The notes beneath the pieces were generated by a model. That model was not told where the DNA came from, did no database searches, and saw only the letters and a program-made list of their open reading frames with translations. The position numbers and the translations under genes were made by a program. Shown piece after piece: positions 1-64,000 of a DNA stretch of 64,000 nt. The stretch covers positions 576,001 to 640,000 of the forward strand of contig OZ252251.1 of the NCBI GenBank assembly GCA_965249725.1. The letters are read 5' to 3'. The DNA comes from Longimicrobiales bacterium (GTDB lineage Bacteria > Gemmatimonadota > Gemmatimonadetes > Longimicrobiales > Gaopeijiaceae). Positions within the stretch are counted from its first letter, which is position 1; every line of letters starts with the position of its first letter.

Positions 1-2
1 AC

Positions 3-668
3 GTCTTCAACGGTGCGACGGTGATGATCGGGGGCTTCGGTGAGGCGGGCAGCCCGATCGAGCTCATCCATGCGCTCATCGACCAGGGGGCCACCGACCT
101 GACCGTCGTAAACAACAACACCGGCAATGGCGAGGTCGGTCTGGCCGCCCTGATCAAGACCGGGCGTGTATCGAAGATGATCTGTTCGCACCCGCGTTCC
201 ACGAACTCGACGGTGTTCCCCGACCTGTACCGAAGCGGGCATACGGCGCTGGAGCTCGTGCCGCAGGGCACGCTGGCCGAGCGGATTCGCGCCGGGGGCG
301 CCGGCATTCCGGCCTTCTACACGCCGACGGCGGTGGGCACTCCCCTGGCGGAGGGAATGGAGCGCCGCAGTTTCCATGGTCGGGACTACTTGTTGGCGCA
401 CGGTTTGACGGCCGACTTCGCTCTGATCAAGGGACGGTCGGCGGATCGTCATGGCAACGTCGTCTACAACAAGACCGCCCGGAACTTCAGTCCCCTCATG
501 GCCATGGCGGCGGCAACCACCGTTGTGCAGGCGTCCTCCGTCGTTCCGGCCGGCGAGCTCGACCCCGAGGTCGTCGTCACGCCGGGCATCTTCGTGAACC
601 GTGTGGTCGCTGTCGCCGACCCTGCGCACGAGTCCGCTCTGGTCGCTGAAGGGGTGTCGTACCCGTGA
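3..668 (+). CDS. pcaI: 3-oxoacid (3-oxoadipate-type) CoA-transferase subunit A, 5' end outside the window
   Basis: Frame is open from base 3 (VFNGATVMIGGFG). Motifs NNTG, PQGTLAERIRAGGAGIPAFYT, ARNF and VVTPGIFV are typical of CoA-transferase alpha subunits. Confidence 0.9.
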   Translation, partial: VFNGATVMIGGFGEAGSPIELIHALIDQGATDLTVVNNNTGNGEVGLAALIKTGRVSKMICSHPRSTNSTVFPDLYRSGHTALELVPQGTLAERIRAGGAGIPAFYTPTAVGTPLAEGMERRSFHGRDYLLAHGLTADFALIKGRSADRHGNVVYNKTARNFSPLMAMAAATTVVQASSVVPAGELDPEVVVTPGIFVNRVVAVADPAHESALVAEGVSYP

Positions 669-1327
669 GTGAGCGAAGCGCCCGCGTCGGTCTCACACGA
701 GATGAAATGGCGAGGCGCTGTGCTCTCGACATTCGCGACGGCTCATACGTCAATCTCGGAATCGGCATCCCCGAGGGGGTCGCCGCGCACCTGCCCGAAG
801 GCCGCGAGGTGATCTTCCACACCGAGAACGGACTGCTCGGAATGGGGCCTCCGCCCGCAGCGGGGGCGGGCGACCCCGAGTTGATCAACGCGGGCAAGCG
901 CCAAGTGACGGCAAATCCGGGGGCGGCATACTTCCACCACGCGGACAGCTTTGCCATGGTCCGCGGCGGACATCTCGACCTGTGTGTCCTCGGTGCGATG
1001 CAGGTCTCCGCGGCAGGCGACCTGGCGAACTGGTCCACGGGTGCACCCGATGCCATCCCCGCCGTGGGAGGCGCGATGGACCTCGTGGCCGGCGTGAAGA
1101 CGGTCTACGTCATCACCCAGCACACAACCCGCAGCGGTGATGCCAAGCTCGTCGAATCGTGCAGCTACCCGCTGACGGGAGCCGCCGTCGTCGACCGTAT
1201 CTACACCAACCTGGCCGTCATCGACGTTGTCGTCGAGGGCTTTCAGCTCGTCGAGCTGAGCCCCGGAGTGACCTTCGAGTACGTGCAGGAACGAACGGCG
1301 GCGGTGCTGATTCCGGCTAGGGTGTGA
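665..1327 (+). CDS. pcaJ: 3-oxoacid CoA-transferase subunit B
   Basis: YVNLGIGIP, catalytic TENG, RGGHLD, GDLANW, GGAMDL; GTGA overlap with subunit A. Confidence 0.9.
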   Translation: MSERSARVGLTRDEMARRCALDIRDGSYVNLGIGIPEGVAAHLPEGREVIFHTENGLLGMGPPPAAGAGDPELINAGKRQVTANPGAAYFHHADSFAMVRGGHLDLCVLGAMQVSAAGDLANWSTGAPDAIPAVGGAMDLVAGVKTVYVITQHTTRSGDAKLVESCSYPLTGAAVVDRIYTNLAVIDVVVEGFQLVELSPGVTFEYVQERTAAVLIPARV

Positions 1328-2744
1328 GTGACGAGAACCCCCGTAACACCGAGTCCGAGTCGTCGACGTTGGCCGTTGCGTACAGCCTCTCCCCGGAGAG
1401 TTCGTCCTTCATGAGCTTCGTGAAAACGCCGCTGAGACTGAGCATCGCCACCAGGTTCGGGATCGCTACCACCGCGACCGCGATGTTGGCAAAGACCCAG
1501 AGCCGATCCACATCGGCGACTCCGGCCACCACGATGCCCGGCAAGAAGTAGAACCAGCGTAGCATCCGAACCGGGCGCACCCCCACCAGGTTCACCAGGC
1601 AGGTCTCGAAGTAGACGTAGAATCCGATCTGGGTGGAGAGGCAGAATGTGGCGATCGAGACGGACACGATGATCGACGCCACCCCCAGCGGGAACACCTC
1701 CGCGAAGGCGGCCAGCAGCAATTCGATGCCGGACTCGCCGCCCGCCATCGCCCCTGTGGAGAGAATCGCCAGCGCCGTGATGGAGCAGATCACGATCGTG
1801 TCGAAAAAGACCTCGAAAGCACCCCATACACCCTGTTGGAACGGGTGCTCGGTCTGGGCCGTGGCATGTACCATCGGCGCGCTCCCCATGCCTGCCTCGT
1901 TGGAGAGCATGCCGCGCGCCATGCCTTGCTTTATCGCGGTGCTGACGGCGACCCCGACCGCACCTCCAGCCCCCGCGGTCGCGGAGAATGCGTGCGAGAA
2001 AATGGAGTTCAGCACGTCGGGGAGCGTCGCGAAGTTGACCGTGATCACGACCAGTCCACCCAGCAGGTACGCCACCGTCATGATCGGCACCAACCGCTCG
2101 GAGAACCGGCCGATGCGTCGGATGCCGCCCAGAACGACCAATGCCGTGATGGTCGCCATGGAGACCGCCACCACATAGGGGTTCAGGTCGTAGCTCGCCA
2201 GCAGGGCGCGGCCCACCGTGTGAGACTGCAGCATCGAGGCGGCAAATACCGCGTTGATGAGCATGCCGGCGCTGAAGAGGAGGGCGAGCGGGCGCCACCC
2301 GAGTCCCCGGCGAATGTAGTACTGGGGCCCGCCCCGTAGCTGGCCGTCCGGCCCGCGCTCCCGGTAGTAGACCCCAAGGGTGATCTCCACCGTCTTCGAC
2401 ATCATCCCGAAGAACGCTAGCACCCACATCCAGAAGATGGCACCGGGCCCACCCACGGACAGCGCCGTCGCCACACCCGCCATGTTGCCCATACCCACCG
2501 TTCCGGCCAGCGACGTCGCGGCGGCCTGAACCGGCGTCATCGCCTGATCTTCCTTGGCCGATGCGGATCCTGAGGAGGTGAGGCGTCCCAAGGTGGTCCG
2601 GAGGATGTAGCCGAGCCCTGTGATCTGGAAGAAGCCCGACCGTACCGTGAAGTAGATCGCGACTCCCGCCAGGAAGCCCATGGTCCAAGGACCCCAGAGG
2701 AAGGAGTCGATGACGGCGAGGGTTTCTAGAAAGGAGTCGAGCAT
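1317..2744 (-). CDS. Alanine/glycine:cation symporter (AGCS) family amino-acid carrier
   Basis: LAGTVGMGNMAGVA, GGPGAIFWMW, GGPQYY, SNEAGMGSAP, EVFFDTIVICS; many hydrophobic helices. Confidence 0.92.
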   Translation of the reverse strand: MLDSFLETLAVIDSFLWGPWTMGFLAGVAIYFTVRSGFFQITGLGYILRTTLGRLTSSGSASAKEDQAMTPVQAAATSLAGTVGMGNMAGVATALSVGGPGAIFWMWVLAFFGMMSKTVEITLGVYYRERGPDGQLRGGPQYYIRRGLGWRPLALLFSAGMLINAVFAASMLQSHTVGRALLASYDLNPYVVAVSMATITALVVLGGIRRIGRFSERLVPIMTVAYLLGGLVVITVNFATLPDVLNSIFSHAFSATAGAGGAVGVAVSTAIKQGMARGMLSNEAGMGSAPMVHATAQTEHPFQQGVWGAFEVFFDTIVICSITALAILSTGAMAGGESGIELLLAAFAEVFPLGVASIIVSVSIATFCLSTQIGFYVYFETCLVNLVGVRPVRMLRWFYFLPGIVVAGVADVDRLWVFANIAVAVVAIPNLVAMLSLSGVFTKLMKDELSGERLYATANVDDSDSVLRGFSSLTP

Positions 2745-2908
2745 ACTGCCTCGCTGAGGAGCTATTGCGGCCGACCCAATCCTACGGGCAGGCTTGCCGA
2801 TAGTAAAAGACAGAGTCCGAGAGTGCTCGCGTTTTGGGTCTTGTCCGGGCGGACGGCTCGGCCGAGCATTCGTCTTCGCGGATGGTGTCCACGTGCCCCG
2901 GAGTCACC

Positions 2909-2956
2909 ATGATCTTCGACCACCCCGAATTCGACGACCACGAGCGTGTCCACTAG
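2909..2956 (+). pseudogene. 15-codon remnant resembling the N-terminus of a Glu/Leu/Phe/Val (leucine) dehydrogenase
   Basis: GGAG-preceded ATG at 2909 gives MIFDHPEFDDHERVH then TAG. This resembles the FDHPxFDxHExV start of leucine dehydrogenases. Confidence 0.55.
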
Positions 2957-2979
2957 AGGACAAGCCGGATGGACCGTCG

Positions 2980-3156
2980 ATCGGCTCATGGCTCTCGGAT
3001 GCGCCGACCGCGCTCAGTGCCGACGCCCTGGTCTTCGACTACGTTGGGTTCCCCGCCGCGATGCTGGACGAGGTAACCGCTGAGATCGACACTCCGGTGT
3101 TCGATCTGGGGCACCTCACGCTGGACTTCCTCGAAAGAAAACTGCAGACGCTATGA
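2980..3156 (+). pseudogene. C-terminal fragment of an AroM-like / Asp-Glu racemase-superfamily protein
   Basis: ADALVFDYVGFPAAMLDEVTAEIDTPVFDLGHL resembles the AroM C-terminus. No credible start or N-terminal domain is present, and it stops 10 bp before the amidohydrolase. The 5' boundary is approximate. Confidence 0.45.
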
Positions 3157-3166
3157 GGCAGGATTA

Positions 3167-4564
3167 GTGAGTGACGGCGAATTGCACGGTGACGTTCCTG
3201 CGGGAACCTACGATCTCGTCGTCCACGGCAACGTCGCCCTTCCGGACGGCGGAGTGCTCGAAGGTGGGTGGCTCGGGATTGCGGCTGGGCAGATCGCGGT
3301 GGTCTCCGAGACGCCTCTCAACGGCGCCGAAGCCGTCGAGGCCGCGGGTCACCTGGTCCTCCCGGGCTTTGTAGACGCACACGTCCACACGCGGTCCTGC
3401 GTGGACGAGGGAGTCACGGCCACTACACGGGCCGCAGCAGCGGGCGGGACCACCACCATCATCGACATGCCGTTCGACAAGCCCGACCGACCGGTGAACT
3501 CTCTGGATCGGTTCGATGCGAAGGTGGCGGACGTCGGCACCGAGGCACTCGTCGACGTCGCTCTCTATGCCACGTTTCCCCCCGAGGGTGATCTGGGCAT
3601 GATCGCGGAGTTGGCCGGGGCGGGTGCGGCGGGGTTCAAGGTCTCCACGATCGAGGTGGACCCGATTCGTTTCCCGCGCATACCGGACGGCCGCCTGTAC
3701 GAGGCCTTCCAGGAGATCGCCGCTACCGGTCGCCCCGTCGCTGCCCACCAGGAGAACCAGGAGATCGTTTTCGCCCAGGCCGAGGCGTTTCAAGCCCGAG
3801 GCGACACGGCGCCCATCGATCATGCGCTGAGCCGCCCCCCCGTCGCAGAGGCGGAGGCCGCGGGCCGCCTGCTCGAGTTGGCGTATTGGACCGGCGCGCA
3901 CCTCCACATGGTTCACGGCACGCTGCCCCGCACCTTCGACCTCATTCACTTCAATCGATCGAAGGGGGTGCGGGCCACGGGTGAGACCTGCCTCCAATAC
4001 CTGCTTCTCACCATGAACGCTCTGAAAGAGCAGGGAGGTCGGGCCAAGTGTAATCCACCGCTCCGCTCACAGGAGGATGTAGATGGCCTCTGGGAGCAGG
4101 TGCAGGACGGAACGGTGGACATCGTCACGTCGGACCACTCACCGTATCCGCTGCACCGGAAGGAGACCGAGGACATCTTCGAGGCGTACGCCGGGATGCC
4201 GGGGGCAGAGACGTTGGGCACTCTCCTGTACAGCGAGGGCGTTGCGACCGGCCGCATCGGCCTGGGCCGTTTCCTGGAGTTGGTGGCTTCCGGTCCGGCT
4301 CGAGTGTTCGGGCTCGAGCGGAAGGGGCGACTGGAGGCGGGCGCCGATGCGGACTTCGTCGTCTTCGATCCCGACGCGGAGTGGACTCTGGACGAGAGCG
4401 AGATGCACTACGCGGTGGGGTGGAGTCCCTACCAGGGTCGTCCGGTGCGCGGGCGGGTGGCCTCGACCTGGCTTCGGGGCCGATGCGTCTACGAGCAGGG
4501 ACAGGTCCGTGCAGAGCCCGGAAGCGGCCGGTTCGTGGCCGCAGTGCCTGACACGACCACCTAA
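3167..4564 (+). CDS. Cyclic amidohydrolase (allantoinase/dihydroorotase family)
   Basis: PGFVDAHVH, AAAAGGTTTIIDMP, carboxylated Lys (GFKVS), HQE, HMVH, KCNPPLR, SDHSP, GADADFVVFDP. Confidence 0.9.
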   Translation: MSDGELHGDVPAGTYDLVVHGNVALPDGGVLEGGWLGIAAGQIAVVSETPLNGAEAVEAAGHLVLPGFVDAHVHTRSCVDEGVTATTRAAAAGGTTTIIDMPFDKPDRPVNSLDRFDAKVADVGTEALVDVALYATFPPEGDLGMIAELAGAGAAGFKVSTIEVDPIRFPRIPDGRLYEAFQEIAATGRPVAAHQENQEIVFAQAEAFQARGDTAPIDHALSRPPVAEAEAAGRLLELAYWTGAHLHMVHGTLPRTFDLIHFNRSKGVRATGETCLQYLLLTMNALKEQGGRAKCNPPLRSQEDVDGLWEQVQDGTVDIVTSDHSPYPLHRKETEDIFEAYAGMPGAETLGTLLYSEGVATGRIGLGRFLELVASGPARVFGLERKGRLEAGADADFVVFDPDAEWTLDESEMHYAVGWSPYQGRPVRGRVASTWLRGRCVYEQGQVRAEPGSGRFVAAVPDTTT

Positions 4565-4569
4565 ACACG

Positions 4570-5502
4570 ATGAGCCTCATGCAGCTTCAAGGTGTTCTTC
4601 CCATCCTCCCCACCCCCTTTACGGACCAAGGAGTCGTAGACGAGGGCAGCCTCCGGCGTGTCATCGACTACGAGCTGGCAGTCGGTGCGCACGGTGTCAG
4701 CGTTCTCGGATTCATGGGCGAGGCACACCGGTTGTCCAACGCGGAGCGGAAGCAGGTCGTGCTGACCGCGGTGGACCAGGCGGCCGGAGCCTTCCCGACG
4801 TGGGTGGGGGTCTTGGCGTTCGGAGCCGCGGGGGCCATCGAGCAGGGCCGTGAGGCGCAGGAGCTCGGCGCAAAGGGCGTGTTCGTCGCCCCGATCGGGG
4901 TCCAGAACGACCAGGTGATCTTCGACTACTACGCCTCGGTCGCCGAGGCCCTTGATATCCCGGTCGCGATCCACGACTTCCCGGAGTCGTTCCGGACCAT
5001 CCTGTCGCCGGAGTTGATCGCCCGCATGGCGAACGAGATCGACGGGGTCAGCTACATCAAGTTGGAGGACTATCCGCCCCTCGCGAAGATGAGCCGTGTG
5101 CAGAAGCTGGCGCCCGACACCATGGGGATCTTCGGAGGCCTGGGCGGCGTGTACTTCCTCGAGGAGCTCCAGCGCGGATCCAGGGGAGTCATGACCGGGT
5201 TCGCGTTCCCCGAGGTGCTCGTCGCTGTGTACGAGGCCTTCAGGGCGGGGGACCAGCCGAGGGCAGCGGCAATCTTCGACCGCTATGTGACGTTGATACG
5301 GTACGAGTTCCAGCCGAAGATCGGCCTCGGCTACCGGAAGTTCACGTTCCAGAAGCGTGGCATCATCGACTCGAGCTTCATCCGCCCCCCGGGCCTGCAG
5401 ATCGACGACTACACGCGCGCCGAGCTCATGGCCGTCATCGACCGAGTAGGATTCGACCTCGACCGGCGTGGACCTCAGCCGATCGAGTTCACCACAGACT
5501 GA
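4570..5502 (+). CDS. Dihydrodipicolinate synthase-like class I aldolase/lyase
   Basis: GVLPILPTPF, LGFMGE (variant of GTTGE), Schiff-base Lys in YIKLED, GVMTGF. Confidence 0.88.
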   Translation: MSLMQLQGVLPILPTPFTDQGVVDEGSLRRVIDYELAVGAHGVSVLGFMGEAHRLSNAERKQVVLTAVDQAAGAFPTWVGVLAFGAAGAIEQGREAQELGAKGVFVAPIGVQNDQVIFDYYASVAEALDIPVAIHDFPESFRTILSPELIARMANEIDGVSYIKLEDYPPLAKMSRVQKLAPDTMGIFGGLGGVYFLEELQRGSRGVMTGFAFPEVLVAVYEAFRAGDQPRAAAIFDRYVTLIRYEFQPKIGLGYRKFTFQKRGIIDSSFIRPPGLQIDDYTRAELMAVIDRVGFDLDRRGPQPIEFTTD

Positions 5503-5681
5503 GCAAGCTGCCTGAGAGGTACGCTCCAGGGCGAGATGCTGGACACACTTTCGGGGGAGTGGGAGCGCATCCGAGGAAGCGTGGGAGGCGACTGAGCGGT
5601 CTCCTTGCGACACCTGGCATCCTGGGCCAGGATCAGTCCAGACGGGCCGCCCAGAACGGTCCGAAGCCACCTGGAGCAACC

Positions 5682-7373
5682 ATGAGCAAAGATCCCTTTC
5701 GCGAGCTTCTACGGAGTCGGGGCGTCCTATACCCCGTGAACCACCCGCTGAGTCTCCCACTTCCACCCGGCCTCGGAGGGATCGGTCGCAGGGAGTTCGT
5801 CAAGATCGCCGGCGTTGCCGGTGCGGCGCTGGCCGTTGGAGGCGGGAGCTTCGGTTGCGAGCCGGGGGCACGTGTCACTGGAAGTGGACCGGCCCCTGAT
5901 CCCGCCGAGCGCGACCTGGCTCTCCTCGCCCTCGATGAGGCTCAGTCCGCAGGTGCCAGCTACGTGGACGTGCGCATCTCCCGACACTGGAACGAGTCGG
6001 TGAGTACACGTGAGCAGCAGATCACGAACGTCAGCAAGAGAGACTCGTACGGTATCGGCGTGCGCGCTCTCGTCGGAGGGTCCTGGGGATTCTCGGCCAC
6101 CCGAGACGTGAGTCGCAATGCTGTTGTGGCGGCGGCCCGTGAGGCGGCAGCGATCGCTGCCGCGAACAACCGCTTCGCCCCGAGCGAGACGGTTCTCGCC
6201 CCGGTGGACGCGGTGCCGGACGGGCGTTGGGTTACGCCGCACGAGATCGACCCGTTCGATGTCTCCGTCGAGGAGAAGGCGGCGCTCCTTTTCGAAGCGA
6301 ACGAAGAGGCGATGAGGGTCGCTGGCGTCCAGTTCGTGTCGTCCAACATCGGCTCGGTGAAGGAGAGTCGTCTGGTGGCCACGAGCGAGGGCTCGGTGAT
6401 CCAACAGACGTTCATCCGGATGAACCCGAGCATGAACATCACGGCGGTATCGTCGGATCGTTCGGATTTCCAGAGCCGTGGGGCCATCGCAGAGCCTGCA
6501 GGTCGAGGCTGGGAGTACGTCACAGGACTCGACTTTCCCGGGAACGCGCCTCGCTGGGCCGAGGAGGCGGTGATGAAGCTGACCGCCACACCGGTGGATC
6601 CCGGGACCTGGGATCTGGTGCTCGACCCGTCGAATCTGTGGCTCACCATCCACGAGAACATTGCCCACCCCACGGAGTTAGATCGCACGTTGGGGTACGA
6701 GGCGAACTATGCCGGCACGTCGTTCATCTTCCCGCCTGAGGAGATGCTCAACAATCTGCGTCTCGGCCCCGACTTCATGACCTTCATGGGCAACCGCACC
6801 GAAATCGGCGGATGCGCTACCGTCGGGTGGGACGACGAGGGCGTGGCGGCCACGGAATGGCCCATCATCGAGGACGGCATCTTCGTCAACTATCAGACCA
6901 CCCGTGAGCAGGCGGCCTGGATTTCAGAATACACGGGAATCACCGAGAGCCTCGGCGGAGCCTACGGCATGAATTGGGCGAGCATCCCCTTCCAGCGCAT
7001 GCCCAACGTAAGCTTGATGCCGGGCGAGGACGATCTCAGCCACGACGACGTCATCGCCGCCACGGACCGCGGCATCATGGTGGAGGGGCGCGGATCGTAT
7101 TCCATCGACCAGCAGCGCTACAACTTCCAGTTCGCGGGGCAGGTGTTCTGGGAGATCCGAGACGGCAAGAAGTACCGCATGCTGCGCGACGTGGCCTACC
7201 AGGGCCGCACCCCGGAGTTCTGGAACTCCCTCGATGTGATCGGGGGGCCGAGCACCTACTACCTGGGGGCCTCCTTCGGTGATGCGAAGGGCCAGCCCGG
7301 CCAATCCAACGCCGTATCCCACGGCTGCCCGACGGTCCTGTTCCGTGACGTGAATATTCTCAACACGGCCTGA
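5682..7373 (+). CDS. tldD: TldD metalloprotease subunit with a Tat/lipoprotein-like signal
   Basis: GIGVRALVGGSWGF, HENIAH (HExxxH), DDEGV, RMPN, C-terminal SHGCP. N-terminal GRREFVK followed by SFGC. ATG at 5682 follows GGAG. Confidence 0.9.
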   Translation: MSKDPFRELLRSRGVLYPVNHPLSLPLPPGLGGIGRREFVKIAGVAGAALAVGGGSFGCEPGARVTGSGPAPDPAERDLALLALDEAQSAGASYVDVRISRHWNESVSTREQQITNVSKRDSYGIGVRALVGGSWGFSATRDVSRNAVVAAAREAAAIAAANNRFAPSETVLAPVDAVPDGRWVTPHEIDPFDVSVEEKAALLFEANEEAMRVAGVQFVSSNIGSVKESRLVATSEGSVIQQTFIRMNPSMNITAVSSDRSDFQSRGAIAEPAGRGWEYVTGLDFPGNAPRWAEEAVMKLTATPVDPGTWDLVLDPSNLWLTIHENIAHPTELDRTLGYEANYAGTSFIFPPEEMLNNLRLGPDFMTFMGNRTEIGGCATVGWDDEGVAATEWPIIEDGIFVNYQTTREQAAWISEYTGITESLGGAYGMNWASIPFQRMPNVSLMPGEDDLSHDDVIAATDRGIMVEGRGSYSIDQQRYNFQFAGQVFWEIRDGKKYRMLRDVAYQGRTPEFWNSLDVIGGPSTYYLGASFGDAKGQPGQSNAVSHGCPTVLFRDVNILNTA

Positions 7374-7378
7374 CGACG

Positions 7379-8761
7379 ATGAGCACTAACGGATTCGCAA
7401 CCGCACAAGCGCCGGCGCAGCGCGGGCTCTCCACCGAAGACGCGCGTGAGCTCTGTAACCTCGTGCTCGGCTTCGCCCAGGCCGACCATACCCGAGTGAA
7501 CGTCAACTCGGGGTGGCGAGGCTTCACGCGCACGGCCACGAACAAGATCACCACGGCCGGCGGCAGCACGGATACCACGGTCCACATCACTTCTGTCTTC
7601 GGAAAGCGGGTCGCCCGGGTCACCACCAACAACCTGGACCCGGCCGGACTTGAACAGGCCGTGAGGGACGCGGAGGAGCTCGCACGCTTGTCGCCTGAGG
7701 ACCCCGACTACCTTCCGGAGCTCGGGCCGCAGGAGTACGAGACGGTGAACGGCTACTACGCGAGCACCGGTGACTTGCCGCCCGAGGCCCGGGCGCGGTC
7801 TATGTCGATGGCCTTGAGAGAAGCCACGGGTTCGGACACGATCGCAGCGGGATACATGGACGCGAGGGCGGGGACGACCACGGTCGCCACATCCAACGGC
7901 CTGTTCGCCCACCACCCGTCCACTGGGGTAGCGTCGACGCTGACCGTGAGGACGCCCGACGGCCAGTCATCCGGTTGGGCAGGGGACGAGGCGGCAGACT
8001 GGGGTCGAATCGAGTCGGAACGGATCTCGACGGTCGCGGTTCGGAAGTGCTTGGCTTGGCGCGGCAAGACCGCCCTCGACCCCGGGGAGTATGACGTCGT
8101 GTTGGAGCCGACCGCGGTCGGGATGCTGATGCGCAACATGCGTAACGCCTTCAACGCGCGCACGGCGGACGAGGGTCGATCGTACTTCTCGAAACAAGGT
8201 GGCGGCACGAAGGTCGGCGAGCGCGTGTTCGATCCCAAGATCACGATCCGGAGTGATCCGGCCGAACCGGACGCCGAGACGGCCCCGTTCACAGCAGACG
8301 GCTCCCCGGTGCACCCCGAGGTCTGGGTCGAATCGGGTGTCCTACGGTCACTGGCCTACAGTCGTTCGTGGGCCGACCGGCAAGGTAGAGAGCCCAAGCC
8401 CACACCTTCGAACCTGATCATGTCGGGCGGTGACGCCACGGTCGAGGAGATGATCGCGTCGATCCGGCGGGGTGTTCTGATCACACGCTTCTGGTACATC
8501 CGCGGGCTCAATCCCAGGACGATCTCCTACACGGGACTCACGCGCGACGGGACGTTCCTTATCGAGAACGGCCAGATCAGCCGGCCGGTCAACAACTTCC
8601 GGTTCAACCAGTCGATGGTGTCGTTGCTTCAGAACGTCGAGATGCTCGGTCGGCCCACACGCGTGGCGGCGGGGGAGAACAGTTCGGTGTCTGCGCCGAT
8701 CGTGGTACCGGCGCTCAAGGTGAGGGGCTTCAACCTCGCGAGTGTCAGCGACGCGATCTAG
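7379..8761 (+). CDS. TldE/PmbA-like partner subunit
   Basis: PGEYDVVLEP, TGLTRDG, NNFRFNQS; no HExxxH; 5 bp downstream of tldD. Confidence 0.85.
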   Translation: MSTNGFATAQAPAQRGLSTEDARELCNLVLGFAQADHTRVNVNSGWRGFTRTATNKITTAGGSTDTTVHITSVFGKRVARVTTNNLDPAGLEQAVRDAEELARLSPEDPDYLPELGPQEYETVNGYYASTGDLPPEARARSMSMALREATGSDTIAAGYMDARAGTTTVATSNGLFAHHPSTGVASTLTVRTPDGQSSGWAGDEAADWGRIESERISTVAVRKCLAWRGKTALDPGEYDVVLEPTAVGMLMRNMRNAFNARTADEGRSYFSKQGGGTKVGERVFDPKITIRSDPAEPDAETAPFTADGSPVHPEVWVESGVLRSLAYSRSWADRQGREPKPTPSNLIMSGGDATVEEMIASIRRGVLITRFWYIRGLNPRTISYTGLTRDGTFLIENGQISRPVNNFRFNQSMVSLLQNVEMLGRPTRVAAGENSSVSAPIVVPALKVRGFNLASVSDAI

Positions 8762-8831
8762 TGTGATAGACCGCGCTGGGAAGCGTATAGAGGAACGAGC
8801 AACACGGATTACCCCGTACCTGAGAACATAG

Positions 8832-9176
8832 ATGATGAGACTCTTTCTGATCGCAGCAGCGCTCGTGACGGCCGTGACGCCGGCCCAGGGCCAGGACATG
8901 TCCACCATGTCGGCCTCAGCATTCATGAGCGCGGACGTGGCGAAGCAATACGCCGTCATCGGTTACGTCATCGGCCGCTATGAGCTGGCGACGGACACCG
9001 AGGGGAAGGCTCTGGCAGAGTGCATCCAGGATTGGCTGGCGCGTCCGTCCGATGACGGGCTCTGGAGCCTGACCGAGTTCATGCACGCCGCCGCGACGCT
9101 CGCCGCCTTCGGAACGGAGAGCACGATGCCCATGGGAGAGGTGTTCGACCGGGCCCTACGGGCCGAGTGCGAGTGA
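8832..9176 (+). CDS. Small secreted hypothetical protein
   Basis: Signal peptide MMRLFLIAAALVTAVTPAQG; two Cys residues. Confidence 0.6.
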   Translation: MMRLFLIAAALVTAVTPAQGQDMSTMSASAFMSADVAKQYAVIGYVIGRYELATDTEGKALAECIQDWLARPSDDGLWSLTEFMHAAATLAAFGTESTMPMGEVFDRALRAECE

Positions 9177-9184
9177 ACTATGTG

Positions 9185-10273
9185 TTACGGGTCGAGAGGC
9201 TCGAGTAGGCGGTCGTGAAGTGCTCGTGACCGGGACTCCGTCAGCCCCGATTCCCCTTGCCGCACGAAAATCACACCAAGGTCGAGTTCGTCGGCGAGGG
9301 TCTCGCCCCGCTCGGGGCCCAGGACGGTCATGGCTGTGGCCCAGGCGTCCGCCAGGACCGCCCGCTCATGAACGACAGTGACGGCGGCCCCCATGTAGGG
9401 TAGCGGACGCCCCGTCCGGGGATCGATGATGTGGGAGTAACGGTTGCCTGAAGCGTCCCAGAAGTTGCGGTAGTCACCCGACGTGGCGACGGACTCGTCA
9501 TCCAACTCCATTGTGGCGTACAGGCTGCGGGCGTCCGGTAAAGGCGCCTCGACCCCGACCACCCAATCCACCCCGCCCGGCTTCTCGCCGGAGGCTCGCA
9601 GCTCTCCCCCCACCTCCACCATGAAGTCGCGGAAGCCCTGCTCGACCAGCACGTCGGCCAAGCCATCGACCGCGTATCCCTTTGCGATGGCGGACAGGTC
9701 GGCCACGACTTCCGGATCGCCCTTTATCAGACTCGAGTTCGCGGAGTCGATCATGATCTTCCCGAAACCCACGTGCCTAAGGAGCTCTTCGAGATGGCGG
9801 TCCTCAGGGATCGTTTCGGGGCTGCCGTCCGGACCGAAGCCCCACGCGTCGACGAGAGGCCCGACCGTGACGTCGAACGCACCATCGCTCGCAACGCTCA
9901 CCTCCTCAGCGAGCAGGAAGACCTCGAGTACACCGGGTGAGACTCGGAAGGGTTCCGTGCTCTCATGTCGGTTGAAGCGCGACAGCTCCGAGTCCGGTTC
10001 GTACGTGGACATCGCCCCGTCGACTTCAGCGAGCCATGCGTCCACGGCGAGCTGGACATTCCAATACCGATCCGCCGTCAGGTCGCGTGCCACGAATTTG
10101 ACGGAGTAGAGAGTCCCCATCGTCGTACCGCTCAGCTCTTGCACGATCCATTGGCCTTGTGTGCGTCGTCCGAGCACAACCGCCGTGGCAATGATCAACG
10201 CCAACAGCGCGAGGGATGCTCGGTTCCTGGAGCGTACGGGTGGGCCGCCGACGTGTGGCGTCTCAGGATTCAT
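9185..10273 (-). CDS. apbE: FAD:protein FMN transferase
   Basis: TMGT, GAFDVTVGPLVDAWGFG, DLSAIAKGYAVD, ATSGDYRN, HIIDPRTG, ADAWATA. Start codon uncertain. Confidence 0.93.
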   Translation of the reverse strand: MNPETPHVGGPPVRSRNRASLALLALIIATAVVLGRRTQGQWIVQELSGTTMGTLYSVKFVARDLTADRYWNVQLAVDAWLAEVDGAMSTYEPDSELSRFNRHESTEPFRVSPGVLEVFLLAEEVSVASDGAFDVTVGPLVDAWGFGPDGSPETIPEDRHLEELLRHVGFGKIMIDSANSSLIKGDPEVVADLSAIAKGYAVDGLADVLVEQGFRDFMVEVGGELRASGEKPGGVDWVVGVEAPLPDARSLYATMELDDESVATSGDYRNFWDASGNRYSHIIDPRTGRPLPYMGAAVTVVHERAVLADAWATAMTVLGPERGETLADELDLGVIFVRQGESGLTESRSRALHDRLLEPLDP

Positions 10274-10358
10274 GAAGTAAGCATGGTGGGCCGGTGACGC
10301 ATGATCAACTTCCGGGGACTGGACCCGCCGCCGCCGATATCGTTTAGATTCTTCCCCT

Positions 10359-12335
10359 ATGATCTCCGTATCCAATCTCGAGAAGTCGTTCGGCGACCGG
10401 ATTCTGTTCGCGCGCGCGTCGTTTCAGCTCAATCCCGGGGAGTCTTACGGGCTGGTGGGCGCCAACGGCTCGGGCAAGTCCACGCTCCTCAACATCCTGA
10501 CCGGCGACCTGGAAGCGACCGACGGAACGATCTCGATTCCCAAGCGTGCCCGGCTAGGGGTTCTGCGTCAGGACCAGTTCCTGTACGAGGAGCAGGAGAT
10601 TCTCGGGGTGGCATTGATGGGCAATCCCGAGCTTTGGGATGCGATGGTCGAGAAGGAGGCTCTGTTGGCCAAGGCCGAGGAGCACTTCGACGCGGATCGC
10701 TTCTCCGAGCTCGAGGAGATCGTTCAGTTGCACGACGGATACACGGCGGAGGCACGAGCCGCCACGATCCTTGAGGGACTGGGTCTGCCCGCACACGTGC
10801 ATCGCCAGCCGCTATCGACCCTATCCGGCGGCTTCAAGCTCCGTGTCCTGTTGGCCCAGGTGCTGGCCAGCGCCCCCGACGCCCTTCTTCTCGACGAGCC
10901 CACGAACCACCTCGACATCCTCTCGATTCGGTGGCTCGAGATGTTCCTTCGCGACTTCTCCGGGCCGTTGGTCGTCATCTCCCATGACCATCGGTTCTTG
11001 GACAACATCTCGACCCACATCCTCGATGTGGACTACGAGACCGTGACGCTCTACCACGGGAACTACAACGCCTTTTTGCAGGCGAAGCAGTCGGAGAGGG
11101 AGCGTCGAGGCAAAGACATCGCGGCTCGGGAGCGAGAGATCGCTCATCACCAGAAGTTCGTAGACAAGTTCCGGGCCAAGGCGAGCAAGGCACGTCAGGC
11201 GCAAAGCAGGGTCCGCATGATCGAGAAGAAGGCGGACGCCCTCGACGAGTTGCCGCAGAGCTCTCGGCGCTACCCCACCTTCCGATTCGAGCAGGTACGC
11301 GACAGCGGGAGGGACGTCATTCAGATCAAAGGCGTCAAGAAGGCGTTCGGCGACAACGAAGTATTGCACGGCGTCGACCTCGTCGTGAACCGAGGCGATC
11401 GGTTGGCCATCATGGGGCCCAACGGCATCGGGAAGTCCACCCTCTTGAAGATCGTCGTGGGTGATCTCGAGGCCGATGGCGGTGAGGTGGTCTGGGGCTA
11501 TGAGACCCACCCCGGATACTTCGCACAGGATCACCACGAGCAGTTCGAGTCCCCGACTCGCACGGCGGAGGAGTGGGTGTGGGATTTCTGCCCCGACAAG
11601 GATATCGGCTACGTTCGGGCCCGCATGGGCATGATGCTCTTCTCGGGCGATGACGGGAAGAAGCGCCTGAGCGCTCTCTCGGGTGGAGAGGCGGCACGTC
11701 TGGTTTTCAGCCGCCTCGCGATCGAGCGGCCGAACGTGCTCGTGTTGGACGAGCCGACGAACCACCTGGATCTCGAGTCTATCGAGGCGCTCGTGGAGGG
11801 CCTCAGGGACTTCGAGGGAACGCTGCTGCTGGTATCACACGACCGCTGGTTCGTGAGCCAGCTCGCGACACGCGTGGTCGAAGTGAAGCCCGATGACATC
11901 GTCGACTATCTGGGCACCTATGAGGAATACGTGCACTTCTGCGGTGACGATCACCTCGATGCCGACCGCGTCATACTCAAGGCCAAGCGCGAGAAGAATA
12001 AGGGGCAAGCCGACGACTCGTCGACGGCGGGAAAGGCCCGTCGGAAGTCGAGGACGGCGGGGGATCGCGCGAAGCGCGAGACGGGTGGAGGGAACAACAA
12101 GGCCGACCTCGGCCGGTTGCAGAAGACACTCGACGGCCTGATGGAACGTATCGACGCCGCGGAAGCTCGGGTTCGCGCGATCGACGAGATGTTCTGTGAG
12201 CCCGACTACTACGAGACTACCGCGGCCGAGGATGTGCGGGCTCTGGAAGACGAACGGTCGCGGTCGCAGGATGAGGTCGCCGGGCTCACGGCTCAGTGGG
12301 AACAGACCGAGGAGAAGATGAGTTCGCTGCGTTGA
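10359..12335 (+). CDS. ABC-F family ATPase (Uup/YbiT/YheS-like) with C-terminal coiled coil
   Basis: Two NBDs (GANGSGKS/LSGG/DEPTNHLD and GPNGIGKS/LSGGE/DEPTNHLD), interdomain linker, no TM segments. Confidence 0.93.
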   Translation: MISVSNLEKSFGDRILFARASFQLNPGESYGLVGANGSGKSTLLNILTGDLEATDGTISIPKRARLGVLRQDQFLYEEQEILGVALMGNPELWDAMVEKEALLAKAEEHFDADRFSELEEIVQLHDGYTAEARAATILEGLGLPAHVHRQPLSTLSGGFKLRVLLAQVLASAPDALLLDEPTNHLDILSIRWLEMFLRDFSGPLVVISHDHRFLDNISTHILDVDYETVTLYHGNYNAFLQAKQSERERRGKDIAAREREIAHHQKFVDKFRAKASKARQAQSRVRMIEKKADALDELPQSSRRYPTFRFEQVRDSGRDVIQIKGVKKAFGDNEVLHGVDLVVNRGDRLAIMGPNGIGKSTLLKIVVGDLEADGGEVVWGYETHPGYFAQDHHEQFESPTRTAEEWVWDFCPDKDIGYVRARMGMMLFSGDDGKKRLSALSGGEAARLVFSRLAIERPNVLVLDEPTNHLDLESIEALVEGLRDFEGTLLLVSHDRWFVSQLATRVVEVKPDDIVDYLGTYEEYVHFCGDDHLDADRVILKAKREKNKGQADDSSTAGKARRKSRTAGDRAKRETGGGNNKADLGRLQKTLDGLMERIDAAEARVRAIDEMFCEPDYYETTAAEDVRALEDERSRSQDEVAGLTAQWEQTEEKMSSLR

Positions 12336-12471
12336 CTCCCCCAATCCACCTCGCGTAACCCCCGGCGCCAAGCCGACGTAAAATCTGCGGTCGAGAGGGA
12401 TTGTGCGTTATCGACGCCGACCCTCTATTCTCCGTCATTCGATGGTCCCTTGTTGAGGAGGTACGAACGCA

Positions 12472-12888
12472 ATGAGGCGAAGACGCCCGACGCGACTCTC
12501 GGCGCCAGTCATCATTGTTGGCGTTCTTCTTTCCGTATCCTGCGGAGTCGACACCGAGTCGAACGCCTTCAACGGCCCTAGCGGTCCGTCGAACGGATGT
12601 ACGGGTTGTCAGGACGTGATCGCGGTACGAGTGAACCCTCCGAGCGCGACCATTCTCGTCAACGAGACGCTCCAGCTCGTCGGTGAGGCCGTCAACTCCC
12701 AGGGTCAGGTGCTGACCGGACGGACCATCGCGTGGCTGTCTTCCGACGAGGACGTCGCCAAGATGGCGTCCGATGGTATCCTGACCGGCCTCGCCATCGG
12801 TTCCGTCACCATCACGGGTTCGACGGGTGGAGTATCTGGTACCGCCGCCATCACCGTGAACGCTGCCGGGGCTCCCGCAGGGAATTGA
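12472..12888 (+). CDS. Lipoprotein with a bacterial Ig-like (Big_2) domain
   Basis: Lipobox LSVSC; WLSSDEDVAKMASDGILTGLAIGSVTIT; RBS GAGGAGG. Confidence 0.75.
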   Translation: MRRRRPTRLSAPVIIVGVLLSVSCGVDTESNAFNGPSGPSNGCTGCQDVIAVRVNPPSATILVNETLQLVGEAVNSQGQVLTGRTIAWLSSDEDVAKMASDGILTGLAIGSVTITGSTGGVSGTAAITVNAAGAPAGN

Positions 12889-13439
12889 TCCGAGAAACCT
12901 GGCCCTGGTGGGTTGGCGGACCTCTGATCGGGCTTGTGGTCCCGATCGTCTACCTGTACGGCGCGAAGAAATGGGGCGTGTCGTCGACCCTGCGTCACAT
13001 GTGCGCCGCCACGGTGCCCGCCGGGCTCGAGTACTTCCGGTACGACTGGCGCTCCCGGGGCGGCTGGCAGCTCCTGATGGCTCTGGGGATGGTAATTGGC
13101 GCGGTGATCGCGACTGCCTTCCTAGCGTCCCCCGATCCGGTCCTGCCCATTTCCGAGCGTACGTGGGTGGCACTCGCGGAGTTGGGTCTGGAGGATCGCG
13201 AAGGCCTGGTACCGTCTTCGATCTTCTCCTGGAGCGGGCTGGCGACGGTCCCGGGCTTCGTCCTCATCGTGGCAGGGGGATTCCTGGTCGGGTTCGGAGC
13301 GCGGTATGCCAACGGTTGCACGTCAGGGCACGCCATCTCGGGACTGTCGAACCTCCAACGATCGTCTCTCGTGGCGGTCATCGGCTTCTTCGTGGGTGGG
13401 CTCATCGTGACCCACTTTCTCCTCCCACTGATTCTCTGA
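12885..13439 (+). CDS. YeeE/YedE thiosulfate/sulfur-compound transporter half
   Basis: WPWWVGGPLIG, GVSSTLRHMC, GFLVGFGARYANGCTSGHAISG; probable TTG start. Confidence 0.88.
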   Translation: MIRETWPWWVGGPLIGLVVPIVYLYGAKKWGVSSTLRHMCAATVPAGLEYFRYDWRSRGGWQLLMALGMVIGAVIATAFLASPDPVLPISERTWVALAELGLEDREGLVPSSIFSWSGLATVPGFVLIVAGGFLVGFGARYANGCTSGHAISGLSNLQRSSLVAVIGFFVGGLIVTHFLLPLIL

Positions 13440-13442
13440 CCT

Positions 13443-13892
13443 GTGCAAGAAGAGACTCTCAGTAGATCCGAGCCCGTAGGGCCCTACCTCCTCTTGGGCG
13501 TTTACCTCGGGATCGTGTTCGTGAAGACCGAAGTAGTCTCCTGGTTCAGGATCCAGGAGATGTTTCGCTTCCACTCGTTCCACATGTACGGGATCATCGG
13601 GGGTGCGGTGGCCGTTGGCGCGATCGGAATCTTCTTGATCAAGAAGACCCAGGTGCGCACGCTGACGGGACGACCGATCGTGTTTCCCACCCCCGCCGAC
13701 AGCCGGCCGGGGCCGCAGCATTGGATCGGGGGTACGCTCTTCGGGCTGGGTTGGGGGCTGCTCGGTGCCTGCCCGGGCCCGATCTACGCTCTGATCGGAG
13801 CCGGCGTGTGGGTTATGCTGGTCGGGCTCCTCGCGGCACTTACCGGCGCGTGGGTCTATGGCCTGCTACGTCCCAGGCTGCCTCACAGCTAG
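13443..13892 (+). CDS. YeeE/YedE family second half
   Basis: SWFRIQEMFRF, GGTLFGLGWGLLGACPGP. Confidence 0.88.
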   Translation: MQEETLSRSEPVGPYLLLGVYLGIVFVKTEVVSWFRIQEMFRFHSFHMYGIIGGAVAVGAIGIFLIKKTQVRTLTGRPIVFPTPADSRPGPQHWIGGTLFGLGWGLLGACPGPIYALIGAGVWVMLVGLLAALTGAWVYGLLRPRLPHS

Positions 13893-13946
13893 GACCTGCC
13901 CCGCCAGTTGGGAACAGACTCCGCCAGCTAGGGCCTCCCGCGCGAG

Positions 13947-15323
13947 CTATCGCGGGATGCTCACCAGCGCGGCTCCGTCCTTCGCCTCTACCGTCGTCCC
14001 GAAGTGAGCGGAGCGGTCGATCACATCCTGCACGATCTTCCGCCCCAGCTCGCCAGTAGCCGGTAGCGGTCGTCCCCGTACCGACGGTGGCTCGCCGAAG
14101 CCGAGTGTGACCGGGAGCAGGCGTAGCTCAACGAGCTCGCCTCCGCGGAAGGACGGTACGGCGATCGCTCCCTCCCAGATCTCGGGATCCGCCGGGAAGC
14201 TCCGGGTGTCACCTGCATAGCGCTCGTAGTTGAAGGCGCTGACGCCGGCTGTCGGATCCAAGTCGTACCGGGCGAAGTTCTCCGCCGGAAGGCGCAGTAA
14301 CGTCTCGTTCTGGAAGACGAAATCCCCGAGACTGTAGAGGATCGGCTTCCCGTTGTAGATCTCCACACCTCTGAGCACATGGGGCCCGTGCCCCACCATA
14401 ACGTCTGCGCCGGCGTCGATGACGGCGTGGGCGAACTCGATGATGAAATCGGCAGGGATCGTCCGGTGCGCCCCTCCTTCATGAGCGTGGATCGACACTA
14501 CGACGTAGTCGGCCAGCATCTTCGCGTTCCGGACCACCGAGGTGATCGCCGCAACGTCATCGGGATCGGGCGCGGTGTGGATGCCGGTGTCGCTCCCGAC
14601 CTCGAAGCGGTTTCCGAAGACGGTGAATCCGCTACCGCCCTCGGGTACACCGACCCCGACCCCGTCGACCCCCTCTCGCAGGCTCTCGAGTTGGTCACGG
14701 GTCACCACCCGCCAGCGCTCGTGCCGTAAGGGATTGAGTCCGGGACGACCCACCGTGGCCGCTCCCGGCAGGCCCGCGACCGAATGGGCCGTGAAGGTGG
14801 AAGCCAAAGAGATGAGTGCGACGCGACCGTCGGCCGTCTCGAGGAACTTCGCTTCCCGGGCTTCGTTGAGATCCTCGCCTGAGCCGGCGCCCACCAGCCC
14901 GGCCGCTCGTGCATACTGGCGAGTGAGCTGTCCCCCGAGTGGGCCGTAGTCGCCGGTGTGGTTGTTGGCGAACGACACCATGTCGAATCCGGCCCACACC
15001 AGCTCGTCGGCCATCTCCGGGGCGGCGCGCATCCAAGTGCCGCCACTCTGGTAGGCCGGGTAGGGCTCGTAGTCGTGGAGCAGCACCTCGAGGTTGGTGA
15101 AGGCCATGTCGGCGCTTCTCAGGAGGTCGATCATCTCCAGGTAGGACGGCTCTACGTAGGGCGAGAGGGCCCGGGTGATGATGGCGTCACCGGTCAGGGT
15201 CATGGTCATGACCCCGTCGCCGGGAGCCGCCGGATCGGGCACTCCGGATTGGGCGAGGGCTCCTGCAGGTGCCAAGAACGTGAGGGATAAGGCGAATAGT
15301 GCGGATGGAGCGTTCATGGTCAC
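13947..15323 (-). CDS. CapA (PGA_cap) family secreted metallophosphoesterase-fold protein
   Basis: TGD, NLE, SFANNHTGDYG, SIHAHE, GHGPHVLRG, YSLGDF; signal peptide. Confidence 0.88.
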   Translation of the reverse strand: MTMNAPSALFALSLTFLAPAGALAQSGVPDPAAPGDGVMTMTLTGDAIITRALSPYVEPSYLEMIDLLRSADMAFTNLEVLLHDYEPYPAYQSGGTWMRAAPEMADELVWAGFDMVSFANNHTGDYGPLGGQLTRQYARAAGLVGAGSGEDLNEAREAKFLETADGRVALISLASTFTAHSVAGLPGAATVGRPGLNPLRHERWRVVTRDQLESLREGVDGVGVGVPEGGSGFTVFGNRFEVGSDTGIHTAPDPDDVAAITSVVRNAKMLADYVVVSIHAHEGGAHRTIPADFIIEFAHAVIDAGADVMVGHGPHVLRGVEIYNGKPILYSLGDFVFQNETLLRLPAENFARYDLDPTAGVSAFNYERYAGDTRSFPADPEIWEGAIAVPSFRGGELVELRLLPVTLGFGEPPSVRGRPLPATGELGRKIVQDVIDRSAHFGTTVEAKDGAALVSIPR

Positions 15324-15548
15324 CTCAGTACATGGAGTGTGAGCCGCTGAGACCGACGAGGAGCGTGAGGCCCATTAGATATGGGCAGATGGCGAGCAGG
15401 CGATCGTGCATGCAGGGATTCCTCTACGGGTTCCGGGTTCGCCGACGCTAGGCCGCGCTGTCGGCGTTCGCAAGCCGGAGTCGGCGGTCGGGGAGAAGCG
15501 TCGGCGAGGGGCGTCGGCGAAGGGCCCGCCGAGGCGCCACAGGTCGCC

Positions 15549-16850
15549 TCAATGTCCCGTCACGATGCGGACCCCTTCCGCGCTGGCGGCATATCCGAAC
15601 TGGTCTCTGATCTGGCCCGTCGGATCGACGAGGATGATCGTGTCACCCGCGTTGTTCAAGTTGAGCGCCTGTCCACGCCTCTGGGTCGTTGCGGTTCCCC
15701 CTGCTTGGAGGATACCCATATCCGTGAGGGGCCACCGGCGTAGCGCCTCATCGTGTAGGTACCACTCGGCGAGATCGACCGCACCCGGGCCATCGTTCCG
15801 AACGGTGACCTCCTCCAATTCGCGATCCGCCCCGACAGGATTGGGAAGCAGGCTCTCGATCACGATCACGGCGTCAGGAGCCGTCCGGTCCTTGATGTCG
15901 AAGACGTGCTCCTGGGTGCCGTAGCGCACGGTGTACCGGCCCACGCCCCCGTCCACAGTGATGCGGATCGTCCCCTCCGACCCGGCGGGATCGAGGTCGG
16001 CGATGAACGGGTCCGCCACGTTGCCTCCGAGCCCACCCTTCGTGTAGCGGTTGGTCTGGAACACATCAGGGGGCTCCGGTAGAGCCGCGAGGGCCTCGAG
16101 GGTGACCCGACGTGGGTGGCGATAGTCGGCTCGGTCTCCATTGGAGATGATGACCGCGGTTGGTGAGAGGTCCTGGATGAAGGCCGCCGAAGTACTCGAA
16201 TGGGATCCGTGGTGGTTGGCCTGATAGACGTCCACGTTCGTGACCGCGTCGAGAGTGGCGATCTTCTCTTCCGTGAAGGACTCGATGTCTCCTCCGACGA
16301 AGAGCCGGAAGCCCTCCCACTCGATGAGGAGAGCTACGCTCATGTCGTTCTCGTCGCGTCCTGGTTGGGCGTTCTGCTCACCCATGACGACCCCGCCAGA
16401 GGCGATGCAGGTCACCATGACGGTTCCCAGCGTGAAGGACTCTCCGCGCTGCAGGTGTTGGGCGCGGTGTCCGATGGCCGTGTCGTACTCGACGTAACGT
16501 AGGCCTGTCGTCTTGCTGGCCGGAAGGAAGCCCTTGTCGCCTCGGTCGTACGCGTTGAGGATCGGAATCGCAGGTGAGGAGGTCAGCTCGTCGATCCCTC
16601 CGTAGTGGTCGGAGTGGTAGTGGGTGGTCACGAAGTGGTCGATTCTCTCGACCTCGGCTTCCGCCAGTACCTGTCGGATCGTTTGGCCGCGGCCGTTGTC
16701 GCCGGCATCGATCAGCAGACTCTCACCCGTCGGCGAGACGACTAGCGTGGCATCCCCTTGGTCCACGTCGATGTGGTAGATCTCCAGCTGTTGGCCGGAA
16801 AGAGGCGTTCCGAGGAGGCTCGCCACCAGGGTAACGACAGCAAGCCGCAT
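15549..16850 (-). CDS. Secreted ComEC/Rec2-type metallo-beta-lactamase with a C-terminal lamin-tail domain (putative nuclease)
   Basis: IDVDQGDA, THYHSDH, ENDMS, GGD, HHGS, HP. C-terminal PNPVG...LNNAGDTIIL is LTD-like. ATG at 16850 follows GGAG. Confidence 0.85.
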   Translation of the reverse strand: MRLAVVTLVASLLGTPLSGQQLEIYHIDVDQGDATLVVSPTGESLLIDAGDNGRGQTIRQVLAEAEVERIDHFVTTHYHSDHYGGIDELTSSPAIPILNAYDRGDKGFLPASKTTGLRYVEYDTAIGHRAQHLQRGESFTLGTVMVTCIASGGVVMGEQNAQPGRDENDMSVALLIEWEGFRLFVGGDIESFTEEKIATLDAVTNVDVYQANHHGSHSSTSAAFIQDLSPTAVIISNGDRADYRHPRRVTLEALAALPEPPDVFQTNRYTKGGLGGNVADPFIADLDPAGSEGTIRITVDGGVGRYTVRYGTQEHVFDIKDRTAPDAVIVIESLLPNPVGADRELEEVTVRNDGPGAVDLAEWYLHDEALRRWPLTDMGILQAGGTATTQRRGQALNLNNAGDTIILVDPTGQIRDQFGYAASAEGVRIVTGH

Positions 16851-16903
16851 TGCGGTCTCCAGAGAAGGAACCACGGGGGGCGTGCGGTGCTCCAGTGGAC
16901 GTG

Positions 16904-17311
16904 CTAGAGGAACACCGCGATGAAGAGTGCGGCCAGGATGCCACCCGCACCGACGGTCAGCAGGATGGTCACCAAAATGACGACGAAAGTGAGCAGGTTG
17001 TTCAAGCTCCCGAGCGCCGACATGAGATGGGAGATGTCGCTTCCTTCGGTGGTCACGATGCGTCGCAGCGATCGAGCGACGCCGAAGGTCAGGACCCCGG
17101 TGACCGTGTAGAGGAGCGTGACGAGTGCCGTATATCCGCCGCCTCCGAGTATGGCGGGGATGCCGAGCAGCGCGAGGATGACGAGCAGAACCGCCAGATA
17201 CCGCATCCGATTGGACAGCCCCTTGAAGAGGTCGTCGTCCTCGGGGCTGCACTCGTAGCCCCCTCCGGTGGCAGGAGTGCCGGCGGCCTCCATGCTGGTA
17301 ACGTCCTCCAT
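16904..17311 (-). CDS. Small membrane hypothetical protein (about 3 TM)
   Basis: Hydrophobic helices; RBS GAGG before ATG at 17311. Confidence 0.65.
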   Translation of the reverse strand: MEDVTSMEAAGTPATGGGYECSPEDDDLFKGLSNRMRYLAVLLVILALLGIPAILGGGGYTALVTLLYTVTGVLTFGVARSLRRIVTTEGSDISHLMSALGSLNNLLTFVVILVTILLTVGAGGILAALFIAVFL

Positions 17312-17388
17312 CGCGGTCCTCAGGTGTAATGAATCCTTCCACATTGAAGCGGAGGCTCCCGCGAATCAAGCCCCGACCCGATGTAGGG

Positions 17389-18396
17389 TCAGCCCGACAG
17401 CCAGCGCATGACGTTGAGGAGGAAGCGGGCGTTGTGTCGCGCCTCCGGGGCGTTCATCCCGAATGGGATGGGGCCGGTCTCCCACTCCTGGATTTGGGCG
17501 GAGAAGGCTGCCGCCTCACCGAAGAAGGCGACCCGGCCTTCGCCGTGCTCGACCAGGGCGCCTTGTAGCAGCCCTGCTCCCGGGATCCGAGGTGCGTCCT
17601 GATCGAAGTCCCACGCCCGCGTGGGGAGAAGCACGTACGAATCATCGGCGAGCAGGAAGAGCGGGTGCGCGATGACCTCGGGCAGAATACGGAACGCCTG
17701 TCCGGTAAACGTCACTACGAAGGGAATCTCTCCTCCCCCCTCATCGCGGGTGACGACGTGATCCGCGAGCTGTCCCGATTCCTTCGAGAAGACCATCGTA
17801 TGCGTGCTGTCGGCGTTGAACGCGTACCCGTCGTGGAAGACCACGCCGAACGCCAACGCGAGGTTCTCGGCAGCTCCCGGCATGGGCATGTGGTCTGCGA
17901 TCAGCATCAGCCGGCCGCCTCTCCGGATCCACGCTTCCGCGGCTTCGACCTCGTCTGCCGTGAAGGCAGCGGGGGTAGGCAGGCTCCACTCCTCTTCCTT
18001 TTCCTCTGCGAGCGCGTTCGAGATTACCAAGACGTCGAGCGTATTGAGCGCGTCGACGGAAAAGACCGACGTGGAGGCACCGACGCTGTACCCGTCTGCC
18101 CGGAGCACCTCCGCGAAGGAGCGATAACGCCCGTCGACTCTGTGGTAGTTGTGATGGGCCTCGTCGATCCCCACCACCGGGCCCAGGCCCGTCTCGTACG
18201 TGGGCTCACCTGCATCGGGCACGGTGAAGCTCGTGTCCTGATACTGCACCGTGCCGTCCGTCCGGTCGTCAGCAGTACAGCCGCTCAGGATCAACACCCC
18301 GGACAACTGAAGCCCTGTTGCGCACCAGCGTATGGGCAGAAGGGGTGACGGCCGGCGGCCGTCACCCCTGTTGCTGTGCGGCCTGCGTGACGTCAC
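17389..18396 (-). CDS. Class I glutamine amidotransferase-like (DUF4350-like) lipoprotein
   Basis: IDEAHHNYH, DVLVISNA, GGRLMLIADHMP, GRVAFFGEAA, NARFLLNVMRWL; lipobox LSGC. Start uncertain. Confidence 0.7.
   Translation of the reverse strand: MTSRRPHSNRGDGRRPSPLLPIRWCATGLQLSGVLILSGCTADDRTDGTVQYQDTSFTVPDAGEPTYETGLGPVVGIDEAHHNYHRVDGRYRSFAEVLRADGYSVGASTSVFSVDALNTLDVLVISNALAEEKEEEWSLPTPAAFTADEVEAAEAWIRRGGRLMLIADHMPMPGAAENLALAFGVVFHDGYAFNADSTHTMVFSKESGQLADHVVTRDEGGGEIPFVVTFTGQAFRILPEVIAHPLFLLADDSYVLLPTRAWDFDQDAPRIPGAGLLQGALVEHGEGRVAFFGEAAAFSAQIQEWETGPIPFGMNAPEARHNARFLLNVMRWLSG
18341..18369. repeat. Perfect 13-bp inverted repeat
   Basis: AGGGGTGACGGCC-ggc-GGCCGTCACCCCT, about 25 bp downstream of the amidase stop. 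Confidence 0.8.
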
Positions 18397-19943
18397 AGCG
18401 CCGGGAAGCCTGCCGGTGGACGCCTGTGGTGTGTACCCTGCTCGTATGCGTAGGCCAACCGGAAGAGGCGCAGCTCGTCATAGGGTCGCCCGAGAATCTG
18501 GAGTCCGGCCGGGAGCGTTCCGTAGGTGAACCCCATGGGCACGGTGATGGCGGGCATGCCCGTCGCGGGCGCCACGAGTTGGCTATTGTCCCCGAGGTAC
18601 TCCTCTCGGGCTCGATCCAGATGGGCCGGGGGGTTCGTCCAGCTGGGGTAGATGATCGCGTCCACCTCGGCCCCGTCCATGGCCGCCTGCAGTTCGCCGA
18701 GGTAGCCTTGCCGCTGATCGTGCTCGGCAAAGTCGGGGCAGGGCGTCTCCCAGTCGCGCGGGTGCACGTCCATGGGCATCTCTTCATGACGACGCAGAGA
18801 CTGCTCCGAGTAGTCGGCGTACTGTCCGGTCTCGAGCACCTCGAGAACGTCCCGGATCGGAGCGTCCTCTCCGAGGGATGACAGATACTGGTACATGTCG
18901 TAGCGGAATCGCCGGCAGAACATGCCCTCTCGATCGAGTTCCGCCTGGAGGTCGAAATCGAGGGGATCCACGATCGTGGCGCCGAGGCGGGCCAGGTCCG
19001 CCACGGCCTCTTCGAAGACGCGAACGACCGCGGTGTCGGCGTCTTCGGTGTTCACGAGCTGGCGTAGCACGGCGATGCGTGCGCCCTGCAGACCGTTCGG
19101 ATCCAGCGCGACCGTGTAGTCGGCTTCCTTCCGGTCGCGTCCGGCTTCGGTGTACGGATCGGCGGGATCATAGCCGGCTACAACGTTGAAGATCCGTGCC
19201 GCGTCCTCGACGCTGCGGGCCATCGGGCCCGCGATGTCCCGGTCGAAGGAGAGCGGAATGACCCCGTCCCTGCTGGTGAGGCCGATCGTGGATCGGATCC
19301 CCACCAGAGCCAGGTGTGAGGAGGGGCCACGGATGGAGTTTCCCGTGTCGCTGCCCAGCCCGGCCACTCCGAAACTGGCGGCGACGCCCGACGCGGTGCC
19401 ACCACTGGATCCCGCTGGCACGCGGTCGAAGGCGTAGGCATTCGACGTCGTGTCGTAGGACGAACTCACAGTCTGGCGAGCGCTGAAGGCCCACTCCGCC
19501 ATGTTCGTCTTCGCCACGATGACCGCTCCGGCCTCTCGGATACGACGCACCATGAAGGCATCGTCCGGAGGCAGGCTTCCCATGAGGGCTATCGAGCCAC
19601 CGGTCGTGGGTAGGTCGTAGGTGTCGAAGTTGTCTTTGATGAGCATCGGGGCACAAAAGAGCTGCGGTGGCTCGAGGCCTGCCGCGAGGAGCCCGTCCAG
19701 ATCATCGGCCCGGGAGAGTGCGTTCGGGTTCACCACCGTGATCGCATTGACGGTCGACTCGTCGTAGGCCTCGATCCGGTCCAGGTAGGCCTGGACCACA
19801 GCCCTACACGTGGTCTGCCCACTTACGATGGCGTCCTGGATCTCCGCGATGGATGCTTCGACCACATCGAACGACCCGGACTGACAGGCCAGAGAGGAAA
19901 GCGCGAGCGCCATGACGAAAAAGCTGACTCTGTTGGACCGCAT
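18393..19943 (-). CDS. Amidase signature family lipoprotein
   Basis: IKDNFDT, KTNMAEWA, GSSGG, GSDTGNSIRGP (Ser-cisSer-Lys triad); lipobox LAC. Confidence 0.92.
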   Translation of the reverse strand: MRSNRVSFFVMALALSSLACQSGSFDVVEASIAEIQDAIVSGQTTCRAVVQAYLDRIEAYDESTVNAITVVNPNALSRADDLDGLLAAGLEPPQLFCAPMLIKDNFDTYDLPTTGGSIALMGSLPPDDAFMVRRIREAGAVIVAKTNMAEWAFSARQTVSSSYDTTSNAYAFDRVPAGSSGGTASGVAASFGVAGLGSDTGNSIRGPSSHLALVGIRSTIGLTSRDGVIPLSFDRDIAGPMARSVEDAARIFNVVAGYDPADPYTEAGRDRKEADYTVALDPNGLQGARIAVLRQLVNTEDADTAVVRVFEEAVADLARLGATIVDPLDFDLQAELDREGMFCRRFRYDMYQYLSSLGEDAPIRDVLEVLETGQYADYSEQSLRRHEEMPMDVHPRDWETPCPDFAEHDQRQGYLGELQAAMDGAEVDAIIYPSWTNPPAHLDRAREEYLGDNSQLVAPATGMPAITVPMGFTYGTLPAGLQILGRPYDELRLFRLAYAYEQGTHHRRPPAGFPAL

Positions 19944-20114
19944 GGTGAACTTCCTGGATGGGTGATTCACGAGTCTGAGACTCCACCAAGATCGGTGGTA
20001 AGGTCTGGGTTGTCGACCGGGGAAGGTGTCTCCCGGCCTCGCCCCCTCATATGTTGGCGGATCGCTCTTCGGGAGGCTCGCGCCTTTCCACGATTCGATG
20101 TTCAGGAGTTCGCC

Positions 20115-20966
20115 ATGCTCCGTTTCAAAGCCTTATTCGTCCCGCTGCGGGTAGCGGTGCGTGAATTGACCTGCCCGCGCACATACTGGTCCCGTACGGT
20201 GGCAGTGCTCCTGCTCGCCCTTGCCGGCCCCACCAGGGCATTAGGGCAGGACACCGCCCGTCCGCCCGGAGAGCGTGAGTTCCGAGCCCACTGCGCCCGC
20301 TGCCACGGAATCGACGGGGCCGGTGGGGAGGGCCCGAGCTTGGCGCGGCCCTTCCTGACCCGGGTCAGAGACGAGACCGGACTGGCGTCCCTAATCCTGA
20401 ACGGCATTCCGGGCACTGGCATGCCGGGCACGTGGTTCTTCTCCGCAACCGAGATCGAAGGACTGATCTCGTACGTGACTGCGCTGGGGCGCACACCCAA
20501 CGAGCCACTCACCGGTGATCCCGATCGGGGAAGGGCATTGTTCGAGAATAAGGGAGCCTGCACGACCTGTCACACGGTGGGCGGCTTCGGAACCAATAGG
20601 GGTCCGGACCTCTCGGCGGTCGGGGCCCGGCGCGGTGCCGGATACCTCTACGAATCCCTGATCGATCCCGGGGCGACGCTGCCGGAGGGCCTGACGGTCC
20701 TCCCGGTCGGCTTCTCGGACTACCTGCCCGTTCGCGTCGTGACACGCACCGGCGCGGAACTGAACGGTTATCGCGTCAACGAGGACTCGTACACGCTCCA
20801 GATCCGCGACGACGAGGGCCGGATCCTCTCCCTTCGCAAGCTAGATCTGGATGCGCTCGAGAAGCAGTTCGATGCGAGCCTGATGCCGAACTTCCGAAGC
20901 ACCTTCTCCGACGGAGAGTTGGACGACGTCGTAGCCTATCTCGCCAGCCTCAGGGGGCAGTCATGA
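20115..20966 (+). CDS. Di-heme c-type cytochrome, probable partner of the PQQ dehydrogenase
   Basis: CARCH and CTTCH; GPDLS...ESLIDP...SLMP domain; ATGA overlap with the next gene. Confidence 0.88.
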   Translation: MLRFKALFVPLRVAVRELTCPRTYWSRTVAVLLLALAGPTRALGQDTARPPGEREFRAHCARCHGIDGAGGEGPSLARPFLTRVRDETGLASLILNGIPGTGMPGTWFFSATEIEGLISYVTALGRTPNEPLTGDPDRGRALFENKGACTTCHTVGGFGTNRGPDLSAVGARRGAGYLYESLIDPGATLPEGLTVLPVGFSDYLPVRVVTRTGAELNGYRVNEDSYTLQIRDDEGRILSLRKLDLDALEKQFDASLMPNFRSTFSDGELDDVVAYLASLRGQS

Positions 20967-22555
20967 AAAGGATCGCGCTGATCATGTGGGTGGTCGTTGC
21001 CGTCCCCGGAGCACTTTCGGCGCAGGTGTCGTTCGAGCGCCTCGTACGAGCGGTGGAGGAGCCTCACAACTGGCTCACCTATTCCGGCTCGTATGCGTCG
21101 GAGCGGTACTCGTCGCTCGACGAGATCGACCGAAACACGGTCTCCGATCTGAAGGTGAAGTGGGTATACCAGATGCGGAACCCCGGTCTCGTCGAGACGA
21201 CCCCCATAGTGGTCGACGAAGTCATGTACATCACTGAGCCTCCCAGCACTGTAACGGCCCTCGATGTGCATACTGGACGTCGTCTGTGGACTTGGTCTCC
21301 GTCGATGCCTCCCGGGGTGTTGGCGATCGGTTTCCCCGAGGTTAATCGGGGCGTGGCCGTCCTCGACGACATGGTCTTCGTAGGAACGCTGAACGCTCAC
21401 TTGGTTGGGTTGGACGCGGCCTCGGGGACCGTTCGTTGGGACGTAGAGGTCGCGGACAACTCGATCGGATTTGCGATCACCGCTGCGCCACTGGCCGTAG
21501 ACGGGAAGATCATCATCGGTGTGAGTGGGGCCGAGGCCGGCGTGCGCGGTTTCGTGGACGCCTACGACGCCACCACGGGGGAGCGCATCTGGCGCCGGTA
21601 CACGGTGCCGGCCCCTGGGGAGCCCGGCAGCGAGACGTGGGGTGGGGACAGCTGGAAGACTGGAGGAGGGTCCACGTGGCTGACCGGCTCCTACGATCCC
21701 GATCTCAACCTCCTGTACTGGGGCATCGGGAACCCCGCCCCCGATTGGAATGGCGATGAGCGCCCGGGCGACAACCTCTACACCTGCTCCCTCATGGCCC
21801 TAGATGCCGACACGGGCGAGATGCGCTGGTACTTCCAATTCACACCCCACGACGTTCACGACTGGGACGCCAACGAGATTCCGCTCTTGATGGACCTGGA
21901 GATCGACGGACGCATGCGGCGGCTCGTCACGATGGCGAACCGCAACGCGTTCTACTACGTGCTCGACCGGGAGACCGGTGAGTTCATCACCGGCCGCGAG
22001 TATTCGAAGTAGACGTGGGCGTCTGGACTCGATGAGAACGGTCGTCCCATGGTTCTGCCCAACACGACGCCCACCGAAGAGGGCAACCTGGTGTGGCCCA
22101 GCCTCCAAGGGGCCACCAACTGGTTCAGCCCGAGCTACAGTCCCGACACGGAGATGGTCTACGTGGCCAACAGGGAGATGGGGTCCGTCTACTTCAAGGG
22201 TGAGGTGGAGTACGAGCCTGGAAAGCCCTTCATGGGCGGTGGAGAGCAGGCCATGAGCGGGGATGAGGCTTCGGGCTCGGTGAAGGCGCTCGACGTGCGG
22301 ACGGGGGAGGTCAGGTGGCGGTTCGGGCTGCTATCGCCCCCGTGGGCGGGTGTCATGTCGACCGGGGGTGGGCTGGTGTTCGGTGGTACCAATGAGAGCA
22401 ACTTCTTCGCGCTGGACGCCGACACGGGAGAGTCGTTGTGGGACTTCCACTCGGGTGCTGCAGCGCGATCGAATCCGATGTCGTTCGAGGTGCAGGGTCG
22501 GCAACGCGTCGCCATGGCAGCGGGTGGGGCTCTCTTCGTGTTCGGGCTGCCCTAG
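20963..22555 (+). pseudogene. PQQ-dependent dehydrogenase (alcohol/methanol dehydrogenase fold) interrupted by an in-frame TAG at 22010-22012
   Basis: ORFs 20963-22012 and 22049-22555 share a frame. Continuous translation reads ...GREYSK*TWASGLDENGRP.... Beta-propeller motifs ETTP, NRG, SGAE, GNPAP, HDVHDWDANE, NWFSPSY. Confidence 0.85.
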
Positions 22556-22574
22556 GCCTCGTCAGAGGGCAGCT

Positions 22575-23135
22575 TCAGACGGCGTAGTAGGGTGCCATCA
22601 GCACGTAGACCAGCACGCCGGTGACGGATACGTACATCCAGATCGGCAGCGTCCAGCGAGCCAGCCGGCGGTGTTTCACGAACTCCCCACGCACGGCTCT
22701 CGCTAATGTGAACAGGACAAACGGCACCACGATCGGCGCCAGCGAGATGTGGGTGATGAGGATGAAGAAGTAGGTGGGGCGCACCCAACCCTCTCCCCCG
22801 AAGTGCGACTGTGGCGCCTGTGAGTGGTACGTCACGTACGAGATCAGAAACAGGCAGGACAGCACGAAGCTCGTGCACATGAGGGAGATATGCGTCTTGC
22901 GACGTCCGCTCCGGATCGCGATGTACGCTGATGCAAGCAGGATCGCAGTGGTGCCGTTGATGATCGCGTGCATGCGCGGGAGTCCCGATACGTCCAATCC
23001 GTCGAGCTGGAATACCTGTGGGAAGGCCGCGAGTGCGGCGACGAGCCCGCCGACCAGAAGGGTCAGCGCGAAGATGCCGATCCACAGAGGACGTTCGCTC
23101 CGGTCGCTCGCCTGCTGGTCTGTGGATTCGCTCAT
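22575..23135 (-). CDS. DUF420 (CtaM-like) membrane protein
   Basis: HAIING, FLISYVTYH, YFFILITHISL, HRRLARWTLPIWMYVSVTG. Confidence 0.9.
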   Translation of the reverse strand: MSESTDQQASDRSERPLWIGIFALTLLVGGLVAALAAFPQVFQLDGLDVSGLPRMHAIINGTTAILLASAYIAIRSGRRKTHISLMCTSFVLSCLFLISYVTYHSQAPQSHFGGEGWVRPTYFFILITHISLAPIVVPFVLFTLARAVRGEFVKHRRLARWTLPIWMYVSVTGVLVYVLMAPYYAV

Positions 23136-23196
23136 ACCCGATCTGACAATCAGGGAGGGACGGGGTCGGGTGTCTGGTTCGGCGAGTGGCGCGCGA

Positions 23197-25854
23197 CTAG
23201 TCGGGCCGACCCATCAGATCACTGATGGTCCGAGCCCCCGTCTCGGGCGCTCCGAGGTGCACGTCCAGCCACGCCGCCCAGCGGCCCCACAAGTCGAGGA
23301 GAGTCTCCTTGGTCGCCGGTCCATGATCCTCGAAGGGATAGAGGTACATGGCCGCATCCTTACCCAACCCGTTCAGCGCGTGGAATAACCTCGGCGAGTG
23401 ATCCGGAGCCGTTCCCACGTTCTGGTCATGGAGGCCGTGGTACATGAGCAGCGCCCCCGTGAGGTTGTTGGCAAACAGGAACGGGGACATGCCCAGGTAG
23501 ACGTCCTTCGCGTCCCACAAGAAACGACGCTCCGACTGGAAACTGAGCGGCGTGAACGTGCGGTTGTAGTTTCCGTCGCCCGCGATGCCGGCCTTGAAGA
23601 AGGGCGTGTGCACCATGGCGTTGACGGTGGAGAAGGCACCGTACGAGTGGCCTCCGAGCCCGAGCCGGCGTCGGTCGATGATCTCGCGTCTGTCGAGTTC
23701 GTCGATCACGGCCGCCAGGTTGTTCCTCAGGTCGTGCTCGTAGTTGTTGTTCATGCGACCCGGATCGCCGACGATCGGGGCGTCCGGCTCGACGACAGCG
23801 TATCCGAGCCTGATCAGGTACTCGATCGACCGCGCCCCGAAACTGGGGAAGGCGTTCTTGTTGTAGTTACGCCCGCGCTCGTCGTAGCCCTCCTGGTCTT
23901 CGTACTCCCGGGGATAGAACCAGAACATGGCGGGAAGCCGTGTTCCGGGTTGGTACCCCGTCGGTAGCGTGACGTTGACGAGGAATCGGAAGCCGTCCGG
24001 TCGCTCCACCGTGAAGCGCTCTCTCGGAGCGGCGGTGAGATCGGGTGTGTAGTCGACGTTGTTCGTGATCTGAACTCGGCTGGGACCCTGCACGAGGTAG
24101 GACTGGGCCGTCTCCGTAGGTGACTCCAGAGACACGATGAAGCGCCCCGAGTTGACATCCAGGAGCGACGTGAGGCTCTCGAACACACCCTCATTGTCGC
24201 CTTCGAAGATCCGCTCCTTCTCGCCGCTGCGAATCGCAACGCGGTCGAGGAAGGTCGTGGGAGCTACTTCTAGTGGGTCCTCGTTGTAGCGCGTTCCGTA
24301 GAAGAAGACGTGCTCACCGCCGGCCGACAACTGGACGGAGCCGTCCCTGGTGTCGAACACTCCTGGGCGGGCTCGGCCCGGTGCTTGGGGTACACCCCCT
24401 CCCGTCATCACAAGGGCACCGGGATTCGCATAGAAGTCTTCCGAGTCGTACTCGAACAGCGTGTGCGCCTCGGCTTCCGGGTCGTCCAGGAATACCGCGT
24501 ACTCCCTTACGCGCTCTTGCTCCCGTTCCGTGAGGAAGAGAATCGACATATCCGGCGAGAAGCGGTGGGCGGAGATGCGGTTGTCGCTCTCGTAGACGAC
24601 GGAGAGGCTGGCTTCGTCAAAGGGCGGGAGCCACTGCATCACGCGGTCCTTGCGTCCGTCGGCTCGCTCGTCCGCGGCATCGTCGCCCTCGTCGCCCTCT
24701 CTCGGCTCCTGCTCGAGGTACGTCAGTCCGTGGCCATCGACGCGCCACATGACCTGCCGCCGCCCCTGTTCATCGTCTTGGCCCGACCGCGCAGCACCCG
24801 GAGCCGGTCGTGGTCGATCGGGGTCCGGGAGGCCCGTGTTCATAGGCGTGCTCTTCAGCTCGGCCAGGGCATCGCCCTGCTCATCCCAGATCTCTTCGAC
24901 GCTGGCGAAGTTGTTCACCGGTACGATATAGCTGAAGGGATGCTGCATCCGAGCCACGCGAGCGTAGCGGCCGTCCGACGAGAAATCGAAGCCCTTGACC
25001 ATGCTCGGCTCACCGACGAGATCGACATCCCTACTGTCGACGTCGACGAGCGCGAGTTGACCTGTGGCGTGCCAGGCCAAAAGAGCCTCGTCGTGGGGCG
25101 TCTCCATCAGGCTAGCGTACGTACGCAGATGGTTCTCGCCCGACTCGGTCATCTTGACCTGAGGGCCCATGGGAACCGCGGGCTCAACCGGCATCGGCGG
25201 CCGGTCCTCCGGGATCAGGACGGTCGCGATCTTGTCTCCCCCGGCCGTCCACTCGTACGTGGTGACCAACGTGGCCAACACGGCGCGACGCGTGATTCGA
25301 TCCGCGCGTCCGGTAGCGGCGTCGGCCACATAGATGTGCGTGCCGTCGCCGAAGTGGGCGAAGAAGGCCAATCTCGAGCCGTCGGGGGACCAGGACGCAT
25401 CGGAGACGCGTGCCCCCCGGGGCACCTCGACCTCTACCTTCGATCCGTCGCTCGCGGAGACCACCTCGATGCCGGCGTTGTTCCTGGTCGTCAGGCGGCG
25501 GCTGCGGTTCGCTGCGAAGTCGATGAACTGGCCTCCCAGCTCGTGAAACGGCTTCGAGAAGACGTCCATTGTAATCGGACCATCCCCGACCTCGTGCAGG
25601 AACCACATCTTGTCGGGGCTTACGTCAGACAGCGTTACGTTGAGATACCGCGGCGCCAACACGGCTTCCGTGACGGATGCGGGGGGCGAAACGAACTGCT
25701 TCTGCGCGAGAATCTGACGGGCGTCCCAGGCCCCATTCTGGTCCTGACCGAAGGCCTCGGTCGGGGGCAGCGTGAGCACCAAACAGGCACACAGGGTCGA
25801 TAGGGCTGAGGAGAGCCGACCCCCTACACGAGTCAGGCGGGTGCGTTCAGTCAT
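23197..25854 (-). CDS. Secreted S9 (prolyl oligopeptidase family) peptidase
   Basis: GGHSYGAF nucleophile, HGLHDQN, EDHG; N-terminal propeller and signal peptide. Confidence 0.92.
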   Translation of the reverse strand: MTERTRLTRVGGRLSSALSTLCACLVLTLPPTEAFGQDQNGAWDARQILAQKQFVSPPASVTEAVLAPRYLNVTLSDVSPDKMWFLHEVGDGPITMDVFSKPFHELGGQFIDFAANRSRRLTTRNNAGIEVVSASDGSKVEVEVPRGARVSDASWSPDGSRLAFFAHFGDGTHIYVADAATGRADRITRRAVLATLVTTYEWTAGGDKIATVLIPEDRPPMPVEPAVPMGPQVKMTESGENHLRTYASLMETPHDEALLAWHATGQLALVDVDSRDVDLVGEPSMVKGFDFSSDGRYARVARMQHPFSYIVPVNNFASVEEIWDEQGDALAELKSTPMNTGLPDPDRPRPAPGAARSGQDDEQGRRQVMWRVDGHGLTYLEQEPREGDEGDDAADERADGRKDRVMQWLPPFDEASLSVVYESDNRISAHRFSPDMSILFLTEREQERVREYAVFLDDPEAEAHTLFEYDSEDFYANPGALVMTGGGVPQAPGRARPGVFDTRDGSVQLSAGGEHVFFYGTRYNEDPLEVAPTTFLDRVAIRSGEKERIFEGDNEGVFESLTSLLDVNSGRFIVSLESPTETAQSYLVQGPSRVQITNNVDYTPDLTAAPRERFTVERPDGFRFLVNVTLPTGYQPGTRLPAMFWFYPREYEDQEGYDERGRNYNKNAFPSFGARSIEYLIRLGYAVVEPDAPIVGDPGRMNNNYEHDLRNNLAAVIDELDRREIIDRRRLGLGGHSYGAFSTVNAMVHTPFFKAGIAGDGNYNRTFTPLSFQSERRFLWDAKDVYLGMSPFLFANNLTGALLMYHGLHDQNVGTAPDHSPRLFHALNGLGKDAAMYLYPFEDHGPATKETLLDLWGRWAAWLDVHLGAPETGARTISDLMGRPD

Positions 25855-26152
25855 TTCCGTCTCCAGGAATCGGAGTCCTTCTCACGCGCGTCCGGCGGCG
25901 CCGCCCCGCACAGTGGGCCAAGGACAACAAATGGGGGTGGAGGGCGAGATCCACAAGGGGACGAGCCGGCCCGGCGCAACAGTAGAAGCAACAGTAAGTG
26001 TACCGCTGTTCGCGCGTATTTTTACCGAATGCGAGATGCTCTGGGGCGTCTGCCCCGGAATACTCCTGGCAATGCTCGCCCTCTTCGATCATTTTAGGGT
26101 GGATCTGGACGGCGGTATGCGACTGCCAAGGAAGCTGGAAGGAACGAACCAC

Positions 26153-26695
26153 ATGAAGTTGGTGACCGCCTTACGCGCTATTGTGTTGATGGCGCTGCTC
26201 TTGCCGATGTCCGCCGATGCGGTCGTGGGCCAGGAGGCCTATCCCATTGAGATCGGAGACCGGGTTCGAGTGTCGGTCCCCATGCAAATCGATGGCGATC
26301 TGGTGGGATTCGCAGACGGCGAGCTCATTATTCACATACCTAATCACATCGACTTGACCAGCGTTCCGCTCGAGGCCCTGCAGGGGCTTCAGGTGGAGCG
26401 AGTGAAGACCAAGTCACTCCTTTTCGGGGTGATCGGTGGAGTCGTGGCCGGTGCTGGGGCGTGGCTCTTGGTGGAGAAATCGAATGCGGTGACGGTCGAA
26501 TCCCTCGCGCCCGAAGAGACGGATCGTCGGGTGTACACCTCCGCTTTTGCGGCCGTTGGAGGAGCGTTCGCCGGCGCATTGATCGGGAAGCGCTATAAGA
26601 CGTTCAGGTGGGAAGTGATTCCGTTGGCCACTATTCAGAGTCAGGTGGTTGAGCCCGACGGGCTCGGCGTCAGGGCCACCTGGACGTTGCCGTGA
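26153..26695 (+). CDS. Hypothetical exported protein with glycine-zipper-like helices
   Basis: Signal peptide; GDRVRV beta-rich domain; GVIGGVVAGAG and GGAFAGALIG. Confidence 0.6.
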   Translation: MKLVTALRAIVLMALLLPMSADAVVGQEAYPIEIGDRVRVSVPMQIDGDLVGFADGELIIHIPNHIDLTSVPLEALQGLQVERVKTKSLLFGVIGGVVAGAGAWLLVEKSNAVTVESLAPEETDRRVYTSAFAAVGGAFAGALIGKRYKTFRWEVIPLATIQSQVVEPDGLGVRATWTLP

Positions 26696-26805
26696 GTAGG
26701 GAACGGCAGCGATCCCGGCCACGGCGATTTCAACGGCAGTTTCATTTGACAGACTCAAGCATGAAATCCTATAAGTCCGATTCCCTCGGCTACGGAGGAC
26801 CACGA

Positions 26806-27192
26806 ATGCGTTATCTAGGCCTCTTCCTCGGCCTCGTGCTCTGTCTCGAAGGCTGTGCATCTTCGGCGGGTGGTAGCACGAGCACTTCTCGGGACACCAT
26901 CACCCGCGAACAGATTGCCGAGACCCAGGCGATCACGGCGTACGATGCCATTCGTACATTGCATCCCCGGTGGTTAAGAGCTCGGGGCCAGACCGCGTCG
27001 GCGGTCAACCCCACGGCGCGGACTCCCACGGTGTATCTGGACGGCACCCGCATGGGCGGGCTCGACGTGCTCGCCGTGTATCAGGCGCGGGACATTTTCG
27101 AGATTCGCTACCTCGATGAGGGCAAGGCAGGGATCCGCTATGGCATGGGATTCCCGAGGGGCATCATCGAGATCATCTCGTTGCGTAGGTGA
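26806..27192 (+). CDS. Small lipoprotein resembling a stand-alone TonB-receptor plug domain
   Basis: Lipobox LEGC; ITREQI, AYDAIRTLHPRWL, VYLDG, IFEIRYL, RYG...GIIEI; RBS GGAGG. Confidence 0.75.
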   Translation: MRYLGLFLGLVLCLEGCASSAGGSTSTSRDTITREQIAETQAITAYDAIRTLHPRWLRARGQTASAVNPTARTPTVYLDGTRMGGLDVLAVYQARDIFEIRYLDEGKAGIRYGMGFPRGIIEIISLRR

Positions 27193-27255
27193 GGCCCGCC
27201 TGAGCGGCGTCTGATAGTCCGCGCTACGTCCGACTCCCAGCGGCCGGCGCCTCGC

Positions 27256-27283
27256 AAGGGCTCCCGTTCGGGAGCCCTTCTTG
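27256..27283 (+). terminator. Probable intrinsic terminator
   Basis: AAGGGCTCCC-gttc-GGGAGCCCTT followed by CTT; the U-tract is weak. Confidence 0.55.
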
Positions 27284-27385
27284 CGTAGGTGTTCTCGATC
27301 TCGGGCCCGAGGGAACCCGTCCTCGGCGTCGGGAGTTACGCATACGATTCCGGGACCCTCGATACCAAGGTGGAGACTAGTTGTC

Positions 27386-28510
27386 ATGTCCGATTTGATG
27401 TTCGATGAGCGCACACGAGCGCTTTCGGTACTCTCCCTCGCGTTCGTCGTGGCTGCGTGTGGCGGTGGGGATGGAGTCTCGTCGCCCGTTCAGCAGAGCA
27501 ATCCGCCTTCTGCCGAGACATTTTGTAGTATCCCCGAAGCCGAAATTGTCTCGGGGGGTGTGGGAAGAGATGGAATCCCCTCTTTGCGCGACCCGTTGTT
27601 CGTCCCTGCCGATCATGCCGAGGCCGGGTACCTGCTCGACTCCGACAGGGTGATCGGACTCGAAATCGGGGGCGAGTTCATTGCGGTGCCACACAACATC
27701 CTGTGGTGGCACGAGATCGCGAATCTCGACAATTACGGGATTCCGGTTGCGGTCTCTTATTGCCCACTAACGGGTTCGAGCATGGTCTTTGATCGCACGA
27801 CGGTGCAGGGGAACGATTTCGGGGTTTCTGGTCTCCTCTACCAAAACAACCTGATCATGTTCGAACGGCGCGACGACGGAGCCCAGGAATCGTGGTTCCC
27901 GCAGTTCATGCGTGGAGCTCGCTGCGGTCCTCTGGACGGGGCGGATCTTCCCATGTATCCGTCGGTCGAAATGCGGTGGGACGCCTGGAAGGCGCTCCAC
28001 CCGGAGTCCAGTGTCGTCTCGGGCGTGCTGGGCTACGGGCGGGACTACCGGTCGTATCCGTACGGAAACTACGAGGCCATCAACAACGGGGAGACGTTGT
28101 TCCCGGCGGAAGAACACGACCGCCGCCGTCCGCCGAAGGAGCGTGTGCTCGGTATCCCTCGGTCAAACGGCTTCGGGATGGCGTTCCCGTTCAGTCTGCT
28201 CAGCGACCTTGGCGATGTGGCCGTGGTGCACGATGACGTGCAGGGAAGCCGTTCGATCGTGGTCTTCTGGTCCACCGACGCCGAGACTGCGGTCGCCTTC
28301 GAGCCCCGCGTCAACGGTCAGGCGCTCACGTTCGAGGCCCGAGACGGTGGCTTCTTCGACGTGGAGAACGGAAGCGAGTGGGATATGCAGGGTAGGGCCA
28401 TCTCGGGTCCTCTCGAGGGCTCCGCGCTCGAGTTGGTCGACGACGCGTTCATATCGTTCTGGTTCGCCTGGTCGACGTTTCATCCCAACACGGCTATCTT
28501 TTGGGGCTGA
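27386..28510 (+). CDS. DUF3179 domain lipoprotein
   Basis: GRDGIPSL, WHEIAN, SYCPLTGS, FGVSGLLY, FWFAWSTFHPNT; lipobox VAAC. Confidence 0.88.
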   Translation: MSDLMFDERTRALSVLSLAFVVAACGGGDGVSSPVQQSNPPSAETFCSIPEAEIVSGGVGRDGIPSLRDPLFVPADHAEAGYLLDSDRVIGLEIGGEFIAVPHNILWWHEIANLDNYGIPVAVSYCPLTGSSMVFDRTTVQGNDFGVSGLLYQNNLIMFERRDDGAQESWFPQFMRGARCGPLDGADLPMYPSVEMRWDAWKALHPESSVVSGVLGYGRDYRSYPYGNYEAINNGETLFPAEEHDRRRPPKERVLGIPRSNGFGMAFPFSLLSDLGDVAVVHDDVQGSRSIVVFWSTDAETAVAFEPRVNGQALTFEARDGGFFDVENGSEWDMQGRAISGPLEGSALELVDDAFISFWFAWSTFHPNTAIFWG

Positions 28511-28550
28511 CCGCTCGTAAGCGCGCCCTCAGCAAACGCGGTGGTGCCCG

Positions 28551-28593
28551 AAAGAAAGACCGGCCAGCCCAGATGGGCTGGCCGGTCTTTTCT
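28551..28593. terminator. Bidirectional intrinsic terminator between convergent genes
   Basis: 16-bp stem AAAGACCGGCCAGCCC-agat-GGGCTGGCCGGTCTTT with A-rich and T-rich flanks. Confidence 0.85.
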
Positions 28594-28626
28594 CGCCTCG
28601 GGGGACCGAGCCCCTGAGGGTTCAGG

Positions 28627-30111
28627 TCAGTTCTGCATCATCTGGCTGGTGCCCCAGAAGATCGGGACGTTCCACGGATTGGAGCTCAACCCCTGGGCAG
28701 CGTTCGCTGCAGCCAGGTTGGTGCTGTTCACCGACTGCTCGCTCGCTGGATACGGCAGCCGTACCGGAATAATGTCGAGGTTCACGTTGTCGGGCCCTGC
28801 GACGAGGTGGGGTACACCCGTCCGTCTCCAGTTGGCCCACGCCTCGGGCCCCTGGTCGTAGAGCGCGAACCACATCTGCATCCCGATCTGCTCGAGCTGA
28901 CTGTCCGTGTCGGCGGCGAAGGCCACCAGGGGCCCCGCCAGATAGGCGTCGATGTCGGCAGAGGAGATCCCGTACGTCTCCATGGACGCCCGGATGCCCG
29001 CCTCGTACAGCGACTGTGCGTCGCCACCGGCGAAGCCTCTCACCGCGGCTTCAGCCTGAAGCAGGACGACCTCCGCATACGACAGGATCCAGGTGGGTGT
29101 AGTGGTCTGTAGGAACCAGTCCCCCACCCGGGACACCACCTCGAACTCGATCCCGTGATCGTCGTCGAGCCCGACCGGCATGCCGTGGTATCCCCCGCCC
29201 ACCCTCGCCTCATCGGCGTAGATGGAGAGCCTGGGATCGTCGTACGCGATCAGGTTGTCGACCATGGTCTCGCTGATCCGGTAGTCGCCCGGGCGGGAGA
29301 TGAAGGCCGGGGCCATCGGATTCTCATTGGGCGGAGCACCGAGCCACTGGAGCGTGGCCTCTTCGGCGCTGCTCTGGAAGACTCCGGCCGCGATGGCGCT
29401 CGACGCCTCCGACGCGCTCTGGATCCGCATGGCCATGCGAAGGCGGAGCGAGTTGGCGAAGAGCCGCCACTTCTCCATGTCGCCTTCGTAGATGAGGTCG
29501 GGGTTTCCGACCGTCCCGCGGAATACGTCCGGGAAGAGGTCGCCCGTTGGCGCGATCTGTGAGCTGGCGGAGGTGAGCTCTGACAGAAGCCCGCTGTAGA
29601 CCGAGCTCGCATCGTCGTATGCCGGTTGGATGTTGCCCGATGCCAGCCCACCCAGTGCCTGCGAGTACGGGATGTCTCCCCACAGGTCCGTCATGTTGTG
29701 GAACATCCACGCCCGCAGGATCCTCCCCACCGCCGTTTGGTTGGCGTTACCCAATTCGCTGGCTTTCTGGACCACTCCGTCGAAGTCCACGAGGGCTCCG
29801 GTGTAGAGACCGGACCAAAGCCCGTTGAAGGAGCTTGAGGTGATCTCGTAGCGATCAGATCCCCCGTACTGGGGCCGGGCGTAGTGCTGGACCCAGACCG
29901 AAGCGGTGCCCCGGTCGAAGCCCGTGCCCAGCAGGTCGCTCACGGCATCCACGATCCCGGCCGGCAAAAGGTACTGCACGCCCACGTCCGTGGGCGCGTT
30001 GGGGTTGGTGTTGATCTGGGTGAAGTCCTCCGTGCAACCGGCTACCCCGAGGCCGATCGCCGTGAGCAATCCGGCCGCGAGGCTCCTGTATGTCGTTCTG
30101 TTCGTTCTCAT
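28627..30111 (-). CDS. susD: SusD/RagB family nutrient-binding outer-membrane lipoprotein
   Basis: Lipobox VAGC; INTNPN, TDLWGDIPYSQA, DLIYEGD..KWRLFANSLRLR, DPRL, WRRTG, RLPYP. An alternative start lies at 30171. Confidence 0.92.
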   Translation of the reverse strand: MRTNRTTYRSLAAGLLTAIGLGVAGCTEDFTQINTNPNAPTDVGVQYLLPAGIVDAVSDLLGTGFDRGTASVWVQHYARPQYGGSDRYEITSSSFNGLWSGLYTGALVDFDGVVQKASELGNANQTAVGRILRAWMFHNMTDLWGDIPYSQALGGLASGNIQPAYDDASSVYSGLLSELTSASSQIAPTGDLFPDVFRGTVGNPDLIYEGDMEKWRLFANSLRLRMAMRIQSASEASSAIAAGVFQSSAEEATLQWLGAPPNENPMAPAFISRPGDYRISETMVDNLIAYDDPRLSIYADEARVGGGYHGMPVGLDDDHGIEFEVVSRVGDWFLQTTTPTWILSYAEVVLLQAEAAVRGFAGGDAQSLYEAGIRASMETYGISSADIDAYLAGPLVAFAADTDSQLEQIGMQMWFALYDQGPEAWANWRRTGVPHLVAGPDNVNLDIIPVRLPYPASEQSVNSTNLAAANAAQGLSSNPWNVPIFWGTSQMMQN

Positions 30112-30181
30112 TTTCAGTCCCCCTCGGGTGTCAGATGTGTTGATCATCGTCTGTGCGTTCTGTCGAGACATATCAATCACC

Positions 30182-33100
30182 TCAGTGCACGACAGAGACG
30201 TTGAACCCGAAGGTTCGGGGCGTGGGGTACTGCTCGTACTCGATTCCTCCCAGGTTCGCCTCGCTGGTGTTGCCGTCGATGAAGGCGGTCTCCGGGTCGA
30301 TGTGGGGGACCTTGGTCCACAGCCACAGGTTGCGGCCCACGATGGTGAAGCGGGCGCTCGACACCGGCAGCTTGTCGAGGTACTGCTGCGGCAGGTCGAA
30401 GCCGATGGCGACCTCACGGAGCTTCGTGAAGTTGTTCTCGAAGAGCCACTCCGTGTCCGCTTGGGTGAGGCGACGGCCGAGCGTGCGCGGCGAGACCCCG
30501 ATCGTGTTCTGCGCCCCGCTCGCCGTGACGCCCGGATAAACGATTCCGGGTCCGTCCGGGGGAGCAAGGGGCCGGCCGGCCGTCTTGTCCGGGTCCCAAT
30601 CCAAGGCGGTCGGGTTCGCGGACTCGAGCAGCACGCCGGTAATGTACCCGAGGCGGCAGCTTCCGCAGTAGATCAGGCCGCCCTGGTGTGTGTCGACCTG
30701 GGCGCTCACCGTGAACGCTCCATAGGTGACGCTGGTCCGTATCCCGCCGATCCAGTCGGGCTGGTAGGTGCCCAGGATCTCCTGATCTGCAGCGCGGACG
30801 GGGAGACCACTGTCGTCCACGACGACCCGGTCGGCCGAGTCCCTCTCCCAAACACCTCCGAAGAAGACTCCGTAGGGATGCCCGGGTCGCGCCTCCACAG
30901 AGCCACCGGCCGTGCCGCCGATGAAGATCGACTCCAGACCCTCAGCGAGCGACACCACCTCGGAGTTGTTTTTGCCGAAGTTCAGCGTCGCGTCCCACGA
31001 GAGGCCGCCGGGCTGGTCGAGCAGCTGGACGTTAAGGAGCGCTTCGATTCCCTTGTTCCGAACCTCGCCGGCGTTCAGGACCTGCCGCGTGAATCCGCTG
31101 GTCTCCGAGACGTCGACGGCGAGGATCTGGTCGCTCGTCGTCGAGTTATAGTAGGTGAGGTCCAGCGACGCGCGGTCGAACCAGAAGCGCAGATCAGCGC
31201 CGATCTCCCAGGACTTGGTCTCCTCGGGTCGGAGATCGGCGTTGGGAATCGTGTTGCTGGTCGTGAAGCCGGGGATGTTCCCCCACTTGTCCACCTCGGA
31301 GAAGACCGACGTGAGCTGATAAGGATCCGCGTCGTTCCCCACCTTCGCCCAGCTTCCCCGGATCTTCCCGTAGGAGAACCAGTCGGAGGTCATGGCCAGG
31401 GCGTCGCTGAAGACGAGGCTCCCCGAGAAGGACGGGTAGAAGTACGTTCGCTCCGCCTCGGGCAGCGTCGAGGACCAGTCGTTTCTGCCCGTGACGTCCA
31501 CGAAAGCCCAGTCCCTGAAGTTGAGGGTGACGAGCCCGTAGAGACTGTTGACCTCCTTGTTCCGGACGATGTTGTTAAGGAGCGGAGGAGCGGCCGAGTT
31601 GCTTACGTTGTAGATGTCCGGCACGTTGAGCTTCCGGCTCCCCGCCTCCTTCAGGTCGAACTCGTTCCTCCGCAGGTTGGCTCCCGCGCTGACGTTCAGC
31701 GAGAAGTCATTCGACAGCTCGCGATTCGCGGTGAGCAGCGCCTCGAAGTTGGTCTCCTGGCTGAAAGCCGAGCTCTCGACGAAGCCGCCCTCGGGCGTGT
31801 CCTGCGAGTAGAACGGATAGACCTCCTTGGTGAGCTGCTCGAACCAGTCCGTCCCGAGGCGCATCCGGGCGTTCAGCCAGTCGGCGAGCTCGTAGTTGGC
31901 GGTCACTGAACCCAGGATGCGGTTGCGCTGGTCGTCGTTGTTTCTGTAGTTCTGCAGCCAGTAGATGTTGTCGTGGTAGTTGTGGTTCCAGTTGGGTGTC
32001 AGGTTACCGGCAGCCGGGTCCCAAAGCCGGTCGGCGCGCTCCAATCGCTTGCCGTCGGCCTGCCTCTGGAACCAGTAGAAGATGTGCATCGCGCTGTATG
32101 AGCCGTTTCCGATGCCCGGCCGGTTGTGTCCTTCGTTCTGGGTGTACTGGATCGAGCCGTCGACGTCGAACCTCGGAGTCACCTGCACGCCGGCGTTCAC
32201 GGCCAACTGCGTGCGCGCCAGCCCGTTGGCGGGAGGCATGCCCGTGGCGTCCAGCCGCAGCGCGGAGAACCGCACGTTGGCGCGGTCGCTTGCATGCGAG
32301 ATCGCAAAGTTCGTCGTGACGTTGTGGCCGGTCTGGAAGTACTCCCGAACGTTCATGGGAGAATTGATCCACGGCTGCGGCAACCCGTTCGACCACCACT
32401 GGGGGTAGAGGCGGCCGTCAAGAGGTGGACCCCAGCTCTCGTCCACGCCGTCGTTCACCCCGCCTCCCCGTCCGTCCACCCAGTCGTAGCCGTTGGGGTG
32501 GTTGCCGCCGCCGTAGATGTTCTGGAAGCGGGGCACCCGGAGCGGCGTCTCGAAGATCACGTTCGTGCTTGCCGTGATGCGCGTGGTACCCAGCGCGTCC
32601 TTGCCGGACTTCGTCACGATCTCCACGACTCCGTTCGAAGCGCGGGACCCGTAGAGCGCGGCCGCATTGGCGCCCCGGAGCACGGTCACCGACTCGATGT
32701 TCGAGGGATCGATGTCCTGGCCCATGTTTCCGTAGTCGATACCGCTGCGGTTTCGGACTGTCGCGCCGCGGGTGCCCCCGCTGGACGCCGTCTCTCGTCG
32801 GCTGTTGTTGATCGGCACGCCGTCCACGACGATGAGCGGCTCGTTGTTTCCGGAGATGGAGCTGACCCCTCGGAGGACCATCTTCGAGGTCCCACCAAGG
32901 ACCGCAGGCGGGGTGACCATCAAGCCGGCCACCTTGCCGGCCAGTTGGCTGACGACGTTCGTGTCGCGTGTCTCATTCAGCTCGCTGCCGTCGACGCCCT
33001 GGACCGAGTAGCCGAGTCCCCGCTGCTCACGGGAGATCCCCAAGGCCGTCACCACCACCCCTTCCAGCTCCAGAGCCCCGATCTCGAGCTGGAAGTCGGC

Positions 33101-33406
33101 CGCCGCCGCCCCACCAGAGGACACCGTGACCTGCTGGTTCTGCGTGACGTATCCCAAGATCTGCGCCCGGACCGTCACCGTTCCGAACGGAACGCCGGAG
33201 ATGAGGAACCGACCGTCCTGGTTGGTCAGCCCCCCGATTCCCTGGCCCACAATGGACACTTGTACGGACTCCAAGGGCGCTTGCGTCGCCACGTCCAGGA
33301 TGCGGCCGGTCACGTTCCCGGTCTGCCCCAGAACCTGCGATGGGGCGGCCATCGTGACCAAGGCCAGGATGAAGAGTGGAATCGTCCAAACACTAAACCG
33401 TTTCAT
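30182..33406 (-). CDS. susC: SusC/RagA family TonB-dependent receptor
   Basis: N-terminal carboxypeptidase-regulatory-like domain; VVTALG, plug DIDPSNIESVTVLRGANAAALYGSRASNG, YFYPS, LRPE, DPE...YP.PRTFG; RBS AAGGAGG. Confidence 0.95.
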   Translation of the reverse strand: MKRFSVWTIPLFILALVTMAAPSQVLGQTGNVTGRILDVATQAPLESVQVSIVGQGIGGLTNQDGRFLISGVPFGTVTVRAQILGYVTQNQQVTVSSGGAAAADFQLEIGALELEGVVVTALGISREQRGLGYSVQGVDGSELNETRDTNVVSQLAGKVAGLMVTPPAVLGGTSKMVLRGVSSISGNNEPLIVVDGVPINNSRRETASSGGTRGATVRNRSGIDYGNMGQDIDPSNIESVTVLRGANAAALYGSRASNGVVEIVTKSGKDALGTTRITASTNVIFETPLRVPRFQNIYGGGNHPNGYDWVDGRGGGVNDGVDESWGPPLDGRLYPQWWSNGLPQPWINSPMNVREYFQTGHNVTTNFAISHASDRANVRFSALRLDATGMPPANGLARTQLAVNAGVQVTPRFDVDGSIQYTQNEGHNRPGIGNGSYSAMHIFYWFQRQADGKRLERADRLWDPAAGNLTPNWNHNYHDNIYWLQNYRNNDDQRNRILGSVTANYELADWLNARMRLGTDWFEQLTKEVYPFYSQDTPEGGFVESSAFSQETNFEALLTANRELSNDFSLNVSAGANLRRNEFDLKEAGSRKLNVPDIYNVSNSAAPPLLNNIVRNKEVNSLYGLVTLNFRDWAFVDVTGRNDWSSTLPEAERTYFYPSFSGSLVFSDALAMTSDWFSYGKIRGSWAKVGNDADPYQLTSVFSEVDKWGNIPGFTTSNTIPNADLRPEETKSWEIGADLRFWFDRASLDLTYYNSTTSDQILAVDVSETSGFTRQVLNAGEVRNKGIEALLNVQLLDQPGGLSWDATLNFGKNNSEVVSLAEGLESIFIGGTAGGSVEARPGHPYGVFFGGVWERDSADRVVVDDSGLPVRAADQEILGTYQPDWIGGIRTSVTYGAFTVSAQVDTHQGGLIYCGSCRLGYITGVLLESANPTALDWDPDKTAGRPLAPPDGPGIVYPGVTASGAQNTIGVSPRTLGRRLTQADTEWLFENNFTKLREVAIGFDLPQQYLDKLPVSSARFTIVGRNLWLWTKVPHIDPETAFIDGNTSEANLGGIEYEQYPTPRTFGFNVSVVH

Positions 33407-33698
33407 ACTTTGCCTCCTTGCGAAGTCATGCCGAACAGTCTTGACGGAATTCTGACGTTCATTACAGGTCATAAGCGGGCTCCTTACCTGGAGGTCGACG
33501 TGGTGCGCACGGAGAGGGAGCTGCTGCGCGTTTCACTGCACTGAGGACCCGTAGTCCTTTTCATCATGCCCTCCCACGGTGCTGCAAGGCCGGCTCTACC
33601 GACGACGAGCCGACGTACGGCCAATCATGCCCGTGACTCCCACGGGTTCAGGCGTCCAGCACCCCTCGAACTCGGGGCCGTTCAATCGCCCCGTCCTC

Positions 33699-34298
33699 CT
33701 AGTTGCCGCCCCAGCGGTAGCCGAATCCCACACTGAAGGCCGAGTCGAATTGGGCTTCGTCCAGGACGGCGTTGTTGTAGGTCCAACTGGTGGCGTCGAC
33801 GAAGACGAAGGCATTGGAGTCGAAGACGTAACGCACGCCGGCTCCCACAACACCGGTGAACTCGGTGACGTCGTAATTGTAGCTCGTCAACTCGCTCTGA
33901 CCGTTACGGTCGACGATGACGAGTCCTCCCCCGGCGTGGATGTACGGCTCGACTTGTCTGCCGGTCGCCAGCAGGATCTCCACACCTCCACCGTAGTACT
34001 GACGGTCCAGGGTCACTTCATCGCTGGAGCCTCCGGTCGCGTCGGTGCCCGACTTGGAGGTGTAGCTGGCGTCCCCCCGGATGGATATGCGCTCGTACAG
34101 CCCTAGCGTAATGCTGCCACCGAAGCGGACGCCCGATCCGTACGACACCGCGCGTTCCGCGTCGAAGTCCGCGGGGTTGTTGATGAGCCCGCCGTGAGCG
34201 GAGAGGGAGATGCTGCTCTGGGCTTCTTGCGCATTCACGGGAAAGGCCGCGATCGCGCTGACAAGTATTGCGAGAAAAAGTCTCCGTACCCCTGCCAT
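33699..34298 (-). CDS. Small outer-membrane beta-barrel protein
   Basis: Signal peptide; alternating strands EPYIHAGGG, GAGVRY, FSVGFGYRW. Confidence 0.8.
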   Translation of the reverse strand: MAGVRRLFLAILVSAIAAFPVNAQEAQSSISLSAHGGLINNPADFDAERAVSYGSGVRFGGSITLGLYERISIRGDASYTSKSGTDATGGSSDEVTLDRQYYGGGVEILLATGRQVEPYIHAGGGLVIVDRNGQSELTSYNYDVTEFTGVVGAGVRYVFDSNAFVFVDATSWTYNNAVLDEAQFDSAFSVGFGYRWGGN

Positions 34299-34487
34299 GG
34301 GGTCCTCCTGTCCCGTTTGGACGTTGGACTGTGGGTCAGCTGGAGGGTCCAGCTGCTCGGACAGACTCATGCGGAATCGACACCGCGCATCACTCATATT
34401 ACTCTGCCTTTGAGAAGTCAATACGTTCAAGCAGACGCGCAGGTTACAAAACCCGCGTGTCCCAACGACTCTGGGCCTACTATCAAT

Positions 34488-35906
34488 CTAGTAGCTACCG
34501 TCCTCCATGGTGGTACGGCGCTGGGAGCCTTCGGGCCCGTTATCCCAGTCCTGCGCGCTCGAGATATTGGGCATGTTCCAGTCGTTCCCGTTCCAGCTCG
34601 GGAAGCCGTCCATCTTGAAGGTGTATAGCCCGCTCACCATGTCGCTGACGACGATCAGACCGTCGGCGTTCCGCACGTCCACACCCCATGCGCCTAAGTT
34701 GACGTTCCCGTGCCCACGGGCCATGTGTGGGCCAGAGTAGGTATCGTAATAGGCGACGGTCCTGGGTTTGAACGGGTCGAACATGTTGAAAACCTGGAGA
34801 CCGTCCTCGTACGCGGACACGAACACGAAGGGCCAGCGCACCTCATGGTTGTGCGAGAGATTCTGATAGTCGGCCGTCCAGGCGCTGATGGCCCGGCTGA
34901 CCACGGGATTCCCGCCTTCGGCCCAGGCTTCGCGGAGGTCGAAGAGCCTCAGCGGCTGCCACTGGCTCTCGATCTCGCCCACGACGAACATACCGTCGGG
35001 GGACGGCGTGAAGGTGTGTCCGCTGCTGACCCCGCGGACACCCGTGATCGACACCAGGAGCTCGGGGTTCGAGGTGTCCGTGACGTCGAACACGAAGTAC
35101 CCGCCCGTCCCGCCGGCCCAGAGCCGATCCTGCTGTGTAGCGGGGTCGAAACCGACGTAGTAGTCGTGCCAGCTGGCACGCCCGCCGCGCAGGGCCCAGA
35201 ACGGCGTCTCGGGCACCGGTACCTGGCCTACGAGCCCGTAGTCGGGATCTCCATCCAGGAACAGACCCAAGTCGTAGATATTCGCGTGCGGCCCGTTCGT
35301 GGTGGTGAAGAGCAGTGGCCGGCCGTCGGAGTGCTTGTAGGTGAAGATGTTGTGGAACCCACCGGGAGTCAGGGGAGCTCTGATCCTGCCCACCTCACGC
35401 ACGGTGGATGCATCGGGCAACCCGGTCACGTCGAAGACCACGGCTCCCAGATCGTTGTTGGGTCCGCCGGCCCCGAACTGCGTCGACTGGACGATGTAGT
35501 AGCGGTCCTCGTGCTTGAAGTACCTTCCGTCGAGCGCCCCCGAACCCTGGTGGAGCTCGGCGTTCTCGATCCGCCAGGAGTAGATCAGCTTAGGATTGGT
35601 CGGGTCTTCGAGGCTGACGATGTCCATACCGGACGGACTGAACCGCTTGGATACGTAAGCGTACGGCCGGTCCAACTCCTGCTCGACCTCGACGTCGGCG
35701 ACGTGGAGGAAACCGCCGAGAGGGATGCTCCCCAGATAGTGCATGTTGGGAGTACCCCGGTCGCCCGGAGGGAGCGGATCTCCCAGGTTCCCGTAGTTAT
35801 ACGGGTGCGGCGAGTCCTGACTCAAAGCACCGGTCGGCAGCACCGAGACGGCGATCCATAGCGCGCCAAGAACGAGTGAAACGTCGGACAAAACGGACCG
35901 TCTCAT
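34488..35906 (-). CDS. Secreted LVIVD/choice-of-anchor-B-like beta-propeller, histidine-rich
   Basis: Repeats IVSLEDPTNP, VFDVTDTSNP, VFNMFDPFKP; HNIF, WHD, GHT, SHNHEV; GAWGVD...SDM..GLY. Confidence 0.75.
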   Translation of the reverse strand: MRRSVLSDVSLVLGALWIAVSVLPTGALSQDSPHPYNYGNLGDPLPPGDRGTPNMHYLGSIPLGGFLHVADVEVEQELDRPYAYVSKRFSPSGMDIVSLEDPTNPKLIYSWRIENAELHQGSGALDGRYFKHEDRYYIVQSTQFGAGGPNNDLGAVVFDVTGLPDASTVREVGRIRAPLTPGGFHNIFTYKHSDGRPLLFTTTNGPHANIYDLGLFLDGDPDYGLVGQVPVPETPFWALRGGRASWHDYYVGFDPATQQDRLWAGGTGGYFVFDVTDTSNPELLVSITGVRGVSSGHTFTPSPDGMFVVGEIESQWQPLRLFDLREAWAEGGNPVVSRAISAWTADYQNLSHNHEVRWPFVFVSAYEDGLQVFNMFDPFKPRTVAYYDTYSGPHMARGHGNVNLGAWGVDVRNADGLIVVSDMVSGLYTFKMDGFPSWNGNDWNMPNISSAQDWDNGPEGSQRRTTMEDGSY

Positions 35907-36394
35907 AAGCCCCTCCTTAATTTTCGTTCGGCCCCGATCCCGTGGGTACGGCATCGCGGCCGATGAAGTCTCGGTCTCAAGCGGACAAGGGCGAATGCAC
36001 GGTTGGGCCCGTGCATGTCTGTCCCCTCTCGGCGCGACGGAGCCGTGAGGACCTCGAACATACGGTGCGGATAGGCTCACGTCCAACCCGTCCTGCCCTC
36101 CCCCCTCGAATCCCCCGTTCTTAACCATATATTTCGACTCTTTATGAGGAGATGTGGTTGCTTCATGCAGTTCGGTTCAGCTCATGCCACCGGTGCTCTC
36201 ATAGACTCAGAGGAGAGGGTGGATCTCGGTCAGGGGGAGCTGTTTCGTAAGGGGAGGGAGGCGAGCCCGCACGGAGGAAGGGAGATCTCGACGGCGTCAG
36301 CGGTGTAGCAGGGATCGAACGTCGTGCTCTGCTCGGACCAACGCTATATTCTAGCCGCGTGTCAGAATAGACCAGGCATTATGCATCAGGAGAT

Positions 36395-37090
36395 GTGCGA
36401 ACAGACATGAAGACCTATATGACTCAAACCGGCACGCTGGCCCTGACGGCGGGCCTCGTCGCTCCGTTCCTTTGGCCGACCCTCGGTCCCACGGCAGAGG
36501 CCGACCATCCGGCAACCGGGACGGTGCAGGGTACCGTGACTTTTGAGACTGTACCGGACGACGAGTTCTTCGAGATGTCGGACGCGGTGATCTACTTGTC
36601 CGGAGAGGGCCTGGCGGGCGCTCCGGCGGCGGCACGCACCCCCGAACAGCTGTTGCTGGACCAGATCGACTACACGTTCGTGCCCAGGGTGATACCGGTC
36701 TTGGCAGGGGACGTAATGTCGTTCCACAACAGTGACGACGAGCTCCACAACATCCATACGTACGCCAAGGGTCGGCGGCGGAATCGTAATTTCAATCGCG
36801 GCCAGCGACCCGGTTCGACGTTCACCGGCGTCTTTGCCAGACCCGACAGCGTTCGGGTGCTTTGCGACATCCACTCGCAGATGATTGCGCACATCCTGGT
36901 GCTCGAGAACGGATTCTTCACCAAGGTGAGCGACGACGGCACCTACTCCATCGGCAACGTGCCTCCGGGCCAATACGAACTCACGGCGTGGAGCGAGTGG
37001 CGCGGCGAGGTGAAGACCACCGTCGAGGTCGGAGACGGCCAGACGGTTACCGCAGACGTGGTCTTGCGGGACGCTGCAGGGGACCGCTAG
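36395..37090 (+). CDS. Exported cupredoxin-like protein with a carboxypeptidase-regulatory-like domain
   Basis: FVPRV, NSDDELHNIH, CDIHSQM (His/Cys/His/Met), VPPGQYELTAW. Confidence 0.8.
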   Translation: MRTDMKTYMTQTGTLALTAGLVAPFLWPTLGPTAEADHPATGTVQGTVTFETVPDDEFFEMSDAVIYLSGEGLAGAPAAARTPEQLLLDQIDYTFVPRVIPVLAGDVMSFHNSDDELHNIHTYAKGRRRNRNFNRGQRPGSTFTGVFARPDSVRVLCDIHSQMIAHILVLENGFFTKVSDDGTYSIGNVPPGQYELTAWSEWRGEVKTTVEVGDGQTVTADVVLRDAAGDR

Positions 37091-37111
37091 GAAACCTGAG
37101 CGAGAGCGCCG

Positions 37112-39451
37112 GTGCTGCCCATCCTCCTGAGTCTCCTGAGCGTTGTTCCGCTCAGCCAGCAAGCGGTCCAGTCCGCCTACGTCGGGACGCGTAGCGAAAC
37201 CGACGTCACGGTGCCGCGGCTCGAGCAGAGCGCGGATATCGATGGGGCGCTCGACGAGCCGGTGTGGGCCAGCGCGGCCGTCCTCACCGGATTCTCACAG
37301 TATGAACCGGTCGATCAGAGGCCGGCTGCCGACACGACTCAGGTTCTCGTCTGGTATTCGCCTACGGGCATCTACTTCGGGATCAAGGCGTTCGACGCCT
37401 CCGGTTCCGTGAACGCCACGCTCGCGGATAGGGACAAGATCGACGGGGACGATCACGTCCAACTCCTGCTGGACACGTTCGACGATCAACGGCAAGCACT
37501 GTTCTTCGGCGTGAACCCGCTCGGGATCCAGCAGGATGGGAACCGGACCGAAGGAGAGCAGGGAAGCGCGGGCCGGGGGGGTGGAAACCGAGGAACCGAC
37601 CTGACACCCGACTACGTGTTCGATTCGCGGGGGCGGGTCACGGACTACGGGTACGAGGTGGAGATCCACATCCCCTTCGAGAGCATCAGCTATCAAGGAT
37701 CCGACGTCCAGAATTGGGGCATCAACGTTATTCGGAAGGTGCAGCACTCCGGGTTCACGGACACTTGGACATCCACGAACCGGGGGGCGGCTTCCTTCCT
37801 GGCGCAGTCGGGGCGCTTGGTCGGCCTGCGCGACCTCACGCGCGGCACGGTCGTGGACTTCACCCCCACGTTGACGGGAAAGCTGGACGGCGCTCCCGAC
37901 GTCGACGACGCGTGGGCCTATGGCTCCGACGCGGAGATGGGAGGAAGTCTGCGGGTCGGCCTGAGCGCGAACCTCACCTTGGACGCCACCGTAAACCCGG
38001 ACTTCTCGCAGGTCGAGGCCGACGTGGGCCAGCTCTCCAGCAACGAGCGCTTCGCCCTGTTCTTCGCGGAGAAGAGACCCTTCTTCCTCGAGGGCATCGA
38101 CCGCTTCGACACTCCGAATCGACTCATCTACACGCGGCAGCTCCGCGACCCCGTGGCCGGCCTGAAGCTCACCGGCAAGGTGGCGGGCATGAACGTGGGT
38201 CTGCTCTCTGGTGTGGATGCGTCCAGGACGAACTCCACCGGAGGTGAATCGAACCCGTTCTTCAACGCCCTACGATTGAGACGGGATGTAGGGGGGCAGT
38301 CCACTATCGGCGTGGTGTATACCGACCGGGTCGTGGGGGACGACTTCAACCGGGTCGCGGCGGCGGACGCCCGCATGGTTTTCGGAGGGCTCTATACCCT
38401 GGCCGTCCAGGGAGGTGCGAGCTTCACCAGGAGTGGCGGTGCCACCGTAGACGCCCCCATCTGGGAGGCGAGCTTCCAGCGGACGGGACGCCGTGTTGTG
38501 CTGTCCTACCAAATCGCCGGTGTCCATCCGGACTTCGAGACCCAGGTCGGCTTCGTCAACCGACCGGGGGTGATCTCGACCCGAACCTCCAACAGCCTGC
38601 ACTTCTACGGAAAGCCCGGAGCATTCGTCGAGCGCTGGACGCCGTCGTTCAGCGCATTCGGGTGGTGGGCCTACCACGGGCTCTGGGACGAAGCCCCGGT
38701 CGAAACGAAGACGTTCTTTGCGAACGCGTTCCAGCTCCGGGGCGGATGGTCGCTCCGAGTGAACTACGGGTGGGAGAGCTACGCATTCGACGCCGATCGG
38801 TACGCCGACTACGGGGTCGTTCGCCCGTCGGCCGCCGGCGCCGACACGGTGTCCTGGACGCCTCCGACTCGAATCCAGGGTGTCCGAGGATGGATCCCGA
38901 GCATCACTACTCCCGAGTTCTCGTCCTTTTCGGGCAGGGTCAGCGCGAGTCTGTGGCGAGACGTGGGTTTCGCCGAGGCGAGGGGAGTCTGGCTGTTCCG
39001 GCCCAGCGTGACCATGAACTGGAGACCGACCGATCAGCGACGGCTGAACTTCCGATACAGCCAACTCACGCTCGACCGCCGCTCCGACGATTCGAACATG
39101 TCCATCGAGAGGATTCCGCGGCTTTCGCTGGAGTACCAGATATCGCGGTTCCTGTTCGTGCGGCTCGTCGGTCAGTACGCGTCCGTCAGGCGAGACGCGC
39201 TGCGAGCCGGAGACACCGATGAACCGATCTTCCTGTTCGACTCGGATAGCGGGGGATGGCTCCCCTCGGAACCGTTCGAGGAGAACGAGTTCACAGGAGA
39301 CCTCCTGCTGTCCTACCGCCCGAATCCGGGGACGATTCTGTTCTTGGGGTACGGAGCCACGCTCCAAGATCCCGATGCCTTCGAGTTCCGTCACCTGGAG
39401 CGCGAAGAGGACCGCTTCTTCATGAAGCTGAGCTACCTCTTCAGGCGGTAG
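37112..39451 (+). CDS. CBM9-like plus DUF5916 outer-membrane protein
   Basis: IDGALDEPVW, LDTFDD, IPFESI, TVNPDFSQVEAD, EKRPFFLEG, C-terminal FMKLSYLFR. Confidence 0.88.
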   Translation: MLPILLSLLSVVPLSQQAVQSAYVGTRSETDVTVPRLEQSADIDGALDEPVWASAAVLTGFSQYEPVDQRPAADTTQVLVWYSPTGIYFGIKAFDASGSVNATLADRDKIDGDDHVQLLLDTFDDQRQALFFGVNPLGIQQDGNRTEGEQGSAGRGGGNRGTDLTPDYVFDSRGRVTDYGYEVEIHIPFESISYQGSDVQNWGINVIRKVQHSGFTDTWTSTNRGAASFLAQSGRLVGLRDLTRGTVVDFTPTLTGKLDGAPDVDDAWAYGSDAEMGGSLRVGLSANLTLDATVNPDFSQVEADVGQLSSNERFALFFAEKRPFFLEGIDRFDTPNRLIYTRQLRDPVAGLKLTGKVAGMNVGLLSGVDASRTNSTGGESNPFFNALRLRRDVGGQSTIGVVYTDRVVGDDFNRVAAADARMVFGGLYTLAVQGGASFTRSGGATVDAPIWEASFQRTGRRVVLSYQIAGVHPDFETQVGFVNRPGVISTRTSNSLHFYGKPGAFVERWTPSFSAFGWWAYHGLWDEAPVETKTFFANAFQLRGGWSLRVNYGWESYAFDADRYADYGVVRPSAAGADTVSWTPPTRIQGVRGWIPSITTPEFSSFSGRVSASLWRDVGFAEARGVWLFRPSVTMNWRPTDQRRLNFRYSQLTLDRRSDDSNMSIERIPRLSLEYQISRFLFVRLVGQYASVRRDALRAGDTDEPIFLFDSDSGGWLPSEPFEENEFTGDLLLSYRPNPGTILFLGYGATLQDPDAFEFRHLEREEDRFFMKLSYLFRR

Positions 39452-39513
39452 TGACCGCGCCGCCACGAGTCCGGCATCGGACCCCCGAGGTCAGGCGGTG
39501 CCGCGCCTCTACC

Positions 39514-41274
39514 TCAGTACCTCCAGCTCGTGAGATCCGCTCCCGGAGGCGCCGCCTCCTGGATCCTCTCCAGAATCCGCGGCACGTACATCTGGTTGTA
39601 GCGGAGTCGTGAGAGTGCGTTGGGCCGGTCGTGGTCCCCGTTCCAGCAGTGACCTGCCCGAGGTTCGTAGCCCACGACTCCGCCGTAGTAGGGATCGGTC
39701 GTGCTCTCCAGGAAATCCTCCATCAGGTAGACGGCGTTGTTGAGGTACGAGTTGTCCATCTCACCCACGTAGATGTGGATCTTGCCTTCCAGCTTCGGAC
39801 CCAACGTCGCCCAATCCCGCTCGAGGATATGGCGTAGGTCGAAGTTCTCCCTCATGTAGCTCGCGACCTCTGGGTCGATCTCGCCCGTCATCTTATCCCA
39901 GACATGGCGCGGGTAGCCGTCTTCTCCGGTGGGCCCGAAGAGCGTCAGCCACACGTCGCGCTGACCCCCCGAGCGGCCCTTGGTGCCCAGGACCAGCTCC
40001 TTATGGTTCACGTCTTCGAGTGTGGTCGTGACCTGCCCGAGCGTCGTACGGCTGCGCGGTCGTGCCGTCCGCTTCCAGTCGGATTCAGGGTAGTAGGCGT
40101 TCTTGTCCTCGTACAGGTTCACGAGCGTATAGGCACGGAAATCTATCGGGTCTGGGCAAGCGGCGAACGCCCCGTTGTATTCGTCCGGATAGAACACCTG
40201 CACGGCCAGGGCCTCCCACCCTCCGGTCGACCCTCCATAGAGGAAGCGGGCCCAACCCTCGCCGATTCCCCGGAACTGCTCCTCGATGTGGGGGATCAGT
40301 TCGTGAGTGATGGCGTCCCCGTACGGACCCATGTTCTCCGAGTTCACGGCGTACGAGTCGTCGAAGTACGGCGTGGGGTGCTGGATCGAGATGATGATCA
40401 TTCTCGGGAAGTCAGGTCCGGTCCACTCCCTGTAGAACTGGTGGGCGTGCTCCTGCACGATGCGGTTGTAGCCCTCGAGGTCGAAACGCGCGCTGTAGTC
40501 GGGCGGTAGGTCGGCGTCCGGTGGGTCCTCCCGGAACCCACCGAAGTCGGCAGGAAAATGACCGTGGGATATCGCGAGCGGATAGCGGGCCTCCGGGTGT
40601 TCGTCGAATCCTTCGGGCAGTAGGACGTGTGCGCCGAGGTAGGTGGGGCGCCCCCAGAACTCGGAGAGCAGCTCGCTCTGCATACGGACGTGCTTTACGT
40701 ACTTCGTGTCCTCGGGGGGCAGGATCGGGGGGACCTCCTGGTCCATCGATATACGGATGGTCTCGTTCTCCCCCGGATCGATCCGAACGCGCTCGGGCGT
40801 GCTGTAGAAGTTGCCCGGCTTGCGTTCCAGATGCTGCCCTTCGCCCTTGTCGGGAGGCAGCTTCAAGACCCGCCCGTCACTCAGGTGGAACGTCTCGTAG
40901 CGGTTGAGGAGGGCCTGAATCCAGTAGTCGCCGGGTGGAATGTGTGTGAGGCTCTCGAGCGGGTACCCAAACACATCGGCATCGATGGTGGCCTCTTCGC
41001 CGGGTGCGAGACCGTCGGCGTCTACGCCGAACACGAGCTGGGTCTCGAGGCCGTTGCCGACCTGGAAGCGTGGCTCGGCGGCGTCGTTCTTCGATATGTA
41101 GAGGAGCACCCGTCCGTCCTGGGACTCGGCGCTGCGAACTTCGGGAAACGAGATGGCAAACTCGAGCCGGGTGTCGTCACGACCCTGACAACCGACGACA
41201 AGAAAACTCAACGATAGGCCGATGAGTGCGAGGCGGGGCTCGGGTGAGCGGCCGGGGCGGAACAGCCGGTTCAT
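39514..41274 (-). CDS. Secreted alpha/beta-hydrolase (esterase family) lipoprotein
   Basis: SELLSEFWG, VLLP, ELIPHIE, GGSTGGW nucleophile elbow, VGEMD, GHCW; lipobox VVGC. Confidence 0.82.
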   Translation of the reverse strand: MNRLFRPGRSPEPRLALIGLSLSFLVVGCQGRDDTRLEFAISFPEVRSAESQDGRVLLYISKNDAAEPRFQVGNGLETQLVFGVDADGLAPGEEATIDADVFGYPLESLTHIPPGDYWIQALLNRYETFHLSDGRVLKLPPDKGEGQHLERKPGNFYSTPERVRIDPGENETIRISMDQEVPPILPPEDTKYVKHVRMQSELLSEFWGRPTYLGAHVLLPEGFDEHPEARYPLAISHGHFPADFGGFREDPPDADLPPDYSARFDLEGYNRIVQEHAHQFYREWTGPDFPRMIIISIQHPTPYFDDSYAVNSENMGPYGDAITHELIPHIEEQFRGIGEGWARFLYGGSTGGWEALAVQVFYPDEYNGAFAACPDPIDFRAYTLVNLYEDKNAYYPESDWKRTARPRSRTTLGQVTTTLEDVNHKELVLGTKGRSGGQRDVWLTLFGPTGEDGYPRHVWDKMTGEIDPEVASYMRENFDLRHILERDWATLGPKLEGKIHIYVGEMDNSYLNNAVYLMEDFLESTTDPYYGGVVGYEPRAGHCWNGDHDRPNALSRLRYNQMYVPRILERIQEAAPPGADLTSWRY

Positions 41275-41480
41275 GCTCTCACCTCCGATTGGCTGAGGTC
41301 GGGTAGACGTGCTCGAAGCGGGTCGGGGGACCATGAACTGTTATCCCCTTTGCCGCCCTCCCACAAGCGTCAGTGCCTACCCTCCGCCCAGTGCTTTCGG
41401 GGTTCTTGACCAGGCGCCCGCAGGCCGCAGATTGAACCGGCGAGTAACCTATCGACCGCTGAGCCCGTGGGAGGCTCCTG

Positions 41481-42329
41481 ATGAGATTTCGAAACCAACC
41501 CCGCCGCGGCCGATCCGGCCGCTTCGCGATATGTATCGAGACTGCTGTGTCTTCGATCCTGGTCTTTGGACTGTCGGCTTGTGGTGGGGACGCCGGCGGC
41601 GGAGCCGAGCGCACCCCTGTGGCGGAACAGCCGGCGGCGGGGGCCCCAGGTGGTGGCGACTCGGGCTACGCCGTAGTCACGGTTGACGACCCAGGTTCGA
41701 TCAGCGGCACCGTCAGCTTCTCCGGAGCCGTGCCCGCTCCCCGCAACGTGGCCGTTTCCGATGATGTGGAGGCGTGCGGCACTTTGGTCGAGGTGCAGGA
41801 TCTGGAGGTCGGCCCGGGCGGCGGGCTGGCGAACGCGGTCGTATCCCTTACGGACATCACCCGGGGAGCCCCCCTGGAGGCGTCGGCAGTTCCTCCCACT
41901 CTCGACCAGCGGGGCTGTCGGTTCTCGCCCCACGTCGTACTCGCGGCGGTCGATGAGGTCGTGGAGATTCTGAACAACGACCCCGTGATGCACAACGTCC
42001 ACACCGTGGCGTTCGACAACCGTGCGTTCAACCGAAGTCAGCCTCCCGCCGTGAAGAAGATCGACGCGAGCTTTCAGGTTCCCGAGAAAGTCCGAGCGAA
42101 GTGCGATATTCACGGGTGGATGAGTGCCTGGGTCGTGGTTGTCGACCACCCGTACTACGCCGTCACGGGCAGTGACGGAAGCTTTGTCGTCGAGAACGTC
42201 CCCCCCGGAACCTATACGCTGGAGGTGTGGCATGAGGCCTTGGGAGCCACCACCCGGACGGTGATGGTTACGGGCGGTGAGACTTCAGATGCGAGTGTGG
42301 AGTTGACGCAGGACGCGCCCCGACCGTGA
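41481..42329 (+). CDS. Cupredoxin-like lipoprotein with a carboxypeptidase-regulatory-like domain
   Basis: Lipobox LSAC; DQRGCRFSPHV, HNVH, CDIHGWM, VPPGTYTLEVWHE; GTGA overlap with the oxidase gene. Confidence 0.82.
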   Translation: MRFRNQPRRGRSGRFAICIETAVSSILVFGLSACGGDAGGGAERTPVAEQPAAGAPGGGDSGYAVVTVDDPGSISGTVSFSGAVPAPRNVAVSDDVEACGTLVEVQDLEVGPGGGLANAVVSLTDITRGAPLEASAVPPTLDQRGCRFSPHVVLAAVDEVVEILNNDPVMHNVHTVAFDNRAFNRSQPPAVKKIDASFQVPEKVRAKCDIHGWMSAWVVVVDHPYYAVTGSDGSFVVENVPPGTYTLEVWHEALGATTRTVMVTGGETSDASVELTQDAPRP

Positions 42330-44356
42330 ACTTCCGCCCATCCGGGTTCCTGGCGAAGAACACGTCGGTGCGATGCACCATGGTCGTCGCCGGTTGCGTA
42401 CTTGTCTGCCTTCTCTTCCCCGAGGTCCTGTGGGCCGTCCAGGGTGAGGCCCTGTCGTCGGGCGAGACCGTCCGAACCTTTTTCGGGCTGAGCCCCCGAG
42501 CCACAATATGGGTAGTGGCCCAGTTGCACCTCCTGTTCGCGGCATTCGTTCTCGGCGTTCCGATCTTCGCTGTTATCGTGGAATTCATCGGGTGGCGTAC
42601 GGGTGAGCAGCGCTATGATCGCCTGGCTCGGGAGTTCATCAAGCTTCTGACCGTTGCGTTCGCCACGACCGCCGCCCTCGGGGGGCTCCTGGCGTTCACG
42701 CTGTTCGGACTCTATCCGACGTTCTCGGGCTACTTCATCAGCATCTTTTCGCCGTCGCTTTACATCTACGCGGCGTTTTTCTTCGTTGAAACGGGGATCC
42801 TCTACAGCTACTACTATTCATGGGATCGCCTGATGCATCACAAGGGCGTCCACATCACCCTCGGCGTCTTGCTCAACTTGGCAGGCACCGTCCTGGTCTT
42901 CATCTCAAACGCGTGGGCTTCGTACATGATGAGCCCCGTCGGCGTGGACGAGACCGGCACCTTCGTCGGCACTACGATGGAAGCGGTCACGAATCCCCTT
43001 TGGATGCCGTTGAACATCCATCGTGTCCTGGGGAACGTGGCGTTCGGCGGGTTTGTCGTGGGTGCCTATGCCGCTGTCAAGTTCCTTGCCGCTCGCACGG
43101 AAGAGAGGCGGGCCCACTACGACTGGATGGGGTACGTCGGAAACTTCATCGGCCTGGCGGCACTGATACCGCTACCCTTCGCCGGGTACTACCTGGGTCG
43201 AGAAGTCTACAGCGCCAACGCGGTCATGGGAAACAACATGATGGGTGGGGCTTTCTCCTGGACCTTCATCTTGCAGGCCGCGCTCGTGGGCATGCTGTTC
43301 ATTATCGGCAACTACTACTTATGGTCGGGGATGAACCGCATTCCCGGAGCCGAGCGGTATCAGAGATTCGTCAAGTACTTCAACGTCATTCTGATCGTTT
43401 GTGTCGCCATCTGGCTCACCCCCAGGAACCTGCCTCTGAGCGCCGAGGAGCAGCTCGCGCTGGGGGGTCAGGTCCACCCGGTGCTGGGCTATTTTGGCCT
43501 GATGGCGGCCAAGAACGCGGTCATCAACTTCATCATCCTAACTACCTTCGCGAGCTTTCTGCTCTACCGAAGAGCAAACAAGACCGACTTGGTGCCGGTG
43601 TCGGAGCAGGGTCGTGGGGCCGCGACCCTCATCCTGCTGGCGGGCGGGTTGTGTCTGCTCATCCTCGGGTGGTATGCCAGAGTGCTCTTCACCTTGCCCC
43701 CGGACTCGCTGGGTCTAGGACCCGAGAAGGCGATATACGTCCAGATCCCCGCGTTCCTCCTCGTGGCTACGATGCTTGTTGCGGTTGTGTGCGTTGTCTT
43801 GTCGCTTCGGGACCGAGGCCACCTCGCCCAGATAGTCTATGTGGTCACCGTGGCCCTGGGGTCGGTGGGTGTGCTCGGAGTCTACGGGTTCGTCGTCATG
43901 GTGCAGGCCAATCCGCTATTGCGGCAGGTCGCGGCCACACAGTGGCTGATACTCATGTCGGCGTTGATCCTGGTCACCGCCATCGATGTTCTCCTGTTCC
44001 GGGGAGCCAGAAGCCTCGGGGCCATTCGCTGGGGCGAAGTCACGGCCCGCTCCCAGTACGCGTTGATCGCCCTCTGCGTGACCATAGTCTTGACCATGGG
44101 GCTCATGGGGTTCGTGCGCTCCGGGCTCAGGGAGAACTGGCACATTTACGGCGTCATGCGGGACACGTCTGAGTGGGGCTTCACTCCCACGACGGCGGTG
44201 ATGACACAGATGGTGGGAGCCATTACGCTCCTGTTTCTGACGGTTGTGGCTTTCTTGTTTTGGCTCTCGGGCCTGGATGCGAAGGAACAGGTGCCGGCGG
44301 AGTCCGAGGCGTCGGGTCCACGGAAACCGGTGCTCGAACCCGCAGGATCGGATTAG
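42326..44356 (+). CDS. Cytochrome bd-like oxidase subunit I (CydA superfamily, no Q-loop, OR-N/Nitrospira type)
   Basis: QLHLLFAAFVLG (E. coli H19 equivalent), FFVE (E107), SYMMSP, NIHR (H186), RSGLRENWHIYG (variant of GRQPW); many extra hydrophobic helices. Confidence 0.85.
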   Translation: MNFRPSGFLAKNTSVRCTMVVAGCVLVCLLFPEVLWAVQGEALSSGETVRTFFGLSPRATIWVVAQLHLLFAAFVLGVPIFAVIVEFIGWRTGEQRYDRLAREFIKLLTVAFATTAALGGLLAFTLFGLYPTFSGYFISIFSPSLYIYAAFFFVETGILYSYYYSWDRLMHHKGVHITLGVLLNLAGTVLVFISNAWASYMMSPVGVDETGTFVGTTMEAVTNPLWMPLNIHRVLGNVAFGGFVVGAYAAVKFLAARTEERRAHYDWMGYVGNFIGLAALIPLPFAGYYLGREVYSANAVMGNNMMGGAFSWTFILQAALVGMLFIIGNYYLWSGMNRIPGAERYQRFVKYFNVILIVCVAIWLTPRNLPLSAEEQLALGGQVHPVLGYFGLMAAKNAVINFIILTTFASFLLYRRANKTDLVPVSEQGRGAATLILLAGGLCLLILGWYARVLFTLPPDSLGLGPEKAIYVQIPAFLLVATMLVAVVCVVLSLRDRGHLAQIVYVVTVALGSVGVLGVYGFVVMVQANPLLRQVAATQWLILMSALILVTAIDVLLFRGARSLGAIRWGEVTARSQYALIALCVTIVLTMGLMGFVRSGLRENWHIYGVMRDTSEWGFTPTTAVMTQMVGAITLLFLTVVAFLFWLSGLDAKEQVPAESEASGPRKPVLEPAGSD

Positions 44357-44361
44357 CACGC

Positions 44362-45336
44362 ATGTCGGCTCTCAAGATCTCGGTCTTCACCATGTGCCTC
44401 ATCGGCCTTTTCATCTGGGCGGGAGGCGCGATCACGCGGGTGTCGGGCGAGGGCGCCCCGGCGGCGTTGGGTGAGGGACTCAGCGTGGAGAACGGGGAGC
44501 AGATCTTCTGGGGCCCGGGAAAGTGCAGCACGTGCCATTCCATCGGGAGTCGCGGGAGTTCCGTGAGGGGCCCGAACCTCGGCCAGTCGGTGGTGGGTCC
44601 GGAGATGGCCATCCGGGCCGTGGAACGGGCACGTGAGCGGTCGGCGGCCCTTGGCAGGACAGTGACGGGTACCGCCTACCTGATCGAGTCCATCGCCGAA
44701 CCGGGCGCCTATGTGGTCGATGGCTTCAAGAACGAGATGCCGATCGTTTACGAGCCGCCTATCAGCCTCGGGCCGGATCAGATCGGCTCCGTCATCCTTT
44801 ACCTTCAGTCCCAGGGTGGCTCACCCGATCCCACGGCCGTGGTGCTGCCCCCTGAGATCCACGCTGCAGCCCGTCGGACCAGCGACGCGGAGCCGTGGGC
44901 ACCTTACATGGATGGCGATTCTCTTGCGGGCCGTGAGCTGTTCTTCGATCTGGAGGGACCGACTCCCTGCGCCAAGTGCCACAGGATCGACGGAGAGGGC
45001 GGCGATGTGGGGCCCGACCTCACGGGCGTCGCTGGAATGCGAACGGCACAGTTCATCGTGGAGTCGATTCTTCAACCCAGCAAAGTAATCGCCGGAGGGT
45101 ACGAGGCTGTCCTCGTGCAGACGACGGACGGGCGCCTCTTGGACGGCGTAATCCGGCGGGAGACCGAGGACACGGTGTGGCTGGCCACGGCCGACGGGGT
45201 GGAGTTCGCCCTCACTGCCGGGAGCATCGCTCGTCGGCGAACGCAGGAGCTATCCCTCATGCCGGGCGACTTTGCCGATCTCCTGTCGGTTGGCGGCCTG
45301 CACGACCTCTTGGCGTTCCTCCGAACACGGCAGTAA
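44362..45336 (+). CDS. Membrane-anchored di-heme c-type cytochrome
   Basis: N-terminal TM helix; CSTCH...YLIESIAEPGAYVVDGFKNEMP; CAKCH...GPDL...SLMP. Confidence 0.88.
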   Translation: MSALKISVFTMCLIGLFIWAGGAITRVSGEGAPAALGEGLSVENGEQIFWGPGKCSTCHSIGSRGSSVRGPNLGQSVVGPEMAIRAVERARERSAALGRTVTGTAYLIESIAEPGAYVVDGFKNEMPIVYEPPISLGPDQIGSVILYLQSQGGSPDPTAVVLPPEIHAAARRTSDAEPWAPYMDGDSLAGRELFFDLEGPTPCAKCHRIDGEGGDVGPDLTGVAGMRTAQFIVESILQPSKVIAGGYEAVLVQTTDGRLLDGVIRRETEDTVWLATADGVEFALTAGSIARRRTQELSLMPGDFADLLSVGGLHDLLAFLRTRQ

Positions 45337-45348
45337 AGGAGCACTGAC

Positions 45349-46140
45349 TTGGTAAAGGAAGGCGAACCTCGCGTGGGGGGAAGCGGCTTTGCGGCGGCGG
45401 CGGTCACCTTCATCGCGGTCTACGTGGGTCTTCGCTTCGGGGTCCCGTGGCTCGCCGTCCTCGTTGGGCTGAGTCAGACTCCTGCGCCCGTTCCGGGGTT
45501 CGCGCTCGGGGGCTACATGGCGTGCGTCGTTGTGGGCACGTTGGTCTACATGAGTGCTGAAGAGGGACGCTGGCACCTGTTCCTCGTTCCGGTGGTCGGG
45601 GTCTTCACCATCCCCGCCGAGGGCCCGCGGCGTGCCCAGTTGGTGATTCTGGCGCTTATCCCGTTGCTTGCGGGATGGGCGGCGTGGCGGCGGTTGGTGC
45701 CCCCCCCCCGCACCCCGGCCGTAATCCGCGTTCAACACCCGGCCCTCCCCGACCAGTTCGCGGCACTCGAGAACCCGTACGGTGAGGCGTCGCAGGAGGA
45801 ACGAGCGCTACTCGAGCGCGAGGGCGTCGTTCTCTACCAGAAGAACTGCAGGCCCTGCCACGGGACGAAGGCTGACGGGTCAGGGCCTTTGGCTAGGGGT
45901 CAGCGTCTTCGGCCCGTCGATTTTGGCGATCCTGGAACGATCGCCACCGTGGTGGAGCCCTACCCCTTCTGGAGGATCAGTGAAGGGACGAAGGGGCTGC
46001 CCGGCATCGCCACGCCCTGGAACTCTGCCATGCCCTCCTGGGGAGAAGAGCTCGACGACGAAGAGATCTGGCGTATCATCATGGCCGAGTACCGTCTAGC
46101 GGGGACCGAGCCCCGCCGGCCGGAGGGCTCGGAGCGATGA
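45349..46140 (+). CDS. Membrane mono-heme c-type cytochrome
   Basis: About 3 TM helices, then CRPCHG..ADGSG and PWNSAMP; TTG start after AAGGAG. Confidence 0.87.
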   Translation: MVKEGEPRVGGSGFAAAAVTFIAVYVGLRFGVPWLAVLVGLSQTPAPVPGFALGGYMACVVVGTLVYMSAEEGRWHLFLVPVVGVFTIPAEGPRRAQLVILALIPLLAGWAAWRRLVPPPRTPAVIRVQHPALPDQFAALENPYGEASQEERALLEREGVVLYQKNCRPCHGTKADGSGPLARGQRLRPVDFGDPGTIATVVEPYPFWRISEGTKGLPGIATPWNSAMPSWGEELDDEEIWRIIMAEYRLAGTEPRRPEGSER

Positions 46141-47840
46141 GTGCGTGGGTCGGAAGAGGCTCGGTCGTCGCCCTATTGGCGGTTGGGCTTTCTGGGATAG
46201 CGCCGACCGACGGCGCGGCCCAGTGGTACGAGCTCCGTGTTCCCGAGAGGCCGGCTCTGGATGACACCGACGTCGAGAAGGGTAGGGAGGTATACCAGGA
46301 GCGCTGCTGGTTCTGTCACGGTGATGACGGCGACGGCGAGGGTCCGGTAGCGCCATACCTCTTTCCGCGGCCCCGGGACTTCACCATGGGCAGCTTCAAG
46401 CTCCGCACGACCCAGAGTGGCGAGCTTCCCCTCGATGAGGACCTCTTTCGGACGATTACGCTGGGCATCGACGGCACCGCCATGCCGGGCTGGGAATCCC
46501 ACCTCACCGAGGAGGAGCGGTGGCAGGTGATCGCGTACGTCAAGAGCTTCGCCGCCGATCTCTTCGAGGACGAGTTTTTCGATCCGTACCAGGCCATCGT
46601 AGAGATTGGAGACCCGCCGGGTGGGGCCCAGGAGGATCTGGTCGCGGCGGGCCAGATCGTCTTCGACGAGAACAAGTGCTGGGAGTGCCACGGAGCCCTC
46701 GGGCGAGGGGACGGCGACAGGGCCCCCGAGCTGACGGACGATTGGGATTTCCCCATCGCGCCCACCGACCTCCATGTTGGATGGAAGATCAAAGGAGGCC
46801 GGTCGGTGCGCGAGCTCTACCTGCGCTTTTCGACGGGCCTCGACGGCACGCCCATGCCCTCCTATGAGGCGACCGTCGGCGAAGAGCAGCGGTGGCAGTT
46901 GGCCTATTACGTGGCTTCTCTCACCGGCGACGTGGAGGACGACGATTCGGGCGGCGGCGTCATCATTCCCGGGCGCCGAATCGATGGTCCGCTACCCGCG
47001 GGACCCCTCGACCCCGCGTGGGAATGGGCCGCAGAGGTTTCGGTGCCGTTGACGGGTCAGGCCACGTTCGCGCCCCGGTGGCAGATCCCGGCCGTGACGG
47101 ACCTGGCTGTCAGGGTGCTTTTCAACGAAGACGAGATCGCTTTTCGCCTGGCTTGGGACGATCGATTCGCCGATACGACCGCGGTCGACTCGTTGCTCTC
47201 CCTTTCGGAAGGATGGAGTGCGGACGACACCTATCCGCGACTGTTCCCCGACGGTGGGCGAGTGCGCGGGTACTTCAGTGATGCGGCGGAGGTCATGATT
47301 CCCGTGCGTTACGAGGAGAGTCCGGTCCTGCCTCACTTCGTATACGGGAATGCCGGCAAACCCGTGGACCTCTGGCGATGGCAGGCGGACCGGCAGTACG
47401 CTCACGCAAACACAGCGGCCGTGGTGGAGCTTCGTGCGGCCGGCGCTGAACGGCCACCGGAGCCCCATGCCTTGGAGAGTCAGACCGCGACGGGAGGCGG
47501 CGTTTGGGCCGACGGTCGCTGGTCGGTCGTGATCCGCAGACGCCTCCGGACGGAGGAGGGCGCGGCGGAGGTGCAACTCCGCCCCGGGGATCTGATTCCC
47601 CTGGCCTTCCACGTGTGGGAGGGAAACAACGGAGAGACGGGACTCAGGATGAGCCTATCGTCGTGGGCGTTCCTCGATCTGCATGAGCCCGCCCCGGTTA
47701 TGACCTACTTCGCCGTGCTCTTGGTCGTCATCCTCGCTGGGCTGCTCGAATTGGGCGTCGTCCGATGGAGCGCACGACGACGGGCCACACCTTCTCCGTT
47801 CGAGAGAGGCGTGGATCCGCCCACCTATAGCGAGAGTTGA
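46137..47840 (+). CDS. Di-heme cytochrome c fused to an ethylbenzene-dehydrogenase gamma-like (DOMON) domain with a C-terminal anchor
   Basis: CWFCH..PRPRDF..TAMP; CWECH..TPMP; IAFRLAWDD, PVDLWRW, GRWSVVIRRRL, AFHVWEG; C-terminal TM helix. Confidence 0.87.
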   Translation: MSAWVGRGSVVALLAVGLSGIAPTDGAAQWYELRVPERPALDDTDVEKGREVYQERCWFCHGDDGDGEGPVAPYLFPRPRDFTMGSFKLRTTQSGELPLDEDLFRTITLGIDGTAMPGWESHLTEEERWQVIAYVKSFAADLFEDEFFDPYQAIVEIGDPPGGAQEDLVAAGQIVFDENKCWECHGALGRGDGDRAPELTDDWDFPIAPTDLHVGWKIKGGRSVRELYLRFSTGLDGTPMPSYEATVGEEQRWQLAYYVASLTGDVEDDDSGGGVIIPGRRIDGPLPAGPLDPAWEWAAEVSVPLTGQATFAPRWQIPAVTDLAVRVLFNEDEIAFRLAWDDRFADTTAVDSLLSLSEGWSADDTYPRLFPDGGRVRGYFSDAAEVMIPVRYEESPVLPHFVYGNAGKPVDLWRWQADRQYAHANTAAVVELRAAGAERPPEPHALESQTATGGGVWADGRWSVVIRRRLRTEEGAAEVQLRPGDLIPLAFHVWEGNNGETGLRMSLSSWAFLDLHEPAPVMTYFAVLLVVILAGLLELGVVRWSARRRATPSPFERGVDPPTYSES

Positions 47841-47862
47841 ACCGGCCAGCCGGGAGTAGAAC

Positions 47863-49773
47863 ATGACCGCCAGAAGGGACCGCGAACTGGGCCTGGATCG
47901 GCCCATCACCCGTAGGGATTTCGTGTATGGATCGGCGGTGCTCGCTGCGGGTGCCGTGGCCGGGTGCCGACCGGGCGATTCGGCGGATCCGGGCGGGGCC
48001 GCGTCGGGCTCACAGGCCGCCTACCAATTCGAAGTTGGGGACGACTGGTTCGGTCCGGGCGGGGTCGGTGACTACCGCGACTCTCACGGCAACACACCAG
48101 GGTTGGTACGCGACGCCCATCGCATTCGGGCGGGAGAGTTCGACGAGGCACCGGCCAACGCTATCGACAGTGGAGAGGACTACGACCTGGTGGTCGTCGG
48201 TGGTGGGTTCTCGGGACTCTCGGCCGCGCACCACTTCCGCCGGCTCAACCCGGGTGGACGCTGCCTCATTCTGGACAACCACCCGATCTTCGGCGGGGAA
48301 GCCAAGCGCAACGAGTTCCTGGTCGATGGCCATCGCCTCACGGGTCCCCAGGGGTCCAACGATTTTGGTGTTCAGGCGGCCACGGGGGGGCCGAACGACT
48401 ACTTCACGTCCCTCGGCATCCCTCGAGAATTCGAGTACCGCGAGCCCGGAGGTGCCGCTGCCGGAATGAAGATCCCGTTCGACAACTATGGCTTCCTTCA
48501 CTGGCAGCACGACCTGTTTTCCGTGGGCCACTTCTTCGACGATGGTGGCGGGCGCTGGGTCAACGACCTGTGGCGCAGCGGTCTGGACCAGGCTCCGTGG
48601 AGCTCCGGCGTGCGTGACTCCTTCCGCGGAGCGCGGGAAGAGGACGTGGAGCGGCATGCCCAGGGGGAAATCGGTCCCTGGCTCGACTCCATGACCATGA
48701 AGGAGTACTACGAGGGCGTACTAGGCCTTCCGCCGGAGGTGACCGCCTATGTCGATCCGATCCTCGCGAGCATCATCGGGTTGGGGTGTGACGCGATCTC
48801 GGCCTGGTGGGGACTCCATTTCGAGCTTCCCGGGTTCCGGAAGCCCGATCGGTACGCCGACTTCACGTTCCATTGCTTCCCCGGGGGAAATGCAGGACTC
48901 GCCCGGTACTTCGTGAAGAACCTGATCCCCGATGGAATCGCAGGGTCGGCGGAGTTGCTTGACGTCCTGAATGGAGCGGTGGACTTCGATCGCCTGGATC
49001 GGTCCGACAACCCCGTCCGAATGCGACTCGGATCCACAGTCGTTCGGGTCGAGCATCGGGGGGTTGTGAGCAGTTCCGAGCGCGTCGTGATCACCTATGT
49101 AAAGGACGAAGAGGTCCACCAGCTCAGCGCCCGGAACGTGGTCATGGCCTCCGGTGGCTGGGTCAACCGCCGTGTCCTGCGCGATCTTCCCGAAGGTCAT
49201 CGACAGGCGTACGAGGGATTCAGCCACTCGCCGGTGCTCGTCGCCAACGTGGCGCTCACCAACTGGCGTTTTCTGGAGCGCCTGGGCGTCGCGGCAGGTA
49301 TCTGGTCGGGCGGATTCGGATTCTACTGCAACATCCGGCGGCCGATGCTGGTGGGCGGGGAAGCTCCGCCGCTCCATCCCGACCAGCCCGTCGTGATGAC
49401 CTTCTACGCGCCGAGCTACTCTCCGGGAATGGCGGCTGCCGACCAGGGCGTTGCGGGCCGTACGCAGGTGTTGGGTACGTCCTTTCCCGCGTACGAGAGG
49501 CAGATTCGGGAGCAGATGGTCCGGCTCTTCGGCGACGCCGGGTTCGATCCGGCCAATGACATCGCCGGGATCATCTTGAATCGTTGGGGGCACGCTTACG
49601 TGAATCCCGGCCCCGGATTCATGTTCGGCCGTGGTGGAGCGCCGGCCCCTCCCGACGTCATCCGGGAGCCGTTCGGGCGTGTCGCCATCGGCCACTCGGA
49701 GCTCCGAGGGCATCAGAACTGGACGGGTGCGGCGGGAGAGGGGCGCCGGGCTGTCGAGGCACTGCTGAGCTGA
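47863..49773 (+). CDS. Tat-exported FAD-dependent oxidoreductase, spermidine dehydrogenase (SpdH)-like
   Basis: LGLDRPITRRDFV, VVGGGFSGLSAA, LDNHPIFGGEAKRNEF, FPGGNAG, DIAGIILNRWGHAY. Confidence 0.85.
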   Translation: MTARRDRELGLDRPITRRDFVYGSAVLAAGAVAGCRPGDSADPGGAASGSQAAYQFEVGDDWFGPGGVGDYRDSHGNTPGLVRDAHRIRAGEFDEAPANAIDSGEDYDLVVVGGGFSGLSAAHHFRRLNPGGRCLILDNHPIFGGEAKRNEFLVDGHRLTGPQGSNDFGVQAATGGPNDYFTSLGIPREFEYREPGGAAAGMKIPFDNYGFLHWQHDLFSVGHFFDDGGGRWVNDLWRSGLDQAPWSSGVRDSFRGAREEDVERHAQGEIGPWLDSMTMKEYYEGVLGLPPEVTAYVDPILASIIGLGCDAISAWWGLHFELPGFRKPDRYADFTFHCFPGGNAGLARYFVKNLIPDGIAGSAELLDVLNGAVDFDRLDRSDNPVRMRLGSTVVRVEHRGVVSSSERVVITYVKDEEVHQLSARNVVMASGGWVNRRVLRDLPEGHRQAYEGFSHSPVLVANVALTNWRFLERLGVAAGIWSGGFGFYCNIRRPMLVGGEAPPLHPDQPVVMTFYAPSYSPGMAAADQGVAGRTQVLGTSFPAYERQIREQMVRLFGDAGFDPANDIAGIILNRWGHAYVNPGPGFMFGRGGAPAPPDVIREPFGRVAIGHSELRGHQNWTGAAGEGRRAVEALLS

Positions 49774-49797
49774 GGAGCGAGTCGGCGGAGGCCGACA

Positions 49798-51525
49798 CTA
49801 TCTCCTGTAGACGATCCGGCCGTCGACGATGGTGGCCACGATCTCTCCATCGAGGATGCCACCGGGGTCCTGTGATTCCAGGGCGAACGGGTCGATGTCC
49901 ATGACGGTGAGATCCGCCCAACGCCCGGCCTCGATTACGCCTGATTCGTCCTCGCTGAAGGCCACGTACGCCGCCCAGTTGGTGTAGGCCCGCACCGTTT
50001 CCTCGGCGGTGAGCGACTGAGCGGCATACCATCCTCCCGAGGGCTCCCTGGACTTGTTGCGCCTCGTCATCGCCGCGTGCATTCCGTAGAAGACGCTCCA
50101 GTCCGATCCGGGCAGGTCGGAGTTGAACGTCAACTCGGTGCCAGCGGATCGCAGCGTCCTCCATGCGTACGCGCCCTTGATGCGATCAGGCCCCACGCGC
50201 TCCTCAGCCCACGGCATGTCCTCGACCGCGTGAGCCGGCTCCATGGAGGCTACCAGGTCGAGCTCCGCGAATCGCGGAATGTCGTCGGGGTGGACGACCT
50301 GAGCGTGTTCGATCCGATTGCGGTTCTCGCGAGCATCGGGAACGTCGCCGTAGACGGACTCGATATAGTCCAAGGTCTCCCGGTTGCCGGCGTCACCGAT
50401 GGCGTGGATCGCTACCTGGAATCCAGCAGCCATCATGCGACGCAGCCAAGTCGCGTCGAAACCATAGCCTTCTCCGGCCAGGCCTCGATGCCCTGATGTG
50501 TCCGAGTAGTCCTCGATGAGTCGTGCCCCGCGCGAACCCAGGGCGCCGTCGTAGAAGGCCTTCACCGACCGGGTCCGCAGCATCGATTCTACGTCTCGGT
50601 CGGGGCCGCGAGCCTCCCAAACGGCCAGCACTGCTGTGTCCCGCGCCGAGAGCATCGAGTAGACCCGCACGGGCAGCCGCTCGTCCGCTTCGAGAGCCTC
50701 GAATGCGGCCATGGTCTCGGTGGGTGCGCCGGCCTCGTGCACGGCTACGAAACCGGATCGTGCCATCTCCGCGAGCCCGTCCAGGATCTGCTCCTGGAGC
50801 TGCTCGTGGGGCGGGGCGGGAATGGCATCGTCCAGGAGCGGGACGGCCCGGTTGAGCAGCAGACCCGTGGGACGCCCCTGAGCGTCCTTGCGGATCTCGC
50901 CCCCCACCGGGGTCTCGGTGTCTGCCGTGATCCCCGCCGCCTCGAAGGCCAGTCGATTTCCCCAGCCGGCGAAGCCGTGAAGGCTTCTCATGTACACGGG
51001 GTGGTTCGGCACCGCCTCCGAGATCATTTCCATGTCGGGGTATCGATTGGCCCACGCTCCCTCGTCCCATCCGGCGCCTACGATCCAGGTCCCTTCCGGG
51101 ATCAGGGCGGCTCGCTCGGCGACCAGCGCGACCGCGTCCTCTTCCGTAGCCACATCCACCAGGTTGACCCGGGCCAACAAGGCGCCGAGCTCGACCACGT
51201 GCGTGTGGGAGTCGACCATACCCGGCAGGACCGTGGCACCCCCGAGGTCCAGTACTTCCGTGCTGGCTCCCCGATAGGCCTCTGCATCGGCGGCAGGGCC
51301 CACGAAGAGGATTCTCCCATCACGGATCGCCACGGCCGTAGCGTCGGGCTGCCAGCCGTCTGCGGCCGAATAAGGCGCGTCGAGCGCGGGCGCGCCGTCG
51401 ATGCCGGGCTCGCCCCACGTGAGGGTATAGACGCGCGCGTTGGTCAGAAGAAGGTCGGCGGATCTGGGCCCGCACGCGAAAAGCGTGGTCGGGAGAATCA
51501 ACGAGAGGAGGATACGTCGGTTCAC
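49798..51525 (-). CDS. YtcJ-like amidohydrolase 3 lipoprotein
   Basis: PGMVDSHTH, KAFYDGALGSRGA, HAIGD, RIEHAQ, NSD; lipobox LFAC; probable GTG start. Confidence 0.9.
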   Translation of the reverse strand: MNRRILLSLILPTTLFACGPRSADLLLTNARVYTLTWGEPGIDGAPALDAPYSAADGWQPDATAVAIRDGRILFVGPAADAEAYRGASTEVLDLGGATVLPGMVDSHTHVVELGALLARVNLVDVATEEDAVALVAERAALIPEGTWIVGAGWDEGAWANRYPDMEMISEAVPNHPVYMRSLHGFAGWGNRLAFEAAGITADTETPVGGEIRKDAQGRPTGLLLNRAVPLLDDAIPAPPHEQLQEQILDGLAEMARSGFVAVHEAGAPTETMAAFEALEADERLPVRVYSMLSARDTAVLAVWEARGPDRDVESMLRTRSVKAFYDGALGSRGARLIEDYSDTSGHRGLAGEGYGFDATWLRRMMAAGFQVAIHAIGDAGNRETLDYIESVYGDVPDARENRNRIEHAQVVHPDDIPRFAELDLVASMEPAHAVEDMPWAEERVGPDRIKGAYAWRTLRSAGTELTFNSDLPGSDWSVFYGMHAAMTRRNKSREPSGGWYAAQSLTAEETVRAYTNWAAYVAFSEDESGVIEAGRWADLTVMDIDPFALESQDPGGILDGEIVATIVDGRIVYRR

Positions 51526-51675
51526 GGATGGCTCCCTGGATGGGCACTGCTGAGACTGAATCGCCGACGATACGGTGAGACGGCTGGCAGGACCAGGAGT
51601 GGACGGACCCGCGGGTTCTAGCGGCTCCCTGCACGCCGCGACTAAGTTCACCGCCCACTCAAAGAAGGAGCGCGG

Positions 51676-52251
51676 ATGGATCGGCGCCATCTCCTACGAA
51701 TCCTCGGTACTACGGCGACTGCGGCCGGCCTCTCTCCCGGCCAGCTGGCCGCTTTGTTGCCTCAGGGATCTCGACGGCGACCGGAGAGCGCCTTCTTCAC
51801 CGCCGAACAGCGTGAGGCAGTGGCTGCTTTGTCCGAGGCCATCATCCCGGAGACGGACACGCCTGGTGCCGTGGAGGCGGGCGTGGTCGAGTTCATCGAG
51901 ATGATCGTCTCCGAGTGGATGAGGCCGGACGAACGTGAGCGTTTCATGCGCGGACTGGCTCACGTGGACGACCACACGGAGGCTCAGGCCGGAGTCCGAT
52001 TCGCCTATTCGGGAGAGGCCACACAGACGGCGATCCTGTCGGGGCTCGAGGCCGAGGGGCGCGTCCTCATGGACGAGGATGAAGAGGCGCCTGCCCCGTT
52101 CTTCCACCACCTCCGTAGTCTCGTGCTGAGCGGGTACTACACCTCCGAGATCGGGATGAAACAGGAGCTTCTGTGGCAGGAGATCCCGGGCCGCTTCGAC
52201 GGGTGCGTAGATCTGACCGAGGTCACCCGGCAGACGGTGGAGGGCGGCTGA
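51676..52251 (+). CDS. Gluconate 2-dehydrogenase subunit 3 family (Tat hitchhiker/small subunit)
   Basis: MDRRHLL Tat motif; IIPETDTPGA, GYYTSEIG, IPGRFDGC. Confidence 0.9.
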   Translation: MDRRHLLRILGTTATAAGLSPGQLAALLPQGSRRRPESAFFTAEQREAVAALSEAIIPETDTPGAVEAGVVEFIEMIVSEWMRPDERERFMRGLAHVDDHTEAQAGVRFAYSGEATQTAILSGLEAEGRVLMDEDEEAPAPFFHHLRSLVLSGYYTSEIGMKQELLWQEIPGRFDGCVDLTEVTRQTVEGG

Positions 52252-53939
52252 TGGCCCGTCAGGAGGCCTTCGATGCCATCGTGGTCGGGTCCGGCATGAG
52301 CGGAGGCTGGGCCGCGAAGGAACTGACGGAGCGCGGGCTCAACACGCTCGTTCTCGAGGCGGGGCGGTCCATCGATCCTGCTACCGACTACGAGATGAAC
52401 ACACAGCCGTGGCAGATGCGGCACCGGGGCCGCCGGGATCGCTACAAGCAGGAGAGGGAGCGGCCGATCCAGCGTGAGTGCTACGCGTGTGACGCCTATA
52501 GCGAGAAGTTCTTCGTCCGCGACGACCTGAACCCGTACACGACGGGAGAAGGCAAACCGTTCTCCTGGATCCGTTCGCGGCAGGTCGGAGGACGCTCACT
52601 CGTCTGGGCGCGCCACGTCTATCGCTGGAGCGACTTGGACTTCGAAGCGAATGCGAGGGACGGCCACGGAGTCGACTGGCCGATCCGGTACGCGGACATC
52701 GAGCCTTGGTACGACTATGTGGAGCGGTTCGTCGGAGTAAGTGGCCAGGCCGAGGGACTCCCGCAGGTGCCCGACGCCCAGTTCCTTCCGCCGGTGGAAC
52801 TCAACTGTGCCGAACAGTTCGTGCGGGATGGGATGAGCCGGCGGTTCGGGCGGGACCGGGTGCTCACCGTCGGACGGTGTGCGATCCTGACCGAGAACCA
52901 CCGGGGCCGCGCCGCCTGCCACTTCTGTGGGGTCTGTGAGCGTGGCTGCACGACCCACTCGTACTTCAGCTCCCTGGCGGCCACTCTGCCGGCTGCCGCT
53001 GCGACGGGTCGAATGACGCTTCGCCCACACAGCGTGGTCCACAGCGTGATCTACGACGTGGGCACCGGACGAGCCGGAGGTGTACGTGTCATTGACGGAG
53101 AGACACACGAGACCTTCGAGTTCAAGGCGCGATTGGTGTTCCTGTGTGCCTCCGCGCTGGAGTCCACGAGGATTCTCCTCAACTCGAAGACGGAGCGCTG
53201 GCCGGACGGCTTGGCCAACTCGTCGGGGCAGCTCGGCCGCAACCTCATGGATCACACGATGGGGGGAGGAGCCGAGGGGATCATCCCCGGGCTCGCCGAC
53301 AAGTGGATGTACGGCCGCAGGCCGCACGGTATCTACCTGCCTCGGTTCGCCAACGTGACCGATCAGCACCCGGACTTCCTTCGGGGCTATGCATATCAGG
53401 GCGGAGCCTCGCGAGAGGGGTGGCAGCGGGGCAACGCCATGCAGGGCTTCGGCGCCGACTTCAAGCACGCCCTCCGGACTCCCGGGCCGTGGAAGATGAA
53501 TCTGTACGGTTTCGGGGAGTGCTTGCCTCGGGAGTCCAACTACGTCGACCTGGACCCTGATCAGGCGGACGCCTGGGGGATCCCGTCGCTCCGCATCCAC
53601 TGCCAGTGGAGCGAGAATGAACGCCGGGTGCTCCGGGAGATGTCGACGCAGGCCGCCGAGATGCTCGAAGCCGTCGGCGCGACCGAGGTCGAGGACTTCC
53701 TAGAGGACAATCCGCCCGGACTCACCATTCACGAGATGGGAACGGCCCGAATGGGCAGAGATCCCGCGACGTCCGTCTTGAATGGGTGGAATCAGAGTTG
53801 GGACGTGCCCAATCTGTTCATGACCGACGGGGCTTGCATGACTTCGAGCGCCAACCAGAATCCGAGCATCACGTATATGGCGCTCACGGCCAGGGCCGTC
53901 GATCATGCGGTCGACATGATAACGCGAGGGGAGTTGTGA
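52251..53939 (+). CDS. GMC oxidoreductase (glycoside 3-dehydrogenase-type flavoprotein)
   Basis: VVGSGMSGGWAAKEL, VGGRS, Fe-S motif CHFCGVCERGC, NLMDH, IHEMGTARMG, QNPSITYMAL. Confidence 0.92.
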   Translation: MARQEAFDAIVVGSGMSGGWAAKELTERGLNTLVLEAGRSIDPATDYEMNTQPWQMRHRGRRDRYKQERERPIQRECYACDAYSEKFFVRDDLNPYTTGEGKPFSWIRSRQVGGRSLVWARHVYRWSDLDFEANARDGHGVDWPIRYADIEPWYDYVERFVGVSGQAEGLPQVPDAQFLPPVELNCAEQFVRDGMSRRFGRDRVLTVGRCAILTENHRGRAACHFCGVCERGCTTHSYFSSLAATLPAAAATGRMTLRPHSVVHSVIYDVGTGRAGGVRVIDGETHETFEFKARLVFLCASALESTRILLNSKTERWPDGLANSSGQLGRNLMDHTMGGGAEGIIPGLADKWMYGRRPHGIYLPRFANVTDQHPDFLRGYAYQGGASREGWQRGNAMQGFGADFKHALRTPGPWKMNLYGFGECLPRESNYVDLDPDQADAWGIPSLRIHCQWSENERRVLREMSTQAAEMLEAVGATEVEDFLEDNPPGLTIHEMGTARMGRDPATSVLNGWNQSWDVPNLFMTDGACMTSSANQNPSITYMALTARAVDHAVDMITRGEL

Positions 53940-54787
53940 TGATGAATCGTCGAGAGGCTTTGCGGCGAATGGGCATCGTGGCCGCGGGTGCCGCCGGGGT
54001 CGGCGAGTTGGGGTGCCGGGGCTACGACCGAGTGATTGGACCCCTCGGGCCGCTGGGCCTGCAGCTCTACACGGTCCGAAGAGAGATGGCCCAGGTAGGT
54101 GTAGATGCTACCCTGGCTCGCGTGGCGGAAATCGGGTACAGCGAGGTGGAGTTCACCGGGTACTTCGATCGAAGCCCCGCGGAGATCCGGCGCGGGCTCA
54201 GCGTGGCCGGCCTGACCGCACCCGGGACGCATGTCGACATGAGTGCAGTGATCACCGATTGGCCGAATACGCTCGATACCGCGAACACGATCGGACATCG
54301 GTATGTGGTGGTACCGTCGGTGCCCCGTGAGATGAGTCTCACCCTGGACCATTGGCGCGCCGTGGCCGACATCTTCAACCGGGCGGCCGCCGAGGCCCGC
54401 GATGCGGGCCTACAGTTCGCGTACCACAATCACGCTTCCGAATTCCTGCCCATCGACGGCCAGGTTCCCTTTGACCTGCTGTGTGAGCTGACCGATCCCG
54501 ACCTGGTACAGATCGAGCTCGACCTCTTCTGGATCGTGCAGGGCGGAGGCGACCCCATAGCCGTCTTCGAGCGCTGGCCGGGGCGGGTGCCCATGGTTCA
54601 CGTGAAGGACCGCACCGATCGGGGCATCATGACCGAGGTGGGTGCCGGCGCCATCGACTGGGAGGAGATCTTCGAGGCACGGGCCCTGGCAGGCATGCGC
54701 CATTATTTCGTCGAGCACGACGAGCCTGTCGAGGGCTTCGCGTCGATATCGGCCAGCTTCCAGTACCTGAGCGGCTTGGGTACTTGA
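53939..54787 (+). CDS. Tat-exported sugar phosphate isomerase/epimerase (xylose-isomerase-like TIM barrel)
   Basis: NRREAL; GLQLYTVR, YHNH..EF, ELDLFW, HVKD, VEHD. Confidence 0.88.
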   Translation: MMNRREALRRMGIVAAGAAGVGELGCRGYDRVIGPLGPLGLQLYTVRREMAQVGVDATLARVAEIGYSEVEFTGYFDRSPAEIRRGLSVAGLTAPGTHVDMSAVITDWPNTLDTANTIGHRYVVVPSVPREMSLTLDHWRAVADIFNRAAAEARDAGLQFAYHNHASEFLPIDGQVPFDLLCELTDPDLVQIELDLFWIVQGGGDPIAVFERWPGRVPMVHVKDRTDRGIMTEVGAGAIDWEEIFEARALAGMRHYFVEHDEPVEGFASISASFQYLSGLGT

Positions 54788-55647
54788 TGAAGCGACGCTC
54801 TTTCGTGGCAGGAGCGGCGGGTGCGGTGGCCGGCTTCGGTGCGGTCCGTCCGGCTGATCCGTCCGAGTGGGAAGCCCAAGGCCCGGGCCGGCTGCACCAG
54901 TCCGTGTGTAGGTGGCCGTTCGAGGACATCCCGCTCGAGGATTTTTGTCGCGAAGCCCGTGCCATGGGCCTCGAGGCCATCGACCTGCTGTTCCCCGACG
55001 AGTGGGCCGTCGCCCATTCCCACGGTCTCGCGGTGTCCATGGGGTATGCGTCCCGACGCCCTCGACTGATTGCCGACGGGTTCAACGATCGCGCGATGCA
55101 CTCGTCGGTGATCGAGGAGCTGGAGATCGCGATCCCTGAAGCGGCCGAGGCGGGAGTACGCAACTTGATCGTCATGAGCGGGAGTCGCCGGGGTCGGACT
55201 GAAATCGAGGGCATCACCGCCTGTGCCGAAGGATTGCGCCAAATCACCCCCGCGGCCGAGCGGTATGGCGTGACGTTGTGCCTCGAGATGCTCAACAGTA
55301 CGGTGGACCACGCCGACTACGACGCCGACTCTACCCGGTACGGACTTGAGGTTGTCCAGAGGGTCGGCTCACCGAACTTTCGCCTGCTCTACGACATCTA
55401 CCACATGCAGGTCATGGAAGGGAACGTCATCGCTACCTTGCGGGCTCACGGGGACGCCATCGTCCACATACACACGGCCGGCGTGCCTGGTCGCCACGAG
55501 TTGGACGAGTCCCAAGAATTGAACTACCGGGGCATCGCTCTCGCCTTGGCCGACCTAGCGTTTCCCGGCTACATAGCGCACGAATTCAATCCGACCAGGG
55601 AGCCCATCGGGGCGATACGAGACGCGGTGGAAGTGTGCCGGGTATGA
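54787..55647 (+). CDS. Hydroxypyruvate isomerase-like TIM barrel with a Tat signal
   Basis: KRRSFV; EMLNS.VDH.DY, LLYDIYHMQVMEG, HTAGVPGRHE, HEF. Confidence 0.88.
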   Translation: MKRRSFVAGAAGAVAGFGAVRPADPSEWEAQGPGRLHQSVCRWPFEDIPLEDFCREARAMGLEAIDLLFPDEWAVAHSHGLAVSMGYASRRPRLIADGFNDRAMHSSVIEELEIAIPEAAEAGVRNLIVMSGSRRGRTEIEGITACAEGLRQITPAAERYGVTLCLEMLNSTVDHADYDADSTRYGLEVVQRVGSPNFRLLYDIYHMQVMEGNVIATLRAHGDAIVHIHTAGVPGRHELDESQELNYRGIALALADLAFPGYIAHEFNPTREPIGAIRDAVEVCRV

Positions 55648-55719
55648 GCGGTGGAAGTGTGCCGGGTATGAGCGGTGGAAGTGTGCCGGGTATGAGCGGT
55701 GGACGTGTGCCGGGTATGA
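55624..55719 (+). repeat. Tandem repeat, 4 x 24 bp (GCGGTGGAAGTGTGCCGGGTATGA)
   Basis: Three identical units start at 55624, 55648 and 55672. A fourth at 55696 has one A>C change. There are no spacers. Confidence 0.97.
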
Positions 55720-57230
55720 GCGGGGACGTGACCGGGGATGGCGCCACGTCGCCCCAGGGGACCGGCCTAGCACGGGAGCTGGGCCTGCTAGGGCTCGCCG
55801 CGACGGGCATCTGCTCCATGCTGGGGGCCGCCATCAACGTGGTCCCCATCATGATTCAGCGGAACGTACCGGGCATCGGCCCTTATGTGCTCCATGCCTA
55901 TATCTACGGGGCGATTCCTGCGATCCTGGCCGCCTTGGCCTACGCGGTCCTGTCCTCTGCCATGCCCCGAGCCGGCGGCAGCTACGTCTACGGAAGCCGC
56001 GGTCTGAGCCCCTACCTCGGCTTCGTCGCCAGCTTCTCGCAGTGGTTCGGTCTCAGCATCGCGATCGGTGTCGTGTCATACGTAATGATCCCCTTCCTGA
56101 GGGACATCGCGTCGGCTGTCGGCTGGCATCCCCTCGCCGAGAGTCTCGACGTGGGTGTGGTTCGTGTGACCTTGGCGCTCGCCTTCCTCTGGACGTTCGT
56201 GGGGGTCAACCTGCGGGGCGTGCGGCTGTATGAGAGGACCTTGGTTCCGTTGATGTTCGTGATGTTCGTGTTGGGAGCCGTCGTCATCGTCGCGGGCTTC
56301 TCGTTCGATCACCAGGACTTCGCCGCGGCGATCCAGTTGAGAGAAGGGCGGACCATTCCCGATGCGGTCGCTCCTCCTTTCAAGATCAGCACGTATCTGA
56401 CCGCGTCGGCTCTCCTCTTCTCGAGCTTCATCGGGTTCGACTCGATCGCACAGGCAGGCGGCGAGGCGAAGAACCCGGCTCGCGCCCTTCCTCTGGCCAT
56501 CGGGATCGCCGTTGTCACGGTAGGCAGCTTCTACATGCTGTTCACTGCGGCGGTCTACCACGCGGTACCCTGGAGCTACGTGGCCGAGCAGGCCCAGGTC
56601 CAGGATCTCACCGCGCCCGGCTTGCTGGGGTACCTTCTGCCGCCCGCCTGGACGGTGGCGATCGTGGCCGGAGCGGCCGTTGCGTTGATGAACGACCTGC
56701 CGGCGATGCTACTCGCGGTGTCGAGGTTGATGTTCGCGTGGGCCGAGGACGGGATCTTCCCTCGCAGTGTGGCGAAGGTGCATCCGGAGTGGCACACGCC
56801 GCATGTGGCCATCCTCCTCAGTGGTCTCATGGCGTCGGTTGGCATCCTCGGAAGTCACATGGCCGGTGATTTCTTCTTGGGCATCGACATCCTCGTCACG
56901 TCGATGTTGGTCAACTTCCTCGTCATGTGCCTGGCCGTACTCGCGCTGCCGCGACGTAACCCCGATATCGCACGCGACGTGAGCGTCCTGCCTTCTCGCC
57001 CGCTACAGGTTGGCGTCGCGACACTGGGAATCGTGATGCTCTCGATCTTTCTCGTGGTCCATGTCTGGAAGGACTTGAGCACGACCGTGGATGCCTGGTA
57101 TTTCCACTCGACCCCGGTGTGGTTGGGCGTAATGGCGGTCGCCACGGTCATCTATCTGAAGGAGCTTCGCAACCTCCGGTCACAAGGCGTCGACGTCGAT
57201 GAGCTCTTCTCGACGCTCCCGCCGGAATAG
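55644..57230 (+). CDS. APC family amino-acid/polyamine permease
   Basis: LARELG, MPRAGGSYVY, FIGFDSIAQAGGEAKNP, SRLMFAWAEDG, TPHVA; about 12 TM. Four alternative in-frame ATGs lie in the repeat. Confidence 0.92.
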   Translation: MSGGSVPGMSGGSVPGMSGGRVPGMSGDVTGDGATSPQGTGLARELGLLGLAATGICSMLGAAINVVPIMIQRNVPGIGPYVLHAYIYGAIPAILAALAYAVLSSAMPRAGGSYVYGSRGLSPYLGFVASFSQWFGLSIAIGVVSYVMIPFLRDIASAVGWHPLAESLDVGVVRVTLALAFLWTFVGVNLRGVRLYERTLVPLMFVMFVLGAVVIVAGFSFDHQDFAAAIQLREGRTIPDAVAPPFKISTYLTASALLFSSFIGFDSIAQAGGEAKNPARALPLAIGIAVVTVGSFYMLFTAAVYHAVPWSYVAEQAQVQDLTAPGLLGYLLPPAWTVAIVAGAAVALMNDLPAMLLAVSRLMFAWAEDGIFPRSVAKVHPEWHTPHVAILLSGLMASVGILGSHMAGDFFLGIDILVTSMLVNFLVMCLAVLALPRRNPDIARDVSVLPSRPLQVGVATLGIVMLSIFLVVHVWKDLSTTVDAWYFHSTPVWLGVMAVATVIYLKELRNLRSQGVDVDELFSTLPPE

Positions 57231-57239
57231 GTCCGGCCC

Positions 57240-58733
57240 ATGACCGATCCAATGGAGCGCGAAACGCAGCCGAGGCGAGATGGGCGCGTCGAGCGAGTCG
57301 AACTCGCCCCCGGCTTCAGTATTTCGCGGGTGCTTACCGGCCTATGGCAGGTCGCCGACATGGAGCGGGAGGGAAGCGAGCTGGACCCCGACTCCGCGTC
57401 CGAGGCCATGAGACCGTACGTCGAGGCGGGATTCACCACGTACGACATGGCCGACCACTACGGCTCGTCCGAGGTGATCGCCGGTCGATTCCGGAAGCAT
57501 CAGGGAGGCGACCCGCCGGTCGAGCTACTGACGAAGTGGGTGCCCAAGCCGGGGCGCTTATCGCGCGACGACGTGAGGGATGCGGTTCAGCTATCGCTCG
57601 ACCGAATGGAGGCCGAGCGCATCGACCTCCTCCAGTTCCATGCCTGGAGCTATGCGGACGCCGGATGGTTGGACTGCCTCTTCTGGCTGCAGGAGCTGAA
57701 GGACGAGGGGCTGATCGGCCATTTGGGGCTGACCAATGTGGACTCGGCGCACCTGAGCATTGCGGTGCACAGTGGCATCGAGGTGGTCTCGAATCAGGTG
57801 TGCTACTCCCTCATCGACCAGAGGGCGCGAGGGAGTATGACCGATCTTTGCGTGGAACACGGGGTCAAGCTCTTGGCGTTCGGCACGGTGGCAGGTGGCC
57901 TGCTCACCGAGCGATGGTTGGGGGCTCCCAAGCCCGACGTGGATGCGCTGGAGACCTGGTCGCAGATGAAGTACTGGCGGTTCGTCGATGCAGCCGGGGG
58001 TTGGGACGCCTTTCAGGGGCTCCTGGCCGCAGTGCGTGGTGTGGCCGACAAACACGGAGTCTCGATGGCGAACGTGGCCTGTCGTCACATTCTGGAGCAG
58101 CCGGCGGTGGGCGGTGTGATCATCGGCGCTCGGCTCGGCGAGAGTGACCATATCGAGGACAATCTCAGGCTGTTCGACTTCTCGCTCGACGAAGAGGACT
58201 CGTCGGAGATCCGGGCGGCGATGTCCGATCTCGGGCTCGTCCCTGGCGACTGCGGCGACGAGTACCGGAAGCCTCCCTTCCTGACGGCTTCTGGTGACCT
58301 GAGCCATCACTTCGACTCGTTCCCTCCTCCCTACGTCGCCGAAGAGCGACCGGATGGCCGTAGTCTGGTGCTCACGGGCACGATGTGGGAGGACCTGGCA
58401 GGGTTCAGTCGGGCGGTTCGCAAGGGGTCGCACATATGGGTGTCCGGCACCACCGCCACTCACGGGGCCCGAGCCATCGGCGGATCGGATCCCGCTGCTC
58501 AGACGCACTTCGTCATCGACAAGATCGAGGGGGCGATCCAATCGTTGGGAGGGCGTCTCGAGGACGTGGTCCGGACCCGTATCTACGTACCCGACGTCGG
58601 CGATTGGGACCCGATCTCGCGTGCTCACGGAGAGCGGTTTCGCTCGATCCTCCCCGCCAACACATTGATTCATGCAGGGTTGGTGGGGGAGCGGTATCTC
58701 GTTGAGATCGAAGCTGAGGCAGTGGTGTCATGA
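57240..58733 (+). CDS. Aldo/keto reductase fused to a C-terminal Rid (YjgF/UK114) domain
   Basis: GLWQ, DMADHYG, TKW, QFH, GLTN, SNQV; C-terminal GFSRAVR..VSGTTA..VRTRIY..VEIEAEA. Confidence 0.88.
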   Translation: MTDPMERETQPRRDGRVERVELAPGFSISRVLTGLWQVADMEREGSELDPDSASEAMRPYVEAGFTTYDMADHYGSSEVIAGRFRKHQGGDPPVELLTKWVPKPGRLSRDDVRDAVQLSLDRMEAERIDLLQFHAWSYADAGWLDCLFWLQELKDEGLIGHLGLTNVDSAHLSIAVHSGIEVVSNQVCYSLIDQRARGSMTDLCVEHGVKLLAFGTVAGGLLTERWLGAPKPDVDALETWSQMKYWRFVDAAGGWDAFQGLLAAVRGVADKHGVSMANVACRHILEQPAVGGVIIGARLGESDHIEDNLRLFDFSLDEEDSSEIRAAMSDLGLVPGDCGDEYRKPPFLTASGDLSHHFDSFPPPYVAEERPDGRSLVLTGTMWEDLAGFSRAVRKGSHIWVSGTTATHGARAIGGSDPAAQTHFVIDKIEGAIQSLGGRLEDVVRTRIYVPDVGDWDPISRAHGERFRSILPANTLIHAGLVGERYLVEIEAEAVVS

Positions 58734-59263
58734 TTACGATAGCAGACGACAACCCGGCGTGGGCGACGTGGTTCGAAGAGGTCGAGGCGTGCCTCTTGGC
58801 GGAGTTGCCCGCCGAGAGTGGGATCGTGAGGGTCGAGCATATAGGCAGCACAGCCGTGCCCGGACTCGCGGCTAAGCCGATCATCGACATTCATGTCGTG
58901 ATCGGTGACCACTCCCAGTTGGGCAGCATTATTCGCTCGCTCGCTCACCTGGGGTACATCTACGAAGGAGACCGGGGAGCCATGGGCCAAGAGGCCTTCC
59001 GGCGGAGGGGGCCCGACGTCCCGCTTCGGGATCCCAAAAGGGACTGGGCGCCCCATCACCTGTATGTCTCGGTCGAGGGGAGCCGGGAGCTGGATCGACA
59101 CCTCGCTCTACGCGACCACATGCGCGAGGAGGAGGCCGATCGAGAGGCCTATGCCACGCTCAAGCGTGATCTCGCGGGCCGTGAGGACATGGACCTGGAG
59201 GCGTACACGGCGGGCAAGTCGGAATTCATCGAGGGGATCTTGGGAAAGGAAGGGCGGTGGTAG
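58730..59263 (+). CDS. GrpB/UPF0157 nucleotidyltransferase-fold protein
   Basis: EHIGSTAVPGLAAKPIIDI, HHLYV, YATLK, YTAGKSEFI. Confidence 0.9.
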   Translation: MITIADDNPAWATWFEEVEACLLAELPAESGIVRVEHIGSTAVPGLAAKPIIDIHVVIGDHSQLGSIIRSLAHLGYIYEGDRGAMGQEAFRRRGPDVPLRDPKRDWAPHHLYVSVEGSRELDRHLALRDHMREEEADREAYATLKRDLAGREDMDLEAYTAGKSEFIEGILGKEGRW

Positions 59264-60492
59264 GGGCGGGCGTCGCCTCTGTAGATGAGATCCGCGCTCA
59301 CTTCCCGGCGCTGGAGAGGATCGAAGGGGGGCATGCCGTGGCGTACTTCGACGGCCCGGGTGGGACACAGGTTCCCAGAGCGGTGGCCGAGGCGTCGACG
59401 GACTACCTCTATCGGCACAATGCGAACACGCACTGGAACTACCCGAGCAGCTTGGAGACGGACGAATCCCTCGCTGCCGCCAGGGGCGCGCTAGCAGACC
59501 TGATCGGGGCCGGGTCGAACGAGATGGTGTTCGGCGCGAACATGACGACGCTGACCTTCCACGTGAGCCGGGCCCTGGGGACGGCGTGGGCCCCGGGGGA
59601 CGAGATCGTGGTCACGGAGCTCGACCATCAAGCCAATCAGGCACCCTGGCGGGCCCTGGCGTCGGAGCGAGGGCTGACCGTGCGGACCGTGCCGATGGAC
59701 CTCGACGACGGCACGCTGGATTGGGGGACGTTCGAAGAGATCGTCGGTCCTCAGACACGCCTGCTGGCCGTGGGCGCCGCATCGAACGCCCTAGGCACGA
59801 TCAATGACCTCACGAGGGCCGCCGAGCTGGCGCGCTCGGTGGGTGCGTATCTGTTCGTGGACGCGGTGCACTTCGCCCCACACGAGGTGATGGACGCTCG
59901 GGCGCTCGGCTGTGACTTCCTGGGCTGTTCGGCCTACAAGTTCTACGGGCCTCACGTGGGTGTGATGTACATCCGTGAGGAGCTGGGTGACTCTCTGGTG
60001 CCACCCCGGCTGCCGTGTTCGGGCAGTGAGATGCCCGAACGGTATGAGACCGGCACGTTGAATCACGAGGGTCTGGTCGGGGCGGGGGCGGCAGTGGAGT
60101 TCTTGGCGGATCTGGCCACTGCGGGGGGAAGTCGCCGTGAACGTCTGGAGACGGTCCTGGGAGCGCTCCACCTCAGGGGGCAGGAACTCTTGGAACGGCT
60201 GTGGTCTGGACTCGACGAGCTGCCCGGAGTGCGCCTCTACGGCCCCGCACCAGGGCGTCCTCGTACCCCCACGGTCGCCTTCACGGTGGACGGCGTGTCC
60301 TCTGGTGACGTCGCCGCACGGCTGTCCGACCGGTTCGGTGTCTTCGTCTCACACGGTGACTTCTACGCGTCCGGGGTCACGGAGGCGTTCGGTCTGACGG
60401 ATCAGGGGTTGATACGGGCGGGGTGTGCGTGCTACACGACCGAGGACGAAGTCGATCGACTACTGGAGGGCGTAACGGCCCTGGCGGGATAG
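59257..60492 (+). CDS. Cysteine-desulfurase-like PLP enzyme (class V, VC1184-like subfamily)
   Basis: YFDGPGGTQVP, GANMTT, LDHQAN, VDAVH, SAYKFYGPH, ETGT. Confidence 0.9.
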   Translation: MVGAGVASVDEIRAHFPALERIEGGHAVAYFDGPGGTQVPRAVAEASTDYLYRHNANTHWNYPSSLETDESLAAARGALADLIGAGSNEMVFGANMTTLTFHVSRALGTAWAPGDEIVVTELDHQANQAPWRALASERGLTVRTVPMDLDDGTLDWGTFEEIVGPQTRLLAVGAASNALGTINDLTRAAELARSVGAYLFVDAVHFAPHEVMDARALGCDFLGCSAYKFYGPHVGVMYIREELGDSLVPPRLPCSGSEMPERYETGTLNHEGLVGAGAAVEFLADLATAGGSRRERLETVLGALHLRGQELLERLWSGLDELPGVRLYGPAPGRPRTPTVAFTVDGVSSGDVAARLSDRFGVFVSHGDFYASGVTEAFGLTDQGLIRAGCACYTTEDEVDRLLEGVTALAG

Positions 60493-60550
60493 TCTCCCAC
60501 CAGGGCCGTCACCGGTAGCGGTCTTCCCCCCGACCTACTACGGCAGTTCC

Positions 60551-61246
60551 CTACAGAATTTCGTGGAGTTCAACCTCGAAGATCAGCGTCGAGTTGGGCC
60601 CGATGATGCTTCCGGCGGCTTGCATTCCGTACGCGATACTGGCGGGGATGAAAAAGCGGTAGTGGCTTCCCACCGGCATGAGCTGAAGCCCCTCGCCGAA
60701 GCCCGGGATGACCCCGTTCACACCGAATTCCGTGGGCTCGCCACGCTCGTACGAGCTGTCGAACTCGGTACCGTCGAGCAGCGTGCCACGGTAGTCGACT
60801 TTTAGGCGCGACTCTGCGGTGGGCGTGGGTCCGTCGCCCTGGGTCAGGATCTCATACTGGAGACCGCTGTCGGTCACCATGATCCCATCCTTCGTGGCGT
60901 TCTCGGCGAGGAAAGCATCCCCTTCGGCCGCGTTCTTGTCCATGGCTTCCTGCTGAGCCGCCATAGCGGCCTCCTGGACCTGTTGGCCCACCCGCTGCCT
61001 AACGGCTGCGAGCGTATCCACGTTGATGGCCATCTCATTCCCGGCCATCGCATCCTCGATGCCACGCATGACCGCTGGGAGGTCGAAGAACTTCTTGTTC
61101 GGCTCGAACTGCGTGCCGATCTCCGTTCCGATCGAGTAGCTCGCCTTCTGAATGTCGGTGTCCAGAGAGGCCGTGCCACCGCCGGCCTGACACGCGGCAG
61201 TGAAAATCGAGGCGAAAGCCGCCACCTGCTGTAACCGAAAACGCAT
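60551..61246 (-). CDS. FKBP-type peptidyl-prolyl isomerase (FkpA/Mip-like)
   Basis: SYSIG N-domain, SGLQY, YRGTLLDGTEFDSS, VIPG, IGPNSTLIFEVEL. Confidence 0.93.
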   Translation of the reverse strand: MRFRLQQVAAFASIFTAACQAGGGTASLDTDIQKASYSIGTEIGTQFEPNKKFFDLPAVMRGIEDAMAGNEMAINVDTLAAVRQRVGQQVQEAAMAAQQEAMDKNAAEGDAFLAENATKDGIMVTDSGLQYEILTQGDGPTPTAESRLKVDYRGTLLDGTEFDSSYERGEPTEFGVNGVIPGFGEGLQLMPVGSHYRFFIPASIAYGMQAAGSIIGPNSTLIFEVELHEIL

Positions 61247-61403
61247 GTGCCATCCTTTTTGAGGGAGTACGAATCTATCGCAGATGCCGCAGAGGGCCAA
61301 CGGTTCAGGGCTGAATAGAGACTGACGGGCTCGACCCGTAGCCGAGGGTGCTCGCCCGTCGCTGCGGTGAGAGCGAAGTAGGAGGGTCCTTCGCCCTTGC
61401 GAG

Positions 61404-61703
61404 CTAGCCCTCGGGGCCCGAGCTCGCTCCTGCTTTTCGGAGGTAACGATCGGCCAACTGCACTCGACGATCGTCACCCTGTTCGAGGGCTTCTGCATGG
61501 ATCGCTCGGATGTGGGAAACGAGGGCAGGCTCTCCCCACCGGTATCCCGTTGCGAGTTCGGCGCTCTTCGAGTTGCCTTGATTGGCCCCTTCGATCAAGG
61601 CCCGAGCCGCCGCCTCGTTGAAGTGAGGCGAGTCGGGATCGGGTAGTTCATAGCGGGGCTCCGGCTCCGGATTCGCATCTTCTTTGACAAACGCTCTCGA
61701 CAT
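61404..61703 (-). CDS. Small hypothetical protein with an MSRAFVKE N-terminus
   Basis: 99-aa ORF co-directional with its neighbours, starting 5 bp after the thioesterase stop. Confidence 0.65.
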   Translation of the reverse strand: MSRAFVKEDANPEPEPRYELPDPDSPHFNEAAARALIEGANQGNSKSAELATGYRWGEPALVSHIRAIHAEALEQGDDRRVQLADRYLRKAGASSGPEG

Positions 61704-61708
61704 GGTCT

Positions 61709-62125
61709 CTACCGGTGGAACGGTTCCTGGAGCGCGGCGTCCAGCCGCCGGGGCCGCATCGAGCGGGCGTTGAGCGGGCAGTAGACGCTCCTGGCGCGCG
61801 CGAGGACCTGGCCGTCTGCTTTTCGGACGATCTCAGTGTGTCGACCCCAAGTCGTGGGCGTGGCTTCGCCGACCCAGGTACGTGCGATGATCTCGTCACC
61901 GAGATGGGCCGGTCGCTCGTAGTCGATCTCGTGGCGGACGACCACCCAGACCGTGTCGGCGATCTGCTCGGGGCTCGCGACCCGCATCCAGTGGTCCGTG
62001 GCTACGTCCTGGATCCAGGAGAGGTAGACCACGTTGTTCACGTGCCCGAGCCCGTCGATGTCCTCCTCGCGAACGTGGAGGGCCAACTCGTGCGTGCGCG
62101 ACGGCGGTGCGGATCCGTCAGACAT
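61709..62125 (-). CDS. Acyl-CoA thioesterase (4HBT/YbgC hot-dog family)
   Basis: DIDGLGHVNNVVYL, WVVVRHEIDY, ARTWV. Confidence 0.9.
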   Translation of the reverse strand: MSDGSAPPSRTHELALHVREEDIDGLGHVNNVVYLSWIQDVATDHWMRVASPEQIADTVWVVVRHEIDYERPAHLGDEIIARTWVGEATPTTWGRHTEIVRKADGQVLARARSVYCPLNARSMRPRRLDAALQEPFHR

Positions 62126-62138
62126 TGCCGCCCAGGAC

Positions 62139-63728
62139 CTAGTCCACATGCCCCATGATCTTCTTCACGCCCGGACTCACCAACAGTGCCACGATGCCGG
62201 CGCCGCCGATGATCATTGCCACGGTTCTGAAGAGGGCGAAGGGCGGCAAGGTCTCGAGATTTCCTGCCACCAGCCCTGCGATGAGGTTTCCGAGCGCGGT
62301 CGCTACGAACCAGACGCCCATCATCTGACCGACCCGTCCCTTCGGGGCCAGCTTGGTGATGGATGAGAGTCCGACCGGGGAGAGACACAGCTCACCCATC
62401 GTATGCAGGAAGTACATCACGACCAGCCAGGACGGCGAAGCGAGGTTGTCCACCGTTGCATTCGCGGCTCCCCACGAGATGACGAAGAACCCCGCGGCCA
62501 ATCCCAGTAGGCCCAGGGAGAACTTCACCGGGATCGACGGGCTCGCATTCCGCTTCGCGAGCCAGAGCCACACGTACGCGAAGACGGGTGAAAAAACGAT
62601 GATCATCCCCGCGTTCACCGACTGCAGGAAGCCGGCGGGCATCAGCCATCCGAAGAAGTCGCGGTCGGTCAGGTCCTGAGCGAACAGATTGAGAGACGAG
62701 CCTGCCTGTTCGAAGCCCGACCAGAAAAAGGCAGCCAGCACGAAGAGCCAGAGGATGACGGACAGACGTCGCTTTTCCTCTCCGCTATGACCGCCGAAGC
62801 CCAGCAGATACACGAAGTAGAGTCCGATCAGGATCAGGATGCTGCTTCCCAGCCCGGTCGCGATCTGGGTGAGGTTCAGGGGGATCGTCCCCTGGGCGAC
62901 CAGCCATCCGAACAGAACGATGGCACTCAGGCTACCGAAGAAGACGGTGTAGAACTTCCGGGCCAGGGCGGCCACTTCGGCGGGCGTGTCTTCTGTTTGC
63001 AAGATCCCGGCGTCGCCGAGGTACTTGATGCCCATCCTGAATTGAATGAGGCCCAACGTCATGCCGAACCCCGCCAGCGAGAAGCCCCAGTGCCAGTTGT
63101 AGCCCTCGCCCAGGAAGGCGCATCCGAGAGGACCGAGTAGCGCTCCCAGGTTGATCCCCATGTAGAAGACGGAGAATCCGGCGTCCCGCTCGGCGCCTCC
63201 CTGAGGGTACAGGTCGCCCACCACCGTGCTGACGTTCGGCTTCAGTAGCCCGGTCCCCATCACGATCAGGACAAGCCCGAGGTAGAATGTGAACTCCGTG
63301 GGGACGGCCATGCTGAAGTGGCCGGCAGCGATGATCCAGCCGCCGACGTAGACTGCCTTGCGCTGGCCCCAGAGGTTGTCGGCGACCCACCCACCCGGCA
63401 GCGCAAGCAGGTACACGAGGGCGGTGTAGAGCCCGTAGATGGCGGCCGCAGTTCCCACGTCCAGGCCCATGCCCGGGTTGTTACCGGTCGTGGCCGCCGT
63501 CATGAACAGGATGAGCAGAGCCCGCATCCCGTAGTAGGAGAAACGCTCCCACATCTCCGTGAAGAAGAGCGTGGCCAGTCCCCTCGGTTGTCCCAAGAAC
63601 TGGCGACCCTCGCTCGACCTTGGTGCTCCCGGTCCTGTTCCTGCTCCTACGTATGCGGAAGTCGTGCTCAAAACGGCTCCGATCCTGGGAGTGAGGCGTT
63701 CTCGTCTCGCTACTATGCCGGTCTCCAA
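62139..63728 (-). CDS. POT/PTR proton-dependent oligopeptide transporter
   Basis: TEMWERFSYYGMR (ExxERF), GTGLLKPN, FYMGINLG, EQAGSS, GELCLSPVGLS. The true start may be TTG at 63671. Confidence 0.95.
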   Translation of the reverse strand: METGIVARRERLTPRIGAVLSTTSAYVGAGTGPGAPRSSEGRQFLGQPRGLATLFFTEMWERFSYYGMRALLILFMTAATTGNNPGMGLDVGTAAAIYGLYTALVYLLALPGGWVADNLWGQRKAVYVGGWIIAAGHFSMAVPTEFTFYLGLVLIVMGTGLLKPNVSTVVGDLYPQGGAERDAGFSVFYMGINLGALLGPLGCAFLGEGYNWHWGFSLAGFGMTLGLIQFRMGIKYLGDAGILQTEDTPAEVAALARKFYTVFFGSLSAIVLFGWLVAQGTIPLNLTQIATGLGSSILILIGLYFVYLLGFGGHSGEEKRRLSVILWLFVLAAFFWSGFEQAGSSLNLFAQDLTDRDFFGWLMPAGFLQSVNAGMIIVFSPVFAYVWLWLAKRNASPSIPVKFSLGLLGLAAGFFVISWGAANATVDNLASPSWLVVMYFLHTMGELCLSPVGLSSITKLAPKGRVGQMMGVWFVATALGNLIAGLVAGNLETLPPFALFRTVAMIIGGAGIVALLVSPGVKKIMGHVD

Positions 63729-63829
63729 CCTCTATCTCGGGTTTCTTCTCCCGTACGGCAAGGGCGGGTAGGTTGGTCACCGGCGCTTCATCTGTCCCCA
63801 ACTTGCGAGGAAGGCCCGCCACGTCCCAG

Positions 63830-64000
63830 ATGCGTTCGCTCCCCAGAAACGTTTGGGTCCTCTCCCTCACGAGCTTCTTCCGTGACATCGCGAGCGAGAT
63901 GCTCGTGCATCTGCTTCCGCTCTTTCTTGCGAACGTCCTGAGCGTACGGATCGCCGTCATCGGTCTCATCGAAGGTGTGGCCGAGACTACGGCCAGCCTC
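63830..64000 (+). CDS. MFS transporter, 5' part only
   Basis: Own translation MRSLPRNVWVLSLTSFFRDIASEMLVHLLPLFL...IGLIEGVAETTASL, open to the window end. Confidence 0.85.
   Translation, partial: MRSLPRNVWVLSLTSFFRDIASEMLVHLLPLFLANVLSVRIAVIGLIEGVAETTASL

Follow-up and report, generated by a model that had tools for sequence, protein, structure and literature searches.

A five-gene set that includes a cupredoxin has already been described in anammox bacteria and Nitrospina (accessible parts of PMC6423088, Table 1, and of PMC3578206). In Kuenenia stuttgartiensis, this set is kustd1713-kustd1709, whose genes encode, in order, a conserved/blue-copper protein, a CydA-like protein, a diheme, a monoheme and a diheme cytochrome, and it forms the accessory half of the anammox nxr cluster (PMC6423088 Table 1). 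In addition, a bd-like subunit, two c-type cytochromes and a diheme EbdC-like anchor are found together in Nitrospira moscoviensis (bd-like_3/alt_NxrC_2; PMC6606698), the Nitrospina cluster (PMC3578206) and Ca. Manganitrophus (TO_1; 10.1101/2021.11.15.468770), according to the accessible parts of these papers. Cupredoxin-like genes have been described in the Nitrospina/Kuenenia/Nitrospira cluster, as in the module reported here. Furthermore, the OR-N1 and OR-N2 subfamilies (Murali, Gennis, Hemp; 10.1101/2021.01.16.426971) have no quinol site, heme c or cydB, keep His19 and lie in operons with alternative donors.

Gene set and phylogenetic placement

The window analysed here is a stretch of 64,000 nucleotides from a marine-type Gemmatimonadota genome (Longimicrobiales, 95.8% complete). 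Five consecutive genes make up the module:

41481-42329, plus strand: gene 1, cupredoxin-motif lipoprotein (282 aa)
42326-44356, plus strand: gene 2, CydA-like OR-N (N1/N2-type) subunit of the kustd1712 clade (676 aa, GTG start)
44362-45336, plus strand: gene 3, diheme cytochrome c with a 'nose' domain, Kustd1711 orthologue by sequence (324 aa)
45349-46140, plus strand: gene 4, monoheme cytochrome c in the kustd1710 position (263 aa, TTG start)
46137-47840, plus strand: gene 5, diheme cytochrome c with an EbdC/NxrC-like domain, kustd1709 or 'alt_NxrC_2' type (567 aa)

The junctions are, in order, -4, +5, +12 and -4 bp, which bears out the tight coupling claimed in the initial annotation. All five CxxCH motifs that it had listed were located (CSTCH55, CAKCH203, CRPCH167, CWFCH57 and CWECH181), and Pfam places cytochrome c domains on genes 3-5. 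A promoter and terminator scan at the locus gave signals at chance level. The GC3 of the module (0.75-0.81) lies within the range of the genome (0.80 ± 0.04), so recent transfer is unsupported.

The gene order is that of kustd1713-1709, and the two modules share a fully supported CydA-like clade and a two-helix insert. From the gene order, the tree position and the 16-helix form, the module is an orthologue of anammox kustd1713-1709. The architecture is not new, since the five-gene set, including the cupredoxin, had been published, and in this respect the initial annotation was overstated; its other main points (not a qOR, the gene order, high-potential wiring and a probably heterotrophic host) stood. 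It contained neither the anammox orthology nor the second module by the aa3 oxidase, the replacement of Glu99 by Tyr and of Glu445 by Ser or the published quinone-relay alternative. Unlike the Kuenenia cluster, the module here has no nxrABC, tetraheme, monoheme and uspA genes downstream; its cupredoxin carries a lipobox, unlike kustd1713, and its host has aa3/caa3 oxidases, unlike the Kuenenia setting.

The breadth of the module was estimated from the best 80 of 587 confirmed related stretches together with genome searches. Here, the window type denotes CydA-like modules of the kustd1712 clade, as at 42326-44356, and the paralogue type denotes that of a second module in the host. Among the matches listed, there were 29 window-type loci; the cupredoxin is directly upstream in 22 of the 27 with enough flank, and the order of the cytochromes is the same in 19 of 23. 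Thus, the arrangement is not due to chance, and the synteny survey proposed in the initial annotation found the gene order conserved across relatives. The window-type carriers span many phyla, with the heme-ligand and proton-path residues strictly conserved. Meanwhile, the neighbours of related modules are variable (NXR, MauG/peroxidase-like and arsenite-oxidase-like genes), and a Nitrospirae MAG has two such modules downstream of a Rieske/cytochrome b pair (locus L018).

In the bd-superfamily tree, which had likewise been proposed, gene 2 falls away from qOR: a split with an SH-aLRT of 100 separates 10 qOR rows from 44 OR-N-like rows, in a midpoint-rooted tree that carries a long-branch warning. 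Gene 2 groups with Nitrospirota bd-like proteins, whose labels were assigned from gene order and not from accessions. Its clade (35 rows, support 100) includes all 12 sampled anammox sequences, and it is 53-57% identical to the anammox CydA-like copies among the matches listed. The bd-like_3-type proteins, identified by context, fall with the paralogue type and not with the window type, lack the insert and are accompanied by a different diheme cytochrome. A recent duplication inside Gemmatimonadota was rejected (AU p 3.5e-56 for both types as one clade; 30 rows, quick tree).

Gene 2 is an OR-N (N1/N2) bd-like protein, with no quinol site, no heme c and alternative donors in its operon. NIDE0901-like proteins are called OR-N2 in the accessible part of PMC12342949, so gene 2 would be N1; meanwhile, OR-N2 is often found without a second cydA (Murali; 10.1101/2021.01.16.426971), so N2 fits gene 2 as well. 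A literature search pairing Gemmatimonadota with bd-like or OR-N terms returned no paper mentioning Gemmatimonadota.

The CydA-like subunit and its partners

PF01654 matches residues 58-296 of gene 2 (Pfam, E 2.8e-27). The AF2 model of gene 2 (pLDDT 87.8) matches 5ir6_A with a VIA Z of 34.0 (rmsd 3.1, 352 residues aligned), and the top four VIA rows (Z 32-34) and the Foldseek top 10 are all CydA. Judged from this model, gene 2 has the CydA/bd fold, with a four-helix core and helices V-IX. It also matches ACIII ActF (VIA Z 21-23) and PsrC (Z 15.7), both below CydA. The model has 15 long helices and an N-terminal hydrophobic segment, that is, 14 plus a two-helix insert at ~442-511 that is absent from 73 paralogue-type rows. 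This is a variant of the published OR-N subfamilies, which have 14 helices, and it exceeds qOR CydA by six to seven helices. Gene 2 is not OR-C, for its sequence has 0 CxxCH motifs and it has 15-16 helices versus about 8.

Gene 2 has the subunit I fold and the His19/Glu107/His126/His186 set of canonical CydAB (qOR): its H68, E155, H176 and H232 align with E. coli H19, E107, H126 and H186 (hhalign), and all 108 homologues share H68, E155 and H176. Unlike qOR, it has no CydB partner, no Q-loop or quinol motif and no Glu99, Glu445 or Trp441. After helix VI, no quinol-binding motif was found in the sequence of gene 2, whereas 8 of 11 qOR controls have it, and the model shows helices where the Q-loop would lie. 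E. coli E107 is kept as E155; E99 is replaced by Y148 in all 108 homologues, which differs from the published OR-N description. The E445 position, mapped through the Arg/Trp anchors of the C-terminal motif (a weak match), is S599 in gene 2, and Ser occurs there in 101 and Ala in 7 of the 108. In addition, an invariant Met in an F-x-x-M motif lies 62 residues before the E445 equivalent in insert-free homologues, versus 52-53 in qOR; from this spacing, the residue is predicted to be M393, the second b558 ligand. The site is probably a two-heme one, with Glu445 changed to Ser or Ala. A literature search for the Tyr and Ser changes returned unrelated papers only, and Murali et al. may already list both.

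The initial annotation had noticed no cydB in the window, and this extends beyond it: PF02322 had 0 matches in the 95.8%-complete host genome, with the control positive in 9 of 14 genomes, and cydB was found in 0 of 10 other Gemmatimonadota carriers. A tblastn search with three CydB queries, run without a positive control, was blank. The tree, the missing Q-loop and the missing cydB all bear out that gene 2 is not a qOR, and a canonical bd oxidase with a distant cydB is rejected on the cydB absence and the tree. An obligate CydAA' heterodimer with the paralogue is disfavoured, because Kuenenia, Poribacteria and Nitrospinota MAGs, which are incomplete, have one cydA-like match each. Both module types are present in 7 of 8 host-family carriers.

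Gene 1 has the lipobox LSAC (Cys34) and a C-terminal CarboxypepD-like beta-sandwich (PF13620). Its type-1 Cu motif H171/C208/H211/M214 (His / Cys-x-x-His-x-x-Met) is invariant in 46 of 46 homologues, whereas Pfam and PDB searches gave no match to a cupredoxin domain. Of the copper lipoprotein in the initial annotation, the invariant motif stood and the domain found no Pfam counterpart; the label is based on the ligand motif and on the literature for kustd1713, called a 'blue copper protein' in the accessible part of PMC11897245. By position, gene 1 is the orthologue of kustd1713.

Gene 3 matches Kustd1711 (PDB 7ZS0; PMC11791136) over its full length (E 1.7e-70, residues 3-322), including both CxxCH motifs and both distal Met residues (M126 and M300, invariant in 28 of 28 homologues). 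It is ~40% identical to the Kuenenia copies, also matches TIGR02603, and is by sequence an orthologue of Kustd1711, with a net negative charge smaller than Kustd1711's (39 D+E vs 26 K+R). Its single hydrophobic N-terminus may be a cleaved signal, as in Kustd1711. Thus, of the three membrane cytochromes in the initial annotation, three c-type cytochromes were recovered, and the membrane attachment of gene 3 became uncertain.

Gene 4 has three predicted N-terminal membrane helices, the distal Met M228 and an extra invariant His130 within an RxQHP motif. Gene 5 has a C-terminal membrane anchor, matches PDB 6h5l_B (E 1.6e-58) and aligns with 2ivf_C; EB_dh (PF09459) covers its residues 292-503 (Pfam, E 1.3e-20), in agreement with the EbdC-like fusion read earlier. 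The Met and Lys that we take to be the heme-b ligands of EbdC are kept in the anammox copies, unlike in gene 5, which has Tyr403 and Met505 at these positions (alignment to 2ivf_C) and a new His400. Among 30 rows, 9 have Met/Lys and 13 have His400 with Met505.

Complex prediction for subunits 2 and 4 gave a score of 0.42 against a best control of 0.00 (runs 0.42/0.00/0.49, with agreement of at least 1% of contacts and partner pLDDT of at least 62). Of 157 solved pairs, 116 attained this mark, as did 2 of 215 mismatched pairs; with scores of 0.60 or below, it was attained by 18 of the 157 solved pairs and by both mismatches. The prediction hints that the two subunits bind. It gave no interface or heme contacts, and the gene 2 model contains no hemes.

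Host genome

No match to NxrA was found in any of the 11 Gemmatimonadota carriers, the host genome among them; the host has five molybdopterin-family matches, none of which matches the NxrA query. It has two A-type heme-copper oxidases (caa3/aa3), as do 7 of 7 family relatives carrying the module, together with an ACIII operon and NirK. In addition, the host has a second, divergent paralogous module with coxBAC immediately downstream of it; there and in 7 of 7 relatives, this module lies ~7 kb before coxA. Its operon also holds uspA-PCP_red and radical-SAM genes. Since no NxrA was found, other oxidases and ACIII are present and the second module lies by coxBAC, the module is not NXR-specific. 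Among the matches listed, 12 of the 26 paralogue-type loci that span at least 15 kb lie near coxA/coxB, and the window type is near cox genes in 0 of 21.

Within the host family, the module is patchy (8 of 150 other genomes). NXR-type genes were found in 9 of 17 non-Gemmatimonadota carriers, of which one is the query's own genome and two are fragments. NirK exceeded the cut-off in 3 of the 10 other carriers from Gemmatimonadota and in 5 of 20 genomes of the family that lack the window type; NirK is not enriched among carriers, so a link between the module and NirK is rejected. For nosZ, nothing in the host was over the cut-off, and the control was over it in 0 of 14. RuBisCO and CdhC had no matches in the host, which supports, as probable, the heterotrophy proposed earlier.

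Possible function of the module

The explanation that we favour, tentatively, is a cytochrome-c/cupredoxin-fed O2 reductase of the anammox-type (kustd1713-1709) OR-N kind. Periplasmic electrons at about +350 mV would enter the five c-type hemes and pass to a predicted heme b558 (His232/Met393) and then to a predicted His68 heme, where O2, the putative acceptor, would be reduced with protons likely drawn from the cytoplasm. The core would thus hold two hemes, His232/Met393 and His68, the third being lost with Glu445-to-Ser. The invariant Tyr148, in the place of Glu99, could serve as a distal proton/electron donor or a displaceable ligand, and the three-helix monoheme cytochrome (gene 4) may replace CydB. 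Charge separation would occur without pumping. In this host, the electrons would come from ACIII or periplasmic dehydrogenases rather than from NXR, and the module would add to caa3/aa3 a further terminal branch, perhaps for low O2.

The wiring to high-potential cytochrome c or copper protein, proposed in the initial annotation, is supported by the apparent orthology of gene 3 to Kustd1711, whose His/Met hemes were measured in Kuenenia at about +350 mV with Ca2+ (PMC11791136); this would place the module at the acceptor end of the chain. The invariant E155/H176 may form a cytoplasmic proton path, which fits a proton-consuming reduction by analogy with bd biochemistry (accessible part of PMC8951039). 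The Tyr and Ser changes are common to Nitrospirota bd-like paralogues, including the Nide0901-like type (labelled from gene order), and three aerobic Nitrospirales in cultivation lack any other oxygen reductase (accessible part of PMC12342949); thus, these changes need not exclude O2 chemistry. In aerobic Ca. Manganitrophus, the four-gene core TO_1 is the most expressed oxidase candidate (accessible part of 10.1101/2021.11.15.468770). The bd fold, the Nitrospirae MAG modules after Rieske/cytochrome b and the weak subunit 2/4 score also speak for O2.

Several observations count against O2. Gene 2 has lost the two carboxylates associated with the high-spin hemes in solved bd oxidases, and the His68 heme could be closed by Tyr148 acting as its sixth ligand. 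All the sampled anammox sequences belong to the clade closest to gene 2; Kuenenia is an anaerobe, and there the genes are part of the nxr cluster and drop together with nxr when NO is fed (PMC6423088). The host and its carrying relatives already have two A-type oxidases, and the paralogous module lies where complex III would be expected. Furthermore, according to the accessible part of PMC10839748, no OR-N enzyme has been assayed.

A possible but less probable alternative, proposed in print for the gene set (accessible parts of PMC3578206 and PMC6606698), is a quinone-linked, complex-III-like relay, in which the two b hemes would trade electrons with menaquinone, at a site not yet recognised, and with the c hemes and the cupredoxin; the latter would feed a heme-copper oxidase here or connect to NXR in nitrite oxidisers, and no gas would be reduced. 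The loss of E99 and E445, the paralogue type near coxA/coxB and the presence in anaerobic anammox bacteria are in its favour; the likeness to ActF and PsrC is too, but it is below that to CydA and shows no function. However, gene 2 lacks the quinol-site motif of most qOR controls, no window-type locus among those listed is near cox genes, and the host already has an ACIII operon. In addition, nitrite-to-quinone reverse transport has been argued against (PMC6423088), and it is not obvious what would drive it in a bd scaffold whose two hemes both lie near the periplasmic side. We ranked this relay below O2 reduction on the proton-path, Nitrospirota and +350 mV evidence.

It is unlikely that the module is a cytochrome-c-fed nitrogen-oxide reductase acting at the His68 heme (NO to N2O, or nitrite to NO). 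At +350 mV, the hemes would suit the nitrite/NO couple (+380 mV), a coupling of nitrite oxidation with nitrite reduction has been proposed for anammox bacteria (PMC6423088), and the NXR-type genes of other carriers and NirK in the host agree with this. However, the nitrite-reducing activity of Kuenenia is mainly (60-85%) in the intermediate fraction, whereas kustd1705-1712 are 84-99.5% in the membrane fraction (accessible part of PMC11897245), NirK is not enriched, and no non-heme metal site was identified. Least likely is a non-respiratory role (O2/peroxide scavenging, or a scaffold in the membrane that holds periplasmic oxidoreductases and contributes little catalysis itself), which the patchiness in the host family, the variable neighbours and the altered EbdC heme-b ligands would suit, but not the strict conservation of heme-ligand and proton-path residues across phyla or the fact that Nitrospira and Manganitrophus express related modules very highly (accessible parts of PMC6606698 and 10.1101/2021.11.15.468770).

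A broader and rather doubtful proposal is that OR-N represents a distinct O2 chemistry, with a two-heme-b site, Tyr for Glu99, no third heme, a +350 mV Ca2+-tuned cytochrome/blue-copper feed and a three-helix cytochrome c for CydB. Rather than an accessory of nitrite oxidation, OR-N would then be a terminal oxidase that is widespread among heterotrophs (Gemmatimonadota, Acidobacteriota, Rhodothermota and others) and mis-annotated.

The module had been catalogued before, and the host, without a detectable nitrite-oxidising enzyme, is new. The five-gene cassette is compact and suited to expression, and the residue map (Tyr148, Ser599 and subunit 4 His130) gives positions bearing on the mechanism. 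In Gemmatimonadota-like genomes, cydA matches without cydB may be miscounted as bd quinol oxidase. Furthermore, the finding bears on the electron route from +400 mV donors to O2 in Nitrospira, Nitrospina and Manganitrophus and on the role of the membrane half of the anammox nxr cluster: an anammox-type module apart from NXR and beside ordinary oxidases weakens an 'NXR-only' role.

Gene set, relatives, and anammox counterparts

Re-examination of the sequence returned five genes with junctions of −4, +5, +12, and −4 bp and five CxxCH motifs, as the initial annotation had described. The PF01654 match on gene 2 (the CydA-like subunit) was confined to the N-terminal third in the Pfam search, while genes 3–5 matched cytochrome c families and gene 5 additionally EB_dh in the family search. 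The absence of cydB, claimed for the window, held for the host genome (4.16 Mb, 95.8% complete, two cydA-like genes), in which PF02322 had no match; the control was positive in 9 of 14 genomes. The conserved gene set does not extend to the neighbouring genes, one esterase-like and on the opposite strand, the other coding for an FAD oxidoreductase 22 bp downstream. In addition, one of the six cupredoxin-motif/CarboxypepD genes of the host genome lies 4.4 kb 5′ of the module (window 36395–37090, +), with a counterpart likewise upstream in genomes G058, G056, and G035. An ORF start at window 55635–55740 (+) carries a short tandem repeat with a unit of about 8 codons.

The related-locus search confirmed 587 stretches. 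Among the 78 loci listed, which come from many phyla, 75, 71, and 67 contain the respective partner genes, and the best-placed relative with a name was a Gemmatimonadales MAG (L009, 83% identity); another genome, from the family to which the host belongs, has a protein of equal length and scores, so that the host is probably a member of Gemmatimonadota. The tree of CydA-like proteins (108 rows, after removal of one duplicate and of truncated loci) split into two types, the window type (35 rows, support 100) and another type of 73 rows that includes the host's second CydA-like protein. All 12 sampled anammox rows fell into the window-type clade, together with Rokubacteria, Methylomirabilia, Poribacteria, KSB1, Nitrospinota, and Nitrospirae MAGs. 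Gene order proved to be conserved: for the 29 window-type loci, cupredoxin was directly upstream in 22/27, cytochrome order was kept in 19/23, and cox genes were near in 0/21; for the 49 paralogue-type loci, order was kept in 33/34 and cox genes were near in 12/26.

The window type was found in 8 of 150 other host-family genomes, with one copy split across two frames; by a count made by eye, about 58 of the 150 carry the paralogue type at nearly full length. A same-genus genome has the window-type gene in two frames (L103, G093:C9:510510–512496), through frameshift or assembly error. A single clade of the two Gemmatimonadota types was rejected by the tree test, and thus they are old paralogues that were acquired separately; GC3 gave no sign of recent transfer. 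Both module types stand in tandem or back to back at L018:537–15434 (after a Rieske/cytochrome b pair), L010, L023, L036, L037, and L149. MauG/peroxidase-like diheme genes lie directly 3′ of the module at L030:15001–17288 and L036:15519–20962, the latter also with an arsenite-oxidase-like pair directly downstream.

The module is real, conserved, and already published, and its kind is uncharacterised. The order in a Kuenenia MAG (cupredoxin, cydA-like, diheme, monoheme, diheme-EbdC, tetraheme, monoheme, uspA) equals kustd1713–1706 in Table 1 of PMC6423088; the window module is the anammox module. The same gene set with cupredoxins was described for Nitrospina, Kuenenia, and Nitrospira, along with three helices where the Q-loop of the bd-like proteins would be and a suggested alternative-complex-III role (PMC3578206), and a four-gene core is reported as highly expressed (PMC6606698; 10.1101/2021.11.15.468770). 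However, the context differs: NxrA-type matches occurred in 0/11 Gemmatimonadota carriers (some incomplete) versus 9/17 other carriers (one self-hit, two fragments). NxrA/NxrB-like and chaperone genes lie directly 5′ of the window-type module in a Poribacteria MAG (L014:767–6448) and a Nitrospinota MAG (L019:3–5735).

The bd-like subunit and its partners

The AF2 model of gene 2 (pLDDT 87.8, pTM 0.88) shows a hydrophobic segment at the N-terminus in addition to 15 long helices; its best structural matches are CydA chains (Z 34.0, rmsd 3.1, 352 aligned), with a likeness to ACIII ActF at Z 21–23. By hhalign against nine qOR (CydAB quinol oxidase) sequences of the same family, H68, Y148, E155, H176, and H232, each invariant in 108/108 homologues, correspond to H19, E99, E107, H126, and H186 of E. 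coli CydA. The C-terminal motif, placed via its Arg and Trp, puts Ser599 at E445 and Gly595 at W441, and from motif and spacing we infer M393 as the second b558 ligand. Residues 442–511 form a two-helix insert specific to the window/anammox type. Since E99 and E445 serve high-spin hemes in solved bd oxidases (PMC8951039, PMC12994193), the simplest reading would be that the core holds two hemes and that its distal pocket is altered. With 10 qOR rows added to the tree, the protein stayed outside qOR, and by the criteria of Murali et al. (10.1101/2021.01.16.426971) it is an OR-N protein, probably of the N1/N2 kind with 14 helices. Their supplements may already record both the residue changes and how the module is distributed over phyla.

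The cupredoxin motif of gene 1 is invariant in 46/46 homologues, and each of the five c hemes has a conserved distal Met. The diheme part of gene 5 matched PDB 6h5l_B (E 1.6e-58), which we take to be Kustc0457. In its EbdC-like domain, the Met/Lys heme-b pair kept in anammox copies is lost, and therefore the heme would be either re-liganded or lost; His400 with Met505 replaces the pair in 13/30 rows. Gene 3 matched PDB 7ZS0 along its whole length (E 1.7e-70), an entry for Kustd1711, whose His/Met hemes have a Ca2+-tuned potential of about +350 mV (PMC11791136). Because the Kuenenia copper protein is reported as mostly soluble and kustd1705–1712 as membrane-bound (PMC11897245), the gene 1 product is likely an electron carrier, tethered here by its lipid anchor. 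Three helices are predicted for subunit 4, whose His130 is invariant and unexplained. Co-folding with subunit 2 scored 0.42 against 0.00 for the best control (runs 0.42/0.00/0.49), where the mark was reached by 116/157 solved and 2/215 mismatched pairs, and at ≤0.60 by 18/157 and both mismatches; the models hint that the two may bind. At window 19962–22555 (+), a further diheme cytochrome c, distantly similar to gene 3 (25% identity), precedes what by eye resembles a PQQ-dehydrogenase gene split into two ORFs, and this pair is a candidate periplasmic electron donor.

The second module and host respiration

The host carries another module:

L006:6319–19218 (G000:C1, about 249300–262200), minus strand: second, divergent module

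It comprises cydA-like (48–50% identical), diheme, monoheme, diheme-EbdC, and cupredoxin genes and is directly followed by coxB-coxA-coxC. Ahead of it stand two genes, one of the UspA-PCP_red type and one for an AhbD/NirJ2-like radical-SAM protein (Usp in 44/78 and radical-SAM in 24/78 loci listed), whose products are possibly heme or assembly factors that it shares in trans with the window module.

The host encodes one caa3-type and one aa3-type terminal oxidase, an ACIII-like operon, a cytochrome b6-like gene, NirK, and a divergent NorB-like gene. In its genome, nosZ gave nothing over the cut-off, no NxrA-type gene was found, and RuBisCO and CdhC were not found, with positive controls. A NirK-cytochrome c fusion (L156:5730–7759) lies next to genes for an Rrf2 regulator and for heme biosynthesis, and a molybdopterin enzyme (L087, G000:C2:161968–163239) has a single in-frame TGA, possibly selenocysteine. 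Furthermore, a divergent heme-copper-family subunit (L008:6846–9475, minus strand; PF00115 E 2.6e-19) lies behind a diheme cytochrome c, with no NCBIfam match at 1e-8 and no PDB sequence match. By eye, it seems to carry Asn in place of the first non-heme-metal His of the NorB motif, like the proposed NO dismutases. Weak matches like it occur in G035, G086, G093, G158, G153, and G166.

Possible roles of the module

We tentatively regard the module as a putative terminal O2 reductase, at somewhat short of even confidence. The His19 site and cytoplasmic proton path are retained, the c-type cytochromes and cupredoxin form a high-potential wire, Nitrospirota paralogues show the same Tyr/Ser pattern while some cultivated Nitrospirota aerobes are described without other oxidase (PMC12342949), and the tandem modules of L018 follow a Rieske/cytochrome b pair. 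However, both carboxylates are lost, the anammox orthologues are co-regulated with NXR, the host's two A-type oxidases would make it redundant, and the paralogue sits before coxBAC in the host and 7/7 relatives. These four points favour a putative quinone-linked relay, which we consider the less likely reading. A putative NO or nitrite reductase, although compatible with the potentials, is improbable, being at odds with the Kuenenia fractionation in PMC11897245 and with NirK distribution. The scaffold may also be used differently by different hosts.

Of the 326 genomes in a Gemmatimonadota survey (PMC9426454), 53% were scored as having 'cytochrome bd', and part of these counts may be such modules. 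The locus speaks for the anammox-type module running in the absence of NXR, and it offers a compact cassette for a first OR-N assay.
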